A DNA stretch of 64,000 nt from Candidatus Woesearchaeota archaeon. GTDB taxonomy: Archaea; Nanobdellota; Nanobdellia; Woesearchaeales; GW2011-AR9. How positions within the stretch are numbered: position 1 is the stretch's first letter; every line of letters begins with the position of its first letter. The translations under genes and the position numbers were made by a program. The notes below the pieces were generated by a model, which saw nothing but the letters and a program-made list of their open reading frames with translations, was not told the origin of the DNA and did no database searches. The DNA lies in the NCBI GenBank assembly GCA_018696595.1, contig JABHQW010000008.1, positions 320,001 through 384,000 of the forward strand, given 5' to 3'. Shown here piece after piece: positions 1 through 64,000 of this stretch.

Positions 1-1
1 C

Positions 2-442
2 CTTAACCTTAAATATTCTTCAATAGAAAGTCGTCATTCTACTGGTCCTGAAGATTTCGCTAGAATCGATTTTTCTTTTGGTCCTTCAGAAGGAGAACCG
101 ATTATTGAAACTTCAGATTCCATTTCTTTTGAAGCAGATGTGGATAATTTAGGTAATGGAAAAATAACAAACATCAATAGTTATAATTTTATTGGTTTTA
201 ATGGGGTGACTTTTTCTGGTTCTGGTTGTAGTCTAAGTGGATCTTTAAATGTCCCTCAGAAATTTATGAAATCTTCAGGAATCCCCATACATCTCTGTTG
301 GGTTGACAATCTTCCTGAAGAAATGGCTAACCCTGCTTTGGGAGACGAAACAGTTGAATTCCGAGCAGAATTGGAGTACGATTACTTAATTGAAAGAGAA
401 GTGGGAATAACTGCGGGAGTGATTGATGATAAAAGCAAATAA
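2..442 (+). CDS. 5'-truncated hypothetical exported protein, probable distant member of the Cys-containing lipoprotein-like family (see 423-1295)
   Basis: The frame is open from base 2 (LNLKYSSIESRH...), so the gene starts before the window. The C-terminal FRAELEYDY resembles the xxxFxYxY ends of the three paralogs. Confidence 0.6.
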   Translation, partial: LNLKYSSIESRHSTGPEDFARIDFSFGPSEGEPIIETSDSISFEADVDNLGNGKITNINSYNFIGFNGVTFSGSGCSLSGSLNVPQKFMKSSGIPIHLCWVDNLPEEMANPALGDETVEFRAELEYDYLIEREVGITAGVIDDKSK

Positions 443-1295
443 AATTATTGGGATTGTACTTCTTTCCTTATTTCTATTAGGTTGTGGTTCTGGTGGTGGA
501 ACAAAACAAATAGATTATAATTTTAAGCAAGGCACTTCTGGATTACAAGTAAGTTTTATGGATAATGCTCCTCCAAAAAAGATTTACGAAAACTCTAATT
601 TTAATGTTATTCTTAAAATGGAGAATAAAGCTGCTTATGATTTGGTTAATGGCCAAATAACTTTATCTGGGATTAATCCTCAATATTTTGTTTTTGAAAA
701 AAAGACTGAAACCTTTTCTATTTTAGAAGGACGGAACTTATATCTTCCAGATGGAGGGGTCTCTTATATTGAATTTCCTGCAAAATCCGAGAAATTATTT
801 TTAAATGCAGAAAGTTATCAAGGAAAGTATTTTCTAAACATTGATTTTGATTCAACAATGGAATTTGTTGATACTATTTGCATTAATCCCAACTTATATT
901 CAGTATACGATGCAGGGTGTCAAATTGAAGATCGAAAATCTTATTCTGGTCAAGGTGCTCCTCTTGCAGTTGTTGAAGTTGAAGAAATAATTCATCCTGA
1001 AACTGTTGGTGGGCAAGTCGAGTTTAGATTTTTGTTAAGAAATAGAGGCCAAGGAGAAGTTGAATATATTGAACTAACTAAGGCTATGCTCGGTAGCAGT
1101 GAATTTGATGAATGTAAGTTTAAAGAAGGATACTTTGATAGTAAAAAAGTATTACTGACAAAACAGAACCAAGAAGCATTATTAGTTTGTAAAACACATT
1201 TAAAAGAACAGGGTTCTTATACTACAACTGTATTGCTTGATTTTAATTATCATTATGAAATGCAAGAAGTTCATAATCTAATGCTTTATGAATAA
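423..1295 (+). CDS. Putative lipoprotein, DPANN-type conserved family
   Basis: Signal peptide ending in lipobox-like LLGC; CINP and SGQGAPLAV motifs shared with 27592-28488 and 28770-29738. Confidence 0.75.
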   Translation: MMIKANKIIGIVLLSLFLLGCGSGGGTKQIDYNFKQGTSGLQVSFMDNAPPKKIYENSNFNVILKMENKAAYDLVNGQITLSGINPQYFVFEKKTETFSILEGRNLYLPDGGVSYIEFPAKSEKLFLNAESYQGKYFLNIDFDSTMEFVDTICINPNLYSVYDAGCQIEDRKSYSGQGAPLAVVEVEEIIHPETVGGQVEFRFLLRNRGQGEVEYIELTKAMLGSSEFDECKFKEGYFDSKKVLLTKQNQEALLVCKTHLKEQGSYTTTVLLDFNYHYEMQEVHNLMLYE

Positions 1296-1350
1296 TTTTT
1301 AGTTCTCTAGAATCAGAAAGAATTTAAATGATTACTTTTTCTGAGATGGG

Positions 1351-1857
1351 ATGGTGATGGGGAAAACAACATTCTTAGTAGTTTTATTGTTATCATTCAG
1401 TTTTGTGCAAGCTGGATTTTATGATGGTTTCTTTGATCGGTTTGATGATCCTACATTAAATGTTAAATTGGAACAGCAACTATTATTTTCTTCTCCATTT
1501 GATTCTCTTGATGTTCCTGTTGTTGCTGAGAAAGTCGTAGTTCCGGTTACTAAGAAAATTATTGTTCCAGTTACTAAAGTGAAAAAGGTAGAAATAACAC
1601 TTCCCCCTATCATTAAAATAACTGATTCTGGGTTTGAACCAAAAGAAGTTAAGATTCAGAAAGGTCAGACTGTTGTCTGGAAAAATGAAAGGAAGAGGGT
1701 TAATTCTTTGGTTTACGGTTTAAGAGAGATTGTTGACATGAAAAGCGAATTTATTCAACCAGGGGATGATTTCAGTTGGACTTTTGAAGAGAAAGGAGAG
1801 TTCACTTATATTGATGCAGTAGTTATCGGTAGGGTTGGCAAGGTTATTGTTGAATAG
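1351..1857 (+). CDS. Secreted cupredoxin/plastocyanin-fold protein lacking the copper ligands
   Basis: Signal peptide; ITDSGFEPKEVKIQKGQTVVWKN and FSWTFEEKGEFTY are typical of the fold; no Cys, His or Met in the ligand loop. Confidence 0.7.
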   Translation: MVMGKTTFLVVLLLSFSFVQAGFYDGFFDRFDDPTLNVKLEQQLLFSSPFDSLDVPVVAEKVVVPVTKKIIVPVTKVKKVEITLPPIIKITDSGFEPKEVKIQKGQTVVWKNERKRVNSLVYGLREIVDMKSEFIQPGDDFSWTFEEKGEFTYIDAVVIGRVGKVIVE

Positions 1858-1897
1858 AATCACAATTATTTTAAACTCTAACTAATTCTTAACAAAC

Positions 1898-2842
1898 ATG
1901 AAAATCGCAATCTTAGGTGGGGGAAGTTGGGGTACAGCTTTAGCAGTACACTTAGCTAAAAATGATAATGGTATTAAAGTCTGGGAATTCTTTGAAGAAC
2001 AGGCTAAAGAAATGCAAGAAGGAAGAGTTTGCAAATTACTCCCAGAAGCAAAGTTGCCAGAGAACATCTTTGTTTCTCATAAAATTGAAGAAGTGTTATC
2101 TGATTTTGAATTATTGTTATTAGTGGTTCCTTCAAATCATGTTGAGAAAACAATTGAACAAGCTAAAGAGTTTATTCAAGAACAAGCAGTAATTATTTGT
2201 TCAAAAGGATTTGGTTCAGATTTAAAATTCTTAAGTGATGTTGTCAAAGAAAAAATTTCTGGAGAAGTTTATTGTTTATATGGTCCAACTCATGCGGAAG
2301 AAGTTTGTAAAGACATGTATTCTGGAATTGTGTTGGCTGGTGGAAAAGGTAAAGAAGGACTTCAGAAAGTTATTGCATCTGACAGTTTGAAAGTAGATTT
2401 AACTGATGATCTAATTGGCGTGCAAGTTGCTGCTGCTTTGAAAAATATTTTAGCAGTATTTGTTGGCGTACTTGACGGCATGGGTTTAGGAGATAACGCT
2501 AAGGCTTACATCATGACTCGTGGCTTGCAAGAGATTAAGGATGTTGGTGTTGCTCTAGGAGCGAAAGAAGAAACGTTCTACGGTCTTGCAGGCATTGGTG
2601 ACATGATTGTAACATCTACAAGTCCACATTCTAGAAATAGGTCTGTGGGGGTAGAAGTTGGTAAAGGTCGTAAATTACAAGAAGTAATCGATGAAATGGC
2701 AATGGTTGCAGAAGGAGTAACAACGTTGAAAGAAGCCATTGGTCTGAAAGAGAAGACGGGATTGGAATTACCTTTGATTTCTGGTTTGTATGAAATTTTG
2801 TTTGAAGGAAAAGATCCGCAGGAAATACTGAAAGGAATTTGA
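1898..2842 (+). CDS. gpsA: NAD(P)H-dependent glycerol-3-phosphate dehydrogenase
   Basis: GGGSWGTALA Rossmann motif, GPTHAEEV, ALKNILA (catalytic Lys), GLAGIGDMIVT..SRNR, EGV.T. Confidence 0.95.
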   Translation: MKIAILGGGSWGTALAVHLAKNDNGIKVWEFFEEQAKEMQEGRVCKLLPEAKLPENIFVSHKIEEVLSDFELLLLVVPSNHVEKTIEQAKEFIQEQAVIICSKGFGSDLKFLSDVVKEKISGEVYCLYGPTHAEEVCKDMYSGIVLAGGKGKEGLQKVIASDSLKVDLTDDLIGVQVAAALKNILAVFVGVLDGMGLGDNAKAYIMTRGLQEIKDVGVALGAKEETFYGLAGIGDMIVTSTSPHSRNRSVGVEVGKGRKLQEVIDEMAMVAEGVTTLKEAIGLKEKTGLELPLISGLYEILFEGKDPQEILKGI

Positions 2843-2844
2843 GT

Positions 2845-3129
2845 TTATTCCTCTTTCAAAGCTGCTTCTAATTTCTTTTCTTCAAAGCCAACAACTACAT
2901 TTTCTTTAACCAATGTTTTTATGATTTCTCCATCTTCTTCTTTCTCTTCAAAGAATTTGACAATAGTTACAGGTGTAGCCATTTGATGAGATTTTTCAAT
3001 CATTTCATCTCTAGCAGAATCACTTTCAGTAAGATCATGTTCGATAAAAGAAATCTTTTTCTTTTTCATCCATGTTTTTAATTTTTCGCACCAAGCGCAC
3101 GTTGGTATTGAATAAACATTAACTTCCAT
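2845..3129 (-). CDS. Glutaredoxin/NrdH-YruB-like redoxin
   Basis: YSIPTCAWC CxxC motif, TPV cis-Pro and VVGF. Start moved to the ATG at 3129. Confidence 0.85.
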   Translation of the reverse strand: MEVNVYSIPTCAWCEKLKTWMKKKKISFIEHDLTESDSARDEMIEKSHQMATPVTIVKFFEEKEEDGEIIKTLVKENVVVGFEEKKLEAALKEE

Positions 3130-3204
3130 TTTTATAAACCTCAAATCGTTTTCTAACACTAAATAAAGATAACTTTTATATATAGTTTTTCTTTTATTTA
3201 GTTT

Positions 3205-3555
3205 ATGAATGATAAAATCTGGGCTACGATGAATGTTTCTCTAGTTTTGGTAGCATTGATTTTAACTTTAACTTTGTTTGAAGTAGAACTGCCTACGTTA
3301 GGGCAAGCGAAATATGCTTTAGACAAATCAGAACCTTTATGCATAGTTAATTGGCAAGATTCTTACAATGAATGGAATGATCTAGATTCTTGTTGTGTTG
3401 AAGCAAGGAAACAGTTAGATTGTTCTGAAGGAGAATGGTATTATCAAGACAAAACCGTAGAGTGGCAATGTAAAACCGGTTCTGGAAATGTATTAAAGTA
3501 CTGGTTGAATGATAAAGCTTACAATTATTGCAGACAATTGAATATTTGGAGATAA
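3205..3555 (+). CDS. Small membrane-anchored Cys-rich hypothetical protein
   Basis: One N-terminal hydrophobic segment and 6 Cys in the exported part; stop codon abuts the GH3 start. Confidence 0.65.
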   Translation: MNDKIWATMNVSLVLVALILTLTLFEVELPTLGQAKYALDKSEPLCIVNWQDSYNEWNDLDSCCVEARKQLDCSEGEWYYQDKTVEWQCKTGSGNVLKYWLNDKAYNYCRQLNIWR

Positions 3556-4656
3556 ATGGCTAAGAAAAAACAAAAAAAGAGTAGGTGGAGTTTACAGCAG
3601 AAAGTTTTCCTAGTTCTAATTATCATTGTTTTAACTTTAGGGAGTTTAAATGTTGCTAAAGCTAAAGGTTGGCTAATTCCTGAACAACCAGAAATCATAA
3701 TTGTCGATAATACTATTTTATTAGATTCATTAACTTTAGAACAAAAAATTGGTCAGATGGTTATTGTTCACGGAGGGTTATGGAATTTAAAACCATGGCA
3801 AGATATGCAACTTGGTGGCATACATCACTTCGCGATGCAAACTCCTGAATTATTTCAAGATATAACTGCAAAGTTTCAAGAAGATATGCAAATCCCATTC
3901 TTTGTTACTGCAGACTTAGAAGGTTGTTGGAGTCCTTTTTCTAATTTCAAACAGTTTGTTCCTGTTAATGAAATCAACACAACTGGTGAAGCTTTTGAGA
4001 AAGGTTCGATTGAAGGAAAATATTTGAAAGAACTTGGATTTAATTTTAATTTTGCTCCTGTTGTTGATTTAGATGACCAAATTTGGAACTGCCGTGCTTT
4101 CCTTGGCAATGAAACTCAAATAACTCAATTAGCAGAAGCTTATGCTATTGGATTACAAAACGAAGGTATTATTGCTACTGCAAAACATTATCCTGGAAAC
4201 ACTTTAGTGGCGAATGATCCACATAAAGGATTAGTTATAGCGGAGATTAGTTCAGAAGATCAATATCCTTACAATTACTTTTCGGAGAAAGGAAATATTC
4301 AAGCAGTTATGGTGACCCACATAATCGCTTTTGGTGAAGTAGATTCTAAGGGGGTCCCTTCTGTGGTTTCTGAAGAAGCTGTTGGACAACTTAAGGATGA
4401 ATATTCTGGGTTAATCGTTACTGATGATACAATGATGTTGGGGTTAAGAAATTTTTTCCCTTCCACCGAGGATATGTATGTTGCTGTGTTTAAGGCTGGG
4501 AATGATTTAATTATTAACTTTGATGAAGATCCCAATGAAATTAAACACATGATTGAAGTTGTTCAGGGGGCGGTTCTTGCTGGAGAAATTCCTCAAGAAC
4601 AAATTGATGATTCTGTAAAAAGAATTTTGGAAGCGAAAGGCTTTATTGTTGGGTAA
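3556..4656 (+). CDS. Membrane-anchored glycoside hydrolase family 3, NagZ-like beta-N-acetylhexosaminidase
   Basis: LTLEQKIGQM, ADLEG, FAPVVDL, KHYPGNTLVANDPH (same spacing as KHFPGHGx4DSH), TDD nucleophile, AGND; N-terminal TM segment. Confidence 0.85.
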   Translation: MAKKKQKKSRWSLQQKVFLVLIIIVLTLGSLNVAKAKGWLIPEQPEIIIVDNTILLDSLTLEQKIGQMVIVHGGLWNLKPWQDMQLGGIHHFAMQTPELFQDITAKFQEDMQIPFFVTADLEGCWSPFSNFKQFVPVNEINTTGEAFEKGSIEGKYLKELGFNFNFAPVVDLDDQIWNCRAFLGNETQITQLAEAYAIGLQNEGIIATAKHYPGNTLVANDPHKGLVIAEISSEDQYPYNYFSEKGNIQAVMVTHIIAFGEVDSKGVPSVVSEEAVGQLKDEYSGLIVTDDTMMLGLRNFFPSTEDMYVAVFKAGNDLIINFDEDPNEIKHMIEVVQGAVLAGEIPQEQIDDSVKRILEAKGFIVG

Positions 4657-4711
4657 AAATAGATGGTGTTTTTATATTATTTAGATTTGGTCTCTTTGGG
4701 TACCCTCATAT

Positions 4712-5434
4712 TCATTTCTTATTAGTTTTTAAGTGTAATGTTTTATTATCTATCTCTATTATTTCTTCTTGTTTTATTTTCTGCCATTCTATGTTTGGTA
4801 ATTGCGGCAATTCTTCTGAACTCACAATCAAAAAATCTTTTTTCTTTCCCATTTTCATTTGGTAATACTTTGGTTGGTTATTCTTTTTAATGAACACATA
4901 AGATTTATTTCTATTAGCTAGGATAAAATTTATTCCAGTGTAATTTTGATATTTGTTAAGATTATTTCTAATGGCTTCTATTATATTTTTTTCTTTTTTA
5001 TTCTCTGTTAGAATCGAACCAAACAAATGTTCGGAATCTGTGTCTCCTTTAACCGTAAATTTAGAATCATAATAAATTTTATCTCTAACAGTGCCATTAT
5101 GGCAGAAAATAAATTCATTAAGTTGGAATGGGTGTGTATTTTCCATCGAAATTTTCCCAATTGTCACTTTTCTAGCATGTAATATCACTAAATTTGTTTT
5201 TACGTTTCTGAATTTATTAACTTTGGGATCTTTGAAAATAGGTTTTGTTGATTTTTCTACTATCCACCTATTATTCTCTAAATAAGCAATCCCCCAACCT
5301 CCGTCATGTTTCCAGTTGCCATTCTTGTTTTGATTTCTTTCGTGTTTTTCATTTTCGTCATTGGCCATAGTGACCAAACCATCTAGAAGTAGATTAACAT
5401 TTACATTTCCAACCGCAATTAACATCCGACACAT
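4712..5434 (-). CDS. Class II glutamine amidotransferase-like Ntn hydrolase (EgtC/YafJ/Dug3 type)
   Basis: N-terminal MCRML (Cys2 nucleophile), H.DGWG, HARK, NTHPF, FCHNG, GDTDSE. Confidence 0.9.
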   Translation of the reverse strand: MCRMLIAVGNVNVNLLLDGLVTMANDENEKHERNQNKNGNWKHDGGWGIAYLENNRWIVEKSTKPIFKDPKVNKFRNVKTNLVILHARKVTIGKISMENTHPFQLNEFIFCHNGTVRDKIYYDSKFTVKGDTDSEHLFGSILTENKKEKNIIEAIRNNLNKYQNYTGINFILANRNKSYVFIKKNNQPKYYQMKMGKKKDFLIVSSEELPQLPNIEWQKIKQEEIIEIDNKTLHLKTNKK

Positions 5435-6645
5435 TGTTCAAGGTAACTTTGTTGTTTGTGGGGTTGGTAATCTAAACTTTTTAAATATTCCTGTCTCATA
5501 AACAATTGGCCCTGGGCTGCGGCTTTCTCTGGGTTGGGGTACGGTCCTTTTTCTTTTAAATGTTCCATGATTTTATTTGATGGGTTCATTCTTGTTTGGA
5601 TCATACCAAAAATTGGTGTTAAGTACGGAAGATCTTCTTCTGGCAAACCTTCGGATGAGAATTTTAATGTGTCTGATAAATATTGAGCAACATTATTTGA
5701 CATTAACCCATATTTGATAGCTTCTGTTTCAAGGGCTTTAAGCGTTGTATAATTTGGTAACACTACTTCTTTATTATCAAATGAATAAACCCCATCTGTT
5801 CCTGATATTCTAACTGGGATGTCTTCTTTTGTTATTCTGTCATTACATCCTTTATACAATGCAATCATGCCTAAAGAGATATCCAAAGGGGTTGTATCAA
5901 AACTTCTAATTTCCCACGTGCCGGTTTCTCCAATTGAATCTCTTTTTCTAATTGGGTGATATCCTGTGCTTTCTGGTTTGAAAAGTTCTTTGAATGCCTC
6001 CCTGTCTGTACCTGGTGCGTTCAACCATTGGTTGAATCTAATGTTATCTCTTATATTAATTTCTTCAATTGATTGAACATAAGGCTGAAGTTGAGCATGT
6101 AATGGATAATCCATAAACATTTGATTTCGTGTCGCATTGATCCTGTGGCAATTAACTCCTTCATTAATTCCATTTAACATTGGTGAGGTTGATGTAGTAG
6201 CATAAGATAATGGGTCTAATGCTGTGAATAACCACATTTGTTCTAAAAGATGATTTGGTGATTGTGAGAAATGGCCATGTATTCCTGATATTCTTCTTTT
6301 TAAATCGTTGGCTTCCTGGCCAATTATTGGGATATAAAGACTCCACTTTTCTTTGTCGTGTCTTTGTTGACTTTCCCCTCCTCCTAATTCACTAACTGTA
6401 CTAACAGAAATATCATGTTTATCACAAATCTCTTCTAATAAATTGAGTTTTGGAAGAATTCCCCTATGTAATTCTTTAACTGTGTTTGCTGGATCTGAGT
6501 TCACTTCTACTCTGGCATGGTTGGATTCATCTACAATTGATCCATCATTTAAAGGATCTTCAATTATTTCTTTTGCCCTATTGGCTAAATAACCTTGCTC
6601 ATCAATTAAAGCAAATTCATATTCTATCCCTGTTGTTGAACTCAT
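5419..6645 (-). CDS. Glutamate-cysteine ligase family 2 (GCS2/YbdK-like) carboxylate-amine ligase
   Basis: TGIEYEFALID, VEVNSDP, GIHGHF, WEIRSFD motifs; overlaps the GATase start. Confidence 0.75.
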   Translation of the reverse strand: MSSTTGIEYEFALIDEQGYLANRAKEIIEDPLNDGSIVDESNHARVEVNSDPANTVKELHRGILPKLNLLEEICDKHDISVSTVSELGGGESQQRHDKEKWSLYIPIIGQEANDLKRRISGIHGHFSQSPNHLLEQMWLFTALDPLSYATTSTSPMLNGINEGVNCHRINATRNQMFMDYPLHAQLQPYVQSIEEINIRDNIRFNQWLNAPGTDREAFKELFKPESTGYHPIRKRDSIGETGTWEIRSFDTTPLDISLGMIALYKGCNDRITKEDIPVRISGTDGVYSFDNKEVVLPNYTTLKALETEAIKYGLMSNNVAQYLSDTLKFSSEGLPEEDLPYLTPIFGMIQTRMNPSNKIMEHLKEKGPYPNPEKAAAQGQLFMRQEYLKSLDYQPHKQQSYLEQCVGC

Positions 6646-6867
6646 CTTATCATAATTTTTTTATTTTATACTTTTGATTTTTCTTATCTTTTAGTATAGG
6701 TAATAGTACACTAATATATAAATATTTCTGCAATGGAGTGCTTAAATGGTCTCTTAATCTATTTATTGGTTAATAAAATGGCCAATCCTTAATTCTAAAG
6801 AATAATTATTATATGGATTGGATTTAAAAGCTAAAAATTGCCTTTATTTGTATTTTGGCAGTCATAA

Positions 6868-7467
6868 TTAAGAGAATTCAATCATTCGGTGATCACGAAA
6901 TTTTTTTGTTTCCAAAGTATAAAACGCTTCTTCCATCAATTTTTCGGGTACAGATATACCACCTAAAGCAGGGTCAAAAATATGATAATAATGATTGGAA
7001 TGTCCAAAAACAACAATAAAATTGGAGGTATTTCTTTTTTCATTTCTAATTGGTTTAGTATTTACTCTAAGAAGAAGAATCTTATTTTGATTTAATTTAC
7101 TTTTAATGTTTACAAGATTGATGGTTTTCTCCTCGATTTTAACACCTTGTCTTTCTGCTTCTTTAAGGTGTTGTTTGGAAGAAAACTTTGCTTCTTCAAT
7201 CTCTTCTTTTTTATATCTATAAAAACGATAATCTGGGAAGTTATACTCTTTTTTTTCTACAATTACTTTTAGGTTTAATCCTTGTTCTTTTGCATAAGTG
7301 GCTAAAGCAAAAATAGAAGAACCTCTTGTGGGTAAATTAACTGTTTTTCTCCAAATCTCAAACTCTTTTTCTTTAGTTGCTTTTATTCTTGAATCTAAAG
7401 TGGCAAGGATAGTAAGTAATGAAGAAGCTGCTGTTGTGAAGGGTGTTGTTTGATTGTGGGTTTGCAT
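6868..7467 (-). CDS. Peptidase C39-like (DUF3335-like) protein, catalytic Cys/His apparently substituted
   Basis: QTTPFTTAASSL sits at the QTTxFTCxxAxL motif; SNFIVV...IFDP sits at the HWVVV...xDP motif. Confidence 0.6.
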   Translation of the reverse strand: MQTHNQTTPFTTAASSLLTILATLDSRIKATKEKEFEIWRKTVNLPTRGSSIFALATYAKEQGLNLKVIVEKKEYNFPDYRFYRYKKEEIEEAKFSSKQHLKEAERQGVKIEEKTINLVNIKSKLNQNKILLLRVNTKPIRNEKRNTSNFIVVFGHSNHYYHIFDPALGGISVPEKLMEEAFYTLETKKFRDHRMIEFS

Positions 7468-7505
7468 TTAATATGAGAAAACATTACTATTATAAGAATT
7501 TTTGT

Positions 7506-7521
7506 GAAAACCTTTTTAAAT
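7506..7521 (+). promoter_or_regulatory. Archaeal BRE-TATA promoter (example of a window-wide motif)
   Basis: gaaaacctttttaaat upstream of rps3ae. The same pattern (purine-rich BRE then tttataaa-like box) occurs at 11716, 19355, 45571, 47020 and on the - strand at 19297-19314. Confidence 0.6.
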
Positions 7522-7568
7522 AACTGCAATAATAGATATAAAAATAGGGTATCTAAGGAGATTTAAAC

Positions 7569-8306
7569 ATGGCACAGAAAAGTAAAAAGAAAGTAAGTAA
7601 AATCAAAGTTAAAAAGAAAGTATGGTACAAAGTTATTGCTCCTAAAATATTTGGAAACAAAGAAATCGGAGAATCTTATTTACAAGCTCCTGAGAATTCT
7701 ATTGGTAGAAAGTTAACAGCTAACCTAAAAGATTTGACTGGAAATGTTAAAGATCAAAACGTTCATATTGGATTACAAATCAACAAAGTTGATGGAAGCA
7801 CTCTAAGGACTTCAATTGTTAGTTACAAATTATCTTCTCAATATGTTAAAAGATGTGTGAGAAAGAACTGTAACAAATTAGATCATTATTTTACTTCAAA
7901 AACTAAAGGCGGTAAGAATGTGATTGTTAAATGTTTAATGGTTACTGTGGGTAAAACTCAAAGTTCTACAAGAACTTCTTTAAGACATGAATTACAGAAG
8001 AACTTAGAAGAAAGTATTACTAAATCTGACTTCGCAACATTTATTTCTGGACTAGTTAGTAGAAGAACTCAAATGGACTTGAAAAAGAAACTGAAAAAGA
8101 TTTATCCAGTAAAAGAAGTTTCTGTAAGGATGCTTAAACTTAACGAGAAAGGAATTGCGACTGAAGAAACAACAGTGGAAGATAAAACTAAAAAACCTGA
8201 AGTTAAAGAAGCTCCAAAGGAAGTTCCAAAAGAAGTTACAAAAGAAGCTAAAGAAGAAGCTAAAGAGACTCTAAAGGAAACTCCTAAAGAAACAAAAGAA
8301 GAATAA
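7569..8306 (+). CDS. rps3ae: 30S ribosomal protein S3Ae (eS1) with charged C-terminal extension
   Basis: KKKVWYKVIAPKIFG, IGRKL..NLKDLTG, KKIYPVKEVSVR. Confidence 0.92.
   Translation: MAQKSKKKVSKIKVKKKVWYKVIAPKIFGNKEIGESYLQAPENSIGRKLTANLKDLTGNVKDQNVHIGLQINKVDGSTLRTSIVSYKLSSQYVKRCVRKNCNKLDHYFTSKTKGGKNVIVKCLMVTVGKTQSSTRTSLRHELQKNLEESITKSDFATFISGLVSRRTQMDLKKKLKKIYPVKEVSVRMLKLNEKGIATEETTVEDKTKKPEVKEAPKEVPKEVTKEAKEEAKETLKETPKETKEE
8205..8303 (+). repeat. Degenerate 12-nt coding tandem repeat (KExx) in the eS1 tail
   Basis: KEAPKEVPKEVTKEAKEEAKETLKETPKETKEE. Confidence 0.7.
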
Positions 8307-8338
8307 ACTCTTCTTTCTTTTTTTAATCTATACTAAAA

Positions 8339-8935
8339 ATGAAATTTTTAACATTCGTAGATTTACATGAAGATAAAAAATATCTGAAAGAACTAATTAA
8401 ACGAGCTTCGCAAGATGATATAGACTTTGTCGTTTGTGCTGGTGATATAACTCTATTTGGTAGGGGCTTACGTTATATTCTCAAACAATTAAATAATCTT
8501 AATAAGAAAATATATATTATTCCCGGAAATCATGAAAGTGATCGAATGTTTAAAGAAGTAATTTCTGATTATCCAAATTGTATCAACTTTAATCGTAAAG
8601 TCATTAAGAAAGATGGCTATGTTTTCTTAGGTTACGGGGGTGGCGGATTTTCTGCTCAAGACCCAGAATTCAGAAAAATATCTCGTGATTGGTACAGCAA
8701 GTATCAAGATGATAAAGTTGTTTTGGTAACTCACGGTCCGCCAGCAAACACAACACTAGATCTCTTAGAAAAAAGGCATGTTGGCAATATGGACTATCGT
8801 AAATTTGTGGAGAGAATGAAACCTAAATTAATGATTTGTGGTCATTTACATGAGAATGTTGGTATGCAAGACAAGATTGGTAAAACCATTGTTATTCACC
8901 CTGGTTGGGAAGGAATGGTAATAGAATTAAGTTAA
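8339..8935 (+). CDS. Calcineurin-like metallophosphoesterase
   Basis: DLH, GDIT, GNHE, THGPP and GHLHE motifs. Confidence 0.9.
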   Translation: MKFLTFVDLHEDKKYLKELIKRASQDDIDFVVCAGDITLFGRGLRYILKQLNNLNKKIYIIPGNHESDRMFKEVISDYPNCINFNRKVIKKDGYVFLGYGGGGFSAQDPEFRKISRDWYSKYQDDKVVLVTHGPPANTTLDLLEKRHVGNMDYRKFVERMKPKLMICGHLHENVGMQDKIGKTIVIHPGWEGMVIELS

Positions 8936-10659
8936 GCTGCTTTTTGATAAGCAGTAGTTTTCATTGCTTCTTTATATGCTGCTCCCGCTTGGGCATTAGC
9001 TTTTTGTAACTGTTCTCCAAACTTACTTGCTTCGCCCATATATTTTTTATCCATGCCTAACTTCTTGTGCATCATTGTTCCCATAGAATCGGCTAGATGT
9101 TTTGATTGTAATTTATGTAATGTTTCGTTTTCATCAATCTTATCTTCTTCTTTTTCAATTAATTCATTCAGTCTTTTAAATGTAAACATTGTTTCTTGTT
9201 CAGTTCTTTGGTTTAATGCTGCAAGATATTTATCCATTCTTTTTTCATCTTCCAATACTCCAGAACTTGCTTGTATTGCTTCTGCTTGGTCTTTCAAAGT
9301 TCCTGCAACATCTTGAGTGTACATTATAGCAACTAATTTCAGAACAGCAGCAACACCTGCATTTAATGCTTCTTCAGACTGATCTAATGCAGGTAATAAC
9401 TTAACAAAAGCTTCCATTTTTCTTTGAGTCATTAAGTTTTGTTCAAGAATTTCTTTTAATTTTTCTTCAAAAGCAAGATCTCCTTTCAATGCTTTAATGT
9501 AGTAAGTAAAATATTCATTGATACTAGAAGAAGCAGATAAAACCATTCCATGCAATTTTTCACTTCCAGAATTGTCTTCAATACTTTTTTCTAAGGCTCT
9601 CTGTTTTTTCTCAACTTTATCTAATCTATTACTTAATATTTTTTCTCTACTTTTTAATCCTTTACCATATTTACGCTGACTTTTTCCAATCTTAATTACA
9701 TTTTGTAAGATAGCTCTTAATTGTTTAATCTCTAATTCAATGATTTCATTTGCTTTAACAACCTGTTTATGAATTACTTCTAATTCTGCAGAATTTCTTT
9801 TTAACATAGAAATTTCCTTCTTTAATTGAGCAATTAATGCAGGGTCAGCATTATCTCCTTTAGCTTCTTCAGCAATTAACTTATTTCTTTTTTTCCTGAT
9901 TGCTTTTTTTAATTTTGAAAATTCTTTCTTAAAATCTTTTCTTTCTTTCCTTTCTTTTTTCTTAATTCCTTTTAATTCTTTTTTAGCGCGTCTAGCAATT
10001 GGAATAAAATCAGCAATTGCTTTCCTCAACTTTTTAACAAGTTCTTTTTGATGTTCAGAATTTTGTTCTTCATAACTTACTTGATCTTTTAAGTTCTTAG
10101 CCAACGCTTCTAATGATTCTTTAACAAATTCAGCAGTTTTACTATCAATTTGATCAAAATTTCTTAATCCGCGAATCTTATTTTCCAATACTTCTAACTT
10201 AGCAACTTCTATTTCTTGTATTTTTTCCATCTTAGATTTTTGTTCAACTTCATCTAAGATTGCTCTTGTAGAGTTTTCTAAGTCTGCGGCCATTGCAGCA
10301 GTGGTTTGTTCTAACTCTGTGGTCTTTTCTTCTAACGCTTCAGTATCTCCAGCAACTTTAGCTGCACCTTTGCCTGCTTTCTCTGTTGCACTAGAAACAT
10401 CATCACCTTTTGGTTTTTTTGTTACTAACTTTTGGTAAGCTTTTTGTTTTTTCTTATATCCAGCAAAACGCTTATACACTCTCCAAAATGTCGAACCTGC
10501 GGATTTTGCTTCTCTTCTTTCTTTACCGCCTTCTGTTTTACTACGAACAAAAAAAATTAAAATGATCATAACAATAATTACTCCACCTATGGGTAAAGCT
10601 TTTGTTCCAAGGTTTGAGAATATATCTCCCAAGTTTGAAAAAACATCTAATATTGCCAT
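8932..10659 (-). CDS. Large coiled-coil protein with a single N-terminal TM anchor
   Basis: GGVIIVMIILIFFV TM segment followed by about 500 aa of K/E/L-rich helical sequence. Confidence 0.7.
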   Translation of the reverse strand: MAILDVFSNLGDIFSNLGTKALPIGGVIIVMIILIFFVRSKTEGGKERREAKSAGSTFWRVYKRFAGYKKKQKAYQKLVTKKPKGDDVSSATEKAGKGAAKVAGDTEALEEKTTELEQTTAAMAADLENSTRAILDEVEQKSKMEKIQEIEVAKLEVLENKIRGLRNFDQIDSKTAEFVKESLEALAKNLKDQVSYEEQNSEHQKELVKKLRKAIADFIPIARRAKKELKGIKKKERKERKDFKKEFSKLKKAIRKKRNKLIAEEAKGDNADPALIAQLKKEISMLKRNSAELEVIHKQVVKANEIIELEIKQLRAILQNVIKIGKSQRKYGKGLKSREKILSNRLDKVEKKQRALEKSIEDNSGSEKLHGMVLSASSSINEYFTYYIKALKGDLAFEEKLKEILEQNLMTQRKMEAFVKLLPALDQSEEALNAGVAAVLKLVAIMYTQDVAGTLKDQAEAIQASSGVLEDEKRMDKYLAALNQRTEQETMFTFKRLNELIEKEEDKIDENETLHKLQSKHLADSMGTMMHKKLGMDKKYMGEASKFGEQLQKANAQAGAAYKEAMKTTAYQKAA

Positions 10660-10693
10660 ATCTCAATTAGAATTATTTGTGCTTATATAAAGT

Positions 10694-11632
10694 TTATTCA
10701 AAAGCTTCCATAAACACTTTCTTAACATCAACAGCTAAACCTTTATCTTTCATGTTTACTTCTACTGCTGACATTAAAGCTTCACCAATCGCAACAAGCT
10801 CACCTTTCAAAGTTACAATGGCAACAAATTCACCTTTCTTAAAATTTTCTAACTTACTAATCCCTGGAATCCCTAAATCTCTACCATGGGTTAAACTTTT
10901 AATTGTGGTGTCAAAGATCCAACATTTAGCTAAATGCCTTAACGCATTCTCAATCGGTTGAATACAATGGCGTAAGAATTTGTCATTCTTTTCTTCTTTA
11001 TAATAATGAATTGCGTCATTTAAATCGTTTAATGTTACTAAGTTATCTTCTTCTCCAAATGGTCCTGCTTGGGTTCTTCTTAGTTCAACCATATGTGCTC
11101 CAGTGTTTAATTCTTGTCCAATATCGTGGCAAAGTTTTCTAATATAAGTTCCTGCTTGACATTTAACTCTGAAAAGAACATCCCTATCTTTAATTTCTAG
11201 AATTTCAAAATCATAAATTTCTCTGGTACGAACTTGCCTTTTTACTGCTGACTTAATTGGAGGGAGTTGTTGAATCTTCCCCACAAATTTTGTAATAGTT
11301 TCCCGAAATACTTTTTCTTCCACATTCTTATGTAAATACATCAAACAAATGTACTCTTTTGGTGCTGTAAGAAAGAAATGCGTGATTCTTGTGGCTCTAC
11401 CTATAGCAATCGGTTGTACTCCTGTAACGGCCGGATCAAGGGTTCCTGAATGACCTGCTTTCTTAACAGGAATAATTTTTTTCACATAATCTGCTGTTTG
11501 GTGTGAAGTTGGACCTTTTAGTTTATCAATATTAATAATTCCGTACTTCAGCAAAGTTTCTGTTGTTTTCTCTTCTGGACTGATTCCAAATTCTCCTTCT
11601 ACTTTTTTCTTCACAAAGATCTGTTTTGTCAT
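10694..11632 (-). CDS. cbf5: H/ACA pseudouridine synthase Cbf5 (archaeal TruB)
   Basis: GIINIDK..GPTSH, GHSGTLDPAVTG, CQAGTYIRKLCHDIG, C-terminal PUA domain. Confidence 0.95.
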   Translation of the reverse strand: MTKQIFVKKKVEGEFGISPEEKTTETLLKYGIINIDKLKGPTSHQTADYVKKIIPVKKAGHSGTLDPAVTGVQPIAIGRATRITHFFLTAPKEYICLMYLHKNVEEKVFRETITKFVGKIQQLPPIKSAVKRQVRTREIYDFEILEIKDRDVLFRVKCQAGTYIRKLCHDIGQELNTGAHMVELRRTQAGPFGEEDNLVTLNDLNDAIHYYKEEKNDKFLRHCIQPIENALRHLAKCWIFDTTIKSLTHGRDLGIPGISKLENFKKGEFVAIVTLKGELVAIGEALMSAVEVNMKDKGLAVDVKKVFMEAFE

Positions 11633-11752
11633 TATTATTGTTTTTCAACTTTGTTGAAATGCTTAAAAACTATTGTTTTTATTGTTTTTACTTGCTGTTT
11701 TTAAATAGTTTACTACAAAACTTTATAAATGACTCCACGAATTAACATTTAA

Positions 11753-12070
11753 ATGGCATATACCCCACCCGAACAACCAATGATTAGAGTGCGTTTACCG
11801 CAAGGCAAAGAAGTTCTAGGAATTGTTCAACAAAGAGTGGGTGGTAGCAGAATGAAAGTTCTTTGTTTAGATGGGAAAGAAAGAATGTGCAGAATCCCAG
11901 GAAGATTAAGAAGAGGGTTATGGGTAAGAGAAAATGATGTTATTATTGTTGAACCTTGGGAACTTGGTGGAGACACTAAGGGTGATGTGATTTATAAATA
12001 TCGAAGTAAAGCAGAAGTATCATTCTTAAAGAAGAAAGGTTTATTGAAAAGTATTGAAGAAGAATTTTAA
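11753..12070 (+). CDS. eif1a: Translation initiation factor aIF-1A
   Basis: RVRLP, VLCLDGKERMCRIPGRLRRGLWVRENDVIIVEPW. Confidence 0.95.
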   Translation: MAYTPPEQPMIRVRLPQGKEVLGIVQQRVGGSRMKVLCLDGKERMCRIPGRLRRGLWVRENDVIIVEPWELGGDTKGDVIYKYRSKAEVSFLKKKGLLKSIEEEF

Positions 12071-12138
12071 ACATTATTTCTAATCATATTCAATCCACTA
12101 TAGAAATACTTATAACTATTTTTACTCTAAATTAATGG

Positions 12139-12735
12139 ATGGTAGAAGAAAAAAGTAAAGGAAAACTATTTATTTACGCAATCATCACTGTTTTATTGTT
12201 TTTTGGTTTGATAAGATTGTTTATTAATTCTAATGGGAATTTTTTCATGTTAGAGTTAGTTGGGACATTATTTTTGTTGTTGTTAACACTTATTGGTTTT
12301 ATTGGTTACAACAAATGTTGGGGAGAGAGGGTATTATTTTTTGTTTACTTGACGTATTTAGTAAACTTAGTTATGATTTGGTTTTACGATGGAAGATTGT
12401 CATTGATTTTGTTGTTCCTAACTTTGTTAGCGTTCTTAATGGCAGTACCTAAGCGAGCATGTTGCGGTTCTAGTTGTCAAGCTACAGAAAAACCTTCTGA
12501 GGAACCACATAGTGAAGTGTTTGATCTTCCAAAGCCAGTTACAGAAAAAGAAGTTGTTGAAGAAAATAAAGTAACACATTCTCCGGGTAAGTTTGTAGCT
12601 AGTGCTAGAAGTAACATTTATCATGAACCTAAATGCGAATGGGCAAAGAAAATCAAGACTGAAAGGCAAGTTTGGTTTAAAGATAAAAGAGAAGCACAAC
12701 GTAAAGGTCATAGGAAACACACTTGTGTTAAGTAA
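12139..12735 (+). CDS. Four-TM membrane protein with a C-terminal Ada-like Zn-binding domain
   Basis: Four hydrophobic helices, then SNIYHEPKC..AKKI...VWF..KREA..KGHRKHTC. Confidence 0.7.
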   Translation: MVEEKSKGKLFIYAIITVLLFFGLIRLFINSNGNFFMLELVGTLFLLLLTLIGFIGYNKCWGERVLFFVYLTYLVNLVMIWFYDGRLSLILLFLTLLAFLMAVPKRACCGSSCQATEKPSEEPHSEVFDLPKPVTEKEVVEENKVTHSPGKFVASARSNIYHEPKCEWAKKIKTERQVWFKDKREAQRKGHRKHTCVK

Positions 12736-12774
12736 TTTTACTTTTTATTTTTTTCTTTTATTAGAGGTGGAAAA

Positions 12775-13227
12775 ATGAATTTAATGAATTTGATTGAAAA
12801 TATAGCTCAACAGTATAACTTAGCACTTGAAAGTCATGATGAGGATGGGGACGTCGAGTATGGTGTGGATGGCACTCAACCAGTCATAGAAATGGCGAAA
12901 TCTAATGGGTTGGGCGGTGAAGGCGTAGAAGAAGTGCTGAATCTTGAATTGAAATTTGGTTTTATTAATAAAGGGAGTATGGAAAGCCAACCAGTTTCTT
13001 TGTCAAGAAAAGGGAATGAAGCATACGTTGTTTTTGGAAGTGATGATACTTGGGAAGTTAAAGGGGATTTCACTCTTCCAAGTGTGTTGTTCTCTCATCT
13101 TAATAATGGAGAAGTTCAAGCAAGAGATTATTTGCTAAGTGTAGGAAGTAAGAGTGGAGACTTGTATACTGTTGATTTGAATAAAGTTAAAGAAACAGGT
13201 GAGAAGTTAATAGATTATTTTATATGA
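12775..13227 (+). CDS. Hypothetical protein
   Basis: 150-aa ORF with a gaggtgg SD-like site; no motif recognised. Confidence 0.6.
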   Translation: MNLMNLIENIAQQYNLALESHDEDGDVEYGVDGTQPVIEMAKSNGLGGEGVEEVLNLELKFGFINKGSMESQPVSLSRKGNEAYVVFGSDDTWEVKGDFTLPSVLFSHLNNGEVQARDYLLSVGSKSGDLYTVDLNKVKETGEKLIDYFI

Positions 13228-13697
13228 TGTCTGTTTTTCTTTTTTTCTTTTAATTCTTCTTTAATACTATAAATGACCAACCCAACTACCGCAATTGATA
13301 AAGCAGAATCTGCAATGTTAAAAGCAGGCCAGAAACTAAGATTGATGAAATCAATTACATAACCTCTAAAAAATCGGTCTAACAAATTTCCAACTACTCC
13401 TCCTAAAAATACAGCAAATAGTATTTGAGGTATTTTTTCTGTTGGTATTTTCTTATAGTAAACAATAACCAATACCGCAACCATAAGAGAAACAATTCCT
13501 AGTAACAAAGCATTATCTTTCAGTATCCCAAATCCTGCTCCAGTGTTTTTGATAAAAGTTATTTTTAGATATCTAAACCCAAAATAAGGTTGAAACTTCA
13601 AAACTAAATATTTAGTTAATTGATCTAAAATTACTACCACAATAGCAATTAATGAGAATAAGAACTCTTTTTTTTGAAAAAATGTTTTCTTTACCAT
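13215..13697 (-). CDS. lspA: Lipoprotein signal peptidase (signal peptidase II)
   Basis: LDQLTK, NTGAGFG, GNLLDR, GYVIDFI, WPAFNIADS; four TM helices. Confidence 0.93.
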   Translation of the reverse strand: MVKKTFFQKKEFLFSLIAIVVVILDQLTKYLVLKFQPYFGFRYLKITFIKNTGAGFGILKDNALLLGIVSLMVAVLVIVYYKKIPTEKIPQILFAVFLGGVVGNLLDRFFRGYVIDFINLSFWPAFNIADSALSIAVVGLVIYSIKEELKEKKKNRHHIK

Positions 13698-14086
13698 AAT
13701 TTATCTTCTTTTTTAGCGGTTCCAGTAGAACTCTCAATGTTAGCAATTCTTTGATCCATAGAATTTAAGATTGCTTTAATCGTATCTAACTTACTGCTAA
13801 GCAGTTCCAATTCTCTAGTTGATGATCCAGGAGTTTGCTGTTGTAATTGTTGAACCGCAGTTGGTTCTTGTTTTGGTTGTTCCCAAGGTTGTGATTTTGT
13901 TTCTTCTGTAGCTGGTTGATCAAACGGAGACTTTTCATCTAATCCTGCTGGTTTTTGATCTAGTCCCAAATCATCAGTTTTGAATAAGTCATCTCCTTTT
14001 TGCATTTCTTTATCTACACTTTTATCAAAATCAATATCAAAATCATCCTCTTTTTTCCAAAACATTAATTTGTCTAACACGCTCAT
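13691..14086 (-). CDS. Hypothetical acidic protein with a C-terminal coiled coil, overlapping the lspA start
   Basis: RELELLSSKLDTIKAILNSMDQRIANIE heptads; BRE-TATA on the - strand at about 14108-14125. Confidence 0.7.
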   Translation of the reverse strand: MSVLDKLMFWKKEDDFDIDFDKSVDKEMQKGDDLFKTDDLGLDQKPAGLDEKSPFDQPATEETKSQPWEQPKQEPTAVQQLQQQTPGSSTRELELLSSKLDTIKAILNSMDQRIANIESSTGTAKKEDKLW

Positions 14087-14134
14087 AACAGGTAGAATTA
14101 TTTTTTAGGTTTTAAATGTTTCTAGAAAACACTC

Positions 14135-14247
14135 TTTAATGAGCGTTTTATTTTAAAAAACATAAGTTTGCGGTGGGGGACGTCCCTTACGGGGGGGACC
14201 GCACTAGAAAATAACATCAAAGAAGCGAACTGGCCTTGCTCATTAAA
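14135..14247. repeat. Intergenic element with 10-bp perfect terminal inverted repeats and a GC-rich inner hairpin
   Basis: tttaatgagc (14135-14144) pairs with gctcattaaa (14238-14247); the inner tgcggt...accgca stem encloses G/C tracts. Confidence 0.6.
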
Positions 14248-14754
14248 TTAAATACTTCTAGAAATATTCCTTTTATTATAATCGCTCAAAACATTTTCTG
14301 TGATATTTAGGAATTCTTTAGTTAATTGTAAATAATCTCTAATATCGTTTATTGAAAGAGTTTTAAGCATATAATCTTTATTACAAATAACAAACTTATT
14401 TCCTCGTTGAAATGCCATTGGACTTTTCTTATGCAATTCTATGATTTCTTTTAGTTCCATATACAAAACCATATACCTTGTGGGGATCTTATTTCTGGGA
14501 ACTGACTTTTGTCTGAACAAGTTAAATTTACTTCTTGGATCTTCATTGTAAATTGGAACTAATCTCAACAACCTTTCATATGTTAAAATTGCGTCCATTG
14601 AATACTTAAATGATTCAACTAAATTATCAATAACTCCAATTAAAAGTTTAGGGTCTTTTACTGTTGGGAATGTTACATTAAGCAAATGTCTAGCACCTTC
14701 ATATTTCTGAGTAGCATACTCTTTCGCTTTAAGAAAATCTGTTGAAGTTTCCAT
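14248..14754 (-). CDS. Hypothetical helical protein, remote paralog of 38167-38646
   Basis: 168-aa ORF whose pattern aligns by eye with 38167-38646. Confidence 0.65.
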   Translation of the reverse strand: METSTDFLKAKEYATQKYEGARHLLNVTFPTVKDPKLLIGVIDNLVESFKYSMDAILTYERLLRLVPIYNEDPRSKFNLFRQKSVPRNKIPTRYMVLYMELKEIIELHKKSPMAFQRGNKFVICNKDYMLKTLSINDIRDYLQLTKEFLNITENVLSDYNKRNISRSI

Positions 14755-14803
14755 TATTTACTTAGAAAGTTGTTGGGGTATAAAATATTTGTGGGAAAAT
14801 AGC

Positions 14804-15076
14804 TTAACAACCAAGAGAATTCAAATCATTTAACATTCCTAAATACTCAATAACTGCTCTGTCTACTTTTTGTTCTAATCCTTTTTCTGGATAATAACTT
14901 TTTATATTAAATTTTAATGGAGAAAATAAGGGTACTTCTGGGGAATAAACTTTTATTCTTTCATCATCTGCGCTCACAATAACATTTATTGGTCTTCCTG
15001 GGGGGGACTCTCTTTTGTAAGTTCTTGTAATGGATGTTTCTTCTACTAACTCCAAAAAAGGTTGACCAGAATTCAT
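14804..15076 (-). CDS. Hypothetical protein
   Basis: 90-aa ORF directly downstream of nac on the same strand. Confidence 0.5.
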   Translation of the reverse strand: MNSGQPFLELVEETSITRTYKRESPPGRPINVIVSADDERIKVYSPEVPLFSPLKFNIKSYYPEKGLEQKVDRAVIEYLGMLNDLNSLGC

Positions 15077-15077
15077 T

Positions 15078-15422
15078 TTACTCTTCTTTGTTAAAACTCA
15101 TAATTGCTTCTGCTAAATCTCCTTCAGCCCCTTCAATTGCTGCCTTGGCTTGTTCTTCAGAAACGTTAGCTTGTTCCATTACAGTTTTAACATCATCTTC
15201 AGAAATGTCGGGAGCTGTTGACAATTCTCTCTCTTCAACATTTCCAGAAATCTGAAAGTTTTCTTGGCCCATCATGTTAACTTTCGCCACACTTGGGTTT
15301 GTAATAATAATTTCTTTATCTGCAGTTTTAATAATAACTTCAGTTGCAGGAATATCAACTTGTTGGATTCCCATCTGCTTCATCATCTGTTGCATTTTCC
15401 GGGGATTCATTCCTGGCATCAT
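15078..15422 (-). CDS. nac: Nascent polypeptide-associated complex protein (aNAC)
   Basis: MNPRKMQQMMKQMGI, A.EVII, C-terminal UBA-like DVKTVMEQANVSEEQA..A....EGDLAEAIM. Start moved to 15422. Confidence 0.93.
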   Translation of the reverse strand: MMPGMNPRKMQQMMKQMGIQQVDIPATEVIIKTADKEIIITNPSVAKVNMMGQENFQISGNVEERELSTAPDISEDDVKTVMEQANVSEEQAKAAIEGAEGDLAEAIMSFNKEE

Positions 15423-15592
15423 GAGAACCAATTTCCTCCAAAGTAATGTAACAGAATGATAATAATCATTATAACTATGCTAAGAACAATAACTGCTGCT
15501 GGAGAGAATTCAATCTTTGACTTAAATTCATCGAAGTATCTTGTTAGTCCACCTTGCCCAGAAGGCATTCTTATTTTATTGTCACGTGCCAT
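15419..15592 (-). CDS. secG: Preprotein translocase subunit Sec61beta (archaeal SecG); not in ORF track
   Basis: Translated by hand: MARDNKIRMPSGQGGLTRYFDEFKSKIEFSPAAVIVLSIVIMIIIILLHYFGGNWFS* (GLTRYF..E..KI...P plus one TM). Its TGA overlaps the nac ATG. Confidence 0.88.
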   Translation of the reverse strand: MARDNKIRMPSGQGGLTRYFDEFKSKIEFSPAAVIVLSIVIMIIIILLHYFGGNWFS

Positions 15593-15690
15593 GTTAATTG
15601 TCTAATTTTATAGGTTTTATAAGGTTTTTGGAAATAATCTTTAATTTAGTACTGGAAATTTTTATAAACCTAGTTGTTTTTATTCTTAAG

Positions 15691-16515
15691 ATGAAAAAAA
15701 GAGGTCAAGTAACAATATTTATGATTTTGGGAATATTTGTACTTATTACTGTTTTTTCTTTTGTCTTTCTGAACAATTATACAAAAACAAAACAGCTTGA
15801 ACAGGATGTAACAGATGGGTTAGAATTAAATCTTAATTCCGAGAGAGTTAATAACGCAGTTACTTGGTGCATTAATGATATTGGTGGTAAAGCCATACTA
15901 AATCTTGGTGCTTATGGTGGTAAACAAGAGCTAGTTGGCAATTTCTTTGATGAAGAATTATTTGATGCCAATTATCTCTATTATTTTGGAGAAAAACAAA
16001 CTTCTTCGATAGAAGAGATGGAAGATTCTTTAAGTATTATGATGGAAGAACATTTAGAAGACTGTGTGGATAAACTAACAAAAAAAGAATCCATTAATGT
16101 GGAAGAAAATATTGTCAACCACGATTTAATCTTTGAATCGTTTCAAGTAGATAAAGGCAAAATCAACACATCTACAGAAATAATTGACGAGGCAGTAATG
16201 TTCACAGTAAACTGGCCATTAAAATTAAAATTTAGGGACCAAGAGAAAGAAATTTCTAATTTCCCCACCAAAAAGATCGAGGTTGATTTAAACCGGACAG
16301 CTAATTTTGTTGAAGATTTTGTTGAACGGTTACAAGTCAACCCTTACTTTATCGATGTTGTTTATCTTTTAAAACAAAATTATACCATTGACTTAACAAT
16401 GTTAAATAACGACACTTACGTTTTTTTAATTACTGACAACAATTCAATAATTAATCATGAACCATTAAAATTCTTATGGGCAGCAAAATTAAACAATACT
16501 GGGGTGTTGATATGA
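15691..16515 (+). CDS. Exported protein with a class III (prepilin-like) signal peptide
   Basis: MKKRG^QVTIFMILGIFVLI from the ATG at 15691; ATGA overlap with the next gene. Confidence 0.75.
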   Translation: MKKRGQVTIFMILGIFVLITVFSFVFLNNYTKTKQLEQDVTDGLELNLNSERVNNAVTWCINDIGGKAILNLGAYGGKQELVGNFFDEELFDANYLYYFGEKQTSSIEEMEDSLSIMMEEHLEDCVDKLTKKESINVEENIVNHDLIFESFQVDKGKINTSTEIIDEAVMFTVNWPLKLKFRDQEKEISNFPTKKIEVDLNRTANFVEDFVERLQVNPYFIDVVYLLKQNYTIDLTMLNNDTYVFLITDNNSIINHEPLKFLWAAKLNNTGVLI

Positions 16516-18461
16516 AAAGACTTATTGTTTGTTTTGGGTTGTTGGTTTTATTGTTCCCTTTAGTTTGTGCTGCTGAAGATAGTTATGAAGTCAATTATGC
16601 TAGTGCTGAATCAATAATCATGGCTCCTAAAGACTTTGAGATTGATGCTGCTGAAGCATTAAAAGAAGGCAATGGTCATGTTTTAAATGAAGACCAATGG
16701 GCTCAAGAAGGTAACCTTAATAAAATCCCCTCAGGAGACTTAAAAAAATATCCTAAGGCCTGGGACGCTGTTTCTACAAAACATGGTCTTGGAAAAGCAA
16801 CTTTGAATTTAGGAAATGTGGTTTACAAAGATGGGCTTCTTAGTAATGGTGATACTACTTTAGATTTAAACAATTTTAACGGAGCAATAATCTCCTCTTT
16901 AAATGGTGGCGGTTTTACAATTAAAAAAAAGTCTACCTCTTTAGGAGAATTTAATCTTGGTGATAGTAAAATTAATTTAGATGATTTCCAGGCTGGTGCA
17001 GAGGTTAAAGAAATTAATGGTGAACTTAATATTATTCTTTCTAAAGGAGCAAGAATGACTGATTCTAAAGGTACAGAAATTGTTGCTTTAGCAAAAGATA
17101 CAATTGTTACTTTAGGTGAAGATAAACTAAACGTTGAAGGGATTGCTTTAACTTTTGATGCGCTTGGCAATAAAGGTTTTATTGGCGATCCTACATCAAA
17201 ACTTAAGGGTGCGTTATCTTATGATTATACTGACTTAAAACAAGAACTAGAAAATGGAGTTGTTTTATTATCTGACGGTACTTTTTTGGGTGATCAGAAA
17301 TATTTAGATGGCTTAAAGGGAAACATTAAAGAAATTCTTGGTAGTGTTGATCCAAGTAAAATGACTCTCAAAAGAGTAAATGATGCTCTTGCAAAATCAA
17401 TGGATGAGAAATATGCTGAGCCCATTAAAGAATATCAAGATAATCTTGAAAAACTTTTTGCAAGTCAGGGGAAAGAATTGTCTAAAGTTCAAGATGAGAT
17501 GAAAAAAATGGAAGAACAGTTTGGGTCTGAGCTTTCTACTCAGCTGGCAAATTTTGACCAATATAAGAAAGATTTACTTGCCACTGGCGAAGAACTTAGT
17601 CAACCCCTTTTACAATACGCCCAACAAATTGAAGAATATAAAGATGAAATTGAAAATTTGCCTGATGCAGCACAACAACAATTGATTCAATATTTAGAAG
17701 GAAATAAAGCAATTGAGGAAACCATTGCAAAACTTAGTGGTGCAATTGAGCCTTTAACTGAACATATTGAAACTTTTAAAGAGTATCAAGAACAGGCCGA
17801 GAAAATTAATGATAACATTAAACAAGGAAAAAGACTGGCCAACAGATTTGATTTACCTTCTGAAATGGGCCAGGCTGTTGGGGCGGCTGCTTATTTCGCC
17901 AAAGATTATTTTCCAACTATTGATTATGCAACAGAGGACGGGGTGTTGCAAACAGGAGTTTTTTTAGCAGAACGAGGTTTTTTACCAACCGCTTATGTTC
18001 AAACACAAGGTACTGCTTGGACTCTTACTGGGGCAGCAACTGTTGAAGAAATTCAAGCTCAAGGAGCATTTGTTCTCAATCCAGAAGTACCTCTAAATAT
18101 ACTTGTTGAAGCAAGTACAAAAAGGGGGGCTCAAGCTAGTTTTAATTACTTATCTAATGTTGGTGCTTTTAGTGCAGTTGTTGGTCAGAAGGGTTTTGGC
18201 GGGGCTTATAATTCTGAGAATGCAAAAGCTGAAGTAACCGTTAGTCCAAATGGAGATTTTAATGTTAAGGGTGGTGCAGAAATTGCAGGCCAGGGTTCTT
18301 TAGTTGCTGAAGTTGAAATGAAAGATGAGAACTTAGTGGCGGGAGCTTCTTATCAAACAAAGATTGGTGATTCTGTTACTGCTGAAGTTAATGCCAATTA
18401 TGGCAGCGTAGAAGGTAAAGAAGATTATTCGGCGGGCTTTGCTGTTCAAGCGACCTGGTAA
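16512..18461 (+). CDS. Large secreted protein: beta-rich N-terminus, coiled-coil middle, predicted beta-barrel-like C-terminus
   Basis: ggggtg SD and ATG at 16512; Sec signal peptide; the last ~180 aa are short alternating strands ending YSAGFAVQATW. Confidence 0.7.
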   Translation: MKRLIVCFGLLVLLFPLVCAAEDSYEVNYASAESIIMAPKDFEIDAAEALKEGNGHVLNEDQWAQEGNLNKIPSGDLKKYPKAWDAVSTKHGLGKATLNLGNVVYKDGLLSNGDTTLDLNNFNGAIISSLNGGGFTIKKKSTSLGEFNLGDSKINLDDFQAGAEVKEINGELNIILSKGARMTDSKGTEIVALAKDTIVTLGEDKLNVEGIALTFDALGNKGFIGDPTSKLKGALSYDYTDLKQELENGVVLLSDGTFLGDQKYLDGLKGNIKEILGSVDPSKMTLKRVNDALAKSMDEKYAEPIKEYQDNLEKLFASQGKELSKVQDEMKKMEEQFGSELSTQLANFDQYKKDLLATGEELSQPLLQYAQQIEEYKDEIENLPDAAQQQLIQYLEGNKAIEETIAKLSGAIEPLTEHIETFKEYQEQAEKINDNIKQGKRLANRFDLPSEMGQAVGAAAYFAKDYFPTIDYATEDGVLQTGVFLAERGFLPTAYVQTQGTAWTLTGAATVEEIQAQGAFVLNPEVPLNILVEASTKRGAQASFNYLSNVGAFSAVVGQKGFGGAYNSENAKAEVTVSPNGDFNVKGGAEIAGQGSLVAEVEMKDENLVAGASYQTKIGDSVTAEVNANYGSVEGKEDYSAGFAVQATW

Positions 18462-18475
18462 TTTGATAATCCGTT

Positions 18476-18916
18476 TTAATCTACTTTATCTTCTAACGCT
18501 TCATCTAAAAGATGAAAACTAAATGGTTTTCCAACAATTTCTACGCTCTCGAGGTTATTTTCTCCAAAAAATGCTTCGTTGTATCTTGAAGCTAAGGTAG
18601 TTGTAACTACAACCTTACCAGAATATTCAGAACTGGAAATTGCATCTAAATATCTTTTAACAAATATTTCTGTTACATCCCCTTGACGAAAAGCTTCAGC
18701 ATTAAGAACGGCAGCATTATAATTCCCTGCAGTTAATATTCCTACTAAATCTGTTTCATTAGCAAATGTTAAGATCTCTTTATCTTTATTTATTGGATTA
18801 GAACCAAAAATACTTTCTTCTGGTAGGTATAAATTAACTTGATGCCCTATTTGGGATAGATGTCTTTCAGTTAACTCTCTATGTAATGGGTTTTCTTCAA
18901 CGTATAATATTTTCAT
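18476..18916 (-). CDS. CheY-like receiver domain, phospho-acceptor Asp apparently replaced
   Basis: MKILYVEEN..HR.L...L...G, and KPF near the C-terminus; YNAAVLN where DLVILD is expected. Confidence 0.6.
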   Translation of the reverse strand: MKILYVEENPLHRELTERHLSQIGHQVNLYLPEESIFGSNPINKDKEILTFANETDLVGILTAGNYNAAVLNAEAFRQGDVTEIFVKRYLDAISSSEYSGKVVVTTTLASRYNEAFFGENNLESVEIVGKPFSFHLLDEALEDKVD

Positions 18917-18953
18917 TTTAATTTCTCCAAGAACATCTATTCCATATTAAAAG

Positions 18954-19279
18954 ATAGGTAGGGCGGAATAAGCCGCCTTTTGTCAAACCCAAACAATTAA
19001 CAATGTAATTGCGATGGTTTGTTTTAGCATTCTACTAAGCGTTGAACCAACTTGCACTGGTTAGTATTCGCCGTTTCATCGCTCCCATACAACATAGTCA
19101 TGGGGTTAACTCATTGCTTTCTCAAGCAACTTCGCCACTATCATCCCGATGTATGGACGTGTCGTTTCTGAGCCATGGACAGCCATTTCTGACTCTCACT
19201 TCCGTGAGTAACCTTTCATAGTGGGCGGACTTTCCTAAGCGAATAAATTCACCTTCTGCTAAATACCGCTCCTACCTAT
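18954..19279 (-). ncRNA. rnpB: RNase P RNA (archaeal, type A-like)
   Basis: P1 ataggtaggagcgg/ccgccctacctat; CR-I aggaaagtccgcccac; cagaaacgacacg; gatgaaacggc; agtgcaag; gcttagtagaatgc; CR-V acaaaaggcggcttat; BRE-TATA about 25 nt upstream. Confidence 0.93.
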
Positions 19280-19392
19280 TGGTTCATTTTGTCCGGGTTT
19301 TTATAAATGTTTTCTTATATTTTAGATAATTAACTACTTTATAGTAATAAAATAAGAAACATTTATAAAGTCTTTCGTCATTATCTATTATT

Positions 19393-20160
19393 ATGATACT
19401 TATAGATCCTGAGACTAATTGTACTGCTTTAAATCTTGATCAATTAGTAGAAAATGTTAATGTAATTAGAAAAGAAGTAGACTCTCGTATAATCAAACCA
19501 CCTTCTTATTTTCTCATTGACTTAATGAGCAAAATGCTCATTGGTCCTGAAGAGAGAGGGGTTGAATTGTTCTTAATAGATCATATTATGAAATATAATG
19601 GAGAAGTACAAATTGATAGAAGTTATTCTCACCGTGGAAAAAAATTCGTTGATGTGAAATTTAAACCTGTTATTCCCGAAAGTGATATTTTAGTGCATCA
19701 AGCGTGGTTAAGAACTGGTGATTCACTTAAAAAAGGAGTAGATAGAATACTAAGAAACCAGGTTATAGGAAATCCTGGAGTTGATAGGGCAACATATTTG
19801 AAAGAAGCTTCTTTACCAGGCGGAGATGATGATGATCTTGGTATCAATGGTTGGATGTTTTCTTTAGATTATCAAACCATTTACTCCGTTGCATTACAGT
19901 TTGAAATTGATGTTGAAGAATTACAAAAAACAAGGAACATTTTTTATGATCCAGAAGGTCTTGCTGGTGCACAATTTGGTAACAACATTGAATATTTGTC
20001 AACATACTTTGTTTTTGGTGGAATCCCTTGTCAAGCAATTAGAAATATTCAATATTGTGTTATGGATCCACAACCAATCACTGAAGATGATAAAGATCAA
20101 TTTATTATTCATCCGGATGGTAGAACTTTAAGACAGTTTTTAGAACCTTCAAAGATCTAA
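19393..20160 (+). CDS. Hypothetical protein
   Basis: 255-aa ORF with its own BRE-TATA (19355-19370); no motif recognised. Confidence 0.7.
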   Translation: MILIDPETNCTALNLDQLVENVNVIRKEVDSRIIKPPSYFLIDLMSKMLIGPEERGVELFLIDHIMKYNGEVQIDRSYSHRGKKFVDVKFKPVIPESDILVHQAWLRTGDSLKKGVDRILRNQVIGNPGVDRATYLKEASLPGGDDDDLGINGWMFSLDYQTIYSVALQFEIDVEELQKTRNIFYDPEGLAGAQFGNNIEYLSTYFVFGGIPCQAIRNIQYCVMDPQPITEDDKDQFIIHPDGRTLRQFLEPSKI

Positions 20161-20189
20161 ACAATTTCAACAACAATAATTATATTTCT

Positions 20190-20489
20190 TTAGGGTGTTA
20201 TTTGAGCCATTTCTGCTCTTAAATAGTATGATGGTGGACGTGGTTTATAACTGATTCTTTCTCTAAAAGAATTTTCACAAGCAGCAAACCTTTTGAAAAG
20301 TTTTCTAGATTCCCCTTGATACTCATTTAGAAGCGGTATGGTATTCCTCATATGATCATCATATTGCTTCCAGTCTTGTTCGTTTGGTTCTTCCTCAAGT
20401 TTTAAATTTTCTATTCTTGCTGCTAACTCTTCAAATCTAACAATTTCTATTAAAATTTCTGAATCAGTTACTTTTCTTTTGCCAAACAT
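20190..20489 (-). CDS. Hypothetical protein
   Basis: 99-aa helical ORF with a TATA box upstream on the - strand. Confidence 0.55.
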   Translation of the reverse strand: MFGKRKVTDSEILIEIVRFEELAARIENLKLEEEPNEQDWKQYDDHMRNTIPLLNEYQGESRKLFKRFAACENSFRERISYKPRPPSYYLRAEMAQITP

Positions 20490-20549
20490 TTTATAATAAT
20501 TCTGAGAGGGGCATATTTTTTATAAATTTGTATGTACTCCAGCAGTCTA

Positions 20550-21248
20550 TCAAAAGACTTCAACCCTAAGCAACAACTTTTCCATCCCTTCTTGGTGACC
20601 AGCACCAACTATAACAAGAATCTTCTTACCTGGATTCTTACGTAATATCTTAACAATATTTTTAACCATATACTTATTTCGATCTGAAACTAAAGCACGA
20701 TAAACATTTGGATAAGTTTTCTTCATCATGTTCATCATTTTCTTAATAACTTCTTTTCCGGGAACTTTATTCAAATCAAATTGATCTAATCCCAATGCTT
20801 TAATTTGTTTCTTAGGAAACAATAAACCTTTTAACATGTCATAAACAAACCTAAACTTCTCTTTCCAAGTTAAGTATTTAGAAAACTTCTTCAAAGTAAT
20901 TTGAATTGGTTGATCAATAAAAGCAATTTCTAATTTCTCTTTACGAGCTAGTTCCATTGCGGCTTTCATCTCTGAACCAGGAGAAACTCCTACCATTTTA
21001 CCCAATTTCTGCTGAACAAACTGGCCGATCTTGGCAAACACGTAACCTTTTACACCTATCTTAAGAATCATAGCCAAGGAAACTTTACTTTTCTCTTCAG
21101 CCATTAAAGCAGATGCTCGTTGTAGATCTAATTCAATAGCAACAATATCTGGCTTCCAAGAGCTAACTGCGGCTTTAATCTCATCAACACTTCCTTGTGC
21201 GATATGAGAAGTACCTATGATTTTAACGTTGTCCATAGTTAGGTTCAA
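20550..21248 (-). CDS. TraB/PrgY/GumN family protein
   Basis: IIGTSHI, KPDIVAIELD..R, PGSEMKAA, IDQPIQIT, DRNKYM, VGAGHQEG. The start may be the ATG at 21236. Confidence 0.88.
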   Translation of the reverse strand: MNLTMDNVKIIGTSHIAQGSVDEIKAAVSSWKPDIVAIELDLQRASALMAEEKSKVSLAMILKIGVKGYVFAKIGQFVQQKLGKMVGVSPGSEMKAAMELARKEKLEIAFIDQPIQITLKKFSKYLTWKEKFRFVYDMLKGLLFPKKQIKALGLDQFDLNKVPGKEVIKKMMNMMKKTYPNVYRALVSDRNKYMVKNIVKILRKNPGKKILVIVGAGHQEGMEKLLLRVEVF

Positions 21249-21312
21249 ATACAGAAAAGTATTTAAACTTAAGTAAATTTAATTAAATTTACATAGTGAG
21301 GTGGTTTATACA

Positions 21313-21591
21313 ATGTTAAAAATGAAAAAAGTATCTGAAACTTACGATTTAAGAGTGTTTACCGATACAGGAGATTATTTTGGGGATGTTGAAGATAGTA
21401 TCATCAACTCAAACAAAGTTTCTGGTTGGAAAATTAAAGCTACAAAAAATTCTTTCTTAAGCAGAGTTTTGGGAAGTGCTAAAGGAGTTATTGTTCCGCA
21501 CCAGTTAGTTAAAGCTGTTGGCGACATTTTAATAATTTCTAAGAATGCTGTTCCTAGTGGCGCGATGGATGATAGTGAAGACGCAGAATGA
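21313..21591 (+). CDS. PRC-barrel domain protein (CdpB-like)
   Basis: VFTDTGDYFGDVED, GVIVPHQLVKAVGDILII. Confidence 0.85.
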   Translation: MLKMKKVSETYDLRVFTDTGDYFGDVEDSIINSNKVSGWKIKATKNSFLSRVLGSAKGVIVPHQLVKAVGDILIISKNAVPSGAMDDSEDAE

Positions 21592-21736
21592 AGGTAGAAA
21601 AGTTTTATTTTGATTTACTTAATTATCAATTTGTTCAAGGTAATCATGAGGACCTTGAATTCTTTACTTTTATTGCTGCTTAATTCTTCTTCATTTTTCC
21701 GTAATATATATAAAGCAATAATGACTTTCTAGGACT

Positions 21737-23068
21737 ATGGATGTGGTAACGTTAATTTTATTGGCAATTAGCCTAATTCTATTTTTTGGTTTCTTTGCAG
21801 AATGGTTTTTCCGTAAATTTAGTGTTCCAGACGTTTTATTCTTAATTATTCTTGGTTTTATCTTAGGTCCTTTTTCCTTAGGATATGTGACCCCTGCTAA
21901 TCTAGCAGACATTGCACCCGTATTTACAACGTTTACGTTAGTATTCTTATTGTTTGATGGTGCGTTTAACATAAACTTAACTTCTTTAATCAAAGAATTT
22001 TCTCACAGTTTTGTTTTAACAATTTTTAATTTCATAATCTCTTCAGTAATTGTGGCATTAATTTTATGGCTGTTTGGTTTCTGGGTTGGTGGGATTTCAA
22101 TTTTACTCTCACTTTTAGGTGGATTTCTTTTGGGAGGGGTCTCTTCTTCGTTTGTAATCCCCATTTTAAAACAAGTTAAAGTTGGAGAAAAGTTATATTC
22201 TTTATTAGCGTTAGAATCTGCATTAACAGATGTTTTTTGTATTGTTTTTTCATTAACTGTTATTGAAATATTTCAATTAGGTGGTTTTGGATTACAAGAA
22301 ACATTGGTACAATTAGTAAGTTTATTTGCAGTTGCTGGTTTAGTTGGATTAATAGGTGGAGTTATCTGGATTTTCTTAATTTTAAAAGTATTCAAAGAAC
22401 ACAATTATATGATCGCTATTGCCTACTTACTTTTAATTTATGTTATTACAGAATTCCTTAGTGGTAATGGTGCAATCGCAGCATTATTCTTTGGATTGAT
22501 TTTAAAGAATTCTAAACAGTTGTCTTCAATTATTCGGGGATTATTAAGTAGTAAAGCTAAAGATAAAAAGAAAGCTCTTGAAGGTGAACTGGGCGTGTCT
22601 GTAACAACTCCAAGCGAAGAATATTTTTATCATCAAATTTCTTTTTTCCTAAAAACATTTTTCTTTGTTTACATTGGAATTATGATTGATATTTCTGATT
22701 GGAAAGCGTTAGTTATTGGAATAGTATTATCCTTTGTTTTAATGGGTACCAGAATGGCTTCATTATTACTCACTAAAAGAATGGACGACACTCATAGGAC
22801 TTTAGTTAACGCAATTTTTGCTCGTGGTTTAGCAGCAGCAGCGATTGCTCAACTGGCAATAAATGCTGGAATCCCTCATGCGTTCTTCTTATCTAAGATT
22901 GCTTACGTGGCTATTACTGGAACAATTGTGTTGAGCTCAGTTCGAGTATTCTTAATTAAAAGAAAAATGCCTCCTGCAGAAGAAGAAGGGGAAACCCTTA
23001 TTGAAAGAAGAATTGAAAGAGCTGAAGGGAAAAAACACAAACATAAAAGAAAACATAGGCATAAATAA
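21737..23068 (+). CDS. Cation/H+ antiporter, CPA1 (NhaP-like)
   Basis: About 12 TM helices, LLFDGA, LESALTD, ARGLAAA; His/Lys-rich tail. Confidence 0.88.
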   Translation: MDVVTLILLAISLILFFGFFAEWFFRKFSVPDVLFLIILGFILGPFSLGYVTPANLADIAPVFTTFTLVFLLFDGAFNINLTSLIKEFSHSFVLTIFNFIISSVIVALILWLFGFWVGGISILLSLLGGFLLGGVSSSFVIPILKQVKVGEKLYSLLALESALTDVFCIVFSLTVIEIFQLGGFGLQETLVQLVSLFAVAGLVGLIGGVIWIFLILKVFKEHNYMIAIAYLLLIYVITEFLSGNGAIAALFFGLILKNSKQLSSIIRGLLSSKAKDKKKALEGELGVSVTTPSEEYFYHQISFFLKTFFFVYIGIMIDISDWKALVIGIVLSFVLMGTRMASLLLTKRMDDTHRTLVNAIFARGLAAAAIAQLAINAGIPHAFFLSKIAYVAITGTIVLSSVRVFLIKRKMPPAEEEGETLIERRIERAEGKKHKHKRKHRHK

Positions 23069-23109
23069 TACGTAACTCTTAAAAATAGTAGTTCTTTTTT
23101 AACATTAAA

Positions 23110-24168
23110 ATGAAAGAAATAATTTTAAATTGGTTAGGGACAATTCCTTATGGTAATTATTTACAAAATAAATACCTTTTTGCTATTTTGATTTTGGTAA
23201 CGTTTACAATTGGTGCTAAACTATTGTTGTTTATTTTTGAGAAATATTTCCAAAGATGGGCCAAGAAAACTAAAACTGAAATTGATGATATTATTTTTGA
23301 CAGAACTAAAAAGCCAGCATTTTATTTCTTGTTAGCAATTGGGTTGAAGTTAGCAATATTACATTTAGAAGTTAATGGGATCGTAAATTCTTTAGTTAAT
23401 ACACTTATGGCAATCGTGTTTGTATTTATTATTGCTAAAGTTGTTGATACAGTTATTGATATCTGGGGAGAAACTTTTGCTAAGAAAACTAAAAGTAAGA
23501 TTGATGACGTTTTATTACCTTTATTTCATAAATTTACAAAAGTATTATTTGTGATCATTGCAATTCTATGGGTCTTAAAAATATGGGGCATTGATATTGG
23601 CCCATATTTGGCAGGGGCAGGAATTTTGGGAATAGTTATTGGGTTTGCTTTACAAGATTCTCTAAAAAACATTCTTGGTGGAATCACTTTACTTCTAGAC
23701 AAAACTTTTGAGATTGGGGATAAAGTTAAGATTGAATCTGGTAAAGTGGGAACAATTCATGATATTGGCTTAAGAAGTACTAAATTAATTACTTATGATA
23801 ATGAAGTGATTTACATCCCTAATGGATATTTAGCAAACTCTCAAGTACAGAATTATACCAGACCAAATCCAAAAGTTCGTGTAGGTATAGATTTTGGTGT
23901 TGAGTACGGCAGCGATGTTGCTAAAGTAACTGAATTAATTGTGGGGACTTTGAAAGGAACGGGTGGTCTTTTATCTGATCCTCTTCCAGCTGTACACTTT
24001 TTGTCTATGGGTGATTTTGCTTTAAACTTTAAAGCATATTTCTGGGTAGAGAAATGGGGCGATGCTTACAGTAAGAAGTTGGAAGTTACTGAAGCGATTT
24101 ATAATGCTTTGAACAAAGCTAAAATTGGAATACCTTTCCCAACACAAACTATTGAGCTAAAGAAGTAA
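23110..24168 (+). CDS. mscS: Small-conductance mechanosensitive channel
   Basis: GIVIGFALQDSLKNILGG, FEIGDKV, G.IHDIGLRST, IPN..LAN. Confidence 0.92.
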   Translation: MKEIILNWLGTIPYGNYLQNKYLFAILILVTFTIGAKLLLFIFEKYFQRWAKKTKTEIDDIIFDRTKKPAFYFLLAIGLKLAILHLEVNGIVNSLVNTLMAIVFVFIIAKVVDTVIDIWGETFAKKTKSKIDDVLLPLFHKFTKVLFVIIAILWVLKIWGIDIGPYLAGAGILGIVIGFALQDSLKNILGGITLLLDKTFEIGDKVKIESGKVGTIHDIGLRSTKLITYDNEVIYIPNGYLANSQVQNYTRPNPKVRVGIDFGVEYGSDVAKVTELIVGTLKGTGGLLSDPLPAVHFLSMGDFALNFKAYFWVEKWGDAYSKKLEVTEAIYNALNKAKIGIPFPTQTIELKK

Positions 24169-24179
24169 GTTCCTTAGTA

Positions 24180-24252
24180 AAAGCACTACCACCAATGGAG
24201 GCGCATTTTGGAGTGTAACGACAAAATCTCGGGCGCCGTGCCGTAGTGCTTT
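24180..24252 (+). repeat. Hairpin element family, copy E1
   Basis: aaagcactac/gtagtgcttt outer stem; core caccaatggaggcgcattttg...caaaatctcgggcgccgtg. Confidence 0.8.
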
Positions 24253-24306
24253 TAGTTGCTTTAAATAAGCAAATATTTTTATATTCTCTTTCTTTTTATT
24301 CTTATT

Positions 24307-24498
24307 ATGGACATATTATCACCAATCGGAATTATTGTAATCGCTTTGTTAGTAGTTGTTTCTGCTAGCTTCCTTTCTAAAATTCTCAAGGTGGTATTCT
24401 ATTTATTATTGATAGCTTTCGTATTGGTTGTGTTGTTTGGTATCTCTTACAACGATTTGTTGGGTTGGGCTTATGGGATTGTGCTGTGGGCGTTTTAA
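24307..24498 (+). CDS. Small hydrophobic membrane protein
   Basis: 63 aa with two to three TM segments. Confidence 0.65.
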   Translation: MDILSPIGIIVIALLVVVSASFLSKILKVVFYLLLIAFVLVVLFGISYNDLLGWAYGIVLWAF

Positions 24499-24549
24499 AT
24501 ATTCTCTAAACAAGTAAAACTTATAAAGAATTAAGTTCCTAGTATTTTT

Positions 24550-25506
24550 ATGACTTCATCTATTTGGACAGAAAAGTACAGACCGCAAACTTTTGAAGAA
24601 GTTAAGGGTCAGAATGAGATTGTAAATAAAATTAAAGCATTTGTTTCTACAGGAAGTATGCCTCATTTATTATTTTCCGGGCCAGCAGGTGTAGGAAAAA
24701 CAACTCTCTCTTTAGTAATTGCTAAACAACTGTTCGGAGAATCTTGGAGACAAAACACTTTAGAATTAAATGCTTCTGATGAAAGAGGAATTGATGTTAT
24801 CAGAGTTAAAGTTAAAGATTTTGCTCGAACAAAAGCAATCGGCGATGTACCTTTCAAATTGATTTATTTAGATGAGTCAGATGCTTTAACAAAAGAAGCA
24901 CAGCAAGCTCTAAGAAGAACCATGGAGAACTATACTAGAACTTGCAGATTTATTTTGTCATGTAATTATTCTTCAAAGATTATTGATCCAATTCAATCAA
25001 GGTGTGCAGTGTTTAGATTTAGACCTCTTGCAGAAGAAGACATTTATCAGATGATTGATAAGTTATCTACAGATGAAGGCTTAACTGTTTCTGAAGAGGC
25101 TAAGAAGGCTTTATTTGAGGTATCTAATGGCGATTGTCGAAGACTTGAGAATGTAATGCAATCTTGTGCTGTAATCAAAAAAGATTTGGATGGAGAATTA
25201 GTTTATTCTATGGCTTCTGTCGCTAAACCAAAAGAGGTTAAAGAATTGTTAGAAGTTGCTGCTAAAGGGGATTTCATTTCTTCACGTAAGAAACTTCTTG
25301 ACTTAATGTTAAATTATGGTTTGTCTGGCTTAGATGTGATTAAACAGATTCAAAGAGAAATTTGGAACTTAGAATTGTTTGATGAGAAGAAAGTTGAGTT
25401 GATTGACAAATGTGGAGAAGTAGAGTTTCGAATGTCTGAAGGATCAGATGAGTATGTGCAATTAGAAGCTTTTCTGGCGTTCGTTGTTATGGTTGGTAGT
25501 AAGTAG
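24550..25506 (+). CDS. rfcS: Replication factor C small subunit
   Basis: WTEKYRP, GPAGVGKTT, LELNASDERGI, LDESDALT, SRC. Confidence 0.96.
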   Translation: MTSSIWTEKYRPQTFEEVKGQNEIVNKIKAFVSTGSMPHLLFSGPAGVGKTTLSLVIAKQLFGESWRQNTLELNASDERGIDVIRVKVKDFARTKAIGDVPFKLIYLDESDALTKEAQQALRRTMENYTRTCRFILSCNYSSKIIDPIQSRCAVFRFRPLAEEDIYQMIDKLSTDEGLTVSEEAKKALFEVSNGDCRRLENVMQSCAVIKKDLDGELVYSMASVAKPKEVKELLEVAAKGDFISSRKKLLDLMLNYGLSGLDVIKQIQREIWNLELFDEKKVELIDKCGEVEFRMSEGSDEYVQLEAFLAFVVMVGSK

Positions 25507-25536
25507 TTTTATATATTATTTTAATTTCTTTATCAT

Positions 25537-26724
25537 ATGAAGTTTGATAACCTTACTAAAATAAAACTAGTGTATTTCTTCAAATCATTATTCTTCTTTT
25601 CGCCAATTATCACTCTCTTTTATTTCTCTCGTGGCTTAGATACGTTTCAAGTAGTTTCTTTAGAAGCCATCTTAATAATTTCTGTGCTACTAATGGAAGT
25701 TCCAACTGGAATTATTGCAGATAAGATTGGCAGAAAGTATTCTTTATCAATCCTAACTTTCTTTTATGTAATAGGAAACATTTGGACCATTTATGCTCAC
25801 TCTTATCGAGAATTTATTTTTATTGAGATCCTGTTTGGAATTGGAATCGCTTTTGGTTCTGGAGCAATAGAAGCGTTAGTTTATGATTCTCTTAAGTATC
25901 AAAAGAAAGAACGAACCATGGGCAAGGTCTGGGGCTCAATTAATTCTTATGCTTTAGTTGCGGGCGTTTTTGCGGTTACGTTAGGCGGATATTTGGCTAG
26001 GTCGCATGATTCAGATTCCTTTGTTCTATTACTTTGGCTTTATACGATCGGAGCAGTAATTGCTTTTATAATTTCATTATTTGTTACAGAAAGGAAACAC
26101 GAGAAAGATATTGTTAGAAAAAGTCCGCTATTATTGTTTAAAGAATCAACAGTTCATATTCTTGAAAATAAATCTTTGAGAAGAATAATTCTTCTTTCTG
26201 TGTTTACGCTTCCATTTACACATGTAATCTTATTTTTGTTTCAACCATATTTTTTAATGGCCAATGTCAATAATGCTTTATTTGGGGTGGCTATGGCTAT
26301 TGGGTCTGTTTTAGGTTTTTTCTTAATGAAATATGCTTACAAAATTGAAAGAAGGTTTGGAGTTAGCAAAACAATGTTTGTTGCTACTATCTTGCCCGGA
26401 TTATTATATTTAGTGATGGCTTTCTTTATTGGTCCTTGGTTATCTTTTACTTGGTACGTCTTACAAAAAGGTTTTATGAAGATTAGATGGCCTTTATTTT
26501 CACAGTATCAAAATACACATATTAAGAGTTACAATCGAGCCACCGTTTTGTCAGTAATTTCAATGATTGTTTCTTTATACTTAGGAATCATGCGTTTAGT
26601 TCTTGGAAAGATTGCTAATTACGATTTGATTACTTCATTTGTTGTTATGGGCGTAATTATTGTTGTTGGTGCAATCGCTTTCAGAATTAATGAAGGGCAC
26701 GTTAATGGTTCTGAGAGTGGATAA
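25537..26724 (+). CDS. MFS transporter
   Basis: EVPTGIIADKIGRKYS (motif A), SGAIEALVYDSL, RATVLS; about 12 TM. Confidence 0.9.
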   Translation: MKFDNLTKIKLVYFFKSLFFFSPIITLFYFSRGLDTFQVVSLEAILIISVLLMEVPTGIIADKIGRKYSLSILTFFYVIGNIWTIYAHSYREFIFIEILFGIGIAFGSGAIEALVYDSLKYQKKERTMGKVWGSINSYALVAGVFAVTLGGYLARSHDSDSFVLLLWLYTIGAVIAFIISLFVTERKHEKDIVRKSPLLLFKESTVHILENKSLRRIILLSVFTLPFTHVILFLFQPYFLMANVNNALFGVAMAIGSVLGFFLMKYAYKIERRFGVSKTMFVATILPGLLYLVMAFFIGPWLSFTWYVLQKGFMKIRWPLFSQYQNTHIKSYNRATVLSVISMIVSLYLGIMRLVLGKIANYDLITSFVVMGVIIVVGAIAFRINEGHVNGSESG

Positions 26725-26756
26725 AATATATAAATGGAAAAGATAGGGATTATAAA

Positions 26757-27545
26757 ATGACAGAAAAAATATACTTCCACAATTCAAAGAAGCAAAAGTT
26801 ATGTGGGGTCCTAGAAGAACCTAAGCAAAGTAAAGAAGAAATTGTTATTCTTGTTCATGGATATAGTTCTAATAAAGAAGGTAAAACAACATCAGACATG
26901 GCTAAAGAATTGACGACAAGAGGGATGAATAGTTTTAGAATTGATTTGGATGGTTGTGGCGAATCAGAAGGATACTTCGCTGAACAGACAGTAACAAGCA
27001 TGGCAGACGATATTGTTTCTGCGATTAAGTTTGTTGAAAGTTTAGGTTACGAGAATATTGATTTAATGGGGGCTAGTGGCGGTGCAATCTCAAGTATGGT
27101 TGCGGTTTTACAATGTCCCCAAATTAGAAAACTAGCATTAAAATCTCCAACATTTGATTATGTTGAACAAAGAAGAAAAAGTTATGGTGAAGAAAAAATA
27201 AAAAAATGGAAAGAGAAAGGCCATTTAATGATTGAAAAAAGTAGAGGCACTTTAAGGGTTGATTACTCCTTCTTTGAAGATGCACACAATCATATTATGT
27301 ATGATAAAGTTAAAAATATTAGTTGTCCTGTTTTGATGATTCATGGTGATGCTGATGAAGTAGTTGATATTAAACAGAGTAAAAAGGCAGTAAATAATTT
27401 TCCTAATGTTAAATTAATTATTTTTCATGGGGCTAATCATAATTTGGGTTTAGATGGAGATCGGTCTCTATCAAATAAACTATTTGCAGATTGGTTGGAA
27501 GGAAAAGAATTAATTGTTTCTGAACCACATTACTTTTACAATTAA
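26757..27545 (+). CDS. Alpha/beta-fold hydrolase
   Basis: VHG, G.GES.G, GASGG nucleophile elbow, HGDADEVV, GANH. Confidence 0.88.
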   Translation: MTEKIYFHNSKKQKLCGVLEEPKQSKEEIVILVHGYSSNKEGKTTSDMAKELTTRGMNSFRIDLDGCGESEGYFAEQTVTSMADDIVSAIKFVESLGYENIDLMGASGGAISSMVAVLQCPQIRKLALKSPTFDYVEQRRKSYGEEKIKKWKEKGHLMIEKSRGTLRVDYSFFEDAHNHIMYDKVKNISCPVLMIHGDADEVVDIKQSKKAVNNFPNVKLIIFHGANHNLGLDGDRSLSNKLFADWLEGKELIVSEPHYFYN

Positions 27546-27591
27546 AACCTGGATAGAAAAAATAAATTAAAAAGAAAAAAATAAAAAAACT

Positions 27592-28488
27592 TTATTCAAC
27601 ACTCTCTTTGATTCTTAGAGTTTCCTGAATAATGTCTCTGTATTTGTAAGAAATTGTTAACCCTAACTGCTTAGTTGCTAAAGTTCCTTCTGGTAACGCT
27701 TCTTTTAACTTACAGATTATTTCTGCTTCGCCGTTAATTAAACGAGCTTCTCCCAACTTGCCACCTTGTTTACATTCCCAATTAATATCATCAATAGCGT
27801 AAGCCACTCTTTCCTGAACTCCAAAGTCGTCTCCTGGCTTAGTTACTTTACCACTGCCAACATTACTTACTTTAATCTTCAAAGCCATAATACCTTTACC
27901 AGCAGTACTTTCTTCCACACTAGTAATTGTAATTGGTGCACCAGAAACAAAATAAGTTTTTGCTCCATCTATTGTACAAACACGGTCGTCAGTTAAATCT
28001 TCTTTTAAACAAACTTCCGGAACGATCAAATAAGTTTCATAATTGTAATCAAAGTTTGCAAACCATTCTCTGTCAATAGCTCCATTAACTGGTTGACTAT
28101 ATTTTGCATCTGAAGAAAATGTTAAAGTTTCTTCTCCACCGATAGTTAAAAGTTCAGAAACAGTTTCAATTGTTCCAGCATTTTTTAATGCTAGTGAAGG
28201 AATTCCTGTGAAGTCCATAGAAGGTCCTTTTAATTCCACAGTAATGTCTCCTGGTTGAATCTCATATTCTCCTTTGTTGTTCAGAGTAACTTCAATAGGA
28301 ATTGTTTCTGCATCAAAAATACTATAAACTCCGTCTTCTACAACTCCGAATGGTTCGAAGGTAGCCATTATTCCTTGTGTTCCGCCAATGAATGCTCCAC
28401 TACCTGCTGTTGTAGTTGTGTCTTCACCATCACATCCTACTAATAGAATTGCACTAATCAATAAAATTGCTAAAATTATTCGTTTCAT
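27592..28488 (-). CDS. Putative lipoprotein, paralog of 423-1295
   Basis: Canonical lipobox LVGC; VCL, SGAPI.IT.VEE, NVGSG.V, C...L....EIIC.L. Confidence 0.75.
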   Translation of the reverse strand: MKRIILAILLISAILLVGCDGEDTTTTAGSGAFIGGTQGIMATFEPFGVVEDGVYSIFDAETIPIEVTLNNKGEYEIQPGDITVELKGPSMDFTGIPSLALKNAGTIETVSELLTIGGEETLTFSSDAKYSQPVNGAIDREWFANFDYNYETYLIVPEVCLKEDLTDDRVCTIDGAKTYFVSGAPITITSVEESTAGKGIMALKIKVSNVGSGKVTKPGDDFGVQERVAYAIDDINWECKQGGKLGEARLINGEAEIICKLKEALPEGTLATKQLGLTISYKYRDIIQETLRIKESVE

Positions 28489-28582
28489 CTTATCTTACCT
28501 CTTTTAATTATAATTATATTGGAAAAGAATATTGACATATATAAAGTTTACTCATTGTCTGTGTAGTCAAGTCTTCTGTGTT

Positions 28583-28708
28583 AGCAAAAGCATTACCGCC
28601 AATGGAGGCACATTTTGTTCATTTTTTATTTAATGAAAAGCACGAAACAACGTGAAGTGGCTAAAATTAATGGACAAAATCTTAGGTGCCGTGCGTAATG
28701 CTTTTGCT
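28583..28708 (+). repeat. Hairpin element family, copy E2 (expanded loop)
   Basis: 14-bp perfect outer stem agcaaaagcattac/gtaatgcttttgct; core cgccaatggaggcacattttg...caaaatcttaggtgccgtg. Confidence 0.8.
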
Positions 28709-28769
28709 CAATTAATTAATATTTAATAGAATTTTAACTTAATGATGCAAACAGCAATTCCATAGAAAT

Positions 28770-29738
28770 TCATTGTCCTAGTGGTGAAGCAACAATTTTA
28801 AGCGGTTGAGTATAAGAGTCAATGTAAGAATAATCAAATTTTACTTGTAAAATTGTTTCATAAGCGTTACTATTGCCAATGTTGTTAGAAGTACAAACAA
28901 TCTTGCCCTGGTTATTTGTTAAACGAACTTTATGATTTAATGGTTTACAGTTTAATGGTGATCCATCATTTAGTGAAACTTCAAACTCAACCACATCTAA
29001 ATCTTTATATTCTAAAGATGCGCCACCACAATTTTGAATGTTTGCCCCATAATCTAAAACTCGGCCACCGCCGTTATTAACAACATTAATTTCAAAGATG
29101 GCTTTATCTCCAATCATATCTACGCCGACATAACTTACTCCTACTGGTGCTCCTTGGCCGCCGCCCATTCCTACATCGTGTGGGATACAAGCTTTCTGTT
29201 CAGAAGTGATTTGATAAAATAAAGGATCAATACAAACTTGCGGATTCGCAGTTGTAGTGTAACGATAACAAGTTAAAAAGTTTAATACTGGATTATATTC
29301 AAAAACATCTGTTGGTAAGTTTACGTTTGGTGAGGTGAACTGAATCACATTAGTTGCTCCTAATGTATTATATACATTTTTTCCTTCCAAAACACCCATG
29401 TTTGCAGCACAAGGGATACTATTTGTAAAACTTCCACTGATTATACTTTTATCAAATCCCGTAACTTGAATATAACAATCAGGAATTTCAATATCATCAT
29501 TTCCTTTATTGTGAACTTCAACCATTGCAATTAATTCATTATCATCATAAATTAAAGCAGGGGGTTGATTTTGAATAATTTGAATTTCTACTCCTTGTGT
29601 TCCAGTTTGAACTGCTGTTAATGCTGCAGCAGTATCTTGTGGTTTTTCTCCTGCTGGAATCGCGCCACCACAAGAACTAAGAAATAAAGCTAGAATCACT
29701 AGTACTGAACATAACGTTAAACTCACACTCTTTTTCAT
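28770..29738 (-). CDS. Putative lipoprotein, paralog of 423-1295
   Basis: True start is the ATG at 29738 (MKKSVSLTLC...LFLSSC, lipobox LSSC); VCIDP, GGQGAPVGV, NNGGGRV; BRE-TATA on the - strand at 29761-29777. Confidence 0.78.
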   Translation of the reverse strand: MKKSVSLTLCSVLVILALFLSSCGGAIPAGEKPQDTAAALTAVQTGTQGVEIQIIQNQPPALIYDDNELIAMVEVHNKGNDDIEIPDCYIQVTGFDKSIISGSFTNSIPCAANMGVLEGKNVYNTLGATNVIQFTSPNVNLPTDVFEYNPVLNFLTCYRYTTTANPQVCIDPLFYQITSEQKACIPHDVGMGGGQGAPVGVSYVGVDMIGDKAIFEINVVNNGGGRVLDYGANIQNCGGASLEYKDLDVVEFEVSLNDGSPLNCKPLNHKVRLTNNQGKIVCTSNNIGNSNAYETILQVKFDYSYIDSYTQPLKIVASPLGQ

Positions 29739-29799
29739 AATTCTAAATAAAAGAAATTGATTATATAAGCTTTTCGCTGTCTTGAACTGAAATTTTAAT

Positions 29800-29979
29800 G
29801 GACTACGTTCGGAATAGAAGACATTTGTATACTGCGTGCCGGCGCGTGGATTTTGTGAGTAGCGCCAAATGAGGCACATTTTTTGACTAAAAGTCAAAAA
29901 ATCTCGGGTGCCGTGTCCTACTCGCAAAATGCGCCTATTGCAGGCAGTATACAAAATAGTGTTATTCCGAACGTAGCCC
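29800..29979. repeat. 180-nt nested near-palindrome: + strand copy E3 (29856-29924) inside the loop of - strand copy E4 (29823-29957), within a further outer stem
   Basis: Stems ggactacgttcggaata/tattccgaacgtagccc; tttgtatactgc/gcagtatacaaa; ggcgc/gcgcc; attttgtgagtag/ctactcgcaaaat; ggcac/gtgcc; attttttgact/agtcaaaaaat. Confidence 0.82.
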
Positions 29980-30046
29980 TCTGCAATGAAAACAATTATA
30001 AAGAGAAGTCTGTTTTTCCTGCTCAGTCAAATGGGAGGATAGCAAA

Positions 30047-30283
30047 ATGGCAAAATTCAAAATATTACACTTTAAAGAAGAATGTATCAGTTGTGGTGCT
30101 TGTGCAGCGATTTGTCCAGAATTCTGGGAAATGGATGGCGAAGGAATGGCACAATTAAAAGAATCTAAACAAGTTGGGGATCATTGGGAGAGAATCATTG
30201 ATACAGAAGATGCACGGTCAAGAAATCAAGAAGCGGTTGATGCTTGTCCAGTTACAGTAATAAAGTTAGAAGAATTAGAATAA
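30047..30283 (+). CDS. Single-cluster ferredoxin
   Basis: CISCGACAAICP and a distal ACP. Confidence 0.9.
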   Translation: MAKFKILHFKEECISCGACAAICPEFWEMDGEGMAQLKESKQVGDHWERIIDTEDARSRNQEAVDACPVTVIKLEELE

Positions 30284-30317
30284 TTTTTAAACTCTTTCTT
30301 ATTTATTATATTTAATT

Positions 30318-30794
30318 ATGCAAAAGCTAATAATCTTAAATACCAGAAAAGTTAAGAAAATCAAAGAAATTCTTATCAAACAGTTTGGTTTCTTTCCTAA
30401 ACATGATTATGCTTTCTTACAGAATGAGAAAAATCGTATTTTTATGGTTAACAAGGATTTTGGAAGAATCGATCTAGATAAGCTTAGAATTGATCGATTT
30501 GGGCTTTATTTCGCCGAACATAAAGATAATCATGTCCGCTTAAGTAAAGAAGGGGCACAATTCTTGGCCAGAATGGCTAAAGAAGAGAAGAAGGAACTTG
30601 AGAATGTTTTTGAGCTAGACGAACCTGAAATGAGAACATATTTTAAAGGCCAAGATCTAATTAAAGACCTGGGTTCAGAGGCAAGGTTAATTTTGCTAAA
30701 ATACAAAAAAGACATCTTTGGGTGTGCTAAATATAAAGAAGGAAAGATTCTCAATTTTCTTCCAAAAATCCATCGGGGAGAAGTAATTCTTTAA
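30318..30794 (+). CDS. PUA-like RNA-binding protein (NIP7/RsmF C-terminal-like)
   Basis: RIDRFGLYF, RLSKEGAQ, YFKGQDL, FGCAK...KILNFLPK. Confidence 0.6.
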   Translation: MQKLIILNTRKVKKIKEILIKQFGFFPKHDYAFLQNEKNRIFMVNKDFGRIDLDKLRIDRFGLYFAEHKDNHVRLSKEGAQFLARMAKEEKKELENVFELDEPEMRTYFKGQDLIKDLGSEARLILLKYKKDIFGCAKYKEGKILNFLPKIHRGEVIL

Positions 30795-30842
30795 ATTTTA
30801 AGCTTATTCTAAATTTATTAATCACTTATTAGTAGAAATTAT

Positions 30843-30883
30843 CGAAAGGTTTATAAGTGTGTTGTCATCTAACAGTAGAAAAT
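30843..30883 (+). promoter_or_regulatory. BRE-TATA promoter with downstream AGTAGAAAAT, shared with 47020-47060
   Basis: cgaaaggtttataagtgtgttgtcatctaacagtagaaaat. Confidence 0.55.
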
Positions 30884-30902
30884 CGCGATAAATAAAATAA
30901 AA

Positions 30903-32741
30903 ATGGAGAAAAATAAAATGATGGCCAAAAATATATTAACAAGTTTGTTGTTAGGTGTATTGTTTTTAGGTTTGTTTAGTTTTACTGGTTTAGCTAATCC
31001 TCAGGAAAGTTTGTCTGCTGATTTAGCTAATCTGGAAAACAGTTTTGAACAAGCAGAAAGCGAATATCAACAGCTAACAAATGAGTATGCTCAGTTAGAA
31101 GTTAGTAATAAAGAAGAAATTAAAAGTTTACTAAATTCTTTAGTTCTTATTAGAAAATCTACTGAAGATGTTAAAAAAACATCAGTAGCAAAAGAATTTG
31201 ATGCTATTGGTATAGACCAAACATTAAAACTAAAATTTAATGATTTAGTTGTTAAGTCTGACGCATTAATTGTAAAGATTATTTCTTTTGAAGAACAATT
31301 AGTTAAAGATATGAATGCTTTTTTGTTACAAGAATTAACAAGTCAATATGATTCTTTCGTAGAAAAGAAAGAAGAAATTCATAAAAAAATAGTTCTTGAC
31401 GTTTTCTTTTACCTTAAAGAAGCAGAAAAAGGAGAATTAAGCTTTGAAAAAGGAATAGAAACCGTGGATAATGCTGAAATGATTATGGAAATGATTGTTT
31501 CATTACATAAAGAGATTAGTTCTAGTTTAGAAGATGTTTCTGAAGATTTAGCAGAACAAGAAGTTGTAGAGAAAACAGAAGCCTTGGTAACTTTAATGGA
31601 AGGGTATGGTTCTGCAGTTATGGAGTACAAATCACAACTTAATAGCTATGTTTCGCAGATAGTTAATGAAGATGATTTAAACCATGTTCTGGATGACTTC
31701 ACAGTTCTCGCTGAAAACTTAGCAGAAGAATCTTTAAGTTTAAAAGAAGAAGTTGAAACAGCAATAGGAGAAACTGTTGTTGATGAAGAAGTTTTAAATG
31801 GACTTGTTGAAAAAGTTGAGTCTTATCAAGATAATGTGGACGACTTAAGTACAGACTTTGGTTCTTACTTTAACTTAGTTAAGTCTTTTGATGATAAAAC
31901 AGTCTATGGCCATTTTTACTCTTTTTATTACGGAGAAATTAAGGATTTATACGTGCAAGGACAAATGTTGGAGAAATCCTTAGATGAATACATGAATCCA
32001 GTAGATCCAGTAGACCCTGTTGACCCTGTTGACCCAGTAGACCCAGTTGATCCGGAAGATACTGATGCAGACGGTGTTTTAAACGCAGATGACAATTGTC
32101 CTCTAGTTGCGAACGCTGAGCAAGTAGATACAGACGCAGATGGTTTAGGAGATGCTTGTGATAGTGCCGATGGTACAGATCCAGTTGATCCAGTTGATCC
32201 AGATAAGACTTCAGAAGAATTGAAGTATGAAGAATACGATCAGGATTTTGAAAACATCGAAGATGACTACTTTTACTACAAGAAAAAGTATGAAAACGCT
32301 GTAGATGATGACAATGAAAACAAGATTGAGAAATACGAAGACAAGTTAAAAGACCTTGATGAAGACCTTGAGAACTTAGAAGAAGACGTTGAAGATTTAA
32401 TTGAGACTCTTGAAGATGAAGATGAACTTGATGAAAGTTTATTAGATGACTTAGATAAGTTAGATGAAGACATTGAAGATCTAAGAGAAAAAATCGACAA
32501 GGTTCTTAATGGTGACAGTGACTCAGATGGTTACGGAACTTTAAGTACTTTTACTCCTTCAAACAGTGTTGTTGACGACAATGTAGTAATTGAACCATTA
32601 AGCATTCAAGGTTTAACAACTGCAGATTCTGGAGTACAAACAGATGACTGGAGTCAAGTAAGATTCATTGCTTGGGTTATCGGCGGAATCGTAATCTTGT
32701 TAGCTGTAGTGTTATTTTTGTTAGCACTATTGTTGAAGTAA
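30903..32741 (+). CDS. Cell-surface protein: signal peptide, coiled coil, DPV linker, thrombospondin type-3-like Ca-binding repeats, acidic coiled coil, C-terminal TM anchor
   Basis: DTDADGVLNADDNCPLVANAEQVDTDADGLGDACD; FIAWVIGGIVILLAVVLFLLALLLK tail. Confidence 0.8.
   Translation: MEKNKMMAKNILTSLLLGVLFLGLFSFTGLANPQESLSADLANLENSFEQAESEYQQLTNEYAQLEVSNKEEIKSLLNSLVLIRKSTEDVKKTSVAKEFDAIGIDQTLKLKFNDLVVKSDALIVKIISFEEQLVKDMNAFLLQELTSQYDSFVEKKEEIHKKIVLDVFFYLKEAEKGELSFEKGIETVDNAEMIMEMIVSLHKEISSSLEDVSEDLAEQEVVEKTEALVTLMEGYGSAVMEYKSQLNSYVSQIVNEDDLNHVLDDFTVLAENLAEESLSLKEEVETAIGETVVDEEVLNGLVEKVESYQDNVDDLSTDFGSYFNLVKSFDDKTVYGHFYSFYYGEIKDLYVQGQMLEKSLDEYMNPVDPVDPVDPVDPVDPVDPEDTDADGVLNADDNCPLVANAEQVDTDADGLGDACDSADGTDPVDPVDPDKTSEELKYEEYDQDFENIEDDYFYYKKKYENAVDDDNENKIEKYEDKLKDLDEDLENLEEDVEDLIETLEDEDELDESLLDDLDKLDEDIEDLREKIDKVLNGDSDSDGYGTLSTFTPSNSVVDDNVVIEPLSIQGLTTADSGVQTDDWSQVRFIAWVIGGIVILLAVVLFLLALLLK
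31995..32060 (+). repeat. 9-nt coding tandem repeat (DPV)n
   Basis: NPVDPVDPVDPVDPVDPVDPED with synonymous codon variation; a shorter second array lies near 32137. Confidence 0.85.
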
Positions 32742-32785
32742 ATAAGAAAACTTTTTTCTTTTTTTAACTTTTTTTTCTAATTTTT

Positions 32786-33010
32786 TTAAAAGACGTCTTC
32801 AATTGGTTTTTTTCCTTTAAGTTGTTTTGCAGCAGTCTTAGCTTGTTTTTGTAAGTCTACGCCTAAGTTCTTAAGTTCCTTAACATGCATTTGCATTAAC
32901 TGTTCAACTATTTGTAGGATACGCATCATTTCTTCTCTTTCTTTAGCTAGAGTTGATAAGCTTCCTTTATGAAAACCAATTTGTTCATCATTAGATTCTT
33001 TTTTTGCCAT
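32786..33010 (-). CDS. Small coiled-coil hypothetical protein
   Basis: MAKKESNDEQIGFHKGSLSTLAKEREEM...; start set at the ATG at 33010. Confidence 0.65.
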   Translation of the reverse strand: MAKKESNDEQIGFHKGSLSTLAKEREEMMRILQIVEQLMQMHVKELKNLGVDLQKQAKTAAKQLKGKKPIEDVF

Positions 33011-33105
33011 GTTGCTCAATATCATTGTTCAGTTTATAATATTTTTGCTTTCAACTTCGCTAACATCAAAACCTTTAAATAATATCCACTAATTTAAAGC
33101 AAAAG

Positions 33106-33993
33106 ATGAAAAACAAGATCAAGAACATATATGAGAACAAGTACAAGATCTTACTAATCATTCCATTCTTATTATTAGTCTTAGCTTTAGTCCAAATTGG
33201 TTTACAAGCTACGATGACTGATAGTTTTGTGAATAAAGGTATCACCTTAAAGGGTGGATCTACAGTAACTATTGAGAATGAGTTTAATATTGATTCCGAA
33301 AATTTAGAATTATTCTTACAAGGAAAATTTGATAAAGCAGATATCGCAGTAAGAACAATTACTTCTGCAGGACAAGTTGTTGCAGTTGCAATAGATTCTG
33401 ATGCTCAAGAAACTGCAGAAATTGACAATGTAGTTAATGCAGTAAAAGAGAAATATCCCTCAATAACTAAAGCTGATTATAGTATTGAAGTTATGGGTGC
33501 TGCTTTAGGTAAGAGTTTCTTTAAACAAACATTTATTGCTTTAATCATTGCATTTATTCTAATGGGTTTCGTAGTTCTAGTTTACTTTAGAACTTTTGTT
33601 CCAAGTTTAGCAGTTATCTTGGCTGCATTATCTGACATCGTTGTTACATTAGCAATCTTTAATCTAACTGGTATGAAGTTAAGCACAGCAGGAATTGCGG
33701 CTTTCTTAATGTTGATTGGTTATTCTGTTGACACGGACATTCTGTTAAGTAGTAGATTACTAAAAAGAAAAGAAGGTAGTGTTATGGATCGAGTTTATGG
33801 AGCAATGAAAACTGGCTTTACTATGAGCACTACGACTTTAGTTGCTATTACTGTGGCTTTAATTTTTGTTCAAAGTGAAGTTGTTAAACAAATTATGATT
33901 ATCTTATTCATTGGTTTATTAGTGGACTTAGTTATGACTTGGATTCAGAACGTAGGGATCTTAAGGTTGTATTTAGAACGGAAGAAAAAATAA
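33106..33993 (+). CDS. secF: Protein-export membrane protein SecF
   Basis: GITLKGG, IAAFLMLIGYSVDTDILL; six TM helices. Confidence 0.92.
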   Translation: MKNKIKNIYENKYKILLIIPFLLLVLALVQIGLQATMTDSFVNKGITLKGGSTVTIENEFNIDSENLELFLQGKFDKADIAVRTITSAGQVVAVAIDSDAQETAEIDNVVNAVKEKYPSITKADYSIEVMGAALGKSFFKQTFIALIIAFILMGFVVLVYFRTFVPSLAVILAALSDIVVTLAIFNLTGMKLSTAGIAAFLMLIGYSVDTDILLSSRLLKRKEGSVMDRVYGAMKTGFTMSTTTLVAITVALIFVQSEVVKQIMIILFIGLLVDLVMTWIQNVGILRLYLERKKK

Positions 33994-33994
33994 A

Positions 33995-35578
33995 ATGAAG
34001 TACAAACTAAAAGGTATATTTACCAATTGGAGAGTAATTTTCCTAATCATTTTTCTAATCTTTTCAGTCTTTGCAATTAAGCCACAAATACTTGGCAATG
34101 AAGGAGTAGCAATTAAGAACATTGCCCAAAACTCTTCAGCAGAATTTGCAGGGTTGGAAAGTCCTTCATCCAACTTACCGCCGTTATCAAAAGAAAGAAT
34201 TTTAAGCATTAATGGTGAAACTGTAAAAAGTCCTGACAATTATTATGAAATAGTTTCTGCATTAAAAGAAGACAGAACTGTTATTGTTAAAACAAACAAA
34301 GGCAAGTATGATTTATTAACAAAAACTAATGAAGCAGGAGTTGTTGATTTGGGAATGACTGTTTTTGAAATTCCTTCCTCTAATCTGAAGAAAGGTTTAG
34401 ATTTAGAAGGTGGAACTAGAGTTTTATTAAAACCTGAAGGGGAAGTTTCTGAAGAAGATTTAGAAACAACTCTTGACAATTTAAAAGAAAGATTAAACGC
34501 TTATGGGTTGAGTGATGTTGTTATTAGAACAGTTTCTGATTTGGAAGGAGACGATTATATTTTAATTGAAATTGCTGGTGGTAACGAAGGAGATGTTGAA
34601 CAGCTTAAAGAACAAGGAAAATTTGAGGCTAAGATCGGTAACAGTACTGTTTTCTTTGGTGGTAAGAAAGATATAACCTATGTTTGTAAAAGTACTGACT
34701 GTTCTGGAATTGATCCCAGAGTGGGTTGTTATGAAGTTACTGAAGGTTATGCTTGTGGTTTTTATTTTGGAATTACTTTAACTGAAGAAGCAGCTGAAAG
34801 GCAGGCTAAAGCAACAGATCTGTTAACTGTTTTAACTGGTGAAAGTGGTGGCACTTACCTAAGTGATGATATTGTTCTTTACTTAGATGATAATGAAGTT
34901 GATCGGTTAAGAATTGGTGCTGATCTTAAAGGAAAAGCTACAACCAATATCCAAATCTCTGGTTCTGGTTCTGGTCCTACTGAAATTGATGCATTAAATA
35001 ATGCTTTAGATAACATGAAGCGGTTACAAACAATTATTATTACTGGGAGTCTTCCTGTAAAATTAAACATTGTTAAGATGGATAACATTTCTCCATCTTT
35101 AGGGAAAGAATTTCTGAACAACATTATTTTTGTTGGATTATTAGCAATCCTGGCAGTTGTTACTGTTGTTCTAATCAGATACAGAAAAATAAAAGTTGTT
35201 ATCCCAATGGTTCTGACTATGGTTTCTGAGATTGTATTGATTCTCGGATTTGCTGCCCTTGTTGGATGGAACTTAGATTTGGCAGCGATTGCTGGTATTA
35301 TTATTGTTGCTGGTACGGGGGTCGATCATTTGATTGTTATTACAGATGAAACTCTTAAGGGAGAAGTAATCTCAGATTGGAAAAAGAGAATTAAAAATGC
35401 AATGTTTATTGTTGTTGGTGCTTATTTAACAACCTGTGCTGGTATGTTGCCGTTATGGTTTGCAGGCGCAGGATTATTGAAAGGTTTTGCTTTTACTACA
35501 ATTATTGGGATCTCTTTTGGGGTTCTAATTGCTAGACCTGCTTATGCAACAATGATTGAACATTTATTGAAAGATTAA
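33995..35578 (+). CDS. secD: Protein-export membrane protein SecD with an N-terminal PDZ-like insertion
   Basis: KKGLDLEGG, ERLNAYGLSD, GSLPV, ISPSLG, DLAAIAGII...GTGVDH. Confidence 0.92.
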   Translation: MKYKLKGIFTNWRVIFLIIFLIFSVFAIKPQILGNEGVAIKNIAQNSSAEFAGLESPSSNLPPLSKERILSINGETVKSPDNYYEIVSALKEDRTVIVKTNKGKYDLLTKTNEAGVVDLGMTVFEIPSSNLKKGLDLEGGTRVLLKPEGEVSEEDLETTLDNLKERLNAYGLSDVVIRTVSDLEGDDYILIEIAGGNEGDVEQLKEQGKFEAKIGNSTVFFGGKKDITYVCKSTDCSGIDPRVGCYEVTEGYACGFYFGITLTEEAAERQAKATDLLTVLTGESGGTYLSDDIVLYLDDNEVDRLRIGADLKGKATTNIQISGSGSGPTEIDALNNALDNMKRLQTIIITGSLPVKLNIVKMDNISPSLGKEFLNNIIFVGLLAILAVVTVVLIRYRKIKVVIPMVLTMVSEIVLILGFAALVGWNLDLAAIAGIIIVAGTGVDHLIVITDETLKGEVISDWKKRIKNAMFIVVGAYLTTCAGMLPLWFAGAGLLKGFAFTTIIGISFGVLIARPAYATMIEHLLKD

Positions 35579-35634
35579 ATTCTTAATACTTATTTCATCA
35601 ATTTTATAAATGGACAATTTCTCAAGAGTTTAAG

Positions 35635-36033
35635 ATGAATAAAGGAACTTCCACGATAGCAATCGTTTTAATGGTACTCTGTACTATTTTCACATCTGCT
35701 GGACAAATTCTTTGGAAATTAGGAGTTATGAATGTAAACCTTGATAATCTAATTACTCTTTTTAATTTACCATTTATTTTGGGATTTGTTTCTTATGGGT
35801 TCGGATTTGTTCTAATGTTACTAGCTTTCAGATATGGGGAACTGAGCATCTTATATCCAATTGTGGCAACGAGTTATGTGTGGGTCAGTTTAATCTCCCC
35901 TTGGTTGTTCCCCGGCGATTTTATGAATATTTGGAAGTGGGTTGGAGTGACAGTAATTCTGGTTTCCGTTAGTTTGTTAGGGATCAGAGAAAAACCAAAA
36001 AGAAAAGTTTGTCGAGGTGTTAATTGTGGTTAA
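35635..36033 (+). CDS. Small DMT/EamA-like four-TM transporter (ArnE/F- or SMR-like)
   Basis: AGQILWK, GELSILYPI.ATSYVW, KW.GV. Confidence 0.8.
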   Translation: MNKGTSTIAIVLMVLCTIFTSAGQILWKLGVMNVNLDNLITLFNLPFILGFVSYGFGFVLMLLAFRYGELSILYPIVATSYVWVSLISPWLFPGDFMNIWKWVGVTVILVSVSLLGIREKPKRKVCRGVNCG

Positions 36034-36367
36034 TTACTTAGCAATCCTCTTAATTCTTGTTGGCTCTTTTATTGGTGCAGTTGGAACTTCAGTAATTAAG
36101 AAAGGAACTAATAAAACCGCTTTCTTCAAATTAATATTTAGTTTTGACATTTGGGTTGGTCTATCTCTTTATGCTTTATCGTTGGTTTTTTACATGGTGG
36201 CGTTAAGACAAGAACATCTTAGTGTCTTATATCCTTTAGTTTCTACTGCTTACATCTGGACAACTTTGTTTGCTGTCAAGTATCTTGGAGAGAAAATGAA
36301 TAAGTTCAAGTGGATGGCTTTGATAGGGATTGTTATTGGGATTATTCTTATTGGTCTTGGTAGTTAA
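36017..36367 (+). CDS. Small DMT/EamA-like four-TM transporter, partner paralog
   Basis: LRQEHLSVLYPLVSTAYIW, LGEKM..KW..L.GI. Confidence 0.8.
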   Translation: MLIVVNYLAILLILVGSFIGAVGTSVIKKGTNKTAFFKLIFSFDIWVGLSLYALSLVFYMVALRQEHLSVLYPLVSTAYIWTTLFAVKYLGEKMNKFKWMALIGIVIGIILIGLGS

Positions 36368-36469
36368 TTTAAGGGGATTATTTAGTTTAACGATGTTAAG
36401 TTTCTTTTCTGTAAGAAAAAATTGCAAAGTAAAATTGAGTGATATTATAACGAAAGAAAATTCAGGCCA

Positions 36470-36763
36470 TTAGCCAATGAGGATATTAATAATAACTAAT
36501 GTAGATATAATCAAAAATACAACAAAAACGGAAACTATAATTGATTTAAGATCGGCGTTAAATTCAGTAAATTTATTTTTATAACGTGCATAATAAGAAA
36601 AAAATAGTAACCCTCCAAATACTCCAATTAAAGTAGATCCCCCATATAGAAACCCCTTATGGTTATTAATAAAAGAATATATGAAAATCCCAATTCCCAT
36701 CACAATTAATACATAACAAGAAATTATGTCATAAACATCTCCAAATAGTTTTGGCTTTTCCAT
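36470..36763 (-). CDS. Hypothetical three-TM protein
   Basis: Three hydrophobic segments. Confidence 0.55.
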   Translation of the reverse strand: MEKPKLFGDVYDIISCYVLIVMGIGIFIYSFINNHKGFLYGGSTLIGVFGGLLFFSYYARYKNKFTEFNADLKSIIVSVFVVFLIISTLVIINILIG

Positions 36764-36870
36764 ATAGGTATTATATGTTATGTTTATTAATAAATCTTTT
36801 GACTATTGGGGTCAGAATCTTTCAAGTAATATTCAATGTGAAGAAATTTAAACTTAGTAACTATTTTCAA

Positions 36871-37362
36871 CTACCGTTTAAGAACCAACTTATCAAAAAC
36901 ATAAGGTAGAATAAAAGCCACTGCAAATACTACCGCAATCAACCATGGATTATGTTCAACGTTATCAACATTTAAGTCTCTAATAAATCTGTTAGAAACT
37001 AGAACCATTGTAATCATATTTGCAAGTGTAAGTATAGGTATGATGATCGCAGCAAGAACATGATGTCTTCTCTGTAAATGGCCAATGTCATTAACTAAGA
37101 AATTATATAAGAAACCAACAGTTCCTGCCAACAAGACAATCGTAGTAAACAGAATCCATTTGTTTAAAACAATTAAGAAAGGAATTAATACTAATGAAAC
37201 AATAAGATTGGCAAAGATAATTACTATTAATGCACTCCAAAAAACTATTTTTGAAAAATGAGTATCATATGCTTTTTCTTTGTCTAAAATATTTTCTGTA
37301 TCTCTAATCTCTTTTTCGGTCCAACCTTTCTCTTGCAACTCTTTTTTTTTAATTACTTTCAT
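36871..37362 (-). CDS. Hypothetical membrane protein overlapping the minD stop
   Basis: Charged N-terminus plus four TM segments; ATGA overlap with minD. Confidence 0.7.
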   Translation of the reverse strand: MKVIKKKELQEKGWTEKEIRDTENILDKEKAYDTHFSKIVFWSALIVIIFANLIVSLVLIPFLIVLNKWILFTTIVLLAGTVGFLYNFLVNDIGHLQRRHHVLAAIIIPILTLANMITMVLVSNRFIRDLNVDNVEHNPWLIAVVFAVAFILPYVFDKLVLKR

Positions 37363-38081
37363 GGTTTTAATTTTGAATGGAAGTCAATGAATTCTGCAAT
37401 TTTTCTAAATTCTTTTCCAGATCTTGATTTTGGGTAAAGGTAAGTCAAAGGAGCTTGTTTATGTAACGACTTTCTCATTTTACGATCATGTTTGATGTTA
37501 GCAATAATCGGGTGACCTAAAATATTGGCTACTTCTTCTGCTTTCATTTCATTTCTACCATTATTGCTCATGTTCAAGACAACCCCAGAAATAATATTAT
37601 CATTTGCTTTAGCTAATTGAATCGTTTTAAGTGCATCCATCACTGAACTTAAGTTAGGATTAACAACAATTAAAACTTCATCACTATTTTTTAACACTTG
37701 ATTCACTTCATAACCTAGGCCAGATGGTGCATCAATTAAGACAAAATCTGCGTGGTCATCTAAATGTTCAAATACTTCGGTTAACTTTTGAGGATTAGTT
37801 TTTTGATATTCTGCATATGATGGTGAAGAAGGAATTAATGAAACTCCACTTTCATGTAAATGGGTTACTTCCTGAATGCTTTTTTCTTTTCTTAGAAATT
37901 GGTTTAATGTTCCTTTTGGATCTAGAATTCCTAATTGTAATGATAAATTAGGAGTTACTAAATTTGCATCTAATAAAAGAACTTTTCTCCCTAATTGGTT
38001 TAGTGCAAAACCTAAATTAAGAGTACTTGTAGTTTTACCCACTCCTCCTTTTCCTGAGACTAAAGCAATAAATCTTGTCAT
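37359..38081 (-). CDS. minD: Archaeal MinD/ParA-family ATPase
   Basis: Deviant Walker A SGKGGVGKTT, LDAN, IDAPSG, GVVLN. Confidence 0.88.
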   Translation of the reverse strand: MTRFIALVSGKGGVGKTTSTLNLGFALNQLGRKVLLLDANLVTPNLSLQLGILDPKGTLNQFLRKEKSIQEVTHLHESGVSLIPSSPSYAEYQKTNPQKLTEVFEHLDDHADFVLIDAPSGLGYEVNQVLKNSDEVLIVVNPNLSSVMDALKTIQLAKANDNIISGVVLNMSNNGRNEMKAEEVANILGHPIIANIKHDRKMRKSLHKQAPLTYLYPKSRSGKEFRKIAEFIDFHSKLKP

Positions 38082-38166
38082 TGGACCATACCTCTCTTTA
38101 ATATCTTATTAAAATAGTTTAGAGTATTTAATGTTTTCTCTATCCTAACTGGTATAATCTAGAATC

Positions 38167-38646
38167 TTAATCTTCTTCTTCTTTTTTACCATTAACTAAT
38201 TCCCAAGAATAATTAAAGAAGTTATGGACAAATTTTTCACAATTAGTCAAATTATCAATATTTACTTCTCCTGTGGAATTCTTTAATCTAACAATTAAGG
38301 TAACATGTCTACGATATTCTCTTCTTCTTTCGTAGGGTAGTTTTAAAACGGTTTTCAAGAAGGAGTAAAATGAGAGGTATTTTTGCATTTTGGCATCATC
38401 ATTGTAAATCTCTGCCAATCTTGTCGATCGCAAGGCCGGACTTTTTGGCAAAGCAGCAATCTTTTTTTCATCTTTAGCTTTAATTAACAATGCTTCTATA
38501 ATCAGATTATAAATGTCAAGCAATCTACTCACAGCATTAATTATCACATCAACTGTTCTAGTATATTTTAAGCTTACGTAGATAATATGTTCAAGCCGCT
38601 TGAGTTCTTCTCTTGCTTCTAAAAGGTATTCATTTATATGTTCCAT
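38167..38646 (-). CDS. Hypothetical helical protein, remote paralog of 14248-14754
   Basis: ATG at 38646 (MEHINEYLLEAREEL...). Confidence 0.65.
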   Translation of the reverse strand: MEHINEYLLEAREELKRLEHIIYVSLKYTRTVDVIINAVSRLLDIYNLIIEALLIKAKDEKKIAALPKSPALRSTRLAEIYNDDAKMQKYLSFYSFLKTVLKLPYERRREYRRHVTLIVRLKNSTGEVNIDNLTNCEKFVHNFFNYSWELVNGKKEEED

Positions 38647-38710
38647 ATGTTTCGGGAATACTTGGAAAGACATACTTCTTTTTATGCTTTTCTGTTTGGG
38701 CTGATATAAA

Positions 38711-40495
38711 TTAGCCTACACCCCAAACTGGGTTGTCTTTTCTTTTAATCTCAGCAACTTCTTTAAGAACTTCAATTTCCATTTTAGATAGATGTTTTTT
38801 CAATTCTTTCAACTTTTTGAAATCATTTTCTGGAATGTCCGTATAAAGAAAGTCACCTTCTTCAACTTGTCTACCTAAAGTGACACCATCCATGGACATG
38901 GCCATTTGTTTACCTTGTTGGGCTAAAGAAATATTATCTTTACCTTCTTGCATACTTTTAGCAGAAGTTATTTGCTTTCCTTGCATATTCATAATTGGGT
39001 CGCCAGTTTTAATCTGGCCAATTTCAATCTCTACTCCCACAATTGCAGGATTACTTTGTCTAAATGTGTAACCCTTCAATACTGCAAATTTACATGGTCT
39101 AACTAATTTTGCAAGATTTTCGACTTCAATTGTTCTTTTTAATTTCTCCCGATATTCTTCATATTCTTCGATAGTTCGATAAATTACATTGTGATTAATA
39201 ATTTTCAACTTCTTGGCTTTAGCTAATTCTTCAATCTCTTCCGGGACTTTAATATTAAATCCCAGGATCACTGCGCTAAATTGGTCTTTTTCTTGTAAAG
39301 ATTCAAGTTTAGAAAGATCTTTTTTGCTTATATCTCCTAACGAAGCAGACGATACAGGTATTTCTTTTTCTTGCAATAAGTTTCTTAATGCTTCTAGCCC
39401 TCCGATAGTATCTGCTTTAACAATTACCCCAACGCATTCATCACATTCTACCATGATTTCGCCAACTTCTTCTTGTACTTCTTGTTTTAATGCTTCAACT
39501 TCTTCTTTAGATGAACAACTTCTGATTGGCATTCCTGAGATGGCCCCATCTAAGCCCGGAGCAGAAATTTTTACACCAGTTGCAGCTGCAACTTCTTTAA
39601 CATTTTTGAATTTACTTTTCTTTTCTCTCATTTCGGCAAGTTCTGCTGGTTCTAATAATGCACGAACTTTAACAACGATTGGCTGGTCTATTCCACCAAT
39701 TACTAATTGATCATTAACTTTTAATTGGCCGTTGTAAATAATTGCATCTAAGGTTGTTCCTAATCCTTTTTCTTCTTTAACTTCTAAGATCGTGCCTTTA
39801 CAATTTCCTGTTTCTTCAATTTCTAATTTTTTCTCTAAGAACTTTTGTGCGAGTCCGGTAAGGACCATTAAAATTTCCGGAATTCCTTGGCCAGTTTCTG
39901 CAGAGACAGGAACAATAGCAATTTGTTTAGTATAATCTTCCACTCGATCAAACCGTTCTGATTGTAAACCCAGTTCAGAGAATTTTCCAACCAGTTCATA
40001 CATTTTTTTCTCAAAATCTCCTTGGATGTTCGAGTTAAGAGCTTGAATATTTTGTAATAATAATTTGTTTTTGTCATATTGCCAACCGTGAATCAGATCA
40101 ACTTTATTTGCAGCAACAATGAACGGAACTTTGTTGGCTTTAAGAATTTCAATAGATTCAATTGTTTGCGGTTTAAACCCTTCGTTAATATCTACAATTA
40201 ATATGGCGATGTCTGCTAAACTTCCGCCTCTTTTTCTTAAACTGGTGAAGGCAGCGTGACCTGGTGTATCAATAGCTAACAAACCAGGAACCGTAAGATT
40301 TCCTTTCATAGCATCTAATAATGTTCCACAAATCTTTTGAATAGTTTCGATAGGAATAATTGAAACACCAATTGCTTGAGTGATTCCTCCTGCTTCTCCT
40401 CTGATAACTGCAGTTTGTCTAATTTTATCTAGTAAAGATGTTTTTCCATGATCTACGTGTCCGACTACTGTTAATAATACCTTTCTAGTTGCCAT
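38711..40495 (-). CDS. infB: Translation initiation factor aIF5B (IF-2)
   Basis: GHVDHGKTSLLD, GGITQAIG, DTPGHAAF..LRKRGG, NKVD, KADTIGGLEAL. Confidence 0.97.
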   Translation of the reverse strand: MATRKVLLTVVGHVDHGKTSLLDKIRQTAVIRGEAGGITQAIGVSIIPIETIQKICGTLLDAMKGNLTVPGLLAIDTPGHAAFTSLRKRGGSLADIAILIVDINEGFKPQTIESIEILKANKVPFIVAANKVDLIHGWQYDKNKLLLQNIQALNSNIQGDFEKKMYELVGKFSELGLQSERFDRVEDYTKQIAIVPVSAETGQGIPEILMVLTGLAQKFLEKKLEIEETGNCKGTILEVKEEKGLGTTLDAIIYNGQLKVNDQLVIGGIDQPIVVKVRALLEPAELAEMREKKSKFKNVKEVAAATGVKISAPGLDGAISGMPIRSCSSKEEVEALKQEVQEEVGEIMVECDECVGVIVKADTIGGLEALRNLLQEKEIPVSSASLGDISKKDLSKLESLQEKDQFSAVILGFNIKVPEEIEELAKAKKLKIINHNVIYRTIEEYEEYREKLKRTIEVENLAKLVRPCKFAVLKGYTFRQSNPAIVGVEIEIGQIKTGDPIMNMQGKQITSAKSMQEGKDNISLAQQGKQMAMSMDGVTLGRQVEEGDFLYTDIPENDFKKLKELKKHLSKMEIEVLKEVAEIKRKDNPVWGVG

Positions 40496-40548
40496 GTATA
40501 TAGAATTAGTCGAATATTTTTTAAAGGTTTCTTATATTATTTCTTTAT

Positions 40549-41670
40549 ATGAAACTAATCACAGAACAAACAACGAAAATCAAAGCGACTCTCCCAACAA
40601 GAGATGCTACTAAGAAACAAGAAGTATTCTATAATCCGTTGATGAAGTCTAATCGAAACCTCTCGATTGTGTTACTTAATTCTATTTCAAATAAAGAGAT
40701 GGGTTTAGCTTTACCTCTGGCTGGTTCAGGAATCCGGGGATTAAGATTTCTTAAAGAACTTAAGAAAGGAAAACTGAATCACCTTTATCTTAATGATAGA
40801 AAAGAAACTTTTGAGAAAACTATTAAAGAAAATTTAAAATTAAACTCTCTAAAAACAAATAAAATAAACATCTCCACACAAGATGCTGAACAGTTTCTAT
40901 TAAGTCAACATTGTGACGAATCATGTGGATACATGGATTACATTGATATTGATCCATTCGGAACTCCTAATCCTTTCATTAGCGTTGCAGTAAACAAAAT
41001 CAAACGTAATGGGATTTTAGCGATAACAGCAACAGACACTGCCGCTTTAACCGGAACATATCCCAAAGTTACTAAAAGAAAATATTGGGCGAGATCTTTA
41101 CGTAATTATATGATGCACGAGATTGGATTAAGAATTCTAATTAGAAAAGTACAGTTACAAGGAATTCAGTTTGATAAAGCAATGGTTCCAATTCTAGCTT
41201 ATCATAAAGATCATTATTTTCGAATATACTTTAGAAGTGAGAAAGGCAAAGAGAAATGTGACGAATTAATCAAACACCATCAATACTTATTGTTTTGTCC
41301 GCAGTGCCTAAATCATAAGGCATCTAATTATAATCTAGGGAAATGTGAATGCGTATCTAATTTTGATCGTGCTGGTCCTCTTTGGACTGGAAAGTTGTTT
41401 GATTCAAAGTTAATTGCCAAAATGGCTAAGAATAATCCTTTTCCAGAAGAACAAAAGTTTCTCGACTTGTTAAAAGGAGAATCCAAGAAAGATATGGTTG
41501 GCTTTTATGATTTACATGTGATTGGCAAGAAGTACAAGTTAGAGCCAAAGAAGATGGATTTAATGTTAAAGAAACTTAAGGGAGTTAGAACACACTTTTC
41601 TAAGAATGGCGTTAAGACTGATAAAGGGATTAAAGAAATAATTAGAAAAATAAAAGAAAATAAAAAATAA
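40549..41670 (+). CDS. trm1: tRNA (guanine26-N2)-dimethyltransferase
   Basis: VFYNP.M..NR, AGSGIRGLRF, IDIDPFGTP, ITATDTA.L.G, AGPLWTG. Confidence 0.93.
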   Translation: MKLITEQTTKIKATLPTRDATKKQEVFYNPLMKSNRNLSIVLLNSISNKEMGLALPLAGSGIRGLRFLKELKKGKLNHLYLNDRKETFEKTIKENLKLNSLKTNKINISTQDAEQFLLSQHCDESCGYMDYIDIDPFGTPNPFISVAVNKIKRNGILAITATDTAALTGTYPKVTKRKYWARSLRNYMMHEIGLRILIRKVQLQGIQFDKAMVPILAYHKDHYFRIYFRSEKGKEKCDELIKHHQYLLFCPQCLNHKASNYNLGKCECVSNFDRAGPLWTGKLFDSKLIAKMAKNNPFPEEQKFLDLLKGESKKDMVGFYDLHVIGKKYKLEPKKMDLMLKKLKGVRTHFSKNGVKTDKGIKEIIRKIKENKK

Positions 41671-41673
41671 ACT

Positions 41674-41925
41674 TCACATGAAATGTTTTCTCATGTACGG
41701 ACATGCGAAGAAACTCACATTAATTAACACTACCATTATTGCTGATGCTAACCATAAATTTACCTCTGCTTGCATTATATACAATACATAATAGAAGAAG
41801 AAATATAATCCCGCTTCAGATACAATTGTCCAGAACCAACATGAACTGCTACAACATCCACTAGAACATGTTTTACCAACAGCTTTTGGTGCTGCTTTTT
41901 TTATCACTCTTTTTTTCTTTTCCAT
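41674..41925 (-). CDS. Small two-TM protein with a Cys/Ser cluster
   Basis: TCSSGCCSSSCW precedes two hydrophobic segments. Confidence 0.6.
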   Translation of the reverse strand: MEKKKRVIKKAAPKAVGKTCSSGCCSSSCWFWTIVSEAGLYFFFYYVLYIMQAEVNLWLASAIMVVLINVSFFACPYMRKHFM

Positions 41926-41983
41926 GAATTATCACCTATACTTAAGAAATCTTTAAAGTTTAAAATATTTTCTAAAATTTTGA

Positions 41984-42361
41984 TTAAACCTCTTTTGTTT
42001 CCATGTTTAGTTCAGCCGCATATTCTTCAATTAATTTTTTAGTTTCAGCAACTAATTCTTTACTAATGAATTTTGGATCATGACTTACCTTTACTAGAAC
42101 TTCTTTTATATCTTTGGGATTATTAAGACCAATAAAAATTCTGGCTGTTGCAAAACTATACCAGTGCTTTTTTGGTGGGATGTACATCACACCTACACGA
42201 CGTTCTGTTTCAAGGTGCCCATATATCTCTAACTCTCCTTCCTGAAATTTTAATGAAACTTTTTCTGCAACTTTCTTTACTAAAAGAATCATTTTATATC
42301 GTAAATCTTCTTTAGGGAATTTCACTTCACCTATTAAATCAACTACTTTTGCTTTTCCCAT
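41984..42361 (-). CDS. Hypothetical protein
   Basis: 125-aa ORF with a ggtgg SD-like site. Confidence 0.6.
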   Translation of the reverse strand: MGKAKVVDLIGEVKFPKEDLRYKMILLVKKVAEKVSLKFQEGELEIYGHLETERRVGVMYIPPKKHWYSFATARIFIGLNNPKDIKEVLVKVSHDPKFISKELVAETKKLIEEYAAELNMETKEV

Positions 42362-42440
42362 TTTTCCACCTTTTTTATTTTATATACTTAACACTAACAA
42401 TTAGTTATTTTTGGATAAAAAGAATAAGAATATAAAAATT

Positions 42441-42719
42441 TCATCCCAAAGCCAGATCCATCTTTGCAATTTCTGCAGATTGAACACCTTCGATTTCGCC
42501 CATCTTAGCGGCGGTACCATCAAAGTCTCCACCTTCTACTTCATACATTGCTAGAACCATAACTGCTTTCAAACCGAAAGCGATTGGTTCAATTTTAGAT
42601 TGCATCTGTCCAATAGAACCTGCTTCTTCAGCAATTTTCATGGCTTTCTCTTTGATTGGTTCTAAATCTACATCAACAGATTCGGGCATTAATTTAAATG
42701 TAATAATTGCTTTTCCCAT
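42441..42719 (-). CDS. ef1b: Elongation factor aEF-1beta
   Basis: FKLMPESVDVDL, EPIAFGLKA, GVQSAEI. Confidence 0.93.
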   Translation of the reverse strand: MGKAIITFKLMPESVDVDLEPIKEKAMKIAEEAGSIGQMQSKIEPIAFGLKAVMVLAMYEVEGGDFDGTAAKMGEIEGVQSAEIAKMDLALG

Positions 42720-42732
42720 AATTATTCACCTC

Positions 42733-42903
42733 TTAATTTGGCCCTTCGAATTCACAACTAGGACACTTGTACTTTACTGCATTAACACGACAATTACCAC
42801 ATCGAACAATTTCAAACTTACCACAGTTAGGGCAAGTAAATGTTGCATTGCCTTGGTCGTTAGCAACTTTCTTTTTACATGACATACAATGTTTTTCTTC
42901 CAT
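42733..42903 (-). CDS. Small multi-CxxC zinc-finger protein (DUF1610-like) upstream of ef1b; not in ORF track
   Basis: Translated by hand: MEEKHCMSCKKKVANDQGNATFTCPNCGKFEIVRCGNCRVNAVKYKCPSCEFEGPN*. The position before aEF-1beta is typical of archaea. Confidence 0.88.
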   Translation of the reverse strand: MEEKHCMSCKKKVANDQGNATFTCPNCGKFEIVRCGNCRVNAVKYKCPSCEFEGPN

Positions 42904-42979
42904 ATTAAAAACCTCTGATTGTTATTGTAGTTTCAAATTGGTCCTGTTTTATAAATATTGTGATGAAACAGATAAGAAG

Positions 42980-44029
42980 TTAGATTTTCATTAAAGGATA
43001 TTTCTTTTCATCCACTTTAGCTTTTTTCATAATCTTGCGGATATTGTTCATGGTTTTTCTATTCTGTTGTTTCTTTTTGTATTCTTGTTGATAACGATAA
43101 AATCTTCTGACTATTTCCTCTTTAGATGCTTTTTTAACAATCTTGTCATCAACAATTCCTGCTTTAACCATATTTACCCCCATATCAGTTGGGGAATGAT
43201 ATTGATTAATGTAGTTATCCTTTAGGGTAATTGCTTTAATCATTTTTTTAAGAATCCAAAAGTTTTCTATGTCTCTATTATAATTGACAACCTCCTTCTG
43301 ATAATATTTTAAGTGATAGGGGTCAATAATATTCTTATCCCCCAAATCAGCAGTGGCAGCTTCATAAGCAATATTTAATGGGTGATCTATAGGCATATTC
43401 CAGACCGGAAATGTTTCGAATTTAGCATACCCTGCATTAATTCCTTGAGATTGTTCATTAAATAATTGAGCAATACAAACTGCCATTTTTCCACTATTGC
43501 CTCCTGTGCCAGTAACGATGACTAATGGTTGTTTTGTTTTAATAAATGGCTTTTTTGGCAAGCCTTCTTTACTTAATAGTTTTTTCATATTCTTGGGATA
43601 ACCAGCCACTTTTGGATGCAAATAAACTTTCTCTCCTGTTTTTTTTAATTTATCTCTGAACTTCAATGCTTTCTTTTCATTTTCATATAACGTAATAACA
43701 ATCGCAGAAACATTCAATCCTTGATTTCTGATTTCACGAATTTCGTTTAGTGCTTGGGAATCGTAAGTTAACCCAGTATCTTGTCTAATTTTGCCTCTTT
43801 CAATGTCTTTTGCGCTAATACAATAAATTACTTCTAAGTTTTTTAGTTTTTTTAGGAGTTGAACTTTTGCATCAGCTTCATATCCAGGAAGAACTCGAGA
43901 TGCATGTCCATCATAAAGAAGTTTTCCACCAAACTCTAAATATAGCTTATTGTCAAATTTAGAAAGTCTTTCTTTAATCGCTTTTGTTTGCGCTATTAAA
44001 TATTTCTTAGTACTAAAACCCCTTTTCAT
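42980..44029 (-). CDS. DUF1846 (UPF0371)-like protein, short form
   Basis: NKLYLEFGGKL..D.HASRVLPG, GNSGKMAVC, GYAKFETFPVWN...HP.N.AYEAATADL, SPTDMGVNM. Confidence 0.8.
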   Translation of the reverse strand: MKRGFSTKKYLIAQTKAIKERLSKFDNKLYLEFGGKLLYDGHASRVLPGYEADAKVQLLKKLKNLEVIYCISAKDIERGKIRQDTGLTYDSQALNEIREIRNQGLNVSAIVITLYENEKKALKFRDKLKKTGEKVYLHPKVAGYPKNMKKLLSKEGLPKKPFIKTKQPLVIVTGTGGNSGKMAVCIAQLFNEQSQGINAGYAKFETFPVWNMPIDHPLNIAYEAATADLGDKNIIDPYHLKYYQKEVVNYNRDIENFWILKKMIKAITLKDNYINQYHSPTDMGVNMVKAGIVDDKIVKKASKEEIVRRFYRYQQEYKKKQQNRKTMNNIRKIMKKAKVDEKKYPLMKI

Positions 44030-44064
44030 AGAGGAAATGTTTTTTAGTTATTTAAATAACTTTC

Positions 44065-45162
44065 TTACTTCTCTTCAACAATAACTTTATTTCCTTCAAT
44101 CTTAAAACCAACTTCTAAGAAATGTTCGGTAACATAAATATTTGTTTTTGTGTGGTTACTAATTTCTCTGGTAAGAATTTCTGAATTTGGTAACAAAGCC
44201 ATAAACTGAATTAACTGATCTGCCAGGTTTCTATCAACGGCAGTGTCAGAAGAGATCTCTTTCTTTAACATCTCTGCGGCTTCTTTCCCAATTACTTCAG
44301 ATAGTTTACCTTTCTCCACTAAAGCATCTCCTCCTAGAATTACAGGATTATCAAAGTCCACTTTACCACCTAAACTAAAAATTCCCCAAAGAACAATCTC
44401 TCCTCCAATAGAAAGGGTATTTGCATATTCTACTCGTAAGTTCATTGGAACTTTATAATCTCGTAACAAATTTTCTGCAGACTTTTTAATTCTCTCACCT
44501 ATTTCTTTGTCTTCTAATTCTGATGACAGATTAACTATTCCGCGGATTTGTTCTAATTCTCCTTGAGAAACTAATTTTATTTTTGCTGTTCTAAAATTCA
44601 AATCTTCATAAAACTGTGCAAAGTTATCATAATCATTTAATTTAAATCTTGGATTAATCATCAGATGAACTTCCCCGCCACCTTTTGGATAGTACCCTTT
44701 CTTAATAACTTTTAATTCAATTTTTTCAACTAACCTTTGCAAGTGTGGAAGTAAAATATTTTGTAAGTAATATACAGAAGCTTGCCATTTACCACAAGTT
44801 CCGCCTTTAATTTTCAAAGTAACTTTTCCTGGTGCAAATAAACAAGGAAGAATTATTGCTTGTAAGAATAGAGTAATACTTCCTGCTGTGCCAATATCAA
44901 CTTCATAAACTCCTCTTTTAATTTTTCCTGGGTGATACCAAAATTCTTTTGTGCCTAATTCTACTTCAGAAGTTTTTGCTCCACAAATTTCTTTCAGGGT
45001 CTTAATAGCATGAAGATGTTGCGGTTTTAATCCGCCTTTGTCACCTTTACCTGCTCTGATTTTGTCAACAGAAAACGGTTTTCCAGTTAGTGTAGAAAGT
45101 GCAAGAGCAGTTCTAACTAATGCTCCTCCTCCAGATCCGTATGCGCCATCTAGTTTAATCAT
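44065..45162 (-). CDS. rtcA: RNA 3'-terminal phosphate cyclase
   Basis: LDGAYGSGGGALVRTALALS, IRAG, GL.PQHL, GTAGSITL, GYYPKGGG, HTKTN (catalytic His). Confidence 0.93.
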   Translation of the reverse strand: MIKLDGAYGSGGGALVRTALALSTLTGKPFSVDKIRAGKGDKGGLKPQHLHAIKTLKEICGAKTSEVELGTKEFWYHPGKIKRGVYEVDIGTAGSITLFLQAIILPCLFAPGKVTLKIKGGTCGKWQASVYYLQNILLPHLQRLVEKIELKVIKKGYYPKGGGEVHLMINPRFKLNDYDNFAQFYEDLNFRTAKIKLVSQGELEQIRGIVNLSSELEDKEIGERIKKSAENLLRDYKVPMNLRVEYANTLSIGGEIVLWGIFSLGGKVDFDNPVILGGDALVEKGKLSEVIGKEAAEMLKKEISSDTAVDRNLADQLIQFMALLPNSEILTREISNHTKTNIYVTEHFLEVGFKIEGNKVIVEEK

Positions 45163-45196
45163 AATAAGTTAGAATTCATTATTGTTATTTAATATT

Positions 45197-45520
45197 TTAG
45201 TAAAATCCGTCATTATCTATGTGGATCTTAATATTTTCTGCAGAAATTTTTACTGAAGCACAATGTCCGTCTATGCCTCTAATCCCTTCTATCTTTTTAA
45301 CTAACTTTATTGCTTCGTCTGAATCAATATCTTTAATTGAAATAATATCAGCAGGTTTAATCTTGGCATGTTCTCTTATTGACATGATGAGGTGATATTT
45401 ATTTTCTTTTTCATATGGAGTTCTTTCTTCGTCAAAAATGCTGAGGTCAATTTCTAGGTTAACTTTATCAGGTAATAATTTCCTGACTTCTTCTTCCTCA
45501 AAAAATTTGCCATATGTCAT
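45197..45520 (-). CDS. Hypothetical protein
   Basis: 107-aa ORF with a TATA box upstream on the - strand. Confidence 0.55.
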   Translation of the reverse strand: MTYGKFFEEEEVRKLLPDKVNLEIDLSIFDEERTPYEKENKYHLIMSIREHAKIKPADIISIKDIDSDEAIKLVKKIEGIRGIDGHCASVKISAENIKIHIDNDGFY

Positions 45521-45606
45521 AATAAAGATTTTTTAAACACTTATATTTAAATTTTTAGTTTTAAAACAAAAAACTTAATAAATGAACTTAGTTCTTAGTT
45601 GTTTGT

Positions 45607-45743
45607 GGGGACATAGTATAACCTGGCTAGTATAGGAGCCTCCAGTAATGGAGAGTTGAGTCTTACGGCGATGATAAACTTTTCCTGAAGCAAGCTTTAG
45701 ATCTGGGTTCGAATTTGTAAAAACGAAAGTCCCAGTGTCCCCA
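45607..45743 (+). tRNA. trnW: tRNA-Trp(CCA) with a 47-nt intron at 37/38 (45646-45692) and a 16-nt T-loop intron at 59/60 (45714-45729)
   Basis: Acceptor GGGGACA/TGTCCCC, anticodon arm GGAGC-CT-CCA-G^A-GCTTT, T arm CTGGG-TTCGAA^T-CCCAG; BHB ttcg/cgaa with aat and agt bulges. Confidence 0.9.
45646..45692 (+). ncRNA. tRNA-Trp intron with box C/D guide-like features
   Basis: tggag guide before TTGA (D'-like), short gtc/ggc stem, ATGATAA (C'-like), CTGA (D). Confidence 0.65.
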
Positions 45744-45798
45744 CTCTTTTCTTTCTACAAAACATATATAAACTAATTTCATTTAATTATCCATAGTA

Positions 45799-46974
45799 AT
45801 GTTAAAAAAAAGAGGTTCAGAAGAGAAAGGATTCTTTGCTAATCATAAACTAGCGATTGCTTCAACTACATTAATCGGAACAATCATTGGGGCCGGGATT
45901 TTAGGAATCCCTTACGTTATTGCTAAAACAGGATTTGTTTATGGCTTACTTTTAATTATTCTTTTAGGCGGGGCTTATGTTTTTCTTAATCTTTTTCTGG
46001 GCGAAGTTATTCTGAGAACTAAGAAACAACATCAACTTCCGGGGTATGCGGAAAAGTATTTGGGTAAATGGGGCAAACGACTAATGACTTTGTCAATGTT
46101 TATAGGTCTTTATGGTGCATTAACTGCTTACTTAATTGGAGAAGGTGCAGCATTACATACCATTTTTGGTTGGGGTGTTCCGTTAATGTACACTTTCATC
46201 TTTTTTGCAATAACTGTTTACATTATTTATCGGGGAATAAAAGCAACTGGTAAGGCAGAACTTATTTTGATCTCTTTACTCTTTCTAGTTGTTGTTTTCA
46301 TCGGTCTATTATCCTATAATCAGATTCAGTTTTCTAACTTGGTTCATTTTGATCTCACAAAAATACTTGTGCCTTACGGTGTAATAGTTTTTGCTTTTGT
46401 TGGCTTACCCTCAATTCCAGAAATGCAAGAGGAATTGGGTAGAGAAAAGAAAAAGATGAAAAAAGCAATTCTTGTGGGTTCAGTAATTCCAATTGTTCTT
46501 TACATTGCTTTTTCCTTAATCATTATTGGGATTGTTGGTTTGGAAAACTTTGAACTTTTAGGTCCTAATGAAAGAATTGCGACAATCGCTTTAAGTTTAT
46601 ACTCTAACCAAATCTTGGGGATATTCGCCAATTTGCTAGCAGTTTTAGCGATGTTCACTTCATTCTTAACAATAGGAACTGCCTTAGTTGAGATTTTTGA
46701 GTATGATTATGGTGTTTCTAGAAGGACCTCTTTATTGTTAACTTTTTCATTGCCTCTTCTAATTGTTTTGTTTAAACTCACCTCATTCATCGTTGTTTTA
46801 GGGATTACTGGTGCAATAGCGGGGGGTTTAGATGGTATTTTAGTGATGTTAATGTATTGGAAAGCCAAGAAACTTGGTGATAGAAAACCAGAATATACAA
46901 TGGGGAAACATTACATTTTGGGTGTCTTTTTGATTCTGATGTTTGTTGTTGGGATCGCTTATCAATTTTTCTAA
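45799..46974 (+). CDS. Aromatic amino acid permease family (HAAAP, Mtr/TyrP-like)
   Basis: GTIIGAGILGIPY, LGE..LRT, LGKWG, AMFTSFL; about 11 TM. Confidence 0.85.
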   Translation: MLKKRGSEEKGFFANHKLAIASTTLIGTIIGAGILGIPYVIAKTGFVYGLLLIILLGGAYVFLNLFLGEVILRTKKQHQLPGYAEKYLGKWGKRLMTLSMFIGLYGALTAYLIGEGAALHTIFGWGVPLMYTFIFFAITVYIIYRGIKATGKAELILISLLFLVVVFIGLLSYNQIQFSNLVHFDLTKILVPYGVIVFAFVGLPSIPEMQEELGREKKKMKKAILVGSVIPIVLYIAFSLIIIGIVGLENFELLGPNERIATIALSLYSNQILGIFANLLAVLAMFTSFLTIGTALVEIFEYDYGVSRRTSLLLTFSLPLLIVLFKLTSFIVVLGITGAIAGGLDGILVMLMYWKAKKLGDRKPEYTMGKHYILGVFLILMFVVGIAYQFF

Positions 46975-47019
46975 AACTTTTCTTTTTGGGTCGTTACTAC
47001 TTAAAGTTAGCAATAGTTA

Positions 47020-47060
47020 CGAAACTTTTATATATTGGGTGTTACTTTTGAGTAGAAAAT
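47020..47060 (+). promoter_or_regulatory. BRE-TATA promoter with downstream AGTAGAAAAT, shared with 30843-30883
   Basis: cgaaacttttatatattgggtgttacttttgagtagaaaat. Confidence 0.55.
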
Positions 47061-47095
47061 AGTCAAAAATCTTATTTTTATGGGGGAAATTTAAA

Positions 47096-48850
47096 ATGAA
47101 TATTAGAAAAATTGGAAGAAATGTTCTTAATGTTAGTAAATATACTGTTGCTGGTGCTACTTTGGGTGCTGGTTTATTTTTTGGTGGTCAAGCTTTAGCT
47201 GAAGAACCAAAAGATGTTGTTGAGCAACCTGACGCTTATGTAGAAGTTCAATCTGAAGTTCAGCCTGAACAAAGAGATCTTTATGATACTCAAACAGCTG
47301 AAGTTGCTGCGCCTCTTGAAGTTACTGTAACTCCTGAAGTTACTAATTATGAAACTCAATCAGCTCCTGAAGTCGTTGCACCTCTTGATGTTCAAACACC
47401 TGATGTTGCTACACCTCTTGAAGTTGCTGTAACTCCTGATACTCCTTCTCCGAGTTTCTCTTGGGGTGATTTGCTGAACGTGAATGGGCAAACTGTTATG
47501 CAAACTCCAACTGTAGAGCCTGTTGCAGAAACTAATCCCGTAGATTACAAGGGAACAACTCCTGCGGTTGCAGATCCGGATGTAGCAATTGTTAATCCTG
47601 CAGAACCCGTTCTAGAACCACAATCTCCTATTCCTGTTAATGAGGATGGAACTGCTTACAAGCTTGGACAAAAACCTGTTGTCGCTGATACTGTTGCAGG
47701 ACCTAATGCTGTTGATTACAAAGGAACAACTCCCGTAGTTGAACCAGCTGTTGCAGATAATCCTGTAGCTCCTTTAGAAGAAAAAGTTGCTGAAGTTAAA
47801 ACAGAAACACCTTCTCATGCTGGGAAATTCTCAGTAAGTGGATGTGAAAAAGGACAAGAAGCTTATTTAGTTGCAACCGAAGACGGAAGTAACTTGAAAG
47901 CAGAATGTAAAACTCCTAAGAAGAAAGGGCCAAGATGTGTTGAACAGTATGAAGGAAATGGTCGATGCATTGAACCCGTTTTAGCAGAATCTCATAATGT
48001 GCTTACTCCTGCTGTAAAAGGATTATGTCCTGGAACAACTCTATGTTATGATAGTTCTGAAGTTGACAATCTTGGTGAACAAATTGCTTTAGTTGCAAGA
48101 GTTTCTGAAGATAATAGAACCTATATCCATCAATTGGATGAATCTGTTAGCCAAAATGGTCAAAATCTTAGTGAGTTAAGTGAAGTTGTTGATCAAAATG
48201 AACAAATTATTGATGAGTTAGATACTGCAGTTGATAAAAACTCTCGTGGTATTGGTTCTCTTGATAAAAAAGTTTCTGATCAATATAAAGTTAAATCTAC
48301 TGATAAAAATAATGTTGAAGTTAACTTAAATCTTAGAGGAACGGTTTCTGCCGGAATTGGTGCTGACTCAGACTCAATTGCTGTTTACATTGAACCTGAA
48401 TTAAGTGTTGGCGGAACTTTCGGAGAACATTTCGGATTATTTGGTTATGTTAACGGAAATATTCCTGCATATGACCCTTCAGAAACTGATAACCATGAAA
48501 ATGATTTAGGAATCATGACTGAAAATGTAGATACTGAAACAAACACTTCTCGAAGAGCTGGAGCTGGTTTAATGGCTAGGTTTCCTGTTGCTGATGGTGC
48601 TGTTACTCCTTATGCTAAAGTAGGAGCTGCTTTTATGCAAACTGAAGCAAGTAAAGATATTTCTCGTAATGGGGAAGAAATTGATGCCCTGTCTGACAAT
48701 TACAATGGCGTTGGTTTAGAAGGCGCATTAGGAATTGACTTTGACTTTGGTCAACCAGGCGGAATTGTTTTAGGTTTAGAAGGAAGAGCAAATTCCTTTG
48801 GTGGCGGATACGGCGCAGGATCTGGAATGTTAGGATACACTTTCAAATAG
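47096..48850 (+). CDS. Secreted protein: P/V/T-rich repeats, Cys domain, coiled-coil stalk, C-terminal OmpA/OmpX-like 8-strand beta-barrel
   Basis: Signal peptide ...GQALA^EE; barrel region 48311-48847 with RAGAGLMARF, VTPYAKVGAAF, GLEGALGIDF and terminal LGYTFK. Confidence 0.72.
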   Translation: MNIRKIGRNVLNVSKYTVAGATLGAGLFFGGQALAEEPKDVVEQPDAYVEVQSEVQPEQRDLYDTQTAEVAAPLEVTVTPEVTNYETQSAPEVVAPLDVQTPDVATPLEVAVTPDTPSPSFSWGDLLNVNGQTVMQTPTVEPVAETNPVDYKGTTPAVADPDVAIVNPAEPVLEPQSPIPVNEDGTAYKLGQKPVVADTVAGPNAVDYKGTTPVVEPAVADNPVAPLEEKVAEVKTETPSHAGKFSVSGCEKGQEAYLVATEDGSNLKAECKTPKKKGPRCVEQYEGNGRCIEPVLAESHNVLTPAVKGLCPGTTLCYDSSEVDNLGEQIALVARVSEDNRTYIHQLDESVSQNGQNLSELSEVVDQNEQIIDELDTAVDKNSRGIGSLDKKVSDQYKVKSTDKNNVEVNLNLRGTVSAGIGADSDSIAVYIEPELSVGGTFGEHFGLFGYVNGNIPAYDPSETDNHENDLGIMTENVDTETNTSRRAGAGLMARFPVADGAVTPYAKVGAAFMQTEASKDISRNGEEIDALSDNYNGVGLEGALGIDFDFGQPGGIVLGLEGRANSFGGGYGAGSGMLGYTFK

Positions 48851-48874
48851 AGTTTGATGTGAGGTAAACTTAAA

Positions 48875-51529
48875 ATGAAAAATACTTTTACTTTTTTTAC
48901 AATTTTCCTATTTGTACTATCTATTGTTCCATTAGCAGCAGCAGCAGATGTTTCTGTTCAAGCTGAATGGTCAGTTAATGGAGAAGCTGCAGGTAAAATA
49001 TTAAATGCTGAAACTGGAGAAGGAACTACTTTCGCAGTGATGGTTAATGCTTTAAATGATAATTTAAACGATTATAACTTCTTTGTTAAAGTTTACGATG
49101 GCAGTTATGATGAGATGGTTAATCCTGGTTGGGAAACTACAAACGTAGAATCTTTCCCTGGCGGAACAACTATGTATACTGTTAATTATAATGCTCCTTT
49201 AACCGAAGGAACTTACTTTATTGTTGCTTCAGCATACTATGCTCAAGAAAACGATGAAGGATTTGATACACTAACATTAATTGTTACAGAAGCTCCTTGT
49301 TTAGATACAGACGATGACGGCGTTTGTGATGAAGATGAAATCTTGGGATGTACAGACACAGATGCAAATAATTACAATCCAAATGCAACTGAAGAAGACG
49401 ACAGTTGTGAATACGATTGTTTAGATTCCGATGGCGATGGTGTTTGTGATGAAGATGAAATCTTAGGGTGTACTGATTCAGAAGCAGAGAATTTTAATCC
49501 AAATGCAACAGAAGAAGATAATAACTGTGAATATGCTTGTACAGATTCTGACAACGATGGTGTTTGTGATGAAGATGATCTTTGTCCAGATGAACCTGGG
49601 CTATTAGATAATAATGGTTGTCCTGAAGAAGTTATTAATGAAGCTCCCATTATTGAAGTTTTTGGAACTAACAAAATTAATGAAATGAGTTCATTAAACT
49701 TAATCGTTGAAATTGAAGATGAGGATATTGTTAACTTAGAAGTTAAGGTTGAAAAATGTGAGATTTATATTTTTGGGCTTTGCTTATTTGCAAGTTACAC
49801 AGATGCTCCTGAAAATTCAGAATTAACTTTTGTTTCTGAAAACAAATATGCTTTTACTTGGACTCCGGATTACCGTTTTGTAAAACATCCTGCAACAGAA
49901 AGATCTATTCGATTAGTTTTTATTGCCGATGACGGAGAAGCAAAAGATTATAATTTACATAAAGTAACTGTTAACGATGTTAATCAATTACCTGTTTTAA
50001 GTTCAGAAGGCGTAGAAGATGTTGATGAAGGAAAAAGCTTTGTTGCTACTTTTACTGCCATTGATGCTGATGAAGAAGACGTCTTGGACTTGGGGATTAT
50101 TTTAATGGGATATGAATTCATGGGTAATGATCTTCCTGATTGGATCTCTATGGAAAGTATTGCAAAGAATACAATTCAATTAACCGTAACTCCTGATTGT
50201 GATAGTGCTGGAGATTACTTCCTTAGATTTACTGCTAACGATGGACTATTCTTGGCGGAACTAATGGAACCATTTACTGTTACCGAAGCTTGTGATGCTC
50301 CAATTCTTGGATGTATGGATGAGTCTGCATTAAACTACAATCCTGAAGCAACCGAAGATGATGAAAGTTGTGAATATACTTGTAGTGATGTGGATAACGA
50401 CGGAGTTTGTGATGAAAATGATCTTTGTCCGCATGAAGTGGGTACTGAGAATAACAAAGGATGTCCTGAAGAACCTGTTGCTGATAATATGGTTCCTGTT
50501 CTAAGAGGATTAATGGATCAATCTGTTTATGCAGAAGAGAAATTAACATTTCAAATTCATGTGACTGATGACAATGATAAAAACATGGACTTAATTGTTG
50601 AAGGACTTCCAGAAGGAGCAGAAGTATTTGCTTCTAATCGGGTTGCACCTTTGCCTTTAAAAAACATCATGCAGAAATTATTTTTGAAAACAGAGTATAA
50701 ACACACTTTTATTTTCAAATGGGTTCCAACAGAAGCACAAGTTGGTGAATACTTAGTAGGATTTACTGCTGACGATGGTTTAGCTAAATCGGAACAAAAG
50801 ACAATCAAAATCACTGTATTAGAACAACCAGTTGAACCTTGTGTTGATACAGATTCTGATGGTATTTGCGACGAAGTTGATCTTTGTCCGTTAGATCCAG
50901 AAGATTTTGATGGTATTGAAGACGAAGATGGTTGTCCTGAAGATGATCCAGTTAACCATGCACCTTTAATCTTATCAAATCCAACTACTGTTGCAACCGA
51001 GAATCATGATTACACTTACCAATTTTTGGCGGAAGATCCAGACGGAGACGAGATAACTGTAACTTTAGTTGACGCTCCTGAAGGGATGACTATGTCTGAA
51101 GATTGGTTAGTTGAATGGATTCCTGAAGATTTAACTAATGGCAAAGTGGCTATTAGTGTAACTGACGGAGAGTTTGTGGTAACACAGAAGTTTACAATTG
51201 GCGTTGCTGAAGCTTACAAGAATGTTAAGCTAGCATCCGTACAATTGGCGGCTGAAGAAGTTGTTGCTGGTGGTTATTTGTCTACTCAAATCAAAGTAGA
51301 AAATAACGGCGAGAAAGATATGGGTGATTTAAAGATTAGTGTGATTGTTCCTGAGCTTGGATTGAAGAAGTCTGTGAGTGAGTTTGACTTGAAACCAGGG
51401 CAAAGTAAGAACAAGAACATTAATCTACAGTTACCTTATTACGCTTACTCTGGTGAGTATCTAGTTAAGGTAAGTGTTAGTAACAGCAATTTCCATGAAC
51501 AAACCTATAGGTTGGTAACAATCTATTAG
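48875..51529 (+). CDS. Large acidic surface protein with Ca-binding DxDxDG/GCTD repeats, cadherin/Ig-like domains and a C-terminal CARDB-like domain
   Basis: Signal peptide; CxDxDxDGVCDEDE.LGCTD..A.NYNP.ATEEDD.CEY repeats; NHAPLI.S.P, EDPDGDEIT, VENNGEKD. Confidence 0.8.
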   Translation: MKNTFTFFTIFLFVLSIVPLAAAADVSVQAEWSVNGEAAGKILNAETGEGTTFAVMVNALNDNLNDYNFFVKVYDGSYDEMVNPGWETTNVESFPGGTTMYTVNYNAPLTEGTYFIVASAYYAQENDEGFDTLTLIVTEAPCLDTDDDGVCDEDEILGCTDTDANNYNPNATEEDDSCEYDCLDSDGDGVCDEDEILGCTDSEAENFNPNATEEDNNCEYACTDSDNDGVCDEDDLCPDEPGLLDNNGCPEEVINEAPIIEVFGTNKINEMSSLNLIVEIEDEDIVNLEVKVEKCEIYIFGLCLFASYTDAPENSELTFVSENKYAFTWTPDYRFVKHPATERSIRLVFIADDGEAKDYNLHKVTVNDVNQLPVLSSEGVEDVDEGKSFVATFTAIDADEEDVLDLGIILMGYEFMGNDLPDWISMESIAKNTIQLTVTPDCDSAGDYFLRFTANDGLFLAELMEPFTVTEACDAPILGCMDESALNYNPEATEDDESCEYTCSDVDNDGVCDENDLCPHEVGTENNKGCPEEPVADNMVPVLRGLMDQSVYAEEKLTFQIHVTDDNDKNMDLIVEGLPEGAEVFASNRVAPLPLKNIMQKLFLKTEYKHTFIFKWVPTEAQVGEYLVGFTADDGLAKSEQKTIKITVLEQPVEPCVDTDSDGICDEVDLCPLDPEDFDGIEDEDGCPEDDPVNHAPLILSNPTTVATENHDYTYQFLAEDPDGDEITVTLVDAPEGMTMSEDWLVEWIPEDLTNGKVAISVTDGEFVVTQKFTIGVAEAYKNVKLASVQLAAEEVVAGGYLSTQIKVENNGEKDMGDLKISVIVPELGLKKSVSEFDLKPGQSKNKNINLQLPYYAYSGEYLVKVSVSNSNFHEQTYRLVTIY
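49298..49630 (+). repeat. 120-nt coding tandem repeat (40-aa GCTD/TSP3-like module)
   Basis: Unit starts at 49298, 49418 and 49538 (third copy diverges); dispersed copies near 50310-50465 and 50839. Confidence 0.85.
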
Positions 51530-51675
51530 GTATGACTATTGCGGGGTAGCTATTAAGTGTAGCTACTCAACAATACTAAACCAACGAAAACTTTATAAAC
51601 CAAAGCGGTTTTAAAGACTAAAACACAAAAAAATAACATTCATAAAAGGATAAATTTTTTTTGGAGGAAGAAAAA

Positions 51676-52926
51676 ATGAAAAAACTTTTAAGTATAATGG
51701 CTTTATTCGTAATTAGCTTATTGACTTTATCAATGGTTAGTGCATTAGATGCAAATGACCTAGTAATTAAGTCTATTGAAGTTAATGGCCACAATGTAGA
51801 AGATGGCGAAGTTCTTGCTGTTGAAGAAGGAGAAACTTTAGATGTTGAAGTTGGCTTATTAGCTAACGCTGGTGCAGAAAATATTGAAGTGGAAGTTGAA
51901 ATTTCAGGTTATGAATACAACGACCAAGAAGATATGGAAGCTACCGCACACATCGATAATATCCAAGCTGGAAATACAAAATATTTTGACTTGGAAGTAA
52001 CTTTGCCTAAGAAATTAGACAAGGATGAATACATGTTAAGAGTTCGTGTAATGGATAAGAATACTGCGGCAATTACCCACAATATTTTATTATCAATCGA
52101 ACCTACAAGACATGGAATCGATATTGCAGACGTTGCTTTATCCCCTGGAGAAACCCAAAAAGCTGGTAGATCTTTTTTAGCTACTGTTCTATTGGAAAAC
52201 TTCGGAGATAAAACTGAGAAAGACGTTAAAGTTGAAGTTGCAATTCCTGCATTAGGAGTTAAAGCTACTGAATACGTTGACGTTGTTGTAACCGATAACA
52301 ATAATGTAGATTATGAAGACGTTCCTGAAATGTTCTTACCTCTTCCTGCTACTGCAGAAGCTGGTGCTTACGACATGATCGTTACAGTTAAATACGATGA
52401 CTTAAGGGAAACTGTTAGCCAAACTTACAAAGTTAATGTTTTAGCTAACGAACTATTCCAAAAGTCTGACAAGTTAGTTTTAGCTGTTGGTCCGGAAAGT
52501 CAAACTGTTGCTGCTGGTAACACTGCTAGTTATGCTGTTGCATTAACAAACGCAGGATCAACTTCTAAAGCTTATGTTTTAGATGTAGTTACTGGTGACT
52601 GGGCTACCGCAACTGTTAGTGATGCTTTAGTTGTTTTAGAACCTGGAAAGAACAAAGTTGTTCAAGTAGATGTAACCGCTGCTAGTAATGCTGTTGAAGG
52701 TCAACACGTTGCAAGCGTTGCTATTATGTCTGGTGACGAAGTTCTTGAAACCATCGTTCTAAAAGCAAACGTAGCTGGCACCGCTAGTGAGAGTTTTAGC
52801 TTAAGAAACGGTTTGGAAATCGCTTTAATCGTCTTAGTTGTTCTATTAGTAATCATTGGTTTAATCATTGGTTTCAGTAGATTAAGAAAAGACGACGAAG
52901 ACGAAGAAGAACAAACTTACTACTAA
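51676..52926 (+). CDS. S-layer-like protein with tandem Ig/CARDB-type domains and a C-terminal TM anchor
   Basis: ggagg SD and ATG at 51676; signal peptide; LENFGDK.EKDV.V.V.IP.LG; TM followed by an acidic tail EEEQTYY. Confidence 0.72.
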   Translation: MKKLLSIMALFVISLLTLSMVSALDANDLVIKSIEVNGHNVEDGEVLAVEEGETLDVEVGLLANAGAENIEVEVEISGYEYNDQEDMEATAHIDNIQAGNTKYFDLEVTLPKKLDKDEYMLRVRVMDKNTAAITHNILLSIEPTRHGIDIADVALSPGETQKAGRSFLATVLLENFGDKTEKDVKVEVAIPALGVKATEYVDVVVTDNNNVDYEDVPEMFLPLPATAEAGAYDMIVTVKYDDLRETVSQTYKVNVLANELFQKSDKLVLAVGPESQTVAAGNTASYAVALTNAGSTSKAYVLDVVTGDWATATVSDALVVLEPGKNKVVQVDVTAASNAVEGQHVASVAIMSGDEVLETIVLKANVAGTASESFSLRNGLEIALIVLVVLLVIIGLIIGFSRLRKDDEDEEEQTYY

Positions 52927-53081
52927 GTAAGTGGGGACGTTTAATCTTCCTCCAATTTTTTATTTTTTTTCTCTTTTTTTGGGAGGGCTTTTATTTTTCT
53001 TATAATCTTTTTTCTATGTTTTTTTAATACTGTTTATTAGTTCTATAACCTTTTTAAACTCTAGATTTTGTTACTAGCTTA

Positions 53082-54185
53082 ATGGAAATAGCAATAATTG
53101 GGGCTGGTCCAATCGGCAGTTACGCTGGTTATTTACTAGCTAAGTCTGGACATAATGTTAATATTTATGAGCGGAAGAAAGAGATTGGTAAGCCCGTTCA
53201 ATGTACTGGCATATTTACTTCTGACTTTGATGGATTTTCTTTTCTAAACAAAAATAAATTTTTAGTTAATACTATTAATAAAACGGAAATCAATTTTCCT
53301 AATGGTAGCAAGATTGCTGTTAATCAGAAAGAATATGTGGTTTGCAGAACTAAGTTTGATAACCACTTAGCTAATCTGGCTGTTACTGAAGGAGCAAAAA
53401 TTTTCTTGCAACATTCATTTATTAGGAAAGAAGGTGAGAATCTAGTTGTTAAAGATCTTGCTAATGATTGTGAAAAAGAAATTAAACCAAACATAGTAAT
53501 CGCTGCAGATGGCCCCTTATCAAGCGTAGCAAAAGCTTATGGTTTCTATCATCATCAGAGACAACACAATTATGGTGTGCAGGCTTTAGTGGGGGGGAAC
53601 TTTGATTCTAATACAGTACAAACGTTCTTTGGTAAAGATATTGCTCCTGGTGTGTTTGTTTGGGTTGTTCCTGAGAGTTCAACCATGGCGAGAGTTGGTT
53701 TAGCTACAGAAAAAGATGCCCGTAAATACTTTGAGAAATTTGTTCAGAATAAAGATTATGAACTCTTAGAAATGCAGGCAGGTACAATTCCTATCTATCA
53801 TCCTTCACAAGAATTGGTTAAAGATAGCTGTTATTTGCTTGGAGATGCTGCTGGGTTCGTTAAAGCGACTACTCTTGGTGGTGTAATTCCTGGAATGAAA
53901 CAGGCGGAAGCTTTAGTTAGATGTTTAAATGATTCTGATTTGGATTATGAAGAAGAGCTTCAACCCATCATTAGTAGGCTCAAGTTACATCTGAAAATTA
54001 GAAAAGTTCATGATCGGTTTAGTGGAGAAGATTGGGAAAAGTTAGCTACTTATTCTAATAATCCTAAAGTTTTGAAATTATTGAACACTTATACACGGGA
54101 GAATGTAACTACGTTATTTAGAAAGATTATTTGGGCAGAGCCAAGAATGTTATATTTTAGTAAGTATTTAGGCGAATTTCTTTAA
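53082..54185 (+). CDS. Geranylgeranyl reductase family FAD oxidoreductase
   Basis: IIGAGPIGS, KPVQCTG, IAADG..S.VA, FVWVVP, GDAAG.VK.TT.GG. Confidence 0.87.
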   Translation: MEIAIIGAGPIGSYAGYLLAKSGHNVNIYERKKEIGKPVQCTGIFTSDFDGFSFLNKNKFLVNTINKTEINFPNGSKIAVNQKEYVVCRTKFDNHLANLAVTEGAKIFLQHSFIRKEGENLVVKDLANDCEKEIKPNIVIAADGPLSSVAKAYGFYHHQRQHNYGVQALVGGNFDSNTVQTFFGKDIAPGVFVWVVPESSTMARVGLATEKDARKYFEKFVQNKDYELLEMQAGTIPIYHPSQELVKDSCYLLGDAAGFVKATTLGGVIPGMKQAEALVRCLNDSDLDYEEELQPIISRLKLHLKIRKVHDRFSGEDWEKLATYSNNPKVLKLLNTYTRENVTTLFRKIIWAEPRMLYFSKYLGEFL

Positions 54186-54908
54186 CACTCTCAGATACTT
54201 TTTATTCAATCCACCTAAGCGGAAGATAATTATTTCATTTACGTTTGCTTCTCTAGCTAACTTCAAATCCATTTCTAATTGTTCTAATTTGATATTCGGT
54301 TCATTGCCGTGGATTCCTACTGAGATTGTTCCCAATGCTACAAGATAATTCTTTCCCAGTTCTCTAACTCCTGTTTCTAATTCTTTTCTTACATATTCTT
54401 CTTTGAAATTGTGCAAAGAATGATAGATCATTTTGATTACTTTTACTTTTTTACTTTTATAATGTAAACCCCAGAATCTTAATAACAACTGGCTTAATTT
54501 ACTTTCTGGATAATATTCTGCCAAATAAACTGGTTTGTTGTAATTGTGAATAAATTCCTTAATTAATGATTTGTTTCTAAAGAAATTTAGGAACTGGGTT
54601 ACATAAAGAAAAGGATTTTGTCTTGTTGGCAATTCTAGGTCTAGCATTATTGCTGTTTTTTTTGTCTCTTTAAAGATTCTCTTCAAAGCCGATCTTTTGC
54701 TGAAAGGAGAAATCCAATATCCTTCGCTTCTTTTTAAAATTGGCCAGTAAATAAATTCTTTGATGTGTCTGTTCTTAATGCTTTTTTTAATTTCATTAAA
54801 TTCCTTTAAAGAAGGGGCTGCTAGATATAATTTCGTTGGAAAATTGATTAATCTCAGTTTACTTAAGTTTTCTTTTGTGGGAAACTCTTCGAAAAAGCTT
54901 ATTTTCAT
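54168..54908 (-). CDS. Hypothetical protein (possible TIM-barrel pattern)
   Basis: 246-aa ORF; IMLDLELP and IIIFRLGG resemble beta-alpha repeats. Confidence 0.6.
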   Translation of the reverse strand: MKISFFEEFPTKENLSKLRLINFPTKLYLAAPSLKEFNEIKKSIKNRHIKEFIYWPILKRSEGYWISPFSKRSALKRIFKETKKTAIMLDLELPTRQNPFLYVTQFLNFFRNKSLIKEFIHNYNKPVYLAEYYPESKLSQLLLRFWGLHYKSKKVKVIKMIYHSLHNFKEEYVRKELETGVRELGKNYLVALGTISVGIHGNEPNIKLEQLEMDLKLAREANVNEIIIFRLGGLNKKYLRVLKKFA

Positions 54909-54977
54909 GGATGTTAGAATAATCTTGTTGTTAATATGTTTTTTGGAAATAAAAAAATTAAGAAAAAAAATAAAAAA

Positions 54978-55883
54978 TTAAAAGGTAGTTCCAACAAATC
55001 CACCTAAGTTGTAATCAAGAGTTCCTTCATTTCCAACTTCAGTTAGGTCTGCAGCAGCTCCAATTTGGTATTTGTCCATTAATGTTACTCCTGCTCTTAA
55101 TTTCTGAACACTAAACTGGTGGCCAGTTTCTCCAACACTAGTTAGGTCCTCTAAGTTTATTAGCAAATCAACTTTTTCTCCTAACTCTGGGCTGTAGCTT
55201 AGGTTTACTACAAACTCTCCGTCTGGGCTTTCCATTGTTTTTACTGTTGCTAAGGCATACACTGCAAAATCTCCTAGTGCTTTGAAGTATTGCAAACCTG
55301 CTCTTGGAATTACTCCCATTCCTGGTGCTGCCTGTACTTCTCCTACAATGTCTAAGCCATCAACTAAGTTATAGCTCAAGTCCATTAAACCAAAAAAGCT
55401 TACTTCTCCTTCATAGTCTGAAGTGGTCATTTGTCTCAAGAACAAATTGGTTTTTGGAGCGATACTTGTGGACACTTTTGTGTCTAAGGTTGTTGATTGG
55501 TGTCCTGCTGATAATTCTACTGATCCGCTTGCTGGGGTTTCATCTGCTAGGCCAACTCCTGGTGCTAATATTGCACAAGCCACTCCTGCTGCATAAGCTA
55601 AGTTTCTGGGGGTGGCTAATCTTTGTAATGCTTCTTTTGCTTCTGCAGTTATTTTCTCTAAGATAGTTGGTTCTCTAACTAATGCGATCCCTCTTTTATC
55701 GCTAATAACTTTTCCTTCTCCTGCAACTTCTTGTATAATTCTCTCTTCTGCAGTAAGTGGTGCTTCAGCAACTTTTGCTTCTTCATCAATATCTTCTGGA
55801 AGATATAATCTTCCTTCGGTTTTCCAATATCTTTTTCCTCCAGTTTCAATAAGTTCTGAAGGTAAAATCATTTCATTTGTCAT
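54978..55883 (-). CDS. Protein with a long n-region, an internal signal-like segment and a predicted ~12-strand amphipathic beta-barrel ending in Phe
   Basis: LAYAAGVACAILAPGVGLA^DE, then alternating strands (GLMDLSYNL, PRAGLQYF, LRAGVTL, YNLGGFVGTTF); ggagg SD. Confidence 0.7.
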   Translation of the reverse strand: MTNEMILPSELIETGGKRYWKTEGRLYLPEDIDEEAKVAEAPLTAEERIIQEVAGEGKVISDKRGIALVREPTILEKITAEAKEALQRLATPRNLAYAAGVACAILAPGVGLADETPASGSVELSAGHQSTTLDTKVSTSIAPKTNLFLRQMTTSDYEGEVSFFGLMDLSYNLVDGLDIVGEVQAAPGMGVIPRAGLQYFKALGDFAVYALATVKTMESPDGEFVVNLSYSPELGEKVDLLINLEDLTSVGETGHQFSVQKLRAGVTLMDKYQIGAAADLTEVGNEGTLDYNLGGFVGTTF

Positions 55884-55925
55884 TTTTCATATCTCCTCCT
55901 TTTTTAGGCAGAAAGGCAAACTGCT

Positions 55926-55945
55926 TAACTACTATTTAGTAGTTA
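55926..55945. promoter_or_regulatory. Perfect 20-bp palindrome, candidate operator
   Basis: taactacta-tt-tagtagtta, lying between the barrel gene's TATA (55955-55963, - strand) and its start. Confidence 0.55.
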
Positions 55946-56028
55946 TGTTTGTTGGTATATAAATGCTCTCTCCCCTCGAAGGGGCGAAAAAAGAAAGATT
56001 TATAACTAAAACAAGCTTATTTAATCTA

Positions 56029-57984
56029 ATGGACTTAGAATTACTCAAAGAAATTGGTTTAACTGATGGAGAAATTAGGGTATATTTGGCTTTATTTAAG
56101 TTAGGTTCTACTTCTACTGGGCCATTAATCAAAGAATCAAAAGTACATGCATCTAAAGTTTATCCTATTTTGGATCGCTTGATAGAAAAAGGGTTAGTTT
56201 CATTTGTTAAATTGGATAAAAAAACAATTTATACTGCAAATCCTGCGACTACAATTATTTCATATTTAGATAAATTACAGGGCAAGATTGGGCAACAAAA
56301 GAAATCCGCAGTTAATTTAATTGAGGAATTAACAAAGTTAAAAAGTTTAAATAAAACCGAATCAGAAACAACCGTCTTTAAAGGAGCCAAAGGATTAAAA
56401 AATGCTTATAATATTGCTATCAAAGAATTAAAGAAAGGTGAAGATTGTTATGCAATGTTTTTACCTAAAGTAGCAAATAATTTACTGCCTTTTTTTGAGA
56501 AACTTATTACAGATGTTTCTAAAAAGAAAGTTAATCATTATTTGTTATACAATGAACTCTCTCCAGAGATAGATTTGATTAAACATTTGCCTGGGACCAA
56601 TGTTAGGGTTGATAGTCCCCACGGATATCAATCTCCAGCAGAAATGTGTGTTTATGGTGAATATACCATTGTCTCAACATCTGGTGGAAAAGAATATCTA
56701 ACTATTTTAATAAAAGACAAGATCATTGCTAATTCTTTCAAAAATCAGTTTAAAGCAATCTGGAATCAAGAAGTGCAAACTTTCCATGGGGTGGAGGGAA
56801 TGCAATTTGCTTTCGATGAAGCCTTAAGAGCAACACCAAATGGGGCCACTAGTTATGTTTTTGGAGCAACAAAAACATCGAAGGGAACTGACAAATTACT
56901 CTTTGAATATAATAAAAGAAGAGCAGAAAAAGGAATTAAACTGAAAATATTGTTTAATGAGGAAGCTACGAGTTCTAAAACAACAAGGTCTGCAAGAAAA
57001 GAAACAAATCCCTTGGCAGAGATAAAAATAATGCCCCATGAATCTACTCCGAGTGCTTATGAAGTTTTTCCAGATAGAGTTATTATCACAACAGCGTCTA
57101 GGGGAAATCCAACATCGATTGTGATTAAAGATAAAGAATTTGTTAAAACCTGTATCATTCAATTTAATGAGCTTTGGAATCAGAAAACAAGAACATTTCG
57201 AGGAAAAAAAGGCGTGGAAACTATTTTTAATGAAGCTCTTAATTCTAAAGAGATTAGGTTTATTGGTGGTAATTGGGGGATGGTTAAGTATCATAAAGCA
57301 TTCTTTGAGAACTGGAACCTAGAAAGGGAAAAGAAAAAAATTATGTGGTTGGATTTAGTTGATGCCGACGTTCTAATAAAACAGAAAGAGGTGCCCAAAC
57401 AACTAAAACATTATCAAGTGAAAGTTCTCCCCGAACAAGTTAATAGTCCAGGGGTAATATTTATTTATGGGAATAAAGTTGCTACAATTATTTGGAAAAA
57501 AGAAGCCATCATTAATGTTGTTGAAAGTAAAGAAACCGTTGATCATTATAAAAAATATTTTGATTATCTTTGGGATCAAAGAATTAAGACTTATTCTGGA
57601 AAAGACGGGGTGAAGAATCTTCTTAATACTATGCTTGATACAGAATCAAAAGAGTATTTTGCGTATGGTGGTCCTCAAAAAGCCTATGATTTATTGGGAC
57701 ACACTTTTTGGAAAAGTTTTCATGAAAAAAGAGTCCATAAAGGTATTGATGCTGAACTGGTTTTCCATTCTTCTTTGGGTTGGTGGGGAGATAAACTAAA
57801 TGAATTAGAATTAACTGAAGTTAGAACAACGAAAAAAGATTTTGAAGAGTTAACTGAAACCGTAATTTGTGGAAACAAAGTAGCAATTATTGTTTGGCTT
57901 GACCATCCTTTTGGAATTTTAATGGAAGAACCTCTTGCTGCGAAATCTTATCAGAAATTTTTTGAATTAATTTGGGAAAAATAG
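56029..57984 (+). CDS. TrmB-family regulator: wHTH plus four tandem effector-binding domains
   Basis: GLTDGEIRVYLAL, VY..L.RL.EKGLV; repeats start near 56368, 56773, 57187 and 57583, each T(F/Y)xGxxG...FxxLW. Confidence 0.85.
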   Translation: MDLELLKEIGLTDGEIRVYLALFKLGSTSTGPLIKESKVHASKVYPILDRLIEKGLVSFVKLDKKTIYTANPATTIISYLDKLQGKIGQQKKSAVNLIEELTKLKSLNKTESETTVFKGAKGLKNAYNIAIKELKKGEDCYAMFLPKVANNLLPFFEKLITDVSKKKVNHYLLYNELSPEIDLIKHLPGTNVRVDSPHGYQSPAEMCVYGEYTIVSTSGGKEYLTILIKDKIIANSFKNQFKAIWNQEVQTFHGVEGMQFAFDEALRATPNGATSYVFGATKTSKGTDKLLFEYNKRRAEKGIKLKILFNEEATSSKTTRSARKETNPLAEIKIMPHESTPSAYEVFPDRVIITTASRGNPTSIVIKDKEFVKTCIIQFNELWNQKTRTFRGKKGVETIFNEALNSKEIRFIGGNWGMVKYHKAFFENWNLEREKKKIMWLDLVDADVLIKQKEVPKQLKHYQVKVLPEQVNSPGVIFIYGNKVATIIWKKEAIINVVESKETVDHYKKYFDYLWDQRIKTYSGKDGVKNLLNTMLDTESKEYFAYGGPQKAYDLLGHTFWKSFHEKRVHKGIDAELVFHSSLGWWGDKLNELELTEVRTTKKDFEELTETVICGNKVAIIVWLDHPFGILMEEPLAAKSYQKFFELIWEK

Positions 57985-57994
57985 AAATAAAAAA

Positions 57995-58753
57995 TTAATC
58001 CATAATCCCATACCATTGAAGAAGAAGTCGATCTACACCTTTAACAAGGTCATAATCAGAACCATAAATCTTAATACAAGCATCACTCAGTTCAATCTTG
58101 GCTTCTTCACTTAGAACTAATTCAATTACTGGCTTATTGTCTGGGTTGTTCTCACAGCTAATGATTGGTCTCTCTTCACAACCGGTTCCTTCTTCCGTGC
58201 AAGAACCCACTGGTTTTCGGTCCATTCCTTTTACCACATTAAAACTTAATTCTGAAACTGATAATGTGTAATATTTGTTAACAACCTTAGGGTCAATAGC
58301 AATGTGAACTTCTTCTCCCATATTGAAGTCTTGGGATAAGCTTCCTTCAATAATAATCTCTTCCAATTCTTTTGGTCCAAAATGTAATGGTACTTTTAAT
58401 AGTGTGTCAAATTTATTCATCTCTGTCCACCACAGGCCATCAACTTTAACAAAACTGTAACCATTATGCATATAACCTTCGTCTTCATCTAGATCTCCCT
58501 CTAGATTTTCTTGATGTAATGCGTCAACATCAACAACTGCAGCAGAAGTAATTCCGTTATAGAATGTTGCTCCGCCAAACATTAAAGCAAACAACCCCAA
58601 AATCACAACAACAGAAATAATAATGTTTTTAGCATCTCCTTTATCTACATCGGGGTCTTCAAGATCTTCTTTAATTGCTTTATTGATTTCAAATTGTTCT
58701 TCTCGGTCAAGTTCTTTTTCAATAACCTGGCCTATTTTGATCTCATCTTTCAT
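57995..58753 (-). CDS. Hypothetical single-TM protein with a Cys-containing outer domain
   Basis: Acidic N-terminus, TM IIISVVVILGLFALMF, four Cys in the outer domain. Confidence 0.65.
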   Translation of the reverse strand: MKDEIKIGQVIEKELDREEQFEINKAIKEDLEDPDVDKGDAKNIIISVVVILGLFALMFGGATFYNGITSAAVVDVDALHQENLEGDLDEDEGYMHNGYSFVKVDGLWWTEMNKFDTLLKVPLHFGPKELEEIIIEGSLSQDFNMGEEVHIAIDPKVVNKYYTLSVSELSFNVVKGMDRKPVGSCTEEGTGCEERPIISCENNPDNKPVIELVLSEEAKIELSDACIKIYGSDYDLVKGVDRLLLQWYGIMD

Positions 58754-58773
58754 TTTGTATGTTAAGTGTTGTT

Positions 58774-59802
58774 TTAGTTTATATTATTTTCCATAGTTTT
58801 AGAATAATTTGCTTTAATTCTTTTTAAATAGATTTCCAACTTTTCTTTAACTTCATTTTCTAATTCCTCATTTAATTCTAATAATTCAACTTCTTTATTC
58901 CAATCAAGATCTGGCAATTTAGTTATTGTTCCTTTTAATTTTCGATTAACAGATTTAATATCTTCCTCAATCTTGAATGCTTCTTTTGTGCCAAACATTT
59001 TTGTTGCGGGAAATTTAGTAAATGCGTTAGCTCCTGCTTTTAATAACGAACCAACTTCTTCATATCTTCTGGCAGTAGTTCCAGCAATGATTTCTAATTT
59101 TGGGAAATTGATTCTTGTTTTTGCAATCCACCAAAGATAATCTTCTGTCTTTGGTCCGTTACCATGTTCAAAGATTGTTCCTTTAACTGGTTTCAAAGCA
59201 TAGAAAGTAATTCTTTCTAAATTATGTTTTTTAATGAAGTTTTTTAGTAATGGGAAATCTTCTTTCTTTTCTCCTAATCCAATAACCATAGTCATGCTTT
59301 TCTGAAAGTCTTTTGTTTTCTCAAACATTTCCTCATAAGGTTGAATTGGTTTGTCCGGACAGATCTCATTATGTAACTTTGGTTCAATTGTTTCAATTGA
59401 AGAAACTATTCCTTTAACATAGGGTTTGAATGTTTCTAAGTCTTCTTTTTCTATTACTCCAATGTTTAACCAAATTTTTTCTCCGTAAACTTTGCTGATT
59501 AATTTGATTCGTTCCAACATTTCTTCTTTTGGAAAGATTCTATAACCTCCCGTAAGAAATTCGATTCGCCAGCCAAGTTTCTTGCAAAGAAGTGCTTCAA
59601 CTAAATCTGAACTTAATGATCTTTTGGCAGTTTTAGCATGTTGAACTTTATGTTTGATTGTGCTTCTAAAACAGAATTTGCATGTTCCTATATCACAATA
59701 CCAACTAAGAAAGATACATCTACCGTACCAAGTGGTATTTGGAAAATTGTCTTTGTACACTTGGTTTGCTTGTTCTATTAGTTGTTGGGTTTCTTTGTCC
59801 AT
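58774..59802 (-). CDS. Radical SAM protein (BioB-like fold) with CX4CX2C motif
   Basis: WYCDIGTCKFC, FLTGG, IGLGE, GANAFTKFP. Confidence 0.8.
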   Translation of the reverse strand: MDKETQQLIEQANQVYKDNFPNTTWYGRCIFLSWYCDIGTCKFCFRSTIKHKVQHAKTAKRSLSSDLVEALLCKKLGWRIEFLTGGYRIFPKEEMLERIKLISKVYGEKIWLNIGVIEKEDLETFKPYVKGIVSSIETIEPKLHNEICPDKPIQPYEEMFEKTKDFQKSMTMVIGLGEKKEDFPLLKNFIKKHNLERITFYALKPVKGTIFEHGNGPKTEDYLWWIAKTRINFPKLEIIAGTTARRYEEVGSLLKAGANAFTKFPATKMFGTKEAFKIEEDIKSVNRKLKGTITKLPDLDWNKEVELLELNEELENEVKEKLEIYLKRIKANYSKTMENNIN

Positions 59803-59883
59803 TAGAATGTTATTTTGTGGGTGTGGTTTATAAGGTTTTAGCTTACTTTTTGTGGTGATTTTTTATGGGGAAAAATATGGCTT

Positions 59884-60372
59884 TTAATTCTTTAATAAAT
59901 TAATAATTAAATCAACTGTTTCTTTTACAGAAATACTTTCTACATCAATAAGAATATCTTTTTCTTCCGGCACGGCAAGATAAGAATAACTTTTTTTCAT
60001 ATATTCTTCAGAAGCGATTTTTTGTTTTCTTTTCAAATTCCTTTTTTTTGTTTCTTTTAAAGATGCTTTTAAGAAAATAGAAATAATCTTATATTTATTA
60101 GTTCTCAATTCTTTTCCTAGTTCTTTGTTAAGATCTTTTAAGAAAGACTCTTGGAGAAGGATATCCTTTTCTTTTTTAATTAAATTTTTGATTTTGGGGT
60201 AATATAATGAGTGGGCTTTAATTTTTCTTTCTGCACGTTCCAAATGATTAAATTTTTCTTTAAATTCTTCTAAATTAACATAATTAAATTTTTTTAATTT
60301 TTTAGAAAGATGTTTACAGGTAGTAGTTTTTCCCACTCCTGCTGGTCCTTTAATTAAGATTAATTTTGGCAT
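59884..60372 (-). CDS. P-loop nucleotide kinase-like (AAA_18/33-type) protein
   Basis: ILIKGPAGVGKTT; LKASLKET..RN lid region. Confidence 0.75.
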   Translation of the reverse strand: MPKLILIKGPAGVGKTTTCKHLSKKLKKFNYVNLEEFKEKFNHLERAERKIKAHSLYYPKIKNLIKKEKDILLQESFLKDLNKELGKELRTNKYKIISIFLKASLKETKKRNLKRKQKIASEEYMKKSYSYLAVPEEKDILIDVESISVKETVDLIINLLKN

Positions 60373-60382
60373 TTTAAAGATA

Positions 60383-60455
60383 AGCCCCTGGTGAGAGTTG
60401 CACTCACGGTCTACTGCTTACGAGGCAGTCGCTATAGCTACTAAGCCACAGGGGC
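60383..60455 (-). tRNA. trnT: tRNA-Thr(CGT), non-canonical D and T loops
   Basis: GCCCCTG/CAGGGGC acceptor; ACTGC-CT-CGT-AA-GCAGT; GTGAG-TGCAACT-CTCAC; 73 nt. Confidence 0.9.
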
Positions 60456-60512
60456 ATGAATACTTTACTTTTATTAGCAATATTTATAAATTATACTCTT
60501 GGAAGTGATAAA

Positions 60513-61079
60513 ATGATCCAGATTGTACTCTATCAATCACAGTATGAACCGCAATTGAAAGAGTTACTGCGAGGTTTTGAAGCAGAAGTAGAACATAGAT
60601 TAAGATGGCCATTTCCTTCTGCAGAAATTTCCCCCTTTGATGATCCAGAATCTTTAGATGAAAATGATCAAGATGACGAATTAATGGAAATGGTTGAAGA
60701 GGGGGCAGAGGATGCTCTTTCACAAATTAATCAAGGGAATGATGATTGTTATTTAGCTTTATCTCCAGAAGGAAATGTTATTGGTTTCCAAGTCACTCAT
60801 TTATATCACAATCAAGCAGATAAGCATGTTAAAGCAGGGGATTTAGAACTTTCCAGATTATATGTGCATCCCGATTTTAGAAAAAATGGTATTGGCAGAA
60901 TGTTAGATCAAGATTGTTTGGAAAGAGTTAAAACAGTTGATGGTATTAATAGGGTGATTACTTTTGTTGAGAAGAATAATAGTCCTAATATTGCATTAAA
61001 AAGGGATTTAGGTTTTAGAAAAAGTACTGGGTATCAAGACGGAGCAAGGGTTTATCATTTCTTTCAGAGAACTATTTAA
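60513..61079 (+). CDS. GNAT family N-acetyltransferase
   Basis: ELSRLYVHPDFRKNGIGRML (motif A), N..N..L...LGF. Start moved to 60513 because the longer ORF abuts the tRNA. Confidence 0.85.
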   Translation: MIQIVLYQSQYEPQLKELLRGFEAEVEHRLRWPFPSAEISPFDDPESLDENDQDDELMEMVEEGAEDALSQINQGNDDCYLALSPEGNVIGFQVTHLYHNQADKHVKAGDLELSRLYVHPDFRKNGIGRMLDQDCLERVKTVDGINRVITFVEKNNSPNIALKRDLGFRKSTGYQDGARVYHFFQRTI

Positions 61080-61236
61080 TCTCTTTTAACATTTCTTCTT
61101 TATTCTTAAACTTCTTTTGACACTCGAAACAAACTTCATATTGTTTGCTCTTGCCTTCTTTCTTAATTATCGTTCCTTTTAATTTTCCTAAAAATAATTC
61201 AGCGATTTTATTCCCACAAATTGTACATTTAGCCAT
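61072..61236 (-). CDS. Small Zn-finger protein (CxxC...CxxC); not in ORF track
   Basis: Translated by hand: MAKCTICGNKIAELFLGKLKGTIIKKEGKSKQYEVCFECQKKFKNKEEMLKEIK*; transcribed divergently from ABCE1. Confidence 0.75.
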   Translation of the reverse strand: MAKCTICGNKIAELFLGKLKGTIIKKEGKSKQYEVCFECQKKFKNKEEMLKEIK

Positions 61237-61313
61237 TTTAGAATACTTTATGTCTTTTGATTTTTAAAACTTACCACCAAAAACCATATAAATGTAATCA
61301 TTAAAATAACCCT

Positions 61314-63077
61314 ATGAAGAAAAGAATAGCTATAATCGATAAGGAGAAATGTCATCCTAGTGAATGTGGAGATTATCTTTGTGCTAAATTGTGCCCTGTT
61401 AATAGAACTGGAACAGATTGTGTCTTGCCACATGAAATACATAAAAAAGCAAAGATTGACGAATTACTTTGTACTGGCTGTTCTATTTGCTCAAACAGAT
61501 GTCCTTATCAAGCAATCCAAATTATTAATCTTCCAGAAGCATTAAACAAAGAACCAGTTCATCGGTTCGGAGAGAATGCTTTTGAATTATTTTCTTTACC
61601 AACACCAATCTTTGGTCAAGTTACAGGAATCTTGGGAAAGAATGGTATTGGGAAAACTACTGCTTTACAAATTCTGGCAGGATTATTAAAGCCAAACTTA
61701 GGCAACTATGAAAAAGAAACTGATTTTAAGGATGTTATCAATTATTTCAAAGGCAGTGAGACTCAGAAATTCTTAATGAAAATGCATGTTGGCGATATCA
61801 AATTATCTTACAAATTGCAACAAGTTGATTTGATTGCTAAACAGTTTACTGGAACCGTTCGTGAGTTATTAGAAAAAGTTGATGAAAAAAAACAATTAAA
61901 TGAAGTTGCTCAAGAATTACAATTAACAAGATTCTTAGATACTCCAGTTAACAAAATTTCTGGTGGAGAATTACAACGAGTAGCAATTGCTGCTTCTGTA
62001 TTAAAGAAAGCTAACATTTATTTCTTTGACGAACCTAGCTCTTATCTTGATATTAAGCAAAGGGTTAACGTTTCTAAATTTATTAGAAATCTAGCAGATG
62101 AAGATACTTCAATCATCGTTATTGAACACGATTTAATTATTCTTGATTACATGACAGATCTATTGAATTTAATGTACGGGCAAGAATCTGCTTATGGTAT
62201 TGTTTCTGGGATCAAGAATTCTAGGGAAGGAATCAATGCTTTCTTGGAAGGTTTTCTGAAAGAAGAAAATATTCGTTTTAGGTCTTATCCTATTAAGTTT
62301 GAGAAAGTTCAAGATAGACAAGTGGGAACTCAACAAAAACTAATTTCTTGGAAACATTTAAGCAAGAAGTTAGGGAACTTTATTTTGGAATCTGAATCTG
62401 GAGAATTATATAAAAACGAGATTATTGGTGTTTTAGGGGAAAATGGAATTGGTAAAACTAGTTTTGTAAAAGTATTAGCGGGATTAATTAAACCAGACTC
62501 TGGCGAGATTGATTCTGAAATTAAAGTTGCTTACAAACCTCAATACTTAGAAACTGCTTCAGATGAATTAGTAATGCAATATTTAGATGATGCAGTTCAA
62601 CAGTATCAAAACCAATTAATTAAACCATTAGATATGGAAAGATTAATGATGAAAAAATTGTCTGAACTTTCTGGTGGAGAATTACAAAAAGTATCTATTG
62701 TTAAATGTCTGAGTGAAGATGCAGAATTGTTTCTTCTGGATGAGCCTTCTGCTTATCTAGACGTTGAACAACGATTATTAATCTCTAAAGTAATTAAAAG
62801 TTTAACTGCAGAAAGAGAGATTACTGTTTTAGTGGTAGATCACGATTTAATGTTTTTAGATTATTTGTCTGATCGACTTGCTGTATTTACAGGAGAACCC
62901 GCTAAATCTGGTTTATTACAAGGTCCTTTTGATATGGTTGAAGGAATGAATTTGTTTTTAGAAGAGTTAGGCATTTCATTACGTAGAGATCCAAATTCGC
63001 ATCGGCCTCGGATTAACAAAGCCGGAAGTGTAAAGGATCGAGAACAACGTGCAGAAGGAAAGTTGTATTATAACTAA
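61314..63077 (+). CDS. rli: Ribosome recycling ATPase ABCE1/RLI
   Basis: N-terminal Fe-S Cys motifs, two ABC cassettes (GKNGIGKTT, ISGGELQ, FDEPSSYLD, EHD), RPRINK. Confidence 0.97.
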   Translation: MKKRIAIIDKEKCHPSECGDYLCAKLCPVNRTGTDCVLPHEIHKKAKIDELLCTGCSICSNRCPYQAIQIINLPEALNKEPVHRFGENAFELFSLPTPIFGQVTGILGKNGIGKTTALQILAGLLKPNLGNYEKETDFKDVINYFKGSETQKFLMKMHVGDIKLSYKLQQVDLIAKQFTGTVRELLEKVDEKKQLNEVAQELQLTRFLDTPVNKISGGELQRVAIAASVLKKANIYFFDEPSSYLDIKQRVNVSKFIRNLADEDTSIIVIEHDLIILDYMTDLLNLMYGQESAYGIVSGIKNSREGINAFLEGFLKEENIRFRSYPIKFEKVQDRQVGTQQKLISWKHLSKKLGNFILESESGELYKNEIIGVLGENGIGKTSFVKVLAGLIKPDSGEIDSEIKVAYKPQYLETASDELVMQYLDDAVQQYQNQLIKPLDMERLMMKKLSELSGGELQKVSIVKCLSEDAELFLLDEPSAYLDVEQRLLISKVIKSLTAEREITVLVVDHDLMFLDYLSDRLAVFTGEPAKSGLLQGPFDMVEGMNLFLEELGISLRRDPNSHRPRINKAGSVKDREQRAEGKLYYN

Positions 63078-64000
63078 GAACTAGTTCTCATTGCATTATA
63101 ATCTACTAGATTAAGAACATAATCAGAAACTTTCCAATTGATTCTTGTAAACTCTCCAAAATGATCTCCACCGGCTTGGGCTGATGCTTCTTTATCAAGA
63201 AGTGCAATTTCTACTTCTGGGGCAACAATCTCAGAAACATCACGATGACGATATTCTCCACTCCAAATACTTTTGGTGTGGGCAACAAATCTTGGGATCA
63301 TCGAGTAACGATTACCTCCAACTGCCCTAATGTGCATTTTCCCTTCTGATCTTGCTTTTTTTGCATAAGGAAAACCCACAAAATTATAACCAAAATAAGG
63401 GGTCGTTCCTGCTACTAAAGCATGGATTTGATTTTCTTGTAAGAATCTTTCCCCATCTCCAAGAGGAAGCCTCATAAATTCTATGTCTTCTTCAAAAATT
63501 TCAGCAAGTTCTGCCCCTTGTGGAAAACTAATTTCAAATTTTAGTTTTTTACCAAAAAAGATTTCTGTAGCAGAAGAAGGGATTGTGCTAAAGTATCCTA
63601 CTAAACCGTTCAATGGGCTTTGTTTGTACTTTTTTAAAATGATTCCATCCCAACCAGCCCCGGTTAACATAGAATAAGTTTTCTCTTTTTCTCCTTGAGG
63701 GGTGGTTCCAGTAATCTCAATTAACGGGACTTGTATTGTTGGTAATTCATTAACATCTGTTTCTAAAATCATTTCTAATTGTTCTAAATGGTCTTTACCT
63801 GCACCTAATTCATAAGAAATAGCATTACCCGTTCCCAATTTTAATATTGCAAATAATTGTTTGTTAAATGACAAACCTAATTCTTCACATAAAAGAATGA
63901 ATTTATTACTTTCATATCTGATTGTTCCATCTCCTCCTCCAAGAGTAATTACTTGTGGTTTATCCTGTAAAGTTTTTCTTCTAGGATAATTTCCTGAATA
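63074..64000 (-). CDS. Diacylglycerol kinase-family (YegS/DgkB-like) lipid kinase, 5'-truncated by the window end
   Basis: The frame stays open to 64000: ...QVITLGGGDGTIR...ILKLGTGNAISY... with GGDGT and LGTGN motifs; AGTTPYFG..F. Confidence 0.75.
   Translation of the reverse strand, partial: YSGNYPRRKTLQDKPQVITLGGGDGTIRYESNKFILLCEELGLSFNKQLFAILKLGTGNAISYELGAGKDHLEQLEMILETDVNELPTIQVPLIEITGTTPQGEKEKTYSMLTGAGWDGIILKKYKQSPLNGLVGYFSTIPSSATEIFFGKKLKFEISFPQGAELAEIFEEDIEFMRLPLGDGERFLQENQIHALVAGTTPYFGYNFVGFPYAKKARSEGKMHIRAVGGNRYSMIPRFVAHTKSIWSGEYRHRDVSEIVAPEVEIALLDKEASAQAGGDHFGEFTRINWKVSDYVLNLVDYNAMRTSS

Follow-up and report, generated by a model that had tools for sequence, protein, structure and literature searches.

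The window, a 64,000-nt stretch of the 1.19 Mb genome of a Candidatus Woesearchaeota archaeon (G000), carries four copies of a hairpin-forming repeat, E1 to E4, all of which are intergenic (Table 1). E1 belongs to a block that is inserted relative to congeners (approximately 24169-24274) and that lies between the stop codon of the gene at 23110-24168 and the TATA box of the gene at 24307-24498; its interior is near-identical to another copy of the same genome (G000:C5:36674-36761). E2 lies on the strand opposite to that of both flanking genes, and its apical module includes the conserved CACGAAACAACGUGAAGUG. The left repeat of the E2 shell survives as a remnant, identified against full units of two relatives (G021 and G118), and its right-hand partner has decayed, as have the ends of E1. 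E3 lies inside the apical loop of E4, the outer element, and the entire composite hairpin spans 29800-29979 between two TATA boxes. Its outermost arms are complementary at 16 of 17 bases, the left one being a variant of GGCTTCATCCGGAATA / TGGTCTGTCCAGAATA.

Table 1. Coordinates of the repeat copies and their ends in the window
Feature	Coordinates	Strand	Description
E1	24180..24252	+	simple copy; covariance model 77.8 bits
E2	28583..28708	+	copy with apical module of about 44 nt; covariance model 79.3 bits
E3	29856..29924	+	inner simple copy; 83.7 bits over 29845-29935
E4	29823..29957	-	outer shell element with degenerate core; covariance-model match E=0.018
Remnant, left terminal inverted repeat of the E2 shell	28564..28573	+	GTAGTCAAGT; compare GGTAATGTCAAGTTA of intact copies
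Left outermost arm (terminal inverted repeat), E3/E4 composite	29800..29816	+	GGACTACGTTCGGAATA
Right outermost arm, E3/E4 composite	29963..29979	+	TATTCCGAACGTAGCCC

In single-sequence folds E1, E2 and E3 each form a long hairpin with two common bulges (MFE -28.9, -41.9 and -31.4 kcal/mol; z -3.2, -3.9 and -6.1, respectively). In E1 the stem P1 is followed by a 7-nt 5' bulge, the helix P2 (GGCGC/GCGCC), a 5-nt 3' bulge, the helix P3 and an 11-nt loop. Each of the two conserved arm patterns occurs exactly three times in the window, compared to 0.5 and 0.3 expected by chance. An initial annotation of the window had placed E1, E2 and E3 here, with these arms, fixed bulges and apical loops of 3 nt (E3), about 11 nt (E1) and over 50 nt (E2), outside of ORFs, and all of this holds. 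It also listed E4 as a minus-strand copy, and the covariance model indeed matches E4 on that strand (29818-29961), in opposite orientation to E3, but only weakly; its core is degenerate (CAATAG-GCGC ... GCGCC-GGCAC), with GTATAC boxes present. Shells homologous to E4 in G002, G016 and G018 score 31-66 bits, and in relatives the outer layer that corresponds to E4 scores as a full copy (55-66 bits), again oppositely oriented. T-runs are present on both strands of the E1-E3 sequence and could stop archaeal transcription from either side.

E1, E2 and E3 have in common an asymmetric core of about 45 nt (CCAAWNGAGGCRC ... GYGCC-GUGC). Its 3-bp helix contains a fixed G·U pair and is separated by the 7-nt bulge CAAWNGA from a 5-bp GC helix, which in turn is separated from an AT-rich helix by about 5 unpaired nt on the opposite strand. 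This core is retained in all subfamilies irrespective of their ends, and pairwise identity across genera amounts to 84-89% in the core versus about 42% in the arms. In an alignment of 82 copies (12 genomes), pairing holds in 94.9% of cells compared to 67% in shuffles, and changes on both sides are seen at 18 of 20 pairs. P2 occurs as GGCGC, GGCAC, GGGGC, GGGAC, GGUAC or AGCAC and P3 as AUUUU, ACGAG, AUGGC or AUAAAUUU, each with its complement. The compensatory changes previously read from the window copies (ggcgc/gcgcc versus ggcac/gtgcc and cactac/gtagtg versus cattac/gtaatg) are real and extend to this larger set. The two inner helices truly covary; much of the outer-stem 'covariation' is the difference between the inverted-repeat ends of MITE subfamilies and not RNA-style compensation. 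Outside the two fixed wobble positions G·U outnumbers A·C by 36:16, so that one strand seems to fold, and the wobble positions add a further 106:0. The core probably acts as a folded single strand (the CCAAWNGAGGC strand) that serves the element itself. Over all genomes 22 copies are sense and 18 antisense with respect to flanking genes, a random orientation that argues against a cis-RNA role without discriminating between DNA and RNA; the co-directional copies of G000 are 9 sense versus 4 antisense. Orientation within contigs is more uniform than chance (p about 0.014) and, in a test for replication-strand bias, bore no relation to regional gene strand or GC skew.

A covariance-model scan of the kind proposed initially finds about 23 core copies in the source genome, spread over 7 contigs and in both orientations, and, within the same Woesearchaeota family, recovers the core from 35 of 113 genomes and from 27 of 58 genera; none of 16 other families of the order has it. 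Copies per genome range from 0 to 31 at E<=1e-4 in the family-wide search, and the congener G002 reaches 38 at the laxer E<=0.01. Near-identical copies occur in bursts inside single genomes (G018, G021, G002, G015, G070, G118, G123 and G042). Contigs of G070, G042 and G002 terminate in these repeats. The core motif was not found in the assembly of the congener G001 (84% complete), some of whose contig ends coincide with element sites, and overlapping contig ends show true empty sites. A loose core-pattern scan across wider genome contigs gave mostly chance matches in bacteria. Rfam identifies only RNase P RNA and one tRNA in the window at gathering score and nothing that overlaps the elements even at E<=5, and a literature search found no report of such elements.

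Empty sites demonstrate that the repeats are mobile. At contiguous orthologous sites, G001 lacks E1, E2 and E3 and G002 lacks E1 and E3; two further empty sites were found. The E2 locus has about 215 nt extra relative to G001:C10 between the same two genes; in G002 the site is occupied by a different, composite copy, of another subfamily and orientation, with an 8-bp duplication (CTTAATGT). The whole of 29800-29979 is missing from G001:C10 and G002:C87, and the two TATA boxes between which the E3/E4 composite had been noted are conserved in the empty site. At strain level the sequences of the E2/E3 region are identical, without polymorphism. One old copy is common to G000 and G002, with the canonical core kept in the former and deleted in the latter.

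Intact copies end in terminal inverted repeats of five types (TGGTCTGTCCAGAATA, GGCTTCATCCGGAATA, GGTAATGTCAAGTTA, GGCACTGTAGAAACC and AGGTAATAGGTCTGC), and more than 15 copies are flanked by 8-9-bp direct repeats, which in addition to CTTAATGT include CATTCAGC, GCAACAAA, TTTTTCTAC, TGTTTATAG, GGATTTCAC, ATTCTAAGG, CTTTTTGTA, CTTTATTAG and TTATAACTC. An automatic duplication scan detected them at 11 of 77 copies and at none in an offset control. Comparison of fresh identical copies shows that the common unit includes the shell ends and that the duplication lies outside them. Among the window copies, the duplication of E1 is degenerate at best (AGAAGTAA versus ATAAGCAA) and E2 and E3 have none. 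Nesting is always in the apical loop. The same types of stem turn up in different genera at sites that are unrelated, which rules out the idea that every insertion copies its stems from the target.

The E4-type shell has an autonomous partner in G048 (C1:51977-52901) and G070 (C48), where an insertion sequence of 921-925 bp has the same ends and GTATAC box as E4 and carries no core. Its 298-aa ORF scores 38 bits with DDE_Tnp_1, which is above the cut-off, and matches the NCBIfam IS5 model at E=1.8e-30, with a score of 106 bits that is below the equivalog cut-off of 140; the protein shares about 26% identity with archaeal transposases annotated as IS5. The sequence tie of the insertion sequence covers the GTATAC/TGGTCTGTCC shell (E4 type) only, and the other end types would be linked to the IS5 element by the likeness of their ends (GG..., 9-bp duplication). 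The window had been described as devoid of transposase genes, and for this element the same is true of the genome. No homologue of the G048/G070 transposase was found in G000, G001 or G002, no DDE_Tnp_1 protein and no TnpB (PF07282) in G000, G002, G018 or G021, and no Y1 transposase (PF01797) in G000 or in the 38-copy congener G002. IS6 (PF13610) had no match in 24 genomes, including G000 and G002, and G000 contains no IS-like long repeats. As G002, G018 and G021 have had recent bursts with no transposase of this type found, the mover there would be unassembled, lost or different. Relic MITEs commonly lack a matching transposase in their own genome, and its presence is no defining feature of a MITE.

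IS5-derived MITEs of prokaryotes include the archaeal SM1-SM4 of Sulfolobus and the IS-derived MITEs of haloarchaea. Like these, the present elements are small and contain no ORF, their terminal inverted repeats are the same as those of an autonomous insertion sequence and their target duplication is of fixed length; they occur in intergenic bursts with a patchy distribution and appear to be mobilised in trans. Unlike them, they are best conserved in the centre and not at the ends, combine several end types with one asymmetric, structurally constrained core and form near-perfect palindromes that are repeatedly nested in one another's loops. The bacterial ERIC/IRU and Correia (NEMIS) elements are imperfect palindromes, 100-150 bp long, that lie between genes and are conserved in their centre, which attain larger forms via internal insertions and whose hairpins can act on neighbouring genes at the RNA level. 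The woesearchaeal elements resemble them as long intergenic imperfect palindromes with a conserved centre, but belong to another domain of life, differ in ends and duplication (TA in Correia) and have fixed bulges and a fixed G·U pair in the core. The IS903 group of the IS5 family is characterised by a 9-bp duplication, ends starting with GGC and a transposase of about 300 aa. The partner insertion sequence (about 920 bp) is similar in its single DDE_Tnp_1 transposase of about 300 aa, its GG(C/T) ends and its 8-9-bp duplication, and differs in the low identity and sub-cut-off score given above.

Several hairpin motifs were rejected on anatomy. The archaeal bulge-helix-bulge splice motif has the topology of the core, but its two 3-nt bulges lie on opposite strands 4 bp apart, whereas in the core bulges of 7 and about 5 nt flank a 5-bp helix and the bulge sequence is conserved. 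A K-turn (L7Ae site) requires tandem G·A/A·G pairs after a 3-nt bulge, and the non-bulged strand (GYGCC-GUG) contains no GA. Integron attC sites need same-orientation cassette arrays with R''/R' at the stem base; these copies are dispersed in both orientations and their conserved part lies mid-stem. SECIS-like, origin-box and H/ACA readings were likewise ruled out.

The initial annotation proposed a non-autonomous mobile element, as opposed to a cis-regulatory RNA of neighbouring genes, which is borne out by the empty sites, inverted-repeat ends and duplications. It favoured, however, a REP/REPIN-like or IS200/605-derived hairpin moved as ssDNA by a Y1 HUH transposase. The elements do resemble such short repeats in their hairpin shape with conserved bulges and their strand-specific, asymmetric fold, same-contig copies tend to one orientation, and Y1_Tnp genes occur in relatives (G016, G018 and G021). 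REP/REPIN and IS200/605 elements lack terminal inverted repeats, leave the target site unduplicated and require the Y1 HUH transposase, and all three traits fail here. The ends match an IS5-family element, PF01797 and TnpB were not found in G000 and G002, and the presence of Y1_Tnp does not track that of the elements. A search for genes of this type flanked by the element had been suggested; the sole element near tnpA (G021:C34) is not at an IS end but upstream of an unrelated secreted-protein gene. Such an origin is highly improbable, and a fixed, non-mobile family of non-coding RNA genes is scarcely conceivable, since the strong covariation and conserved core that would suit it are set against empty orthologous sites, copy numbers of 0-38 among relatives, target duplications and bursts of identical copies.

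A different proposal is that the core hairpin itself is the mobile unit, inserted into palindrome loops or intergenic DNA by a structure-specific mechanism, with IS5-type shells as mere landing places. One core is found inside shells with at least five different ends, the autonomous insertion sequence lacks it, nesting is invariably apical and one copy (G000 C6:75303) has a direct repeat, ATAGAAA(A/G)TAA, adjoining the inner stem without an outer shell. Nevertheless fresh copies share the shell ends with the duplication outside, in one subfamily (G123 and G021) the stem adjoining the core is the terminal repeat itself, and nested survivors are expected in compact genomes in which loops are the only harmless targets, making this proposal improbable. 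More weight, though still as a minority view, is given to the core as a functional RNA module (for instance a protein-binding RNA, a small ribozyme, or a terminator or processing hairpin that works in both directions) that rides on, or was domesticated from, MITEs, so that the DNA is mobile and the RNA selected. The conserved unpaired nucleotides between covarying helices, the fixed G·U and the excess of G·U over A·C resemble structured RNA, the canonical core persists in G000 in the old copy common with G002, the T-runs could terminate transcription from both sides, and the co-directional copies of G000 lean towards sense. Conversely, orientation over all genomes is random, no promoter is evident within the element, the core of the orthologous G002 copy is deleted, Rfam provides no match, and the core has neither the tandem G·A pairs of a K-turn nor the 3-4-3 arrangement of archaeal splice sites (7-5-5 here).

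E1-E4 are thus very probably old copies of an IS5-derived MITE superfamily of one Woesearchaeota family. It is proposed that these gene-less near-palindromes of 75-180 nt are moved in trans by the DDE transposase of the insertion sequence of about 920 bp, with which they have terminal repeats and the subterminal GTATAC box in common, in a cut-and-paste reaction that would generate the 8-9-bp target duplication. New copies may persist between genes and within the AT-rich apical loops that older copies offer, which would give rise to onion-like nested hairpins such as E3 inside E4 and, possibly, E2 with its extra apical module. The source genome would since have lost the transposase, with the ends of its copies partly decayed. 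The DDE mechanism itself gives no reason for a conserved strand-specific asymmetric fold. The leading guess for the core, although held with less than even confidence, is a DNA hairpin or cruciform nucleus that brings together the ends of a very short element, in which GC clamps would surround an easily melted AT centre. A role at the RNA level, for example as a processing, stabilising or termination hairpin or as a protein-binding RNA, is a tentative second option, and the remaining probability falls to other roles or none. The more specific notion of the core as a new structured RNA, either a small ribozyme or a host-protein binding site or decoy, with IS5-type MITEs as its vehicles or its source, is rather unlikely; if true, it would explain why the core persists when the transposon ends decay and why shells with unrelated ends have it in common.

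Overall, the MITE reading traces a class of 'novel structured RNA' calls made in DPANN genomes to transposon biology and shows the extent to which apparent stem covariation can stem from inverted-repeat ends and not from RNA selection. The covariance model, the end types and the autonomous partner make it possible to mask and annotate these repeats, which break assemblies and therefore bear on the quality of DPANN MAGs. It also poses the puzzle of very short DDE-type MITEs that keep a strand-specific bulged hairpin core across genera, the answer to which could show how elements far below the persistence length of DNA join their ends, or reveal a new RNA motif.

Re-reading the window sequence recovered E1, E2 and E3 on the plus strand at the positions assigned to them in the initial annotation, and each of the two arm patterns described there matches three times in the window, compared with 0.5 and 0.3 matches expected by chance. 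The folds of all three copies share one architecture, in which an outer stem (P1) is followed by a 3-bp helix (YGC/GUG) with a G·U pair at its centre, a 7-nt bulge on the 5' side (CAAWNGA), the 5-bp helix P2 (GGCRC/GYGCC), a 3'-strand bulge of about 5 nt and the AU-rich helix P3, which leads into a loop of variable size. The folding energies of E1, E2 and E3 are -28.9, -41.9 and -31.4 kcal/mol, respectively, with z-scores of -3.2 to -6.1. E4, originally listed as a further copy, does enclose E3 as the outer layer of its locus but gives only a weak match (E=0.018) to the covariance model R1, which was built on alignment A1 of 19 copies; in relatives the same layer consists of a canonical, oppositely oriented copy (55-66 bits). 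The apex of E2 contains a second conserved module, made up of the small hairpin CACG-AAACAA-CGUG and the sequence AAGUG after it. The module also occurs in the window's source genome (G000) at C2:52950, C3:230579 and C4:31496 (contig:position) as well as in several copies of the congener G002, and it could represent a further nested element or else an expansion domain. The only Rfam or ARAGORN matches in the window are an archaeal RNase P RNA and a tRNA-Thr(CGU).

Positions of the hairpin copies, their parts and the known RNA genes in the window
Feature	Position	Strand	Remark
RNase P RNA	18957-19276	-	138.7 bits
E1	24180-24252	+	
Left-end remnant of E2	28564-28573		
E2	28583-28708	+	
Apical module of E2	28620-28680		
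Full E3/E4 hairpin	29800-29979		
E4, R1 match	29818-29961	-	
E4	29823-29957	-	shell around E3
E3	29856-29924	+	
tRNA-Thr(CGU)	60383-60455	-	

The compensatory base changes claimed for the hairpins are borne out in the inner helices. P2 occurs as GGCGC, GGCAC, GGGGC, GGGAC, GGUAC or AGCAC and P3 as AUUUU, ACGAG, AUGGC or AUAAAUUU, each with its exact complement. Over 82 copies 94.9% of cells are paired; shuffles reach 67% and slid controls no more than 49%. The outer stems, by contrast, differ between copies because each MITE subfamily has its own inverted-repeat ends and subterminal boxes, and the stems either are these sequences or go back to them; in one subfamily the terminal repeat itself is the stem adjoining the core (the asymmetric hairpin centre of about 45 nt). 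A transposase requires identical sequence at both ends of an element, and the apparent covariation of the outer stems therefore needs no RNA.

The proposed covariance-model scan returned 23 copies in G000, an archaeal genome of 1.19 Mb (32% G+C, 97% complete). The species of G000 is represented in 66 blocks of public assemblies, among them GCA_018654495.1, JGI 3300038360, ENA ERZ4200980 and SRR398263. Of 113 genomes examined from its family, 35 contain the element, representing 27 of 58 genera, and the family's copies number roughly 300. Copy numbers range from 0 to 31 per genome in the family-wide search (E<=1e-4, stricter filters), while G002 has 38 copies at E<=0.01. The same search of 16 other families of the order gave zero copies. 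The family is as new to Rfam as first supposed, with no matching entry even at E<=5, and a literature search found nothing on such elements.

Unit ends were set by aligning fresh copies and seeing where identity stops. The terminal inverted repeats are of five types (TGGTCTGTCCAGAATA, GGCTTCATCCGGAATA, GGTAATGTCAAGTTA, GGCACTGTAGAAACC and AGGTAATAGGTCTGC), flanked by direct repeats of 8-9 bp such as CATTCAGC, GCAACAAA, TTTTTCTAC, TGTTTATAG and GGATTTCAC, with further cases in ATTCTAAGG, CTTTTTGTA, CTTTATTAG and TTATAACTC. In an automatic scan 11 of 77 copies had duplications, and no offset control did. A family-wide search for the TGGTCTGTCCAGAAT end revealed a pair 925 bp apart in the genome G048. 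The element bounded by this pair shares its ends and its subterminal GTATAC box with the E4-type shell, as does a 921-bp element in G070. Both code for a 298-aa protein, which in G070 is encoded at L235:509-1402 and in G048 has its reading frame split by a frameshift. Against DDE_Tnp_1 this protein scores 38 bits, above the cut-off, and against NCBIfam IS5 106 bits (E=1.8e-30), under the equivalog cut-off; its identity to annotated archaeal IS5 transposases is about 26%. The insertion sequence itself is devoid of the core. The hairpin elements show the features that define MITEs and are linked to an insertion sequence of the IS5 family. The derivation from REP/REPIN or IS200/605 sequences that was initially favoured is abandoned, since the defining features of both are lacking and the ends lead to IS5 instead. 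Relationships to attC sites, K-turns and bulge-helix-bulge motifs were rejected for lack of their defining features.

Close homologues of the transposase are confined to 4 of the 113 family genomes, with none in G000 or its congeners G001 and G002. There are no IS-like repeats in G000, and profile searches of this genome with PF01797, PF01609, PF13610 and PF07282 gave no matches, which extends the lack of a transposase noted for the window to the whole genome. Because transposase homologues were not found in G000 and the ends are lost (E1), reduced to a remnant on the left (E2) or present as complementary yet divergent arms (E3/E4), the window's copies are relics. In G018 (locus L223, G018:C15:3379-3623) helix P3 of one copy is interrupted by a MITE of another kind, about 125 nt long, which has the ends GAGAAGTTTG/CAAACTTCTC and a TA(TA) duplication. 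At least two MITE families, nesting in each other, are present in these genomes.

The elements are mobile DNA, as the suggested comparison of empty sites established: all three window copies are absent from contiguous orthologous sites in congeners. At the E1 site, both G001 and G002 have the TATA box of the next gene directly after the upstream gene's stop codon, compared with about 106 extra bases in G000. At the E2 site G001 is without about 215 bases, and G002 has a different, composite copy in the other orientation with the flanking duplication CTTAATGT. The E3/E4 site is situated between two conserved TATA boxes and measures about 19 nt in G001 versus about 215 nt in G000. In G002 (L043, G002:C87, around 1530-1600) it is occupied by an unrelated, roughly 55-nt palindrome, ttttgagttatgagtactcataac...ctcaaaa, so other small palindromic insertions use the same spacer. 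Two more empty sites were seen, and several relatives display bursts of near-identical copies. Contigs frequently terminate in element copies, and ends inside identical copies were observed for C1, C4, C13 and C14 of G070, C11, C15 and C21 of G042 and many contigs of G002; the repeats break up MAG assemblies and can conceal copies.

The G000 copy at C7:4100 lies at one border of an inversion of the adjacent 209-aa gene (L011 2133-2785, G000:C7) relative to G001:C70 and G002:C21/C78. The G000 copy at C3:292641 (L003 10500-10700) separates the TATA box of a small gene from its start codon. In G001 (end of G001:C48) that gene begins about 24 nt past its TATA box; the mRNA made in G000 should therefore have the hairpin in its 5' leader.

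Identity between copies is 84-89% in the core versus about 42% in the arms. Both bulges and one G·U pair are fixed in the core, and G·U outnumbers A·C by 36:16 outside the fixed wobbles; conservation therefore appears to act on the CCAAWNGAGGC strand in its folded form. The asymmetry of the core would not survive gene conversion between the arms. The old copy at C5:36674 (L006 2001-2089) is still canonical in G000, and its G002 orthologue (L208, G002:C61, ~2210-2290) lacks about 47 core nucleotides and retains the outer arms and last core bases. Relative to co-directional neighbours, copies lie at random in sense (22) or antisense (18) orientation; divergent spacers hold them more often than convergent ones (25:7), and no promoter is evident inside the element. 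Copies on the same G000 contig are oriented alike beyond chance (p ~0.014, simulation), mostly uniformly on C3 (7/8), C6 (4/5), C2, C4, C7 and C8, with no relation to regional gene strand or GC skew.

Our ranking tentatively places foremost, though at less than even odds, a core that acts in DNA, as a hairpin or cruciform nucleus whose AT-rich centre is enclosed by GC clamps. Such a nucleus would help an element of only 75-180 bp to join its ends for the transposase. An RNA role for the core comes second, with a somewhat lower probability, and the rest of the ranking falls to some other role or none. In behaviour the closest analogues are the ERIC and Correia elements. The hairpin elements of the window's family differ from ordinary MITEs in two ways: conservation and structural constraint fall on the centre rather than on the ends, and this centre is common to shells with different ends.

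Follow-up and report, generated by a model that had tools for sequence, protein, structure and literature searches.

A nested hairpin rod in a Woesearchaeota genome is probably a MITE of an IS5-type family

Genes and features at the locus

We analyzed a stretch of 64,000 nucleotides (the whole of which we call the window) from an archaeal genome of 1.19 Mb (G000; 8 contigs, 97% complete, 32% G+C). Among its features are the archaeal RNase P RNA (18957-19276, - strand, 138.7 bits), a tRNA gene (60383-60455, - strand) and coding tandem repeats in large secreted-type proteins (31995-32210 and 49289-50948), with repeat units of 9 nt (GAYCCAGTW, giving Asp-Pro-Val runs) and of 120 nt (giving acidic Asp/Cys-rich modules of the kind DxDGDGVCDEDE).

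Positions 29800-29979 form a G+C-rich island of about 180 bp between two divergent genes, a lipoprotein-like gene and a ferredoxin gene (product Fer4_15, 1.4e-12). The island itself encodes no ORF. Those ORFs in the list that run across it, the longest of which occupy 28770-29954 (- strand) and 29883-30158 (+ strand), are spurious extensions. For the lipoprotein-like gene, the most likely start is the ATG at 29738, which gives a product beginning MKKSVSL... and having a signal peptide that contains Cys.

The element lies exactly between two BRE/TATA-like blocks (Table 1), both intact, which we take to be the promoters of these genes from their match to the archaeal promoter consensus. The blocks are conserved in G000, G001 and G002, three genomes of one genus. 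In the orthologous spacer of G001 they stand about 20 bp apart with no rod, and the orthologous spacers of G016 and G004 also contain no rod. The same spacer holds an unrelated palindrome (GGGTTTTGAG-TTATGAGTACTCATAA-...-CTCAAAAC) in G002 (L046, G002:C87) and yet another palindrome in G004, and it is a hot spot for palindromic insertions. The copy in the window would have landed between the two divergent core promoters without disrupting either, and its target duplication would since have decayed. The rod might extrude as a cruciform between the two promoters.

The first-pass annotation had described this stretch as a hairpin sitting in the apical loop of an inverted, diverged copy of its own kind, with a third stem wrapped around both. 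The sequence matches that description, and all three layers are present. Both strands fold into a single long rod, with -89.5 kcal/mol on the + strand against -48.2 +/- 4.1 kcal/mol for shuffles (z = -10.1), and -86.8 kcal/mol (z = -11.5) on the - strand. The inner hairpin is matched from 29851 to 29929 by the covariance model of the family described below (E about 1e-25). It consists of a lower stem (TGAGTAG/CTACTCG), an internal loop (CGCCAAATGA / GTGTC), an upper stem (GGCAC-ATTTT / AAAAT-[CTCGG]-GTGCC) and the apical part GACT-AAA-AGTC. Read on the - strand, the outer layer is CAATA-GGCGC-ATTTTG...CAAAAT-CCAC-GCGCC-GGCAC. The nested arrangement is upheld by the fold, by the family model and by homologous outer layers in other genomes.

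Table 1 Features of the rod, its flanking promoter-like blocks and two further family members in the window
Feature	Position	Strand	Remarks
Family member E1, single layer	24178..24254	+	76.7 bits; begins about 10 nt past the upstream stop codon
Family member E2, long-form sub-family	28585..28707	+	68.6 bits; 60-nt apical module
BRE/TATA-like block of lipoprotein-like gene (28773-29738, - strand), GATTATATAAGCTTTTCGCT	29759..29778	-	Conserved across G000, G001 and G002, with two positions changed in G016
Left terminal inverted repeat of putative MITE, GGACTACGTTCGGAATA	29800..29816	.	Pairs with 29963-29979; 5' arm of the third stem of the first-pass annotation
Backbone stem, 5' arm, TTTGTATACTGC	29824..29835	.	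Kept in all nested and all un-nested copies
Outer hairpin core, arm CAAAAT-CCAC-GCGCC-GGCAC (- strand reading)	29836..29855	-	Variant B; alignment of 13 nested copies
Inner hairpin core (E3), 69 nt	29856..29924	+	Covariance model, 83.2 bits
Outer hairpin core, other arm, CTGCAATA-GGCGC-ATTTTG (- strand reading)	29925..29943	-	Same variant in un-nested L097
Backbone stem, 3' arm, GCAGTATACAAA	29944..29955	.	Pairs with 29824-29835
Right terminal inverted repeat of putative MITE, TATTCCGAACGTAGCCC	29963..29979	.	Pairs with 29800-29816; 17-bp stem
BRE/TATA-like block of ferredoxin gene (30047-30283, + strand), AAAACAATTATAAA	29988..30003	+	Conserved in G000, G001 and G002

A hairpin family with a conserved core

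The inner hairpin belongs to a family with about 24 copies in G000, retrieved by a motif search and then with a covariance model (R1) that was built from 14 short copies after that search. All members share one plan. The lower stem varies in sequence and is paired throughout, and the apex is variable. The asymmetric internal loop is invariant (5' CGCCAAWKGA, 3' GTGCC), and the core stem is GGCRC-ATTTT / AAAAT-[5-nt bulge]-GYGCC; in this stem the copies are split 7:7 by a clean double change from G-C to A-T. The model has 26 base pairs, and 16 of them carry compensated changes. Every one of the 24 G000 copies is intergenic. Divergent genes flank seven of them and convergent genes two; the others lie in tandem gene contexts, nine on the strand of the genes and six on the opposite strand, which shows no strand bias. 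Across the 113 genomes of the taxonomic family that we surveyed, 34 contain members (27 of 58 genera), with 1-35 copies each, and related copies are found in public records labelled Woesearchaeota or Nanoarchaeota.

Two further members lie at lower coordinates in the window. In the interval 24166-24254, the first (E1) follows the stop codon of a gene for a 352-aa membrane protein, and several other G000 copies likewise begin 4-10 nt past a stop codon. The second (E2) carries an expanded apical loop, which the first-pass annotation suspected of being a similar nesting event. This suspicion did not hold: the module contains no family motif and, in G000, is confined to other long-form members. 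For the same reason, its location only within long-form members, we ruled it out as an independent mobile insert. E2 looks like a representative of an old long-form sub-family, separate from the rod-type nesting. Model matches of long-form length (109-128 nt), judged by length, occur in G002, G016, G021, G057, G070 and G123, among them genomes of other genera. Across the family, the apex can hold a short loop, a long apical module (there are two kinds) or an inverted core.

The hairpins could be read as functional structured RNAs, in which the core would be a motif that signals processing or protein binding in RNA, the rod a small RNA gene or UTR element, and nesting a way to present the motif on the transcripts of both strands between the divergent genes. 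We regard this as very unlikely. The strong conservation of the internal loop and bulge, the covariation of the stems and the presence in many genera are set against a patchy distribution (0 to 38 copies even within one genus), the lack of any orientation bias relative to flanking genes, and the lack of conserved synteny: we found no shared neighboring genes around copies from six other genomes, two of which have a single copy. Tandem G.A pairs are often possible in the apical loops on inspection of the sequences, but no Rfam family matched any copy, either at the gathering threshold or at E up to 10. The alignment of 13 copies contains about as many G:U pairs (11) as A:C pairs (12), so neither strand is favored. 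The reading draws further weight from the behavior of the two cores in nested copies, where the inner one is canonical throughout and the redundant outer one decays, and from the lack of a core in the IS itself (see below). Nothing favors a classical RNA gene. A K-turn or H/ACA guide RNA, in turn, was ruled out. On inspection of the alignment (A1) the pocket sequence is invariant; its non-bulged strand reads G-U-G-C, with U where an A is essential, so that the internal loop has no G.A/A.G tandem. The bulge is 5 nt long and there is no ACA box.

Terminal inverted repeats and target duplications

The third stem is present as a 17-bp pairing of 29800-29816 with 29963-29979. It does not merely wrap the two inner layers, as the first-pass annotation had it, but corresponds to the terminal inverted repeat (TIR) of a MITE. 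The TIR in the window is homologous to GGCTTCATCCGGAATA, which together with TATTCCGGATGAAGCC bounds the whole rod in fresher copies, and it resembles GGCTCTGTTCGGAATAG, the TIR of the un-nested copy L084. Relative to the family consensus it has changed at three positions, each of them compensated on the opposite arm.

The fresher rods are flanked by perfect 9-bp direct repeats that are different at every site. For instance, we observed TGAGTGCTA, TTAAGGTAA and GAGTTATAA at three copies in G070, TTTTTCTAC and TGTTTATAG at two copies in G002, CTTTTCTAT at G000 C3:284k, ACCTTTTTG at a copy in G018, and TCCATAGGG and others on metagenome contigs. Overall, more than 25 related copies have such 9-bp duplications, including at least 13 un-nested ones. 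Single-layer members show the same organization. In G118 and G042 they are the centers of 135-240-bp elements with TIRs; the 9-bp duplications are clear in G118, and the G042 copy shows one once two contig ends are joined.

The same genomes contain IS copies with related ends. A 990-bp IS in G042 has a 9-bp duplication, shares the TIR of the MITE at 16 of 16 positions (24 of 25 for the left end) and encodes a transposase of the NCBIfam IS5 family (NF033579, 143 bits with a cut-off of 140). The IS in G118 is 994 bp long and also has a 9-bp duplication. The best TIR match is a 920-bp IS with DDE_Tnp_1 in G070 (G070:C48), which has no clean duplication at its own site. Its left end reads GGTCTGTCCAGAA (the TIR), then GGAATAA, then GTATACTG, and is colinear with the MITE TIR plus backbone arm; copies of both kinds, nested and un-nested, have the TIR GGTCTGTCCAGAA, identical to the ends of this IS. 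The transposases of the G070:C48 and G042 types are 298-336 aa long. A de novo TIR search at three further DDE_Tnp_1 loci was informative for L081 only. In size, termini and duplication length, these IS fit the IS903 sub-group of the IS5 family (about 1 kb, GGC termini, 9-bp duplication), which is probably the closest sub-group.

DDE_Tnp_1 was found in G070, G118 and G042, where the copies of the family look recent, and not in G000 or G002. None of these five genomes contains an IS1 (PF03400) or ISL3 (PF01610) transposase, and a search of G000 for a Y1 transposase (PF01797) gave no match. The copy in the window has no recognizable target duplication. Because of this, and because G000 has no IS5-type transposase, we consider it a fossil.

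Taken by homology to the fresher copies, the sequence at 29800-29979 is probably a MITE of an IS5-type family. The elements have TIRs that match those of an autonomous IS; they are small, non-coding and multi-copy, and they vary in presence between relatives. A further usual feature, a cognate transposase in the same genome, is lacking in G000. The TIR match and the duplications are observed in relatives, and mobilization would have occurred in trans: the DDE transposase of an IS5-family element of 0.9-1.0 kb would have moved the whole TIR-bounded unit and generated the 9-bp target duplications. Judged by their sequences, the TIRs are of IS5-family type, the next stem (TTTGTATACTG) likewise comes from the IS end, and the central cores do not come from the IS. 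We found no hairpin core inside the IS5-family IS copies and, conversely, no core-less backbone (GTATACTG, 0-30 nt, CAGTATAC) in any of the 113 genomes.

Nested copies and un-nested alleles

The nested design occurs in at least 16 copies in six genomes and at six distinct metagenome loci. Searching for the inverted-nest pattern gave 12 exact matches in 5 of the 113 genomes (four genera), and further nests outside the exact pattern were G000 C4, G018:C13, G002:C45 and G002:C12. One metagenome scan returned nine nest matches, six of them distinct. G000 itself has four nested copies, with an almost identical outer layer. The nests have much in common. In every one of them the inner element is inverted and the backbone is GTATACTG (GTATTAG in the G070 variant). 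The junction is ATTTT followed by an 8-nt stem (GTGAGCAG, TGGAGTAG, GTAAGCAG and similar), except in G002:C11, where it is 11 nt, and the junction stem ends in AGYAG (AACAG in one metagenome copy). The 113 genomes contain no same-orientation nest. There is no target duplication or other scar at the inner junction; the 9-bp duplication is found only outside the whole TIR-bounded element.

G070 carries a second nested sub-family (L063-L066), with the outer stem GTATTAG and the TIR GGCACTGTAGAAACCCT. All four sightings are at contig ends, and these rods therefore break the assembly.

Palindromes of this kind might be produced by mis-joined reads. Palindromic repeats do break assemblies, and several of the G070 and G042 copies are located at the ends of contigs, but the same architecture recurs with copy-specific substitutions and different flanks in six independently assembled genomes and in metagenome contigs. 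We give an assembly artefact next to no credence.

The first-pass annotation proposed that an un-nested allele should be sought in related genomes. Such alleles exist: in a search of one genome per species we found the un-nested outer element, with TIR plus GTATACTG, a single canonical core and a simple apex, at about 19 archaeal loci, nearly all of them with 9-bp duplications. One of these loci (L097) has exactly the outer variant of the window and an ancestral-type apex. The inner type, with a GAGYAG lower stem, also occurs in stand-alone copies.

We aligned 13 nested copies and distinguished two variants of the outer core. Variant A is canonical (CGCCAATTGA-GGCGC ... GCGCC-GTGC). Variant B, the form in the window, is decayed (CTGCAATA-GGCGC ... 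GCGCC-GGCAC). None of the 13 aligned copies departs from the canonical form in its inner core. The covariance model gives no match to the outer layer in the window on the - strand; the decay of this variant and the 69-nt insert within it account for that. Homologous outer layers score on the opposite strand in G002 (42.4 bits for G002:C10 and 40.3 bits for G002:C11) and in G016 (31.9 bits for G016:C20), and in G002 and G070 the model recognizes variant A on the - strand as belonging to the family. Since these colinear outer layers score as family members, the outer layer of the window was correctly called a diverged member. In the G000 lineage, the outer core would have lost its canonical loop, giving variant B, while the inner core stayed canonical. 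Decay of the outer core beside a conserved inner one is consistent with relaxed constraint on a second, redundant core.

The IS lacks the core, yet the core is conserved more strongly than the transposon ends and stays nearly the same in elements with differing ends. Plain MITE biology does not account for this near-invariance. Together with the decay of the redundant second copy, it suggests a selected structural module carried by the MITEs of these tiny genomes. A more specific proposal, which we put forward tentatively and consider unlikely as a whole, is that the core (CCAAWKGA-GGCRC-ATTTT ... AAAAT-CTNRG-GYGCC-GTGC) would be a functional module in its own right: folded as DNA or RNA, it might be bound by a protein of the host or one associated with the transposase. 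Woesearchaeota IS5-type MITEs would need one intact copy or more, and the apex would be a slot whose modules, a second core among them, pass from element to element through gene conversion or structure-directed insertion.

Comparison with known elements

Like known MITEs of the IS5 family, the rods are short and non-coding, have TIRs that match an autonomous IS in related genomes, are flanked in fresher copies by a duplication of fixed length (9 bp), and are dispersed in intergenic copies that are present or absent between close relatives. Unlike them, they have an interior that does not come from the IS and an asymmetrically looped core that is common to elements with differing ends, and the rod sub-family has this core twice, nested and in opposite orientation.

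Hairpin-forming MITEs are well known in bacteria, for instance Correia/NEMIS of Neisseria, ERIC/IRU and RUP. As in these elements, the whole rod is one stem-loop, lies in intergenic regions near promoters or gene ends, and has many diverged copies. It differs from them in being archaeal (DPANN), in its transposase family and duplication length, and in its nested, duplicated core. We saw no sign of promoter, IHF-site or RNase III functions in the rod family.

REP, BIME and REPIN sequences are likewise small palindromic repeats whose inverted doublets form longer hairpins. However, REPINs are side-by-side doublets without target duplications that depend on a Y1 transposase (RAYT), whereas the rod copies are nested and flanked by TIRs and 9-bp duplications. 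An identity as REP/REPIN with RAYT was ruled out by these duplications and by the absence of PF01797 from G000.

MITEs are abundant in some Woesearchaeota, and a census of prokaryotic MITEs places a Woesearchaea genome among the MITE-richest archaea (PMC11602168). The hairpin family analyzed here is not described in that census (PMC11602168), and we found no description of it, or of a nested inverted double core, in the literature. What appeared to be an RNA rod or a self-targeting hairpin becomes a testable MITE that has a defined nested core, 9-bp duplications and partners in the IS5 family. The result should also aid annotation of DPANN genomes, in which such GC-rich rods create spurious ORF extensions and mimic ncRNA genes.

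Origin of the nested arrangement

From the sequences of the nests, their arrangement is best read as a chimera of single origin that would have spread as one unit. Two MITE sub-families, one with GTATACTG on the outside and one of GAGCAG type on the inside, would have been joined once, at the point where both carry ATTTT/AAAAT, and the product would then have spread across several genera. We favor a single origin and spread as a unit because the junction is near-constant and the orientation and backbone are constant.

The first-pass annotation had suggested that the element targets apical loops in hairpins of its own family. A mobile bare hairpin would, in that case, prefer the single-stranded apex of hairpins like itself, and the nest and the expanded loops would be independent events. 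Other nests do exist, but they are not the product one would expect of recurrent targeting: they share one backbone, one inner lower-stem type (AGYAG, with one AACAG), one orientation and, in all but one, the same junction, without a duplication or insertion scar. Same-orientation nests are missing from the 113 genomes. The apex is clearly a modular slot, and twin-hairpin micro-elements of 57 nt insert into rods of G002; on the other hand, the stand-alone hairpin at G000 C6:246344, which could pass for a mobile bare hairpin, is a decayed MITE with a TIR remnant, and G000 has no Y1/HUH single-strand transposase. Two further points speak for self-targeting. At one orthologous site with a shared lower-stem arm, G000 has the canonical core and G002 a different hairpin. 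In addition, variants A and B each occur both nested and un-nested, so that the nesting state either switched at least twice or passed from one copy to another. On balance, we think it quite improbable that the nests arose by recurrent self-targeting.

A single chimera does not imply a simple history. The A/B variant, the TIR subtype and the nesting state are combined reticulately, and the history is not strictly tree-like. The un-nested variant B at L097 therefore requires at least one reversal, a second insertion or other event, or gene conversion between copies.

Chimeras and insertions into hairpins have been described in other systems. IS1397 and ISKpn1 insert into the loops of REP sequences and offer a comparison for self-targeting. 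Such targeting would be expected to give several independent insertions that vary in junction or orientation, each with a scar; the rod nests have a single junction type (with the single 11-nt variant), one orientation and no scar. Nested plant MITEs are an example of mosaic non-autonomous elements. Tn3-derived TIMEs are mosaic or nested non-autonomous transposons as well (PMC4133298). The rod resembles such elements as a probable chimera of two related elements that would move as one unit. It differs in that the inner element of those transposons retains both its own ends and its target duplication, whereas the inner unit of the rod is the core only, with an 8-bp stem and no scar.

Two nested rods of G002, L034 (G002:C12) and L017 (G002:C45), carry an extra two-hairpin micro-element of 57 nt at about locus position 1585-1645. 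In the outer arm of L034 it sits precisely between CAAAAT and GCGCC, with AT on either side. In L017 the 57-nt insert was seen short of its far junction.

The site G000:C6:246344-246422 shows how such loci change between relatives. It holds a canonical core in G000. At the orthologous locus in G001 (L104), a deletion ending at a second CCAA has left nothing but the left arm ATTTTAAGAGCAGCACCAA, and the locus was thus ruled out as an empty site; absence in a relative does not always mean an empty site. In G002 (L105) the left arm is kept and is followed by a different, 15-bp hairpin with one bulge, which looks like a fold-back copy of its own left side.

What the first reader, a model, noticed from the sequence alone, without database searches (positions are those of the whole stretch)
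47096..48850. OmpA/OmpX-like 8-stranded beta-barrel at the end of a stalked secreted protein in an archaeon (barrel candidate 2)
Eight amphipathic strands can be read with alternating long acidic loops and short turns: VEVNLNLRGTVSAGIG, IAVYIEPELSVGGTF, FGLFGYVNGNI, RRAGAGLMARF, VTPYAKVGAAF, GVGLEGALGIDFDF, IVLGLEGRANS, GAGSGMLGYTF. TPYAKVG and the terminal GYTF are hallmarks of Gram-negative OMP barrels (established). Upstream lie an Asn-containing heptad stalk (48116-48287) reminiscent of trimeric adhesin stalks, a Cys domain and P/V/T repeats. TM beta-barrels are not an accepted feature of archaeal envelopes. It heads a surface-protein cluster and has an archaeal promoter.
Basis: partly seen in the sequence, partly recalled or inferred. 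Interest (0 to 1): 0.85.

Follow-up and report, generated by a model that had tools for sequence, protein, structure and literature searches.

The report
Bacterial-type membrane barrel in an archaeon
A small marine archaeon encodes a secreted, stalked protein that ends in an eight-stranded barrel of the kind otherwise known only from bacterial outer membranes, which matters because archaea are not thought to have such proteins or the machinery to insert them.

Summary
ORF 47096-48850 (584 aa) has five parts: a signal peptide, an acidic P/V/T linker, a Cys-rich module, eleven heptads of coiled coil, and a C-terminal 8-stranded beta-barrel.

Fold: two independent models place the barrel with OmpA, OmpX, Ail and OmpW (Foldseek E 3e-6; VIA Z 15). 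Soluble avidin-type barrels score Z 9-10.

Sequence: only membrane-beta-barrel Pfam families are hit, in three homologs, and all below the curated cut-off.

Surface: every strand has a charge-free, variable hydrophobic face and a Gly/charge-rich face that carries the invariant residues. That is the pattern of a lipid-facing exterior, but the 3-D orientation is inferred because no coordinates were available.

Origin: the gene is archaeal. Archaeal RNase P lies on the same contig, synteny is conserved in several independent assemblies, and contigs from four other runs bridge both junctions without mismatch.

Distribution: the family is tiny and confined to three genera of one archaeal family. 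It sits next to that family's core surface-protein gene.

Machinery: no Omp85/BamA or TamB was found.

Stalk: Asn recurs every 14 residues at heptad position d, and the stalk models as a parallel trimer (0.81; best control 0.27).

Best reading: a BAM-independent membrane anchor. Which membrane it enters is unknown, and insertion is untested.

First readers noted this same stretch in overlapping windows of this genome, not on other DNA.

The parts
47027..47034 (+). TATA-box-like TTTATATA, 62 nt upstream of the ATG, preceded by a purine-rich cgaaa
   Evidence: Read directly from the sequence. Consensus match only; no transcript data.
47082..47086 (+). GGGGG ribosome-binding-site-like motif, 9 nt before the ATG
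   Evidence: Read directly from the sequence.
47096..48850 (+). Whole gene, 584 aa (P0001)
   Evidence: Single copy in the genome.
47096..47200 (+). Sec-type signal peptide (aa 1-35: basic n-region, Gly/Ala-rich h-region, ALA|EE cleavage motif)
   Evidence: Sequence inspection. Homologs all have equivalent AxA signal peptides. No predictor was available.
47201..47815 (+). Acidic P/V/T/E-rich low-complexity linker (aa 36-240, net charge -29). It is specific to this genome's version of the protein.
   Evidence: Composition; weak repeats; absent from homologs.
47816..48061 (+). Cys-rich beta module (aa 241-322). Conserved four-Cys motif: C281-x5-G-x-G-x-C291 ... G-x-C311-x-G-x3-C317-Y-D.
   Evidence: Alignment A3 invariant and near-invariant columns. 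Small beta hairpins at pLDDT about 60-70. No Pfam family.
48062..48283 (+). Coiled-coil stalk: 11 heptads (aa 323-396), position a = I/V, position d alternating Leu/Asn (N340, N354, N368, N382)
   Evidence: Register analysis. Helices 326-354 and 358-396. Parallel in-register trimer model, ipSAE 0.81 against best control 0.27.
48314..48844 (+). Eight-stranded OMP-type beta-barrel (aa 407-583), ending GYTF-K
   Evidence: AF2 pLDDT 74.6, pTM 0.67. Foldseek to OmpA, Ail and OmpX, E 3e-6 to 5e-4. VIA Z 14-15 to OmpW, OmpA, OprF, PagL and NspA. ESM Atlas look-alikes. Register analysis.
48653..48679 (+). Tip of the membrane-distal beta5-beta6 hairpin (K520-E528, family consensus KDITRxGET). It is the most conserved 9-mer of the domain.
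   Evidence: I522 is invariant; R524 and G526 are nearly invariant.
48875..51529 (+). Conserved downstream neighbour: 884-aa secreted protein with Asp-rich Cys-flanked repeats, He_PIG/Big_9 Ig-like domains and a CARDB/NPCBM_assoc-like end. The intergenic gap is only 24 nt with a GAGGT motif, so it is probably co-transcribed.
   Evidence: PKD/TSP_3 homologs follow the barrel gene in L003, L006, L008 and L020.
51661..52926 (+). Conserved neighbour: 421-aa surface protein with NPCBM_assoc domains and a C-terminal transmembrane anchor. It is a core gene of the archaeal family.
   Evidence: Present in 60 of 61 genomes of the family at 45-73% identity.

Best explanation
This is a genuine archaeal gene for a secreted, probably trimeric, head-stalk-anchor protein. 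Its C-terminal domain is a distant member of the bacterial OMP beta-barrel superfamily (OmpX/Ail/OmpA type, 8 strands) with a lipid-facing hydrophobic belt.

Proposed mechanism:
1. Sec export and signal-peptide cleavage (inferred from sequence).
2. Three chains zip into a parallel coiled coil about 11 nm long, with Asn layers at position d (sequence shown; trimer supported by a model only).
3. Each chain's barrel folds into a lipid bilayer lying outside the cell's own cytoplasmic membrane, without BAM, as OmpA and OmpX can do in vitro (inferred).
4. The stalk, Cys module and linker stay on the side of insertion. This follows from the topology, because both barrel termini lie on the short-turn side.
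5. The conserved KDITRxGE hairpin projects on the far side (inferred).

So the barrel is the only membrane anchor of the mature protein.

Which bilayer it enters is not determined. My odds are about 35% for the membrane of a partner or host cell (an attachment device of a small-genome symbiont), about 20% for an outer lipid layer of the archaeon itself (an OmpM-like tether), and about 10% for its own cytoplasmic membrane.

The gene is an accessory, fast-evolving addition beside the lineage's core surface-protein gene. It probably derives ultimately from bacteria.
For: Fold:
- AF2 on the family alignment gives an all-beta domain (pLDDT 74.6, pTM 0.67), reproduced in a longer construct.
- Foldseek top hits are all 8-stranded OMPs: OmpA, Ail, OmpX and NspA, E 3e-6 to 5e-4, probability 1.00.
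- In VIA-align, OmpW scores Z 15.2, OmpA 15.1, OprF 14.9, PagL 14.4 and NspA 14.0, against Z 9-10 for avidins.
- The ESM Atlas, using its own model and language-model features, returns only bacterial OMP_b-brl, Ail_Lom, Opacity and OmpA clusters, TM 0.62-0.77.

Sequence:
- Barrel-only homologs hit only membrane-beta-barrel families: OMP_b-brl in 3 of 11 (best E 3.3e-6), plus Autotransporter, Ail_Lom, OmpA_membrane and BBP2.
- Exhaustive phmmer reaches one bona fide bacterial OMP_b-brl protein at E 2.2e-5 against 1.84 billion sequences.
- The family profile's only PDB matches are OmpX and Lom, aligned to the terminal GYxF. They are marginal, E 0.5-0.8.

Exterior:
- The 47 hydrophobic-face positions are 0.4% charged and variable (entropy 1.72; one position at 90% or more conserved).
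- The 42 other-face positions are 28% charged and 22% Gly, and carry nine positions at 90% or more conserved, including R486, G510, A512, E542, G546 and G580 (entropy 1.34; Mann-Whitney p 0.008).
- Side-chain volume is about 3545 A3 for the hydrophobic face and 2430 A3 for the other face, against a crude interior of 2950-3390 A3.
- A C-terminal aromatic residue is kept across the family.

Stalk: heptads and N@d. Trimer ipSAE 0.81, best control 0.27, runs agree in at least 97% of contacts, partner pLDDT at least 89. The mark was reached by 21 of 30 solved pairs and 0 of 23 single chains; the calibration used two copies, not three.

Archaeal and real:
- Archaeal RNase P is on the contig.
- The RTC, permease, barrel, PKD/TSP3 and NPCBM_assoc gene order recurs in independent assemblies, next to aIF5B, aEF-1beta and GatD.
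- Contigs from four runs not flagged as possible sources bridge both gene junctions with zero differences.

Accessory:
- 4 of 401 genomes of the phylum sample have it, all in one family, and 1 of 201 in the order sample.
- The same-genus ortholog is strongly diverged.
- The neighbouring 421-aa gene is in 60 of 61 genomes of the family.

No insertion machinery: no Omp85 and no TamB.
Against: - P0001 itself hits no Pfam or NCBIfam OMP model, and all homolog hits are below gathering scores.
- hhalign of the profile against the single bacterial OMP gives only 12.9% probability.
- Model confidence is moderate. The last strand is Gly-rich with pLDDT below 50.
- No coordinates were available, so 'hydrophobic face points outward' rests on conservation and a crude volume estimate, not on geometry.
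- No transmembrane beta-barrel has been shown in any archaeal envelope, and no insertase is present.
- The long acidic hairpins would have to cross a bilayer unaided.
- The mature N-terminus has no evident attachment to the producing cell.
- The coiled-coil trimer pass may reflect likeness to solved coiled coils, and it does not exclude a dimer.
- There are no expression data.
Confidence: 0.6

Rival explanations
1. Outer-membrane tether of a diderm-like archaeon. The barrels sit in a second lipid membrane of the archaeon itself. The trimeric stalk, Cys module and linker span the inter-membrane space and bind the S-layer or cell body, as OmpM/SlpA tether the outer membrane in Terrabacteria.
For: - The module-stalk-barrel order, with the stalk on the turn side of the barrel, is the OmpM arrangement (PMC10628300).
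- A second, unrelated OMP-like barrel lies 6 kb away.
- The gene sits beside the core surface-protein gene.
- In relatives, an upstream bitopic protein with an extracellular coiled coil could be the inner partner.
Against: - The family is found in only three genera of one archaeal family. An outer membrane would be expected to leave conserved OMPs across the clade.
- No Omp85 or TamB was found.
- No SLH or other wall-binding domain is present.
- The upstream partner was not found in this genome.
- The second barrel was not found in five relatives with a single-protein query.
Confidence: 0.2
2. Soluble or ligand-binding 8-stranded barrel of the avidin, YceI or lipocalin type. The hydrophobic face forms the core, the domain is not in a membrane, and the resemblance to OMPs is only topological.
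For: - Soluble meander barrels also match the model: designed barrels at Z 11-13, avidins at Z 9-10, YceI at Z 8.9.
- Both barrel types show alternating hydrophobicity.
- The orientation could not be read from coordinates.
Against: - OMPs outrank all natural soluble barrels.
- All sequence-level and Atlas hits are to OMP families only.
- The invariant residues, including buried-type charges R486 and E542 and several Gly, lie on the polar face, while the hydrophobic face is variable. That is the reverse of a soluble core.
- The hydrophobic face is probably too bulky for the lumen.
- All eight strands carry an uninterrupted, charge-free stripe of 5-6 residues.
- A C-terminal aromatic residue is conserved.
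Confidence: 0.12
3. C-terminal anchor in the archaeon's own cytoplasmic membrane. After export the barrel re-inserts from outside, so the stalk and Cys head project from the cell like a fibre, with the barrel replacing the usual C-terminal helix anchor.
For: - This is the simplest topology. The stalk emerges on the insertion side, and neither a second membrane nor a partner cell is needed.
- The stalk length of about 11 nm is in the range of archaeal S-layer spacings (my own knowledge).
- The neighbouring surface protein is anchored in that membrane by a helix.
Against: - No beta-barrel is known in any energised cytoplasmic membrane.
- The two long hairpins, with 8 and 6 acidic residues, would have to move into a negative-inside cytoplasm.
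- The most conserved motif would then be cytoplasmic with no obvious partner.
Confidence: 0.1
4. Assembly artefact or bacterial contamination: a bacterial OMP gene wrongly joined to an archaeal contig.
For: The fold and its nearest sequence relatives are otherwise exclusively bacterial.
Against: - Contigs from four other runs cross the permease-barrel and barrel-downstream junctions with zero mismatches and even depth.
- The same gene order recurs in at least five independent assemblies with archaeal flanks.
- GC content is similar to the flanks.
- Contamination is 0.38%.
- An archaeal-type TATA box is present.
Confidence: 0.01

Closest known systems
OmpX / Ail / Lom and the OmpA transmembrane domain (Pfam PF13505 OMP_b-brl, PF06316, PF01389; membrane beta-barrel clan)
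   Same: - Eight antiparallel strands in a meander.
- Termini and short turns on one side; long strands projecting as a sheet on the other, as in OmpX and Ail.
- A charge-free hydrophobic stripe on every strand.
- A Gly/charge-rich conserved other face.
- A terminal aromatic residue.
- Best structural and sequence matches.
   Different: - Encoded by an archaeon with no BamA.
- Below every Pfam cut-off.
- Fused C-terminally to a coiled-coil stalk.
- The projecting hairpin tip is the most conserved element rather than hypervariable.
- The terminal Phe is followed by Lys in this protein.
OmpM (Veillonella) and SlpA (Deinococcus): SLH domain, trimeric coiled-coil stalk, C-terminal outer-membrane beta-barrel (PMC10628300, PMC9388160)
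   Same: The same order of parts: an N-terminal envelope-side module, a trimeric coiled-coil stalk, and a C-terminal barrel with the stalk on the non-loop side. The architecture suits linking a membrane to another envelope layer.
   Different: - No SLH domain; a four-Cys module takes its place.
- The barrel has 8 strands without a pore, rather than a large porin barrel.
- No sequence similarity was detected.
- The host is an archaeon without peptidoglycan (my own knowledge for archaea in general).
Trimeric autotransporter adhesins (YadA family)
   Same: A head-stalk-anchor plan. The coiled coil has polar residues concentrated at position d: 5 of 11 here, against 1 of 11 at position a. TAAs show about 45% and 5% (PMC13580157, citing Hartmann 2009). 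Asn recurs at d.
   Different: In TAAs each chain gives 4 strands to one shared 12-stranded barrel through which the passenger is exported. Here each chain has its own closed 8-stranded barrel, which cannot pass a passenger. There is no YadA-anchor hit.
Possible PopA-superfamily relative in Altiarchaeales (passing remark in PMC12228718)
   Same: It is the only mention found in the searched library of a bacterial OMP-like barrel in a DPANN archaeon.
   Different: A different barrel family (a porin-like, lipid-trapping oligomer) in a different archaeal lineage. It is not analysed further in that paper, and no relation to this family was tested here.

Membership tests
OMP_b-brl superfamily (PF13505 / membrane beta-barrel clan) | Sequence match to the family model at or above the curated cut-off | tested here: not met
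   P0001 gives no hit. Three homologs hit PF13505 at E 3.3e-6 to 6e-3, but at 17-26 bits against a cut-off of 28.7.
OMP_b-brl superfamily (PF13505 / membrane beta-barrel clan) | Closed 8-stranded antiparallel meander barrel | tested here: met
   AF2 models. Foldseek to OmpA, Ail and OmpX, probability 1.00. VIA Z 14-15, rmsd 2.5-3.6 over 126-158 residues. Atlas TM 0.62-0.77.
OMP_b-brl superfamily (PF13505 / membrane beta-barrel clan) | Alternating pattern with a charge-free hydrophobic stripe on every strand and a polar, Gly-rich conserved opposite face | tested here: met
   Hydrophobic face: 47 positions, 0.4% charged. Other face: 42 positions, 28% charged, 22% Gly, nine positions at 90% or more conserved. 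Mann-Whitney p 0.008 for entropy.
OMP_b-brl superfamily (PF13505 / membrane beta-barrel clan) | The hydrophobic stripe points outward and forms a belt about 25-30 A high in three dimensions | not testable with these tools
   Model coordinates are not exposed. Inferred only from the conservation asymmetry and a crude volume estimate.
OMP_b-brl superfamily (PF13505 / membrane beta-barrel clan) | C-terminal aromatic residue (beta-signal) in the hydrophobic register | tested here: met
   F583 is followed by K584 in P0001. Phe is terminal in 8 of 11 aligned homologs. Y/F, L and aliphatic residues lie at -2, -4 and -6.
OMP_b-brl superfamily (PF13505 / membrane beta-barrel clan) | Assembly by BamA/Omp85 (or TAM) in an outer membrane | tested here: not met
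   No PF01103 and no PF04357 in a 97%-complete genome, while the controls ring. POTRA gives only a sub-cut-off hit of the kind also seen in control archaea.
OMP_b-brl superfamily (PF13505 / membrane beta-barrel clan) | Actual residence in a lipid bilayer | not testable with these tools
   Needs refolding and liposome assays, fractionation or imaging.
Trimeric autotransporter adhesins | YadA-type anchor: four strands per chain forming one 12-stranded barrel | tested here: not met
   Each chain models as a complete 8-stranded barrel. There is no YadA_anchor hit.
Trimeric autotransporter adhesins | Trimeric coiled-coil stalk rich in polar residues (Asn) at position d | tested here: met
   Position d is L V N L N L N L N L Q and position a is V I S I V L V I V I V. 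The trimer model passes at 0.81 against 0.27. This is a model, not a measurement.
OmpM / SlpA outer-membrane tethers | N-terminal SLH domain binding the cell wall | tested here: not met
   No SLH hit at E up to 1.
OmpM / SlpA outer-membrane tethers | Coiled-coil stalk directly N-terminal to the barrel | tested here: met
   Helices run to residue 396 and the first barrel strand starts at 407.
OmpM / SlpA outer-membrane tethers | Large porin-type barrel (16 strands or more) | tested here: not met
   Eight strands.

The most novel reading that the evidence does not exclude
This marine small-genome archaeal lineage makes true transmembrane beta-barrel proteins of the bacterial OMP type and inserts them without BAM. 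It might place them in a second, outer lipid membrane of its own, tethered by this trimeric stalk. That would make it a diderm archaeon with bacterial-style OMPs. Alternatively it might use them as self-inserting harpoons in a partner cell's membrane. Either way these would be the first transmembrane beta-barrels shown for the domain Archaea. The probability given is for a functional membrane-embedded barrel in either setting. The own-outer-membrane version alone is about 0.2.
Probability: 0.55. Interest if true: 0.92.

Novelty: new variant of a known kind. Interest (0 to 1): 0.78.

Why it matters
Transmembrane beta-barrels are regarded as a signature of bacterial outer membranes and of the organelles derived from them. 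The archaea known to have double membranes have not been shown to use them. A conserved, clearly archaeal family with an OMP-type barrel and no BAM would bear on three questions:
- whether small barrels can be deployed by self-insertion in nature;
- how small-genome (DPANN-like) archaea attach to or breach partner membranes;
- whether any archaeon has a bacterial-style outer compartment.

The domain is small (about 185 aa) and has a defined set of natural homologs. The claim is therefore directly testable by refolding and liposome assays, without cultivating the organism.

Tried and rejected
- Sequence search of the barrel against PDB chains: no hit. NCBIfam: none.
- The search for related loci with alignments A1 and A2 failed for lack of a conserved stretch. 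With the single protein it found no relative in genome contigs, so no organism names were obtained. The taxon is known only as coded family f1, in an order with more than 130 families of 0.6-1.7 Mb genomes.
- The word-indexed homolog search added two family members but no bacterial relatives. That is a limit of the index, not evidence of absence.
- hhalign of the family profile against one bacterial OMP: probability 12.9%, E 0.0022. Too weak to use.
- The upstream bitopic coiled-coil protein seen in relatives was not found in this genome with one query.
- The second barrel candidate was not found in five relatives with one query. An empty answer shows little.
- No RNA holder was listed among public runs, so nothing can be said about expression.
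- The POTRA hit at window 34424-34552 (E 0.018, below cut-off) is dismissed, because the same model rings in control archaea.
- Considered and rejected: a classical autotransporter (an 8-stranded barrel cannot export a passenger); a lipoprotein (no lipobox Cys near the signal peptide); a decaying pseudogene relic (intact ORFs and conserved motifs in all members).
- Literature searches found no report of an OMP-type barrel family in archaea, apart from one passing remark.
Full report
OBSERVATION. ORF 47096-48850 (+) encodes 584 aa. By inspection and composition it has five parts:
- a Sec-type signal peptide (aa 1-35, ...QALA|EEP);
- an acidic P/V/T/E-rich low-complexity linker (aa 36-240, net charge -29) with only weak repeats;
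- a Cys-containing region (aa 241-322);
- a heptad region (aa 323-396);
- a Gly-rich, beta-rich C-terminal domain (aa 400-584).

Upstream there is a TTTATATA at 47027-47034 and a GGGGG at 47082-47086. The next gene starts 24 nt after the stop, behind a GAGGT motif.

ORGANISM AND ASSEMBLY. The window is part of a contig of more than 384 kb. The genome is 1.19 Mb in 8 contigs, 97% complete, with 0.38% contamination. An archaeal RNase P RNA lies at 18957-19276. The order sample contains more than 130 families of 0.6-1.7 Mb genomes, which fits a DPANN-type lineage; that assignment is my inference. The stretch is held by marine metagenome runs from at least 14 studies.

Contigs from four runs not flagged as possible sources cross both junctions with zero differences and even depth. 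X7 record 9 and X9 record 26 cross the permease-barrel junction. X9 record 27, X8 record 20 and X10 record 6 cross the barrel-downstream junction. Homologs lie in the same gene order in independent assemblies: RNA cyclase, Trp/Tyr-type permease, [extra genes], barrel protein, PKD/TSP3 protein, NPCBM_assoc protein. The flanks carry aIF5B, aEF-1beta, Trm1 and GatD. A bacterial chimera is excluded.

FOLD. AlphaFold2 on the family alignment gives an all-beta domain with pLDDT 74.6 and pTM 0.67. Three strands are very long, 21-24 residues.
- Foldseek against the PDB returns only 8-stranded outer-membrane proteins at the top: OmpA, Ail, NspA and OmpX, E 3.4e-6 to 5e-4, probability 1.00, TM up to 0.56/0.69 for OmpX.
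- VIA-align against 48,161 representatives gives OmpW Z 15.2 (rmsd 3.2, 158 aligned), OmpA 15.1 (2.5, 134), OprF 14.9, a designed transmembrane barrel 14.7, PagL 14.4 and NspA 14.0. Designed soluble barrels reach 11-13 and avidins 9-10.
- The ESM Atlas holds its own model of the protein. Its structural neighbours (TM 0.62-0.77) and its language-model neighbours are all bacterial OMP_b-brl, Ail/Lom, Opacity, OmpA or PagP clusters.

SEQUENCE RELATION. P0001 hits no Pfam, NCBIfam or PDB sequence. An exhaustive phmmer search of 1.84 billion cluster representatives finds 12 proteins. One is a near-identical fragment. Ten are true family members with the same architecture. One is a bona fide bacterial tandem OMP_b-brl protein, at E 2.2e-5. 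When family members are scanned singly, they touch only membrane-beta-barrel families: OMP_b-brl in 3 of 11 (best E 3.3e-6), Autotransporter, Ail_Lom, OmpA_membrane and BBP2. All are below the gathering scores. The family profile's only PDB matches are OmpX and Lom (E 0.5-0.8), aligned through to the C-terminal GYxF. I read this as distant homology to the OMP barrel superfamily. It is not membership of any curated family.

INSIDE OR OUTSIDE. I therefore used the strand registers across the alignment. All eight strands show strict alternation.
- Hydrophobic face: 47 positions, 79% hydrophobic, 0.4% charged, variable (mean entropy 1.72), with one position at 90% or more conserved.
- Other face: 42 positions, 28% charged, 22% Gly, mean entropy 1.34 (Mann-Whitney p 0.008). 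It holds nine positions at 90% or more conserved, among them R486, G510, A512, E542, G546 and G580.

A soluble barrel would have a conserved hydrophobic core and a variable polar surface; here the pattern is the reverse. It matches the conserved polar, Gly-rich lumen and variable lipid face of small OMPs. Summed side-chain volume is about 3545 A3 for the hydrophobic face and 2430 A3 for the other, against a crude lumen estimate of 2950-3390 A3. Each stripe spans about 11 residues, or about 27-29 A. Aromatic residues gather at both ends, and a C-terminal aromatic residue is kept. This is good indirect evidence for a lipid-facing exterior, but it is not a geometric proof.

An unexpected point is that the most conserved 9-mer of the whole domain is the tip of the membrane-distal beta5-beta6 hairpin (K520-E528, consensus KDITRxGET). 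In bacterial OMPs, by my own knowledge, such loops are usually the most variable part.

THE REST OF THE PROTEIN. The family shares a four-Cys module (C-x5-G-x-G-x-C ... G-x-C-x-G-x3-C-Y-D; C281, C291, C311 and C317 here). It is duplicated in one homolog and has no Pfam family. The stalk has eleven unbroken heptads: position a reads V I S I V L V I V I V and position d reads L V N L N L N L N L Q. Polar residues are thus 1 of 11 at a and 5 of 11 at d. That is the bias reported for trimeric autotransporter stalks, about 5% against 45% (PMC13580157, citing Hartmann et al. 2009).

A three-copy model of aa 322-402 gives a parallel, in-register bundle. The ipSAE is 0.81 and the best control 0.27. 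The runs agree in at least 97% of contacts and the partner pLDDT is at least 89. The mark was reached by 21 of 30 solved pairs and 0 of 23 single chains, and the calibration used two copies. This supports oligomerisation. It may owe something to likeness to solved coiled coils, and it does not exclude a dimer.

In the longer AlphaFold model the stalk ends at residue 396 and the first strand starts at 407. As in OmpA-type barrels, both termini lie on the short-turn side, so the stalk leaves the barrel on the side from which it would insert.

DISTRIBUTION AND CONTEXT. The genome has one copy. In an even sample of the order, only this genome of 201 has the family. In a sample of the phylum, 4 of 401 have it, all in one family. 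A same-genus genome has a syntenic 494-aa ortholog whose barrel scores only 34 bits against the profile, so the domain evolves fast. By contrast, the 421-aa anchored surface protein two genes downstream is present in 60 of 61 genomes of the family at 45-73% identity. It is presumably the main envelope protein. The barrel gene is therefore an accessory gene lodged next to the core surface gene.

Relatives have one to three extra genes upstream. One of them is a bitopic protein with a large cytoplasmic part and an extracellular coiled coil. It was not found in this genome. This genome's protein instead carries the long P/V/T linker.

INSERTION MACHINERY. There is no Omp85/BamA (PF01103) and no TamB (PF04357), with positive controls ringing. 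POTRA gives only noise.

A second, unrelated protein at 54978-55883 (-) also looks like a bacterial outer-membrane barrel. Its Atlas neighbours are Bacteroidota clusters of about 200 aa at TM 0.9, and CopB, DUF2490 and KdgM-like clusters.

MECHANISM. Shown: a real archaeal gene, the domain architecture, an OMP-type barrel fold, the register asymmetry, the N@d heptads, the narrow distribution, and the absence of BAM. Inferred: export and cleavage, trimerisation, the outward hydrophobic belt, and insertion into a bilayer.

After cleavage the mature protein has no other hydrophobic segment, so the barrel would be its only anchor. An 8-stranded barrel has no channel wide enough to export the N-terminal part, so that part stays on the insertion side. 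OmpA and OmpX fold spontaneously into bilayers in vitro (established knowledge), so the absence of BAM is not fatal.

Three placements are possible.
- A partner or host cell's membrane (about 35%). The accessory, patchy, fast-evolving nature of the gene fits a host-interaction device of a small-genome symbiont. This needs the Cys head or linker to hold on to the producing cell, which is unshown.
- An outer lipid layer of the archaeon itself, an OmpM-like tether (about 20%). The architecture and the second barrel favour this. The narrow distribution argues against it.
- The cell's own cytoplasmic membrane (about 10%). This is the simplest topology, but it is without precedent, and two acidic hairpins would have to enter a negative-inside cytoplasm.

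A soluble barrel remains possible (about 12%).

COMPARISON WITH THE KNOWN. The protein works most like an OmpX/Ail-type barrel joined to a TAA-like stalk, in the part order of OmpM/SlpA. It is a member of none of these. It misses every Pfam cut-off, has no SLH domain, has no YadA anchor, and its host has no BAM.

The searched literature holds no report of an OMP-type barrel family in archaea. The only exception is a passing remark about a possible PopA relative in Altiarchaeales (PMC12228718).

VERDICT. It is a new variant of a known kind: an OMP-superfamily barrel in a new domain of life, in a new architecture, without the known assembly machinery. The key claim, residence in a membrane, is untested but directly testable. 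Interest 0.78.

Noticed in passing
window 54978-55883 (-): A 301-aa protein (P0017) has a charged leader of about 95 aa, one hydrophobic segment, and a C-terminal region of about 190 aa ending GGFVGTTF. The ESM Atlas places that region with bacterial outer-membrane barrels: Bacteroidota clusters of about 200 aa at TM 0.9, and CopB, DUF2490 and KdgM/OmpL-like clusters. It is a second, unrelated OMP-like barrel 6 kb from the first. It was not found in five relatives with a single-protein query.
   Followed up: partly
window 51661-52926 (+): A 421-aa protein with NPCBM_assoc domains, a C-terminal transmembrane helix and an acidic tail is a core gene of the archaeal family (60 of 61 genomes, 45-73% identity). 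It is probably the main S-layer or surface protein of the lineage.
   Followed up: partly
L003 8392-9972; L006 1565-4327; L008 6178-8775: In relatives, a large bitopic protein sits directly upstream of the barrel gene. It has a cytoplasmic N-terminal part, one transmembrane helix and an extracellular Cys-containing coiled coil ending YVD[LI]KVK. It is a candidate inner partner of the stalk. It was not found in this genome with one query.
   Followed up: partly
window 48653-48679 (+), aa 520-528: The tip of the membrane-distal hairpin (consensus KDITRxGET) is the most conserved 9-mer of the barrel domain, the opposite of the usual hypervariability of OMP surface loops. This suggests a conserved binding site on the far side of the membrane.
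   Followed up: partly
window 48875-51529 (+): An 884-aa secreted protein has repeated Asp-rich, Cys-flanked units (DxDxDGVCDEDE), He_PIG/Big_9/cadherin-like Ig domains and a CARDB/NPCBM_assoc-like end. It is probably co-transcribed with the barrel gene (24-nt gap, GAGGT motif). Homologs in relatives hit TSP_3 and PKD.
   Followed up: partly
protein P0002 (97 aa, from the representative library): This is a near-identical fragment of the barrel's C-terminal half from another assembly. It lacks 14 residues that P0001 has (IDALSDNYNGVGLE, aa 529-542) and reads a single Ser between E528 and G543. It could be a strain-level deletion in the beta6 strand region or an assembly or gene-call artefact.
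   Followed up: no
window 18957-19276 (-): Archaeal RNase P RNA (RF00373, 138.7 bits). Used here only as a domain marker.
   Followed up: no
window 51448-52215 and 45304-45687: In three independent marine runs the summed contig depth rises 5- to 15-fold over the start of the core surface-protein gene and over the tRNA region upstream of the permease. Abundant related populations apparently share these conserved stretches while lacking, or differing in, the barrel gene region.
   Followed up: no
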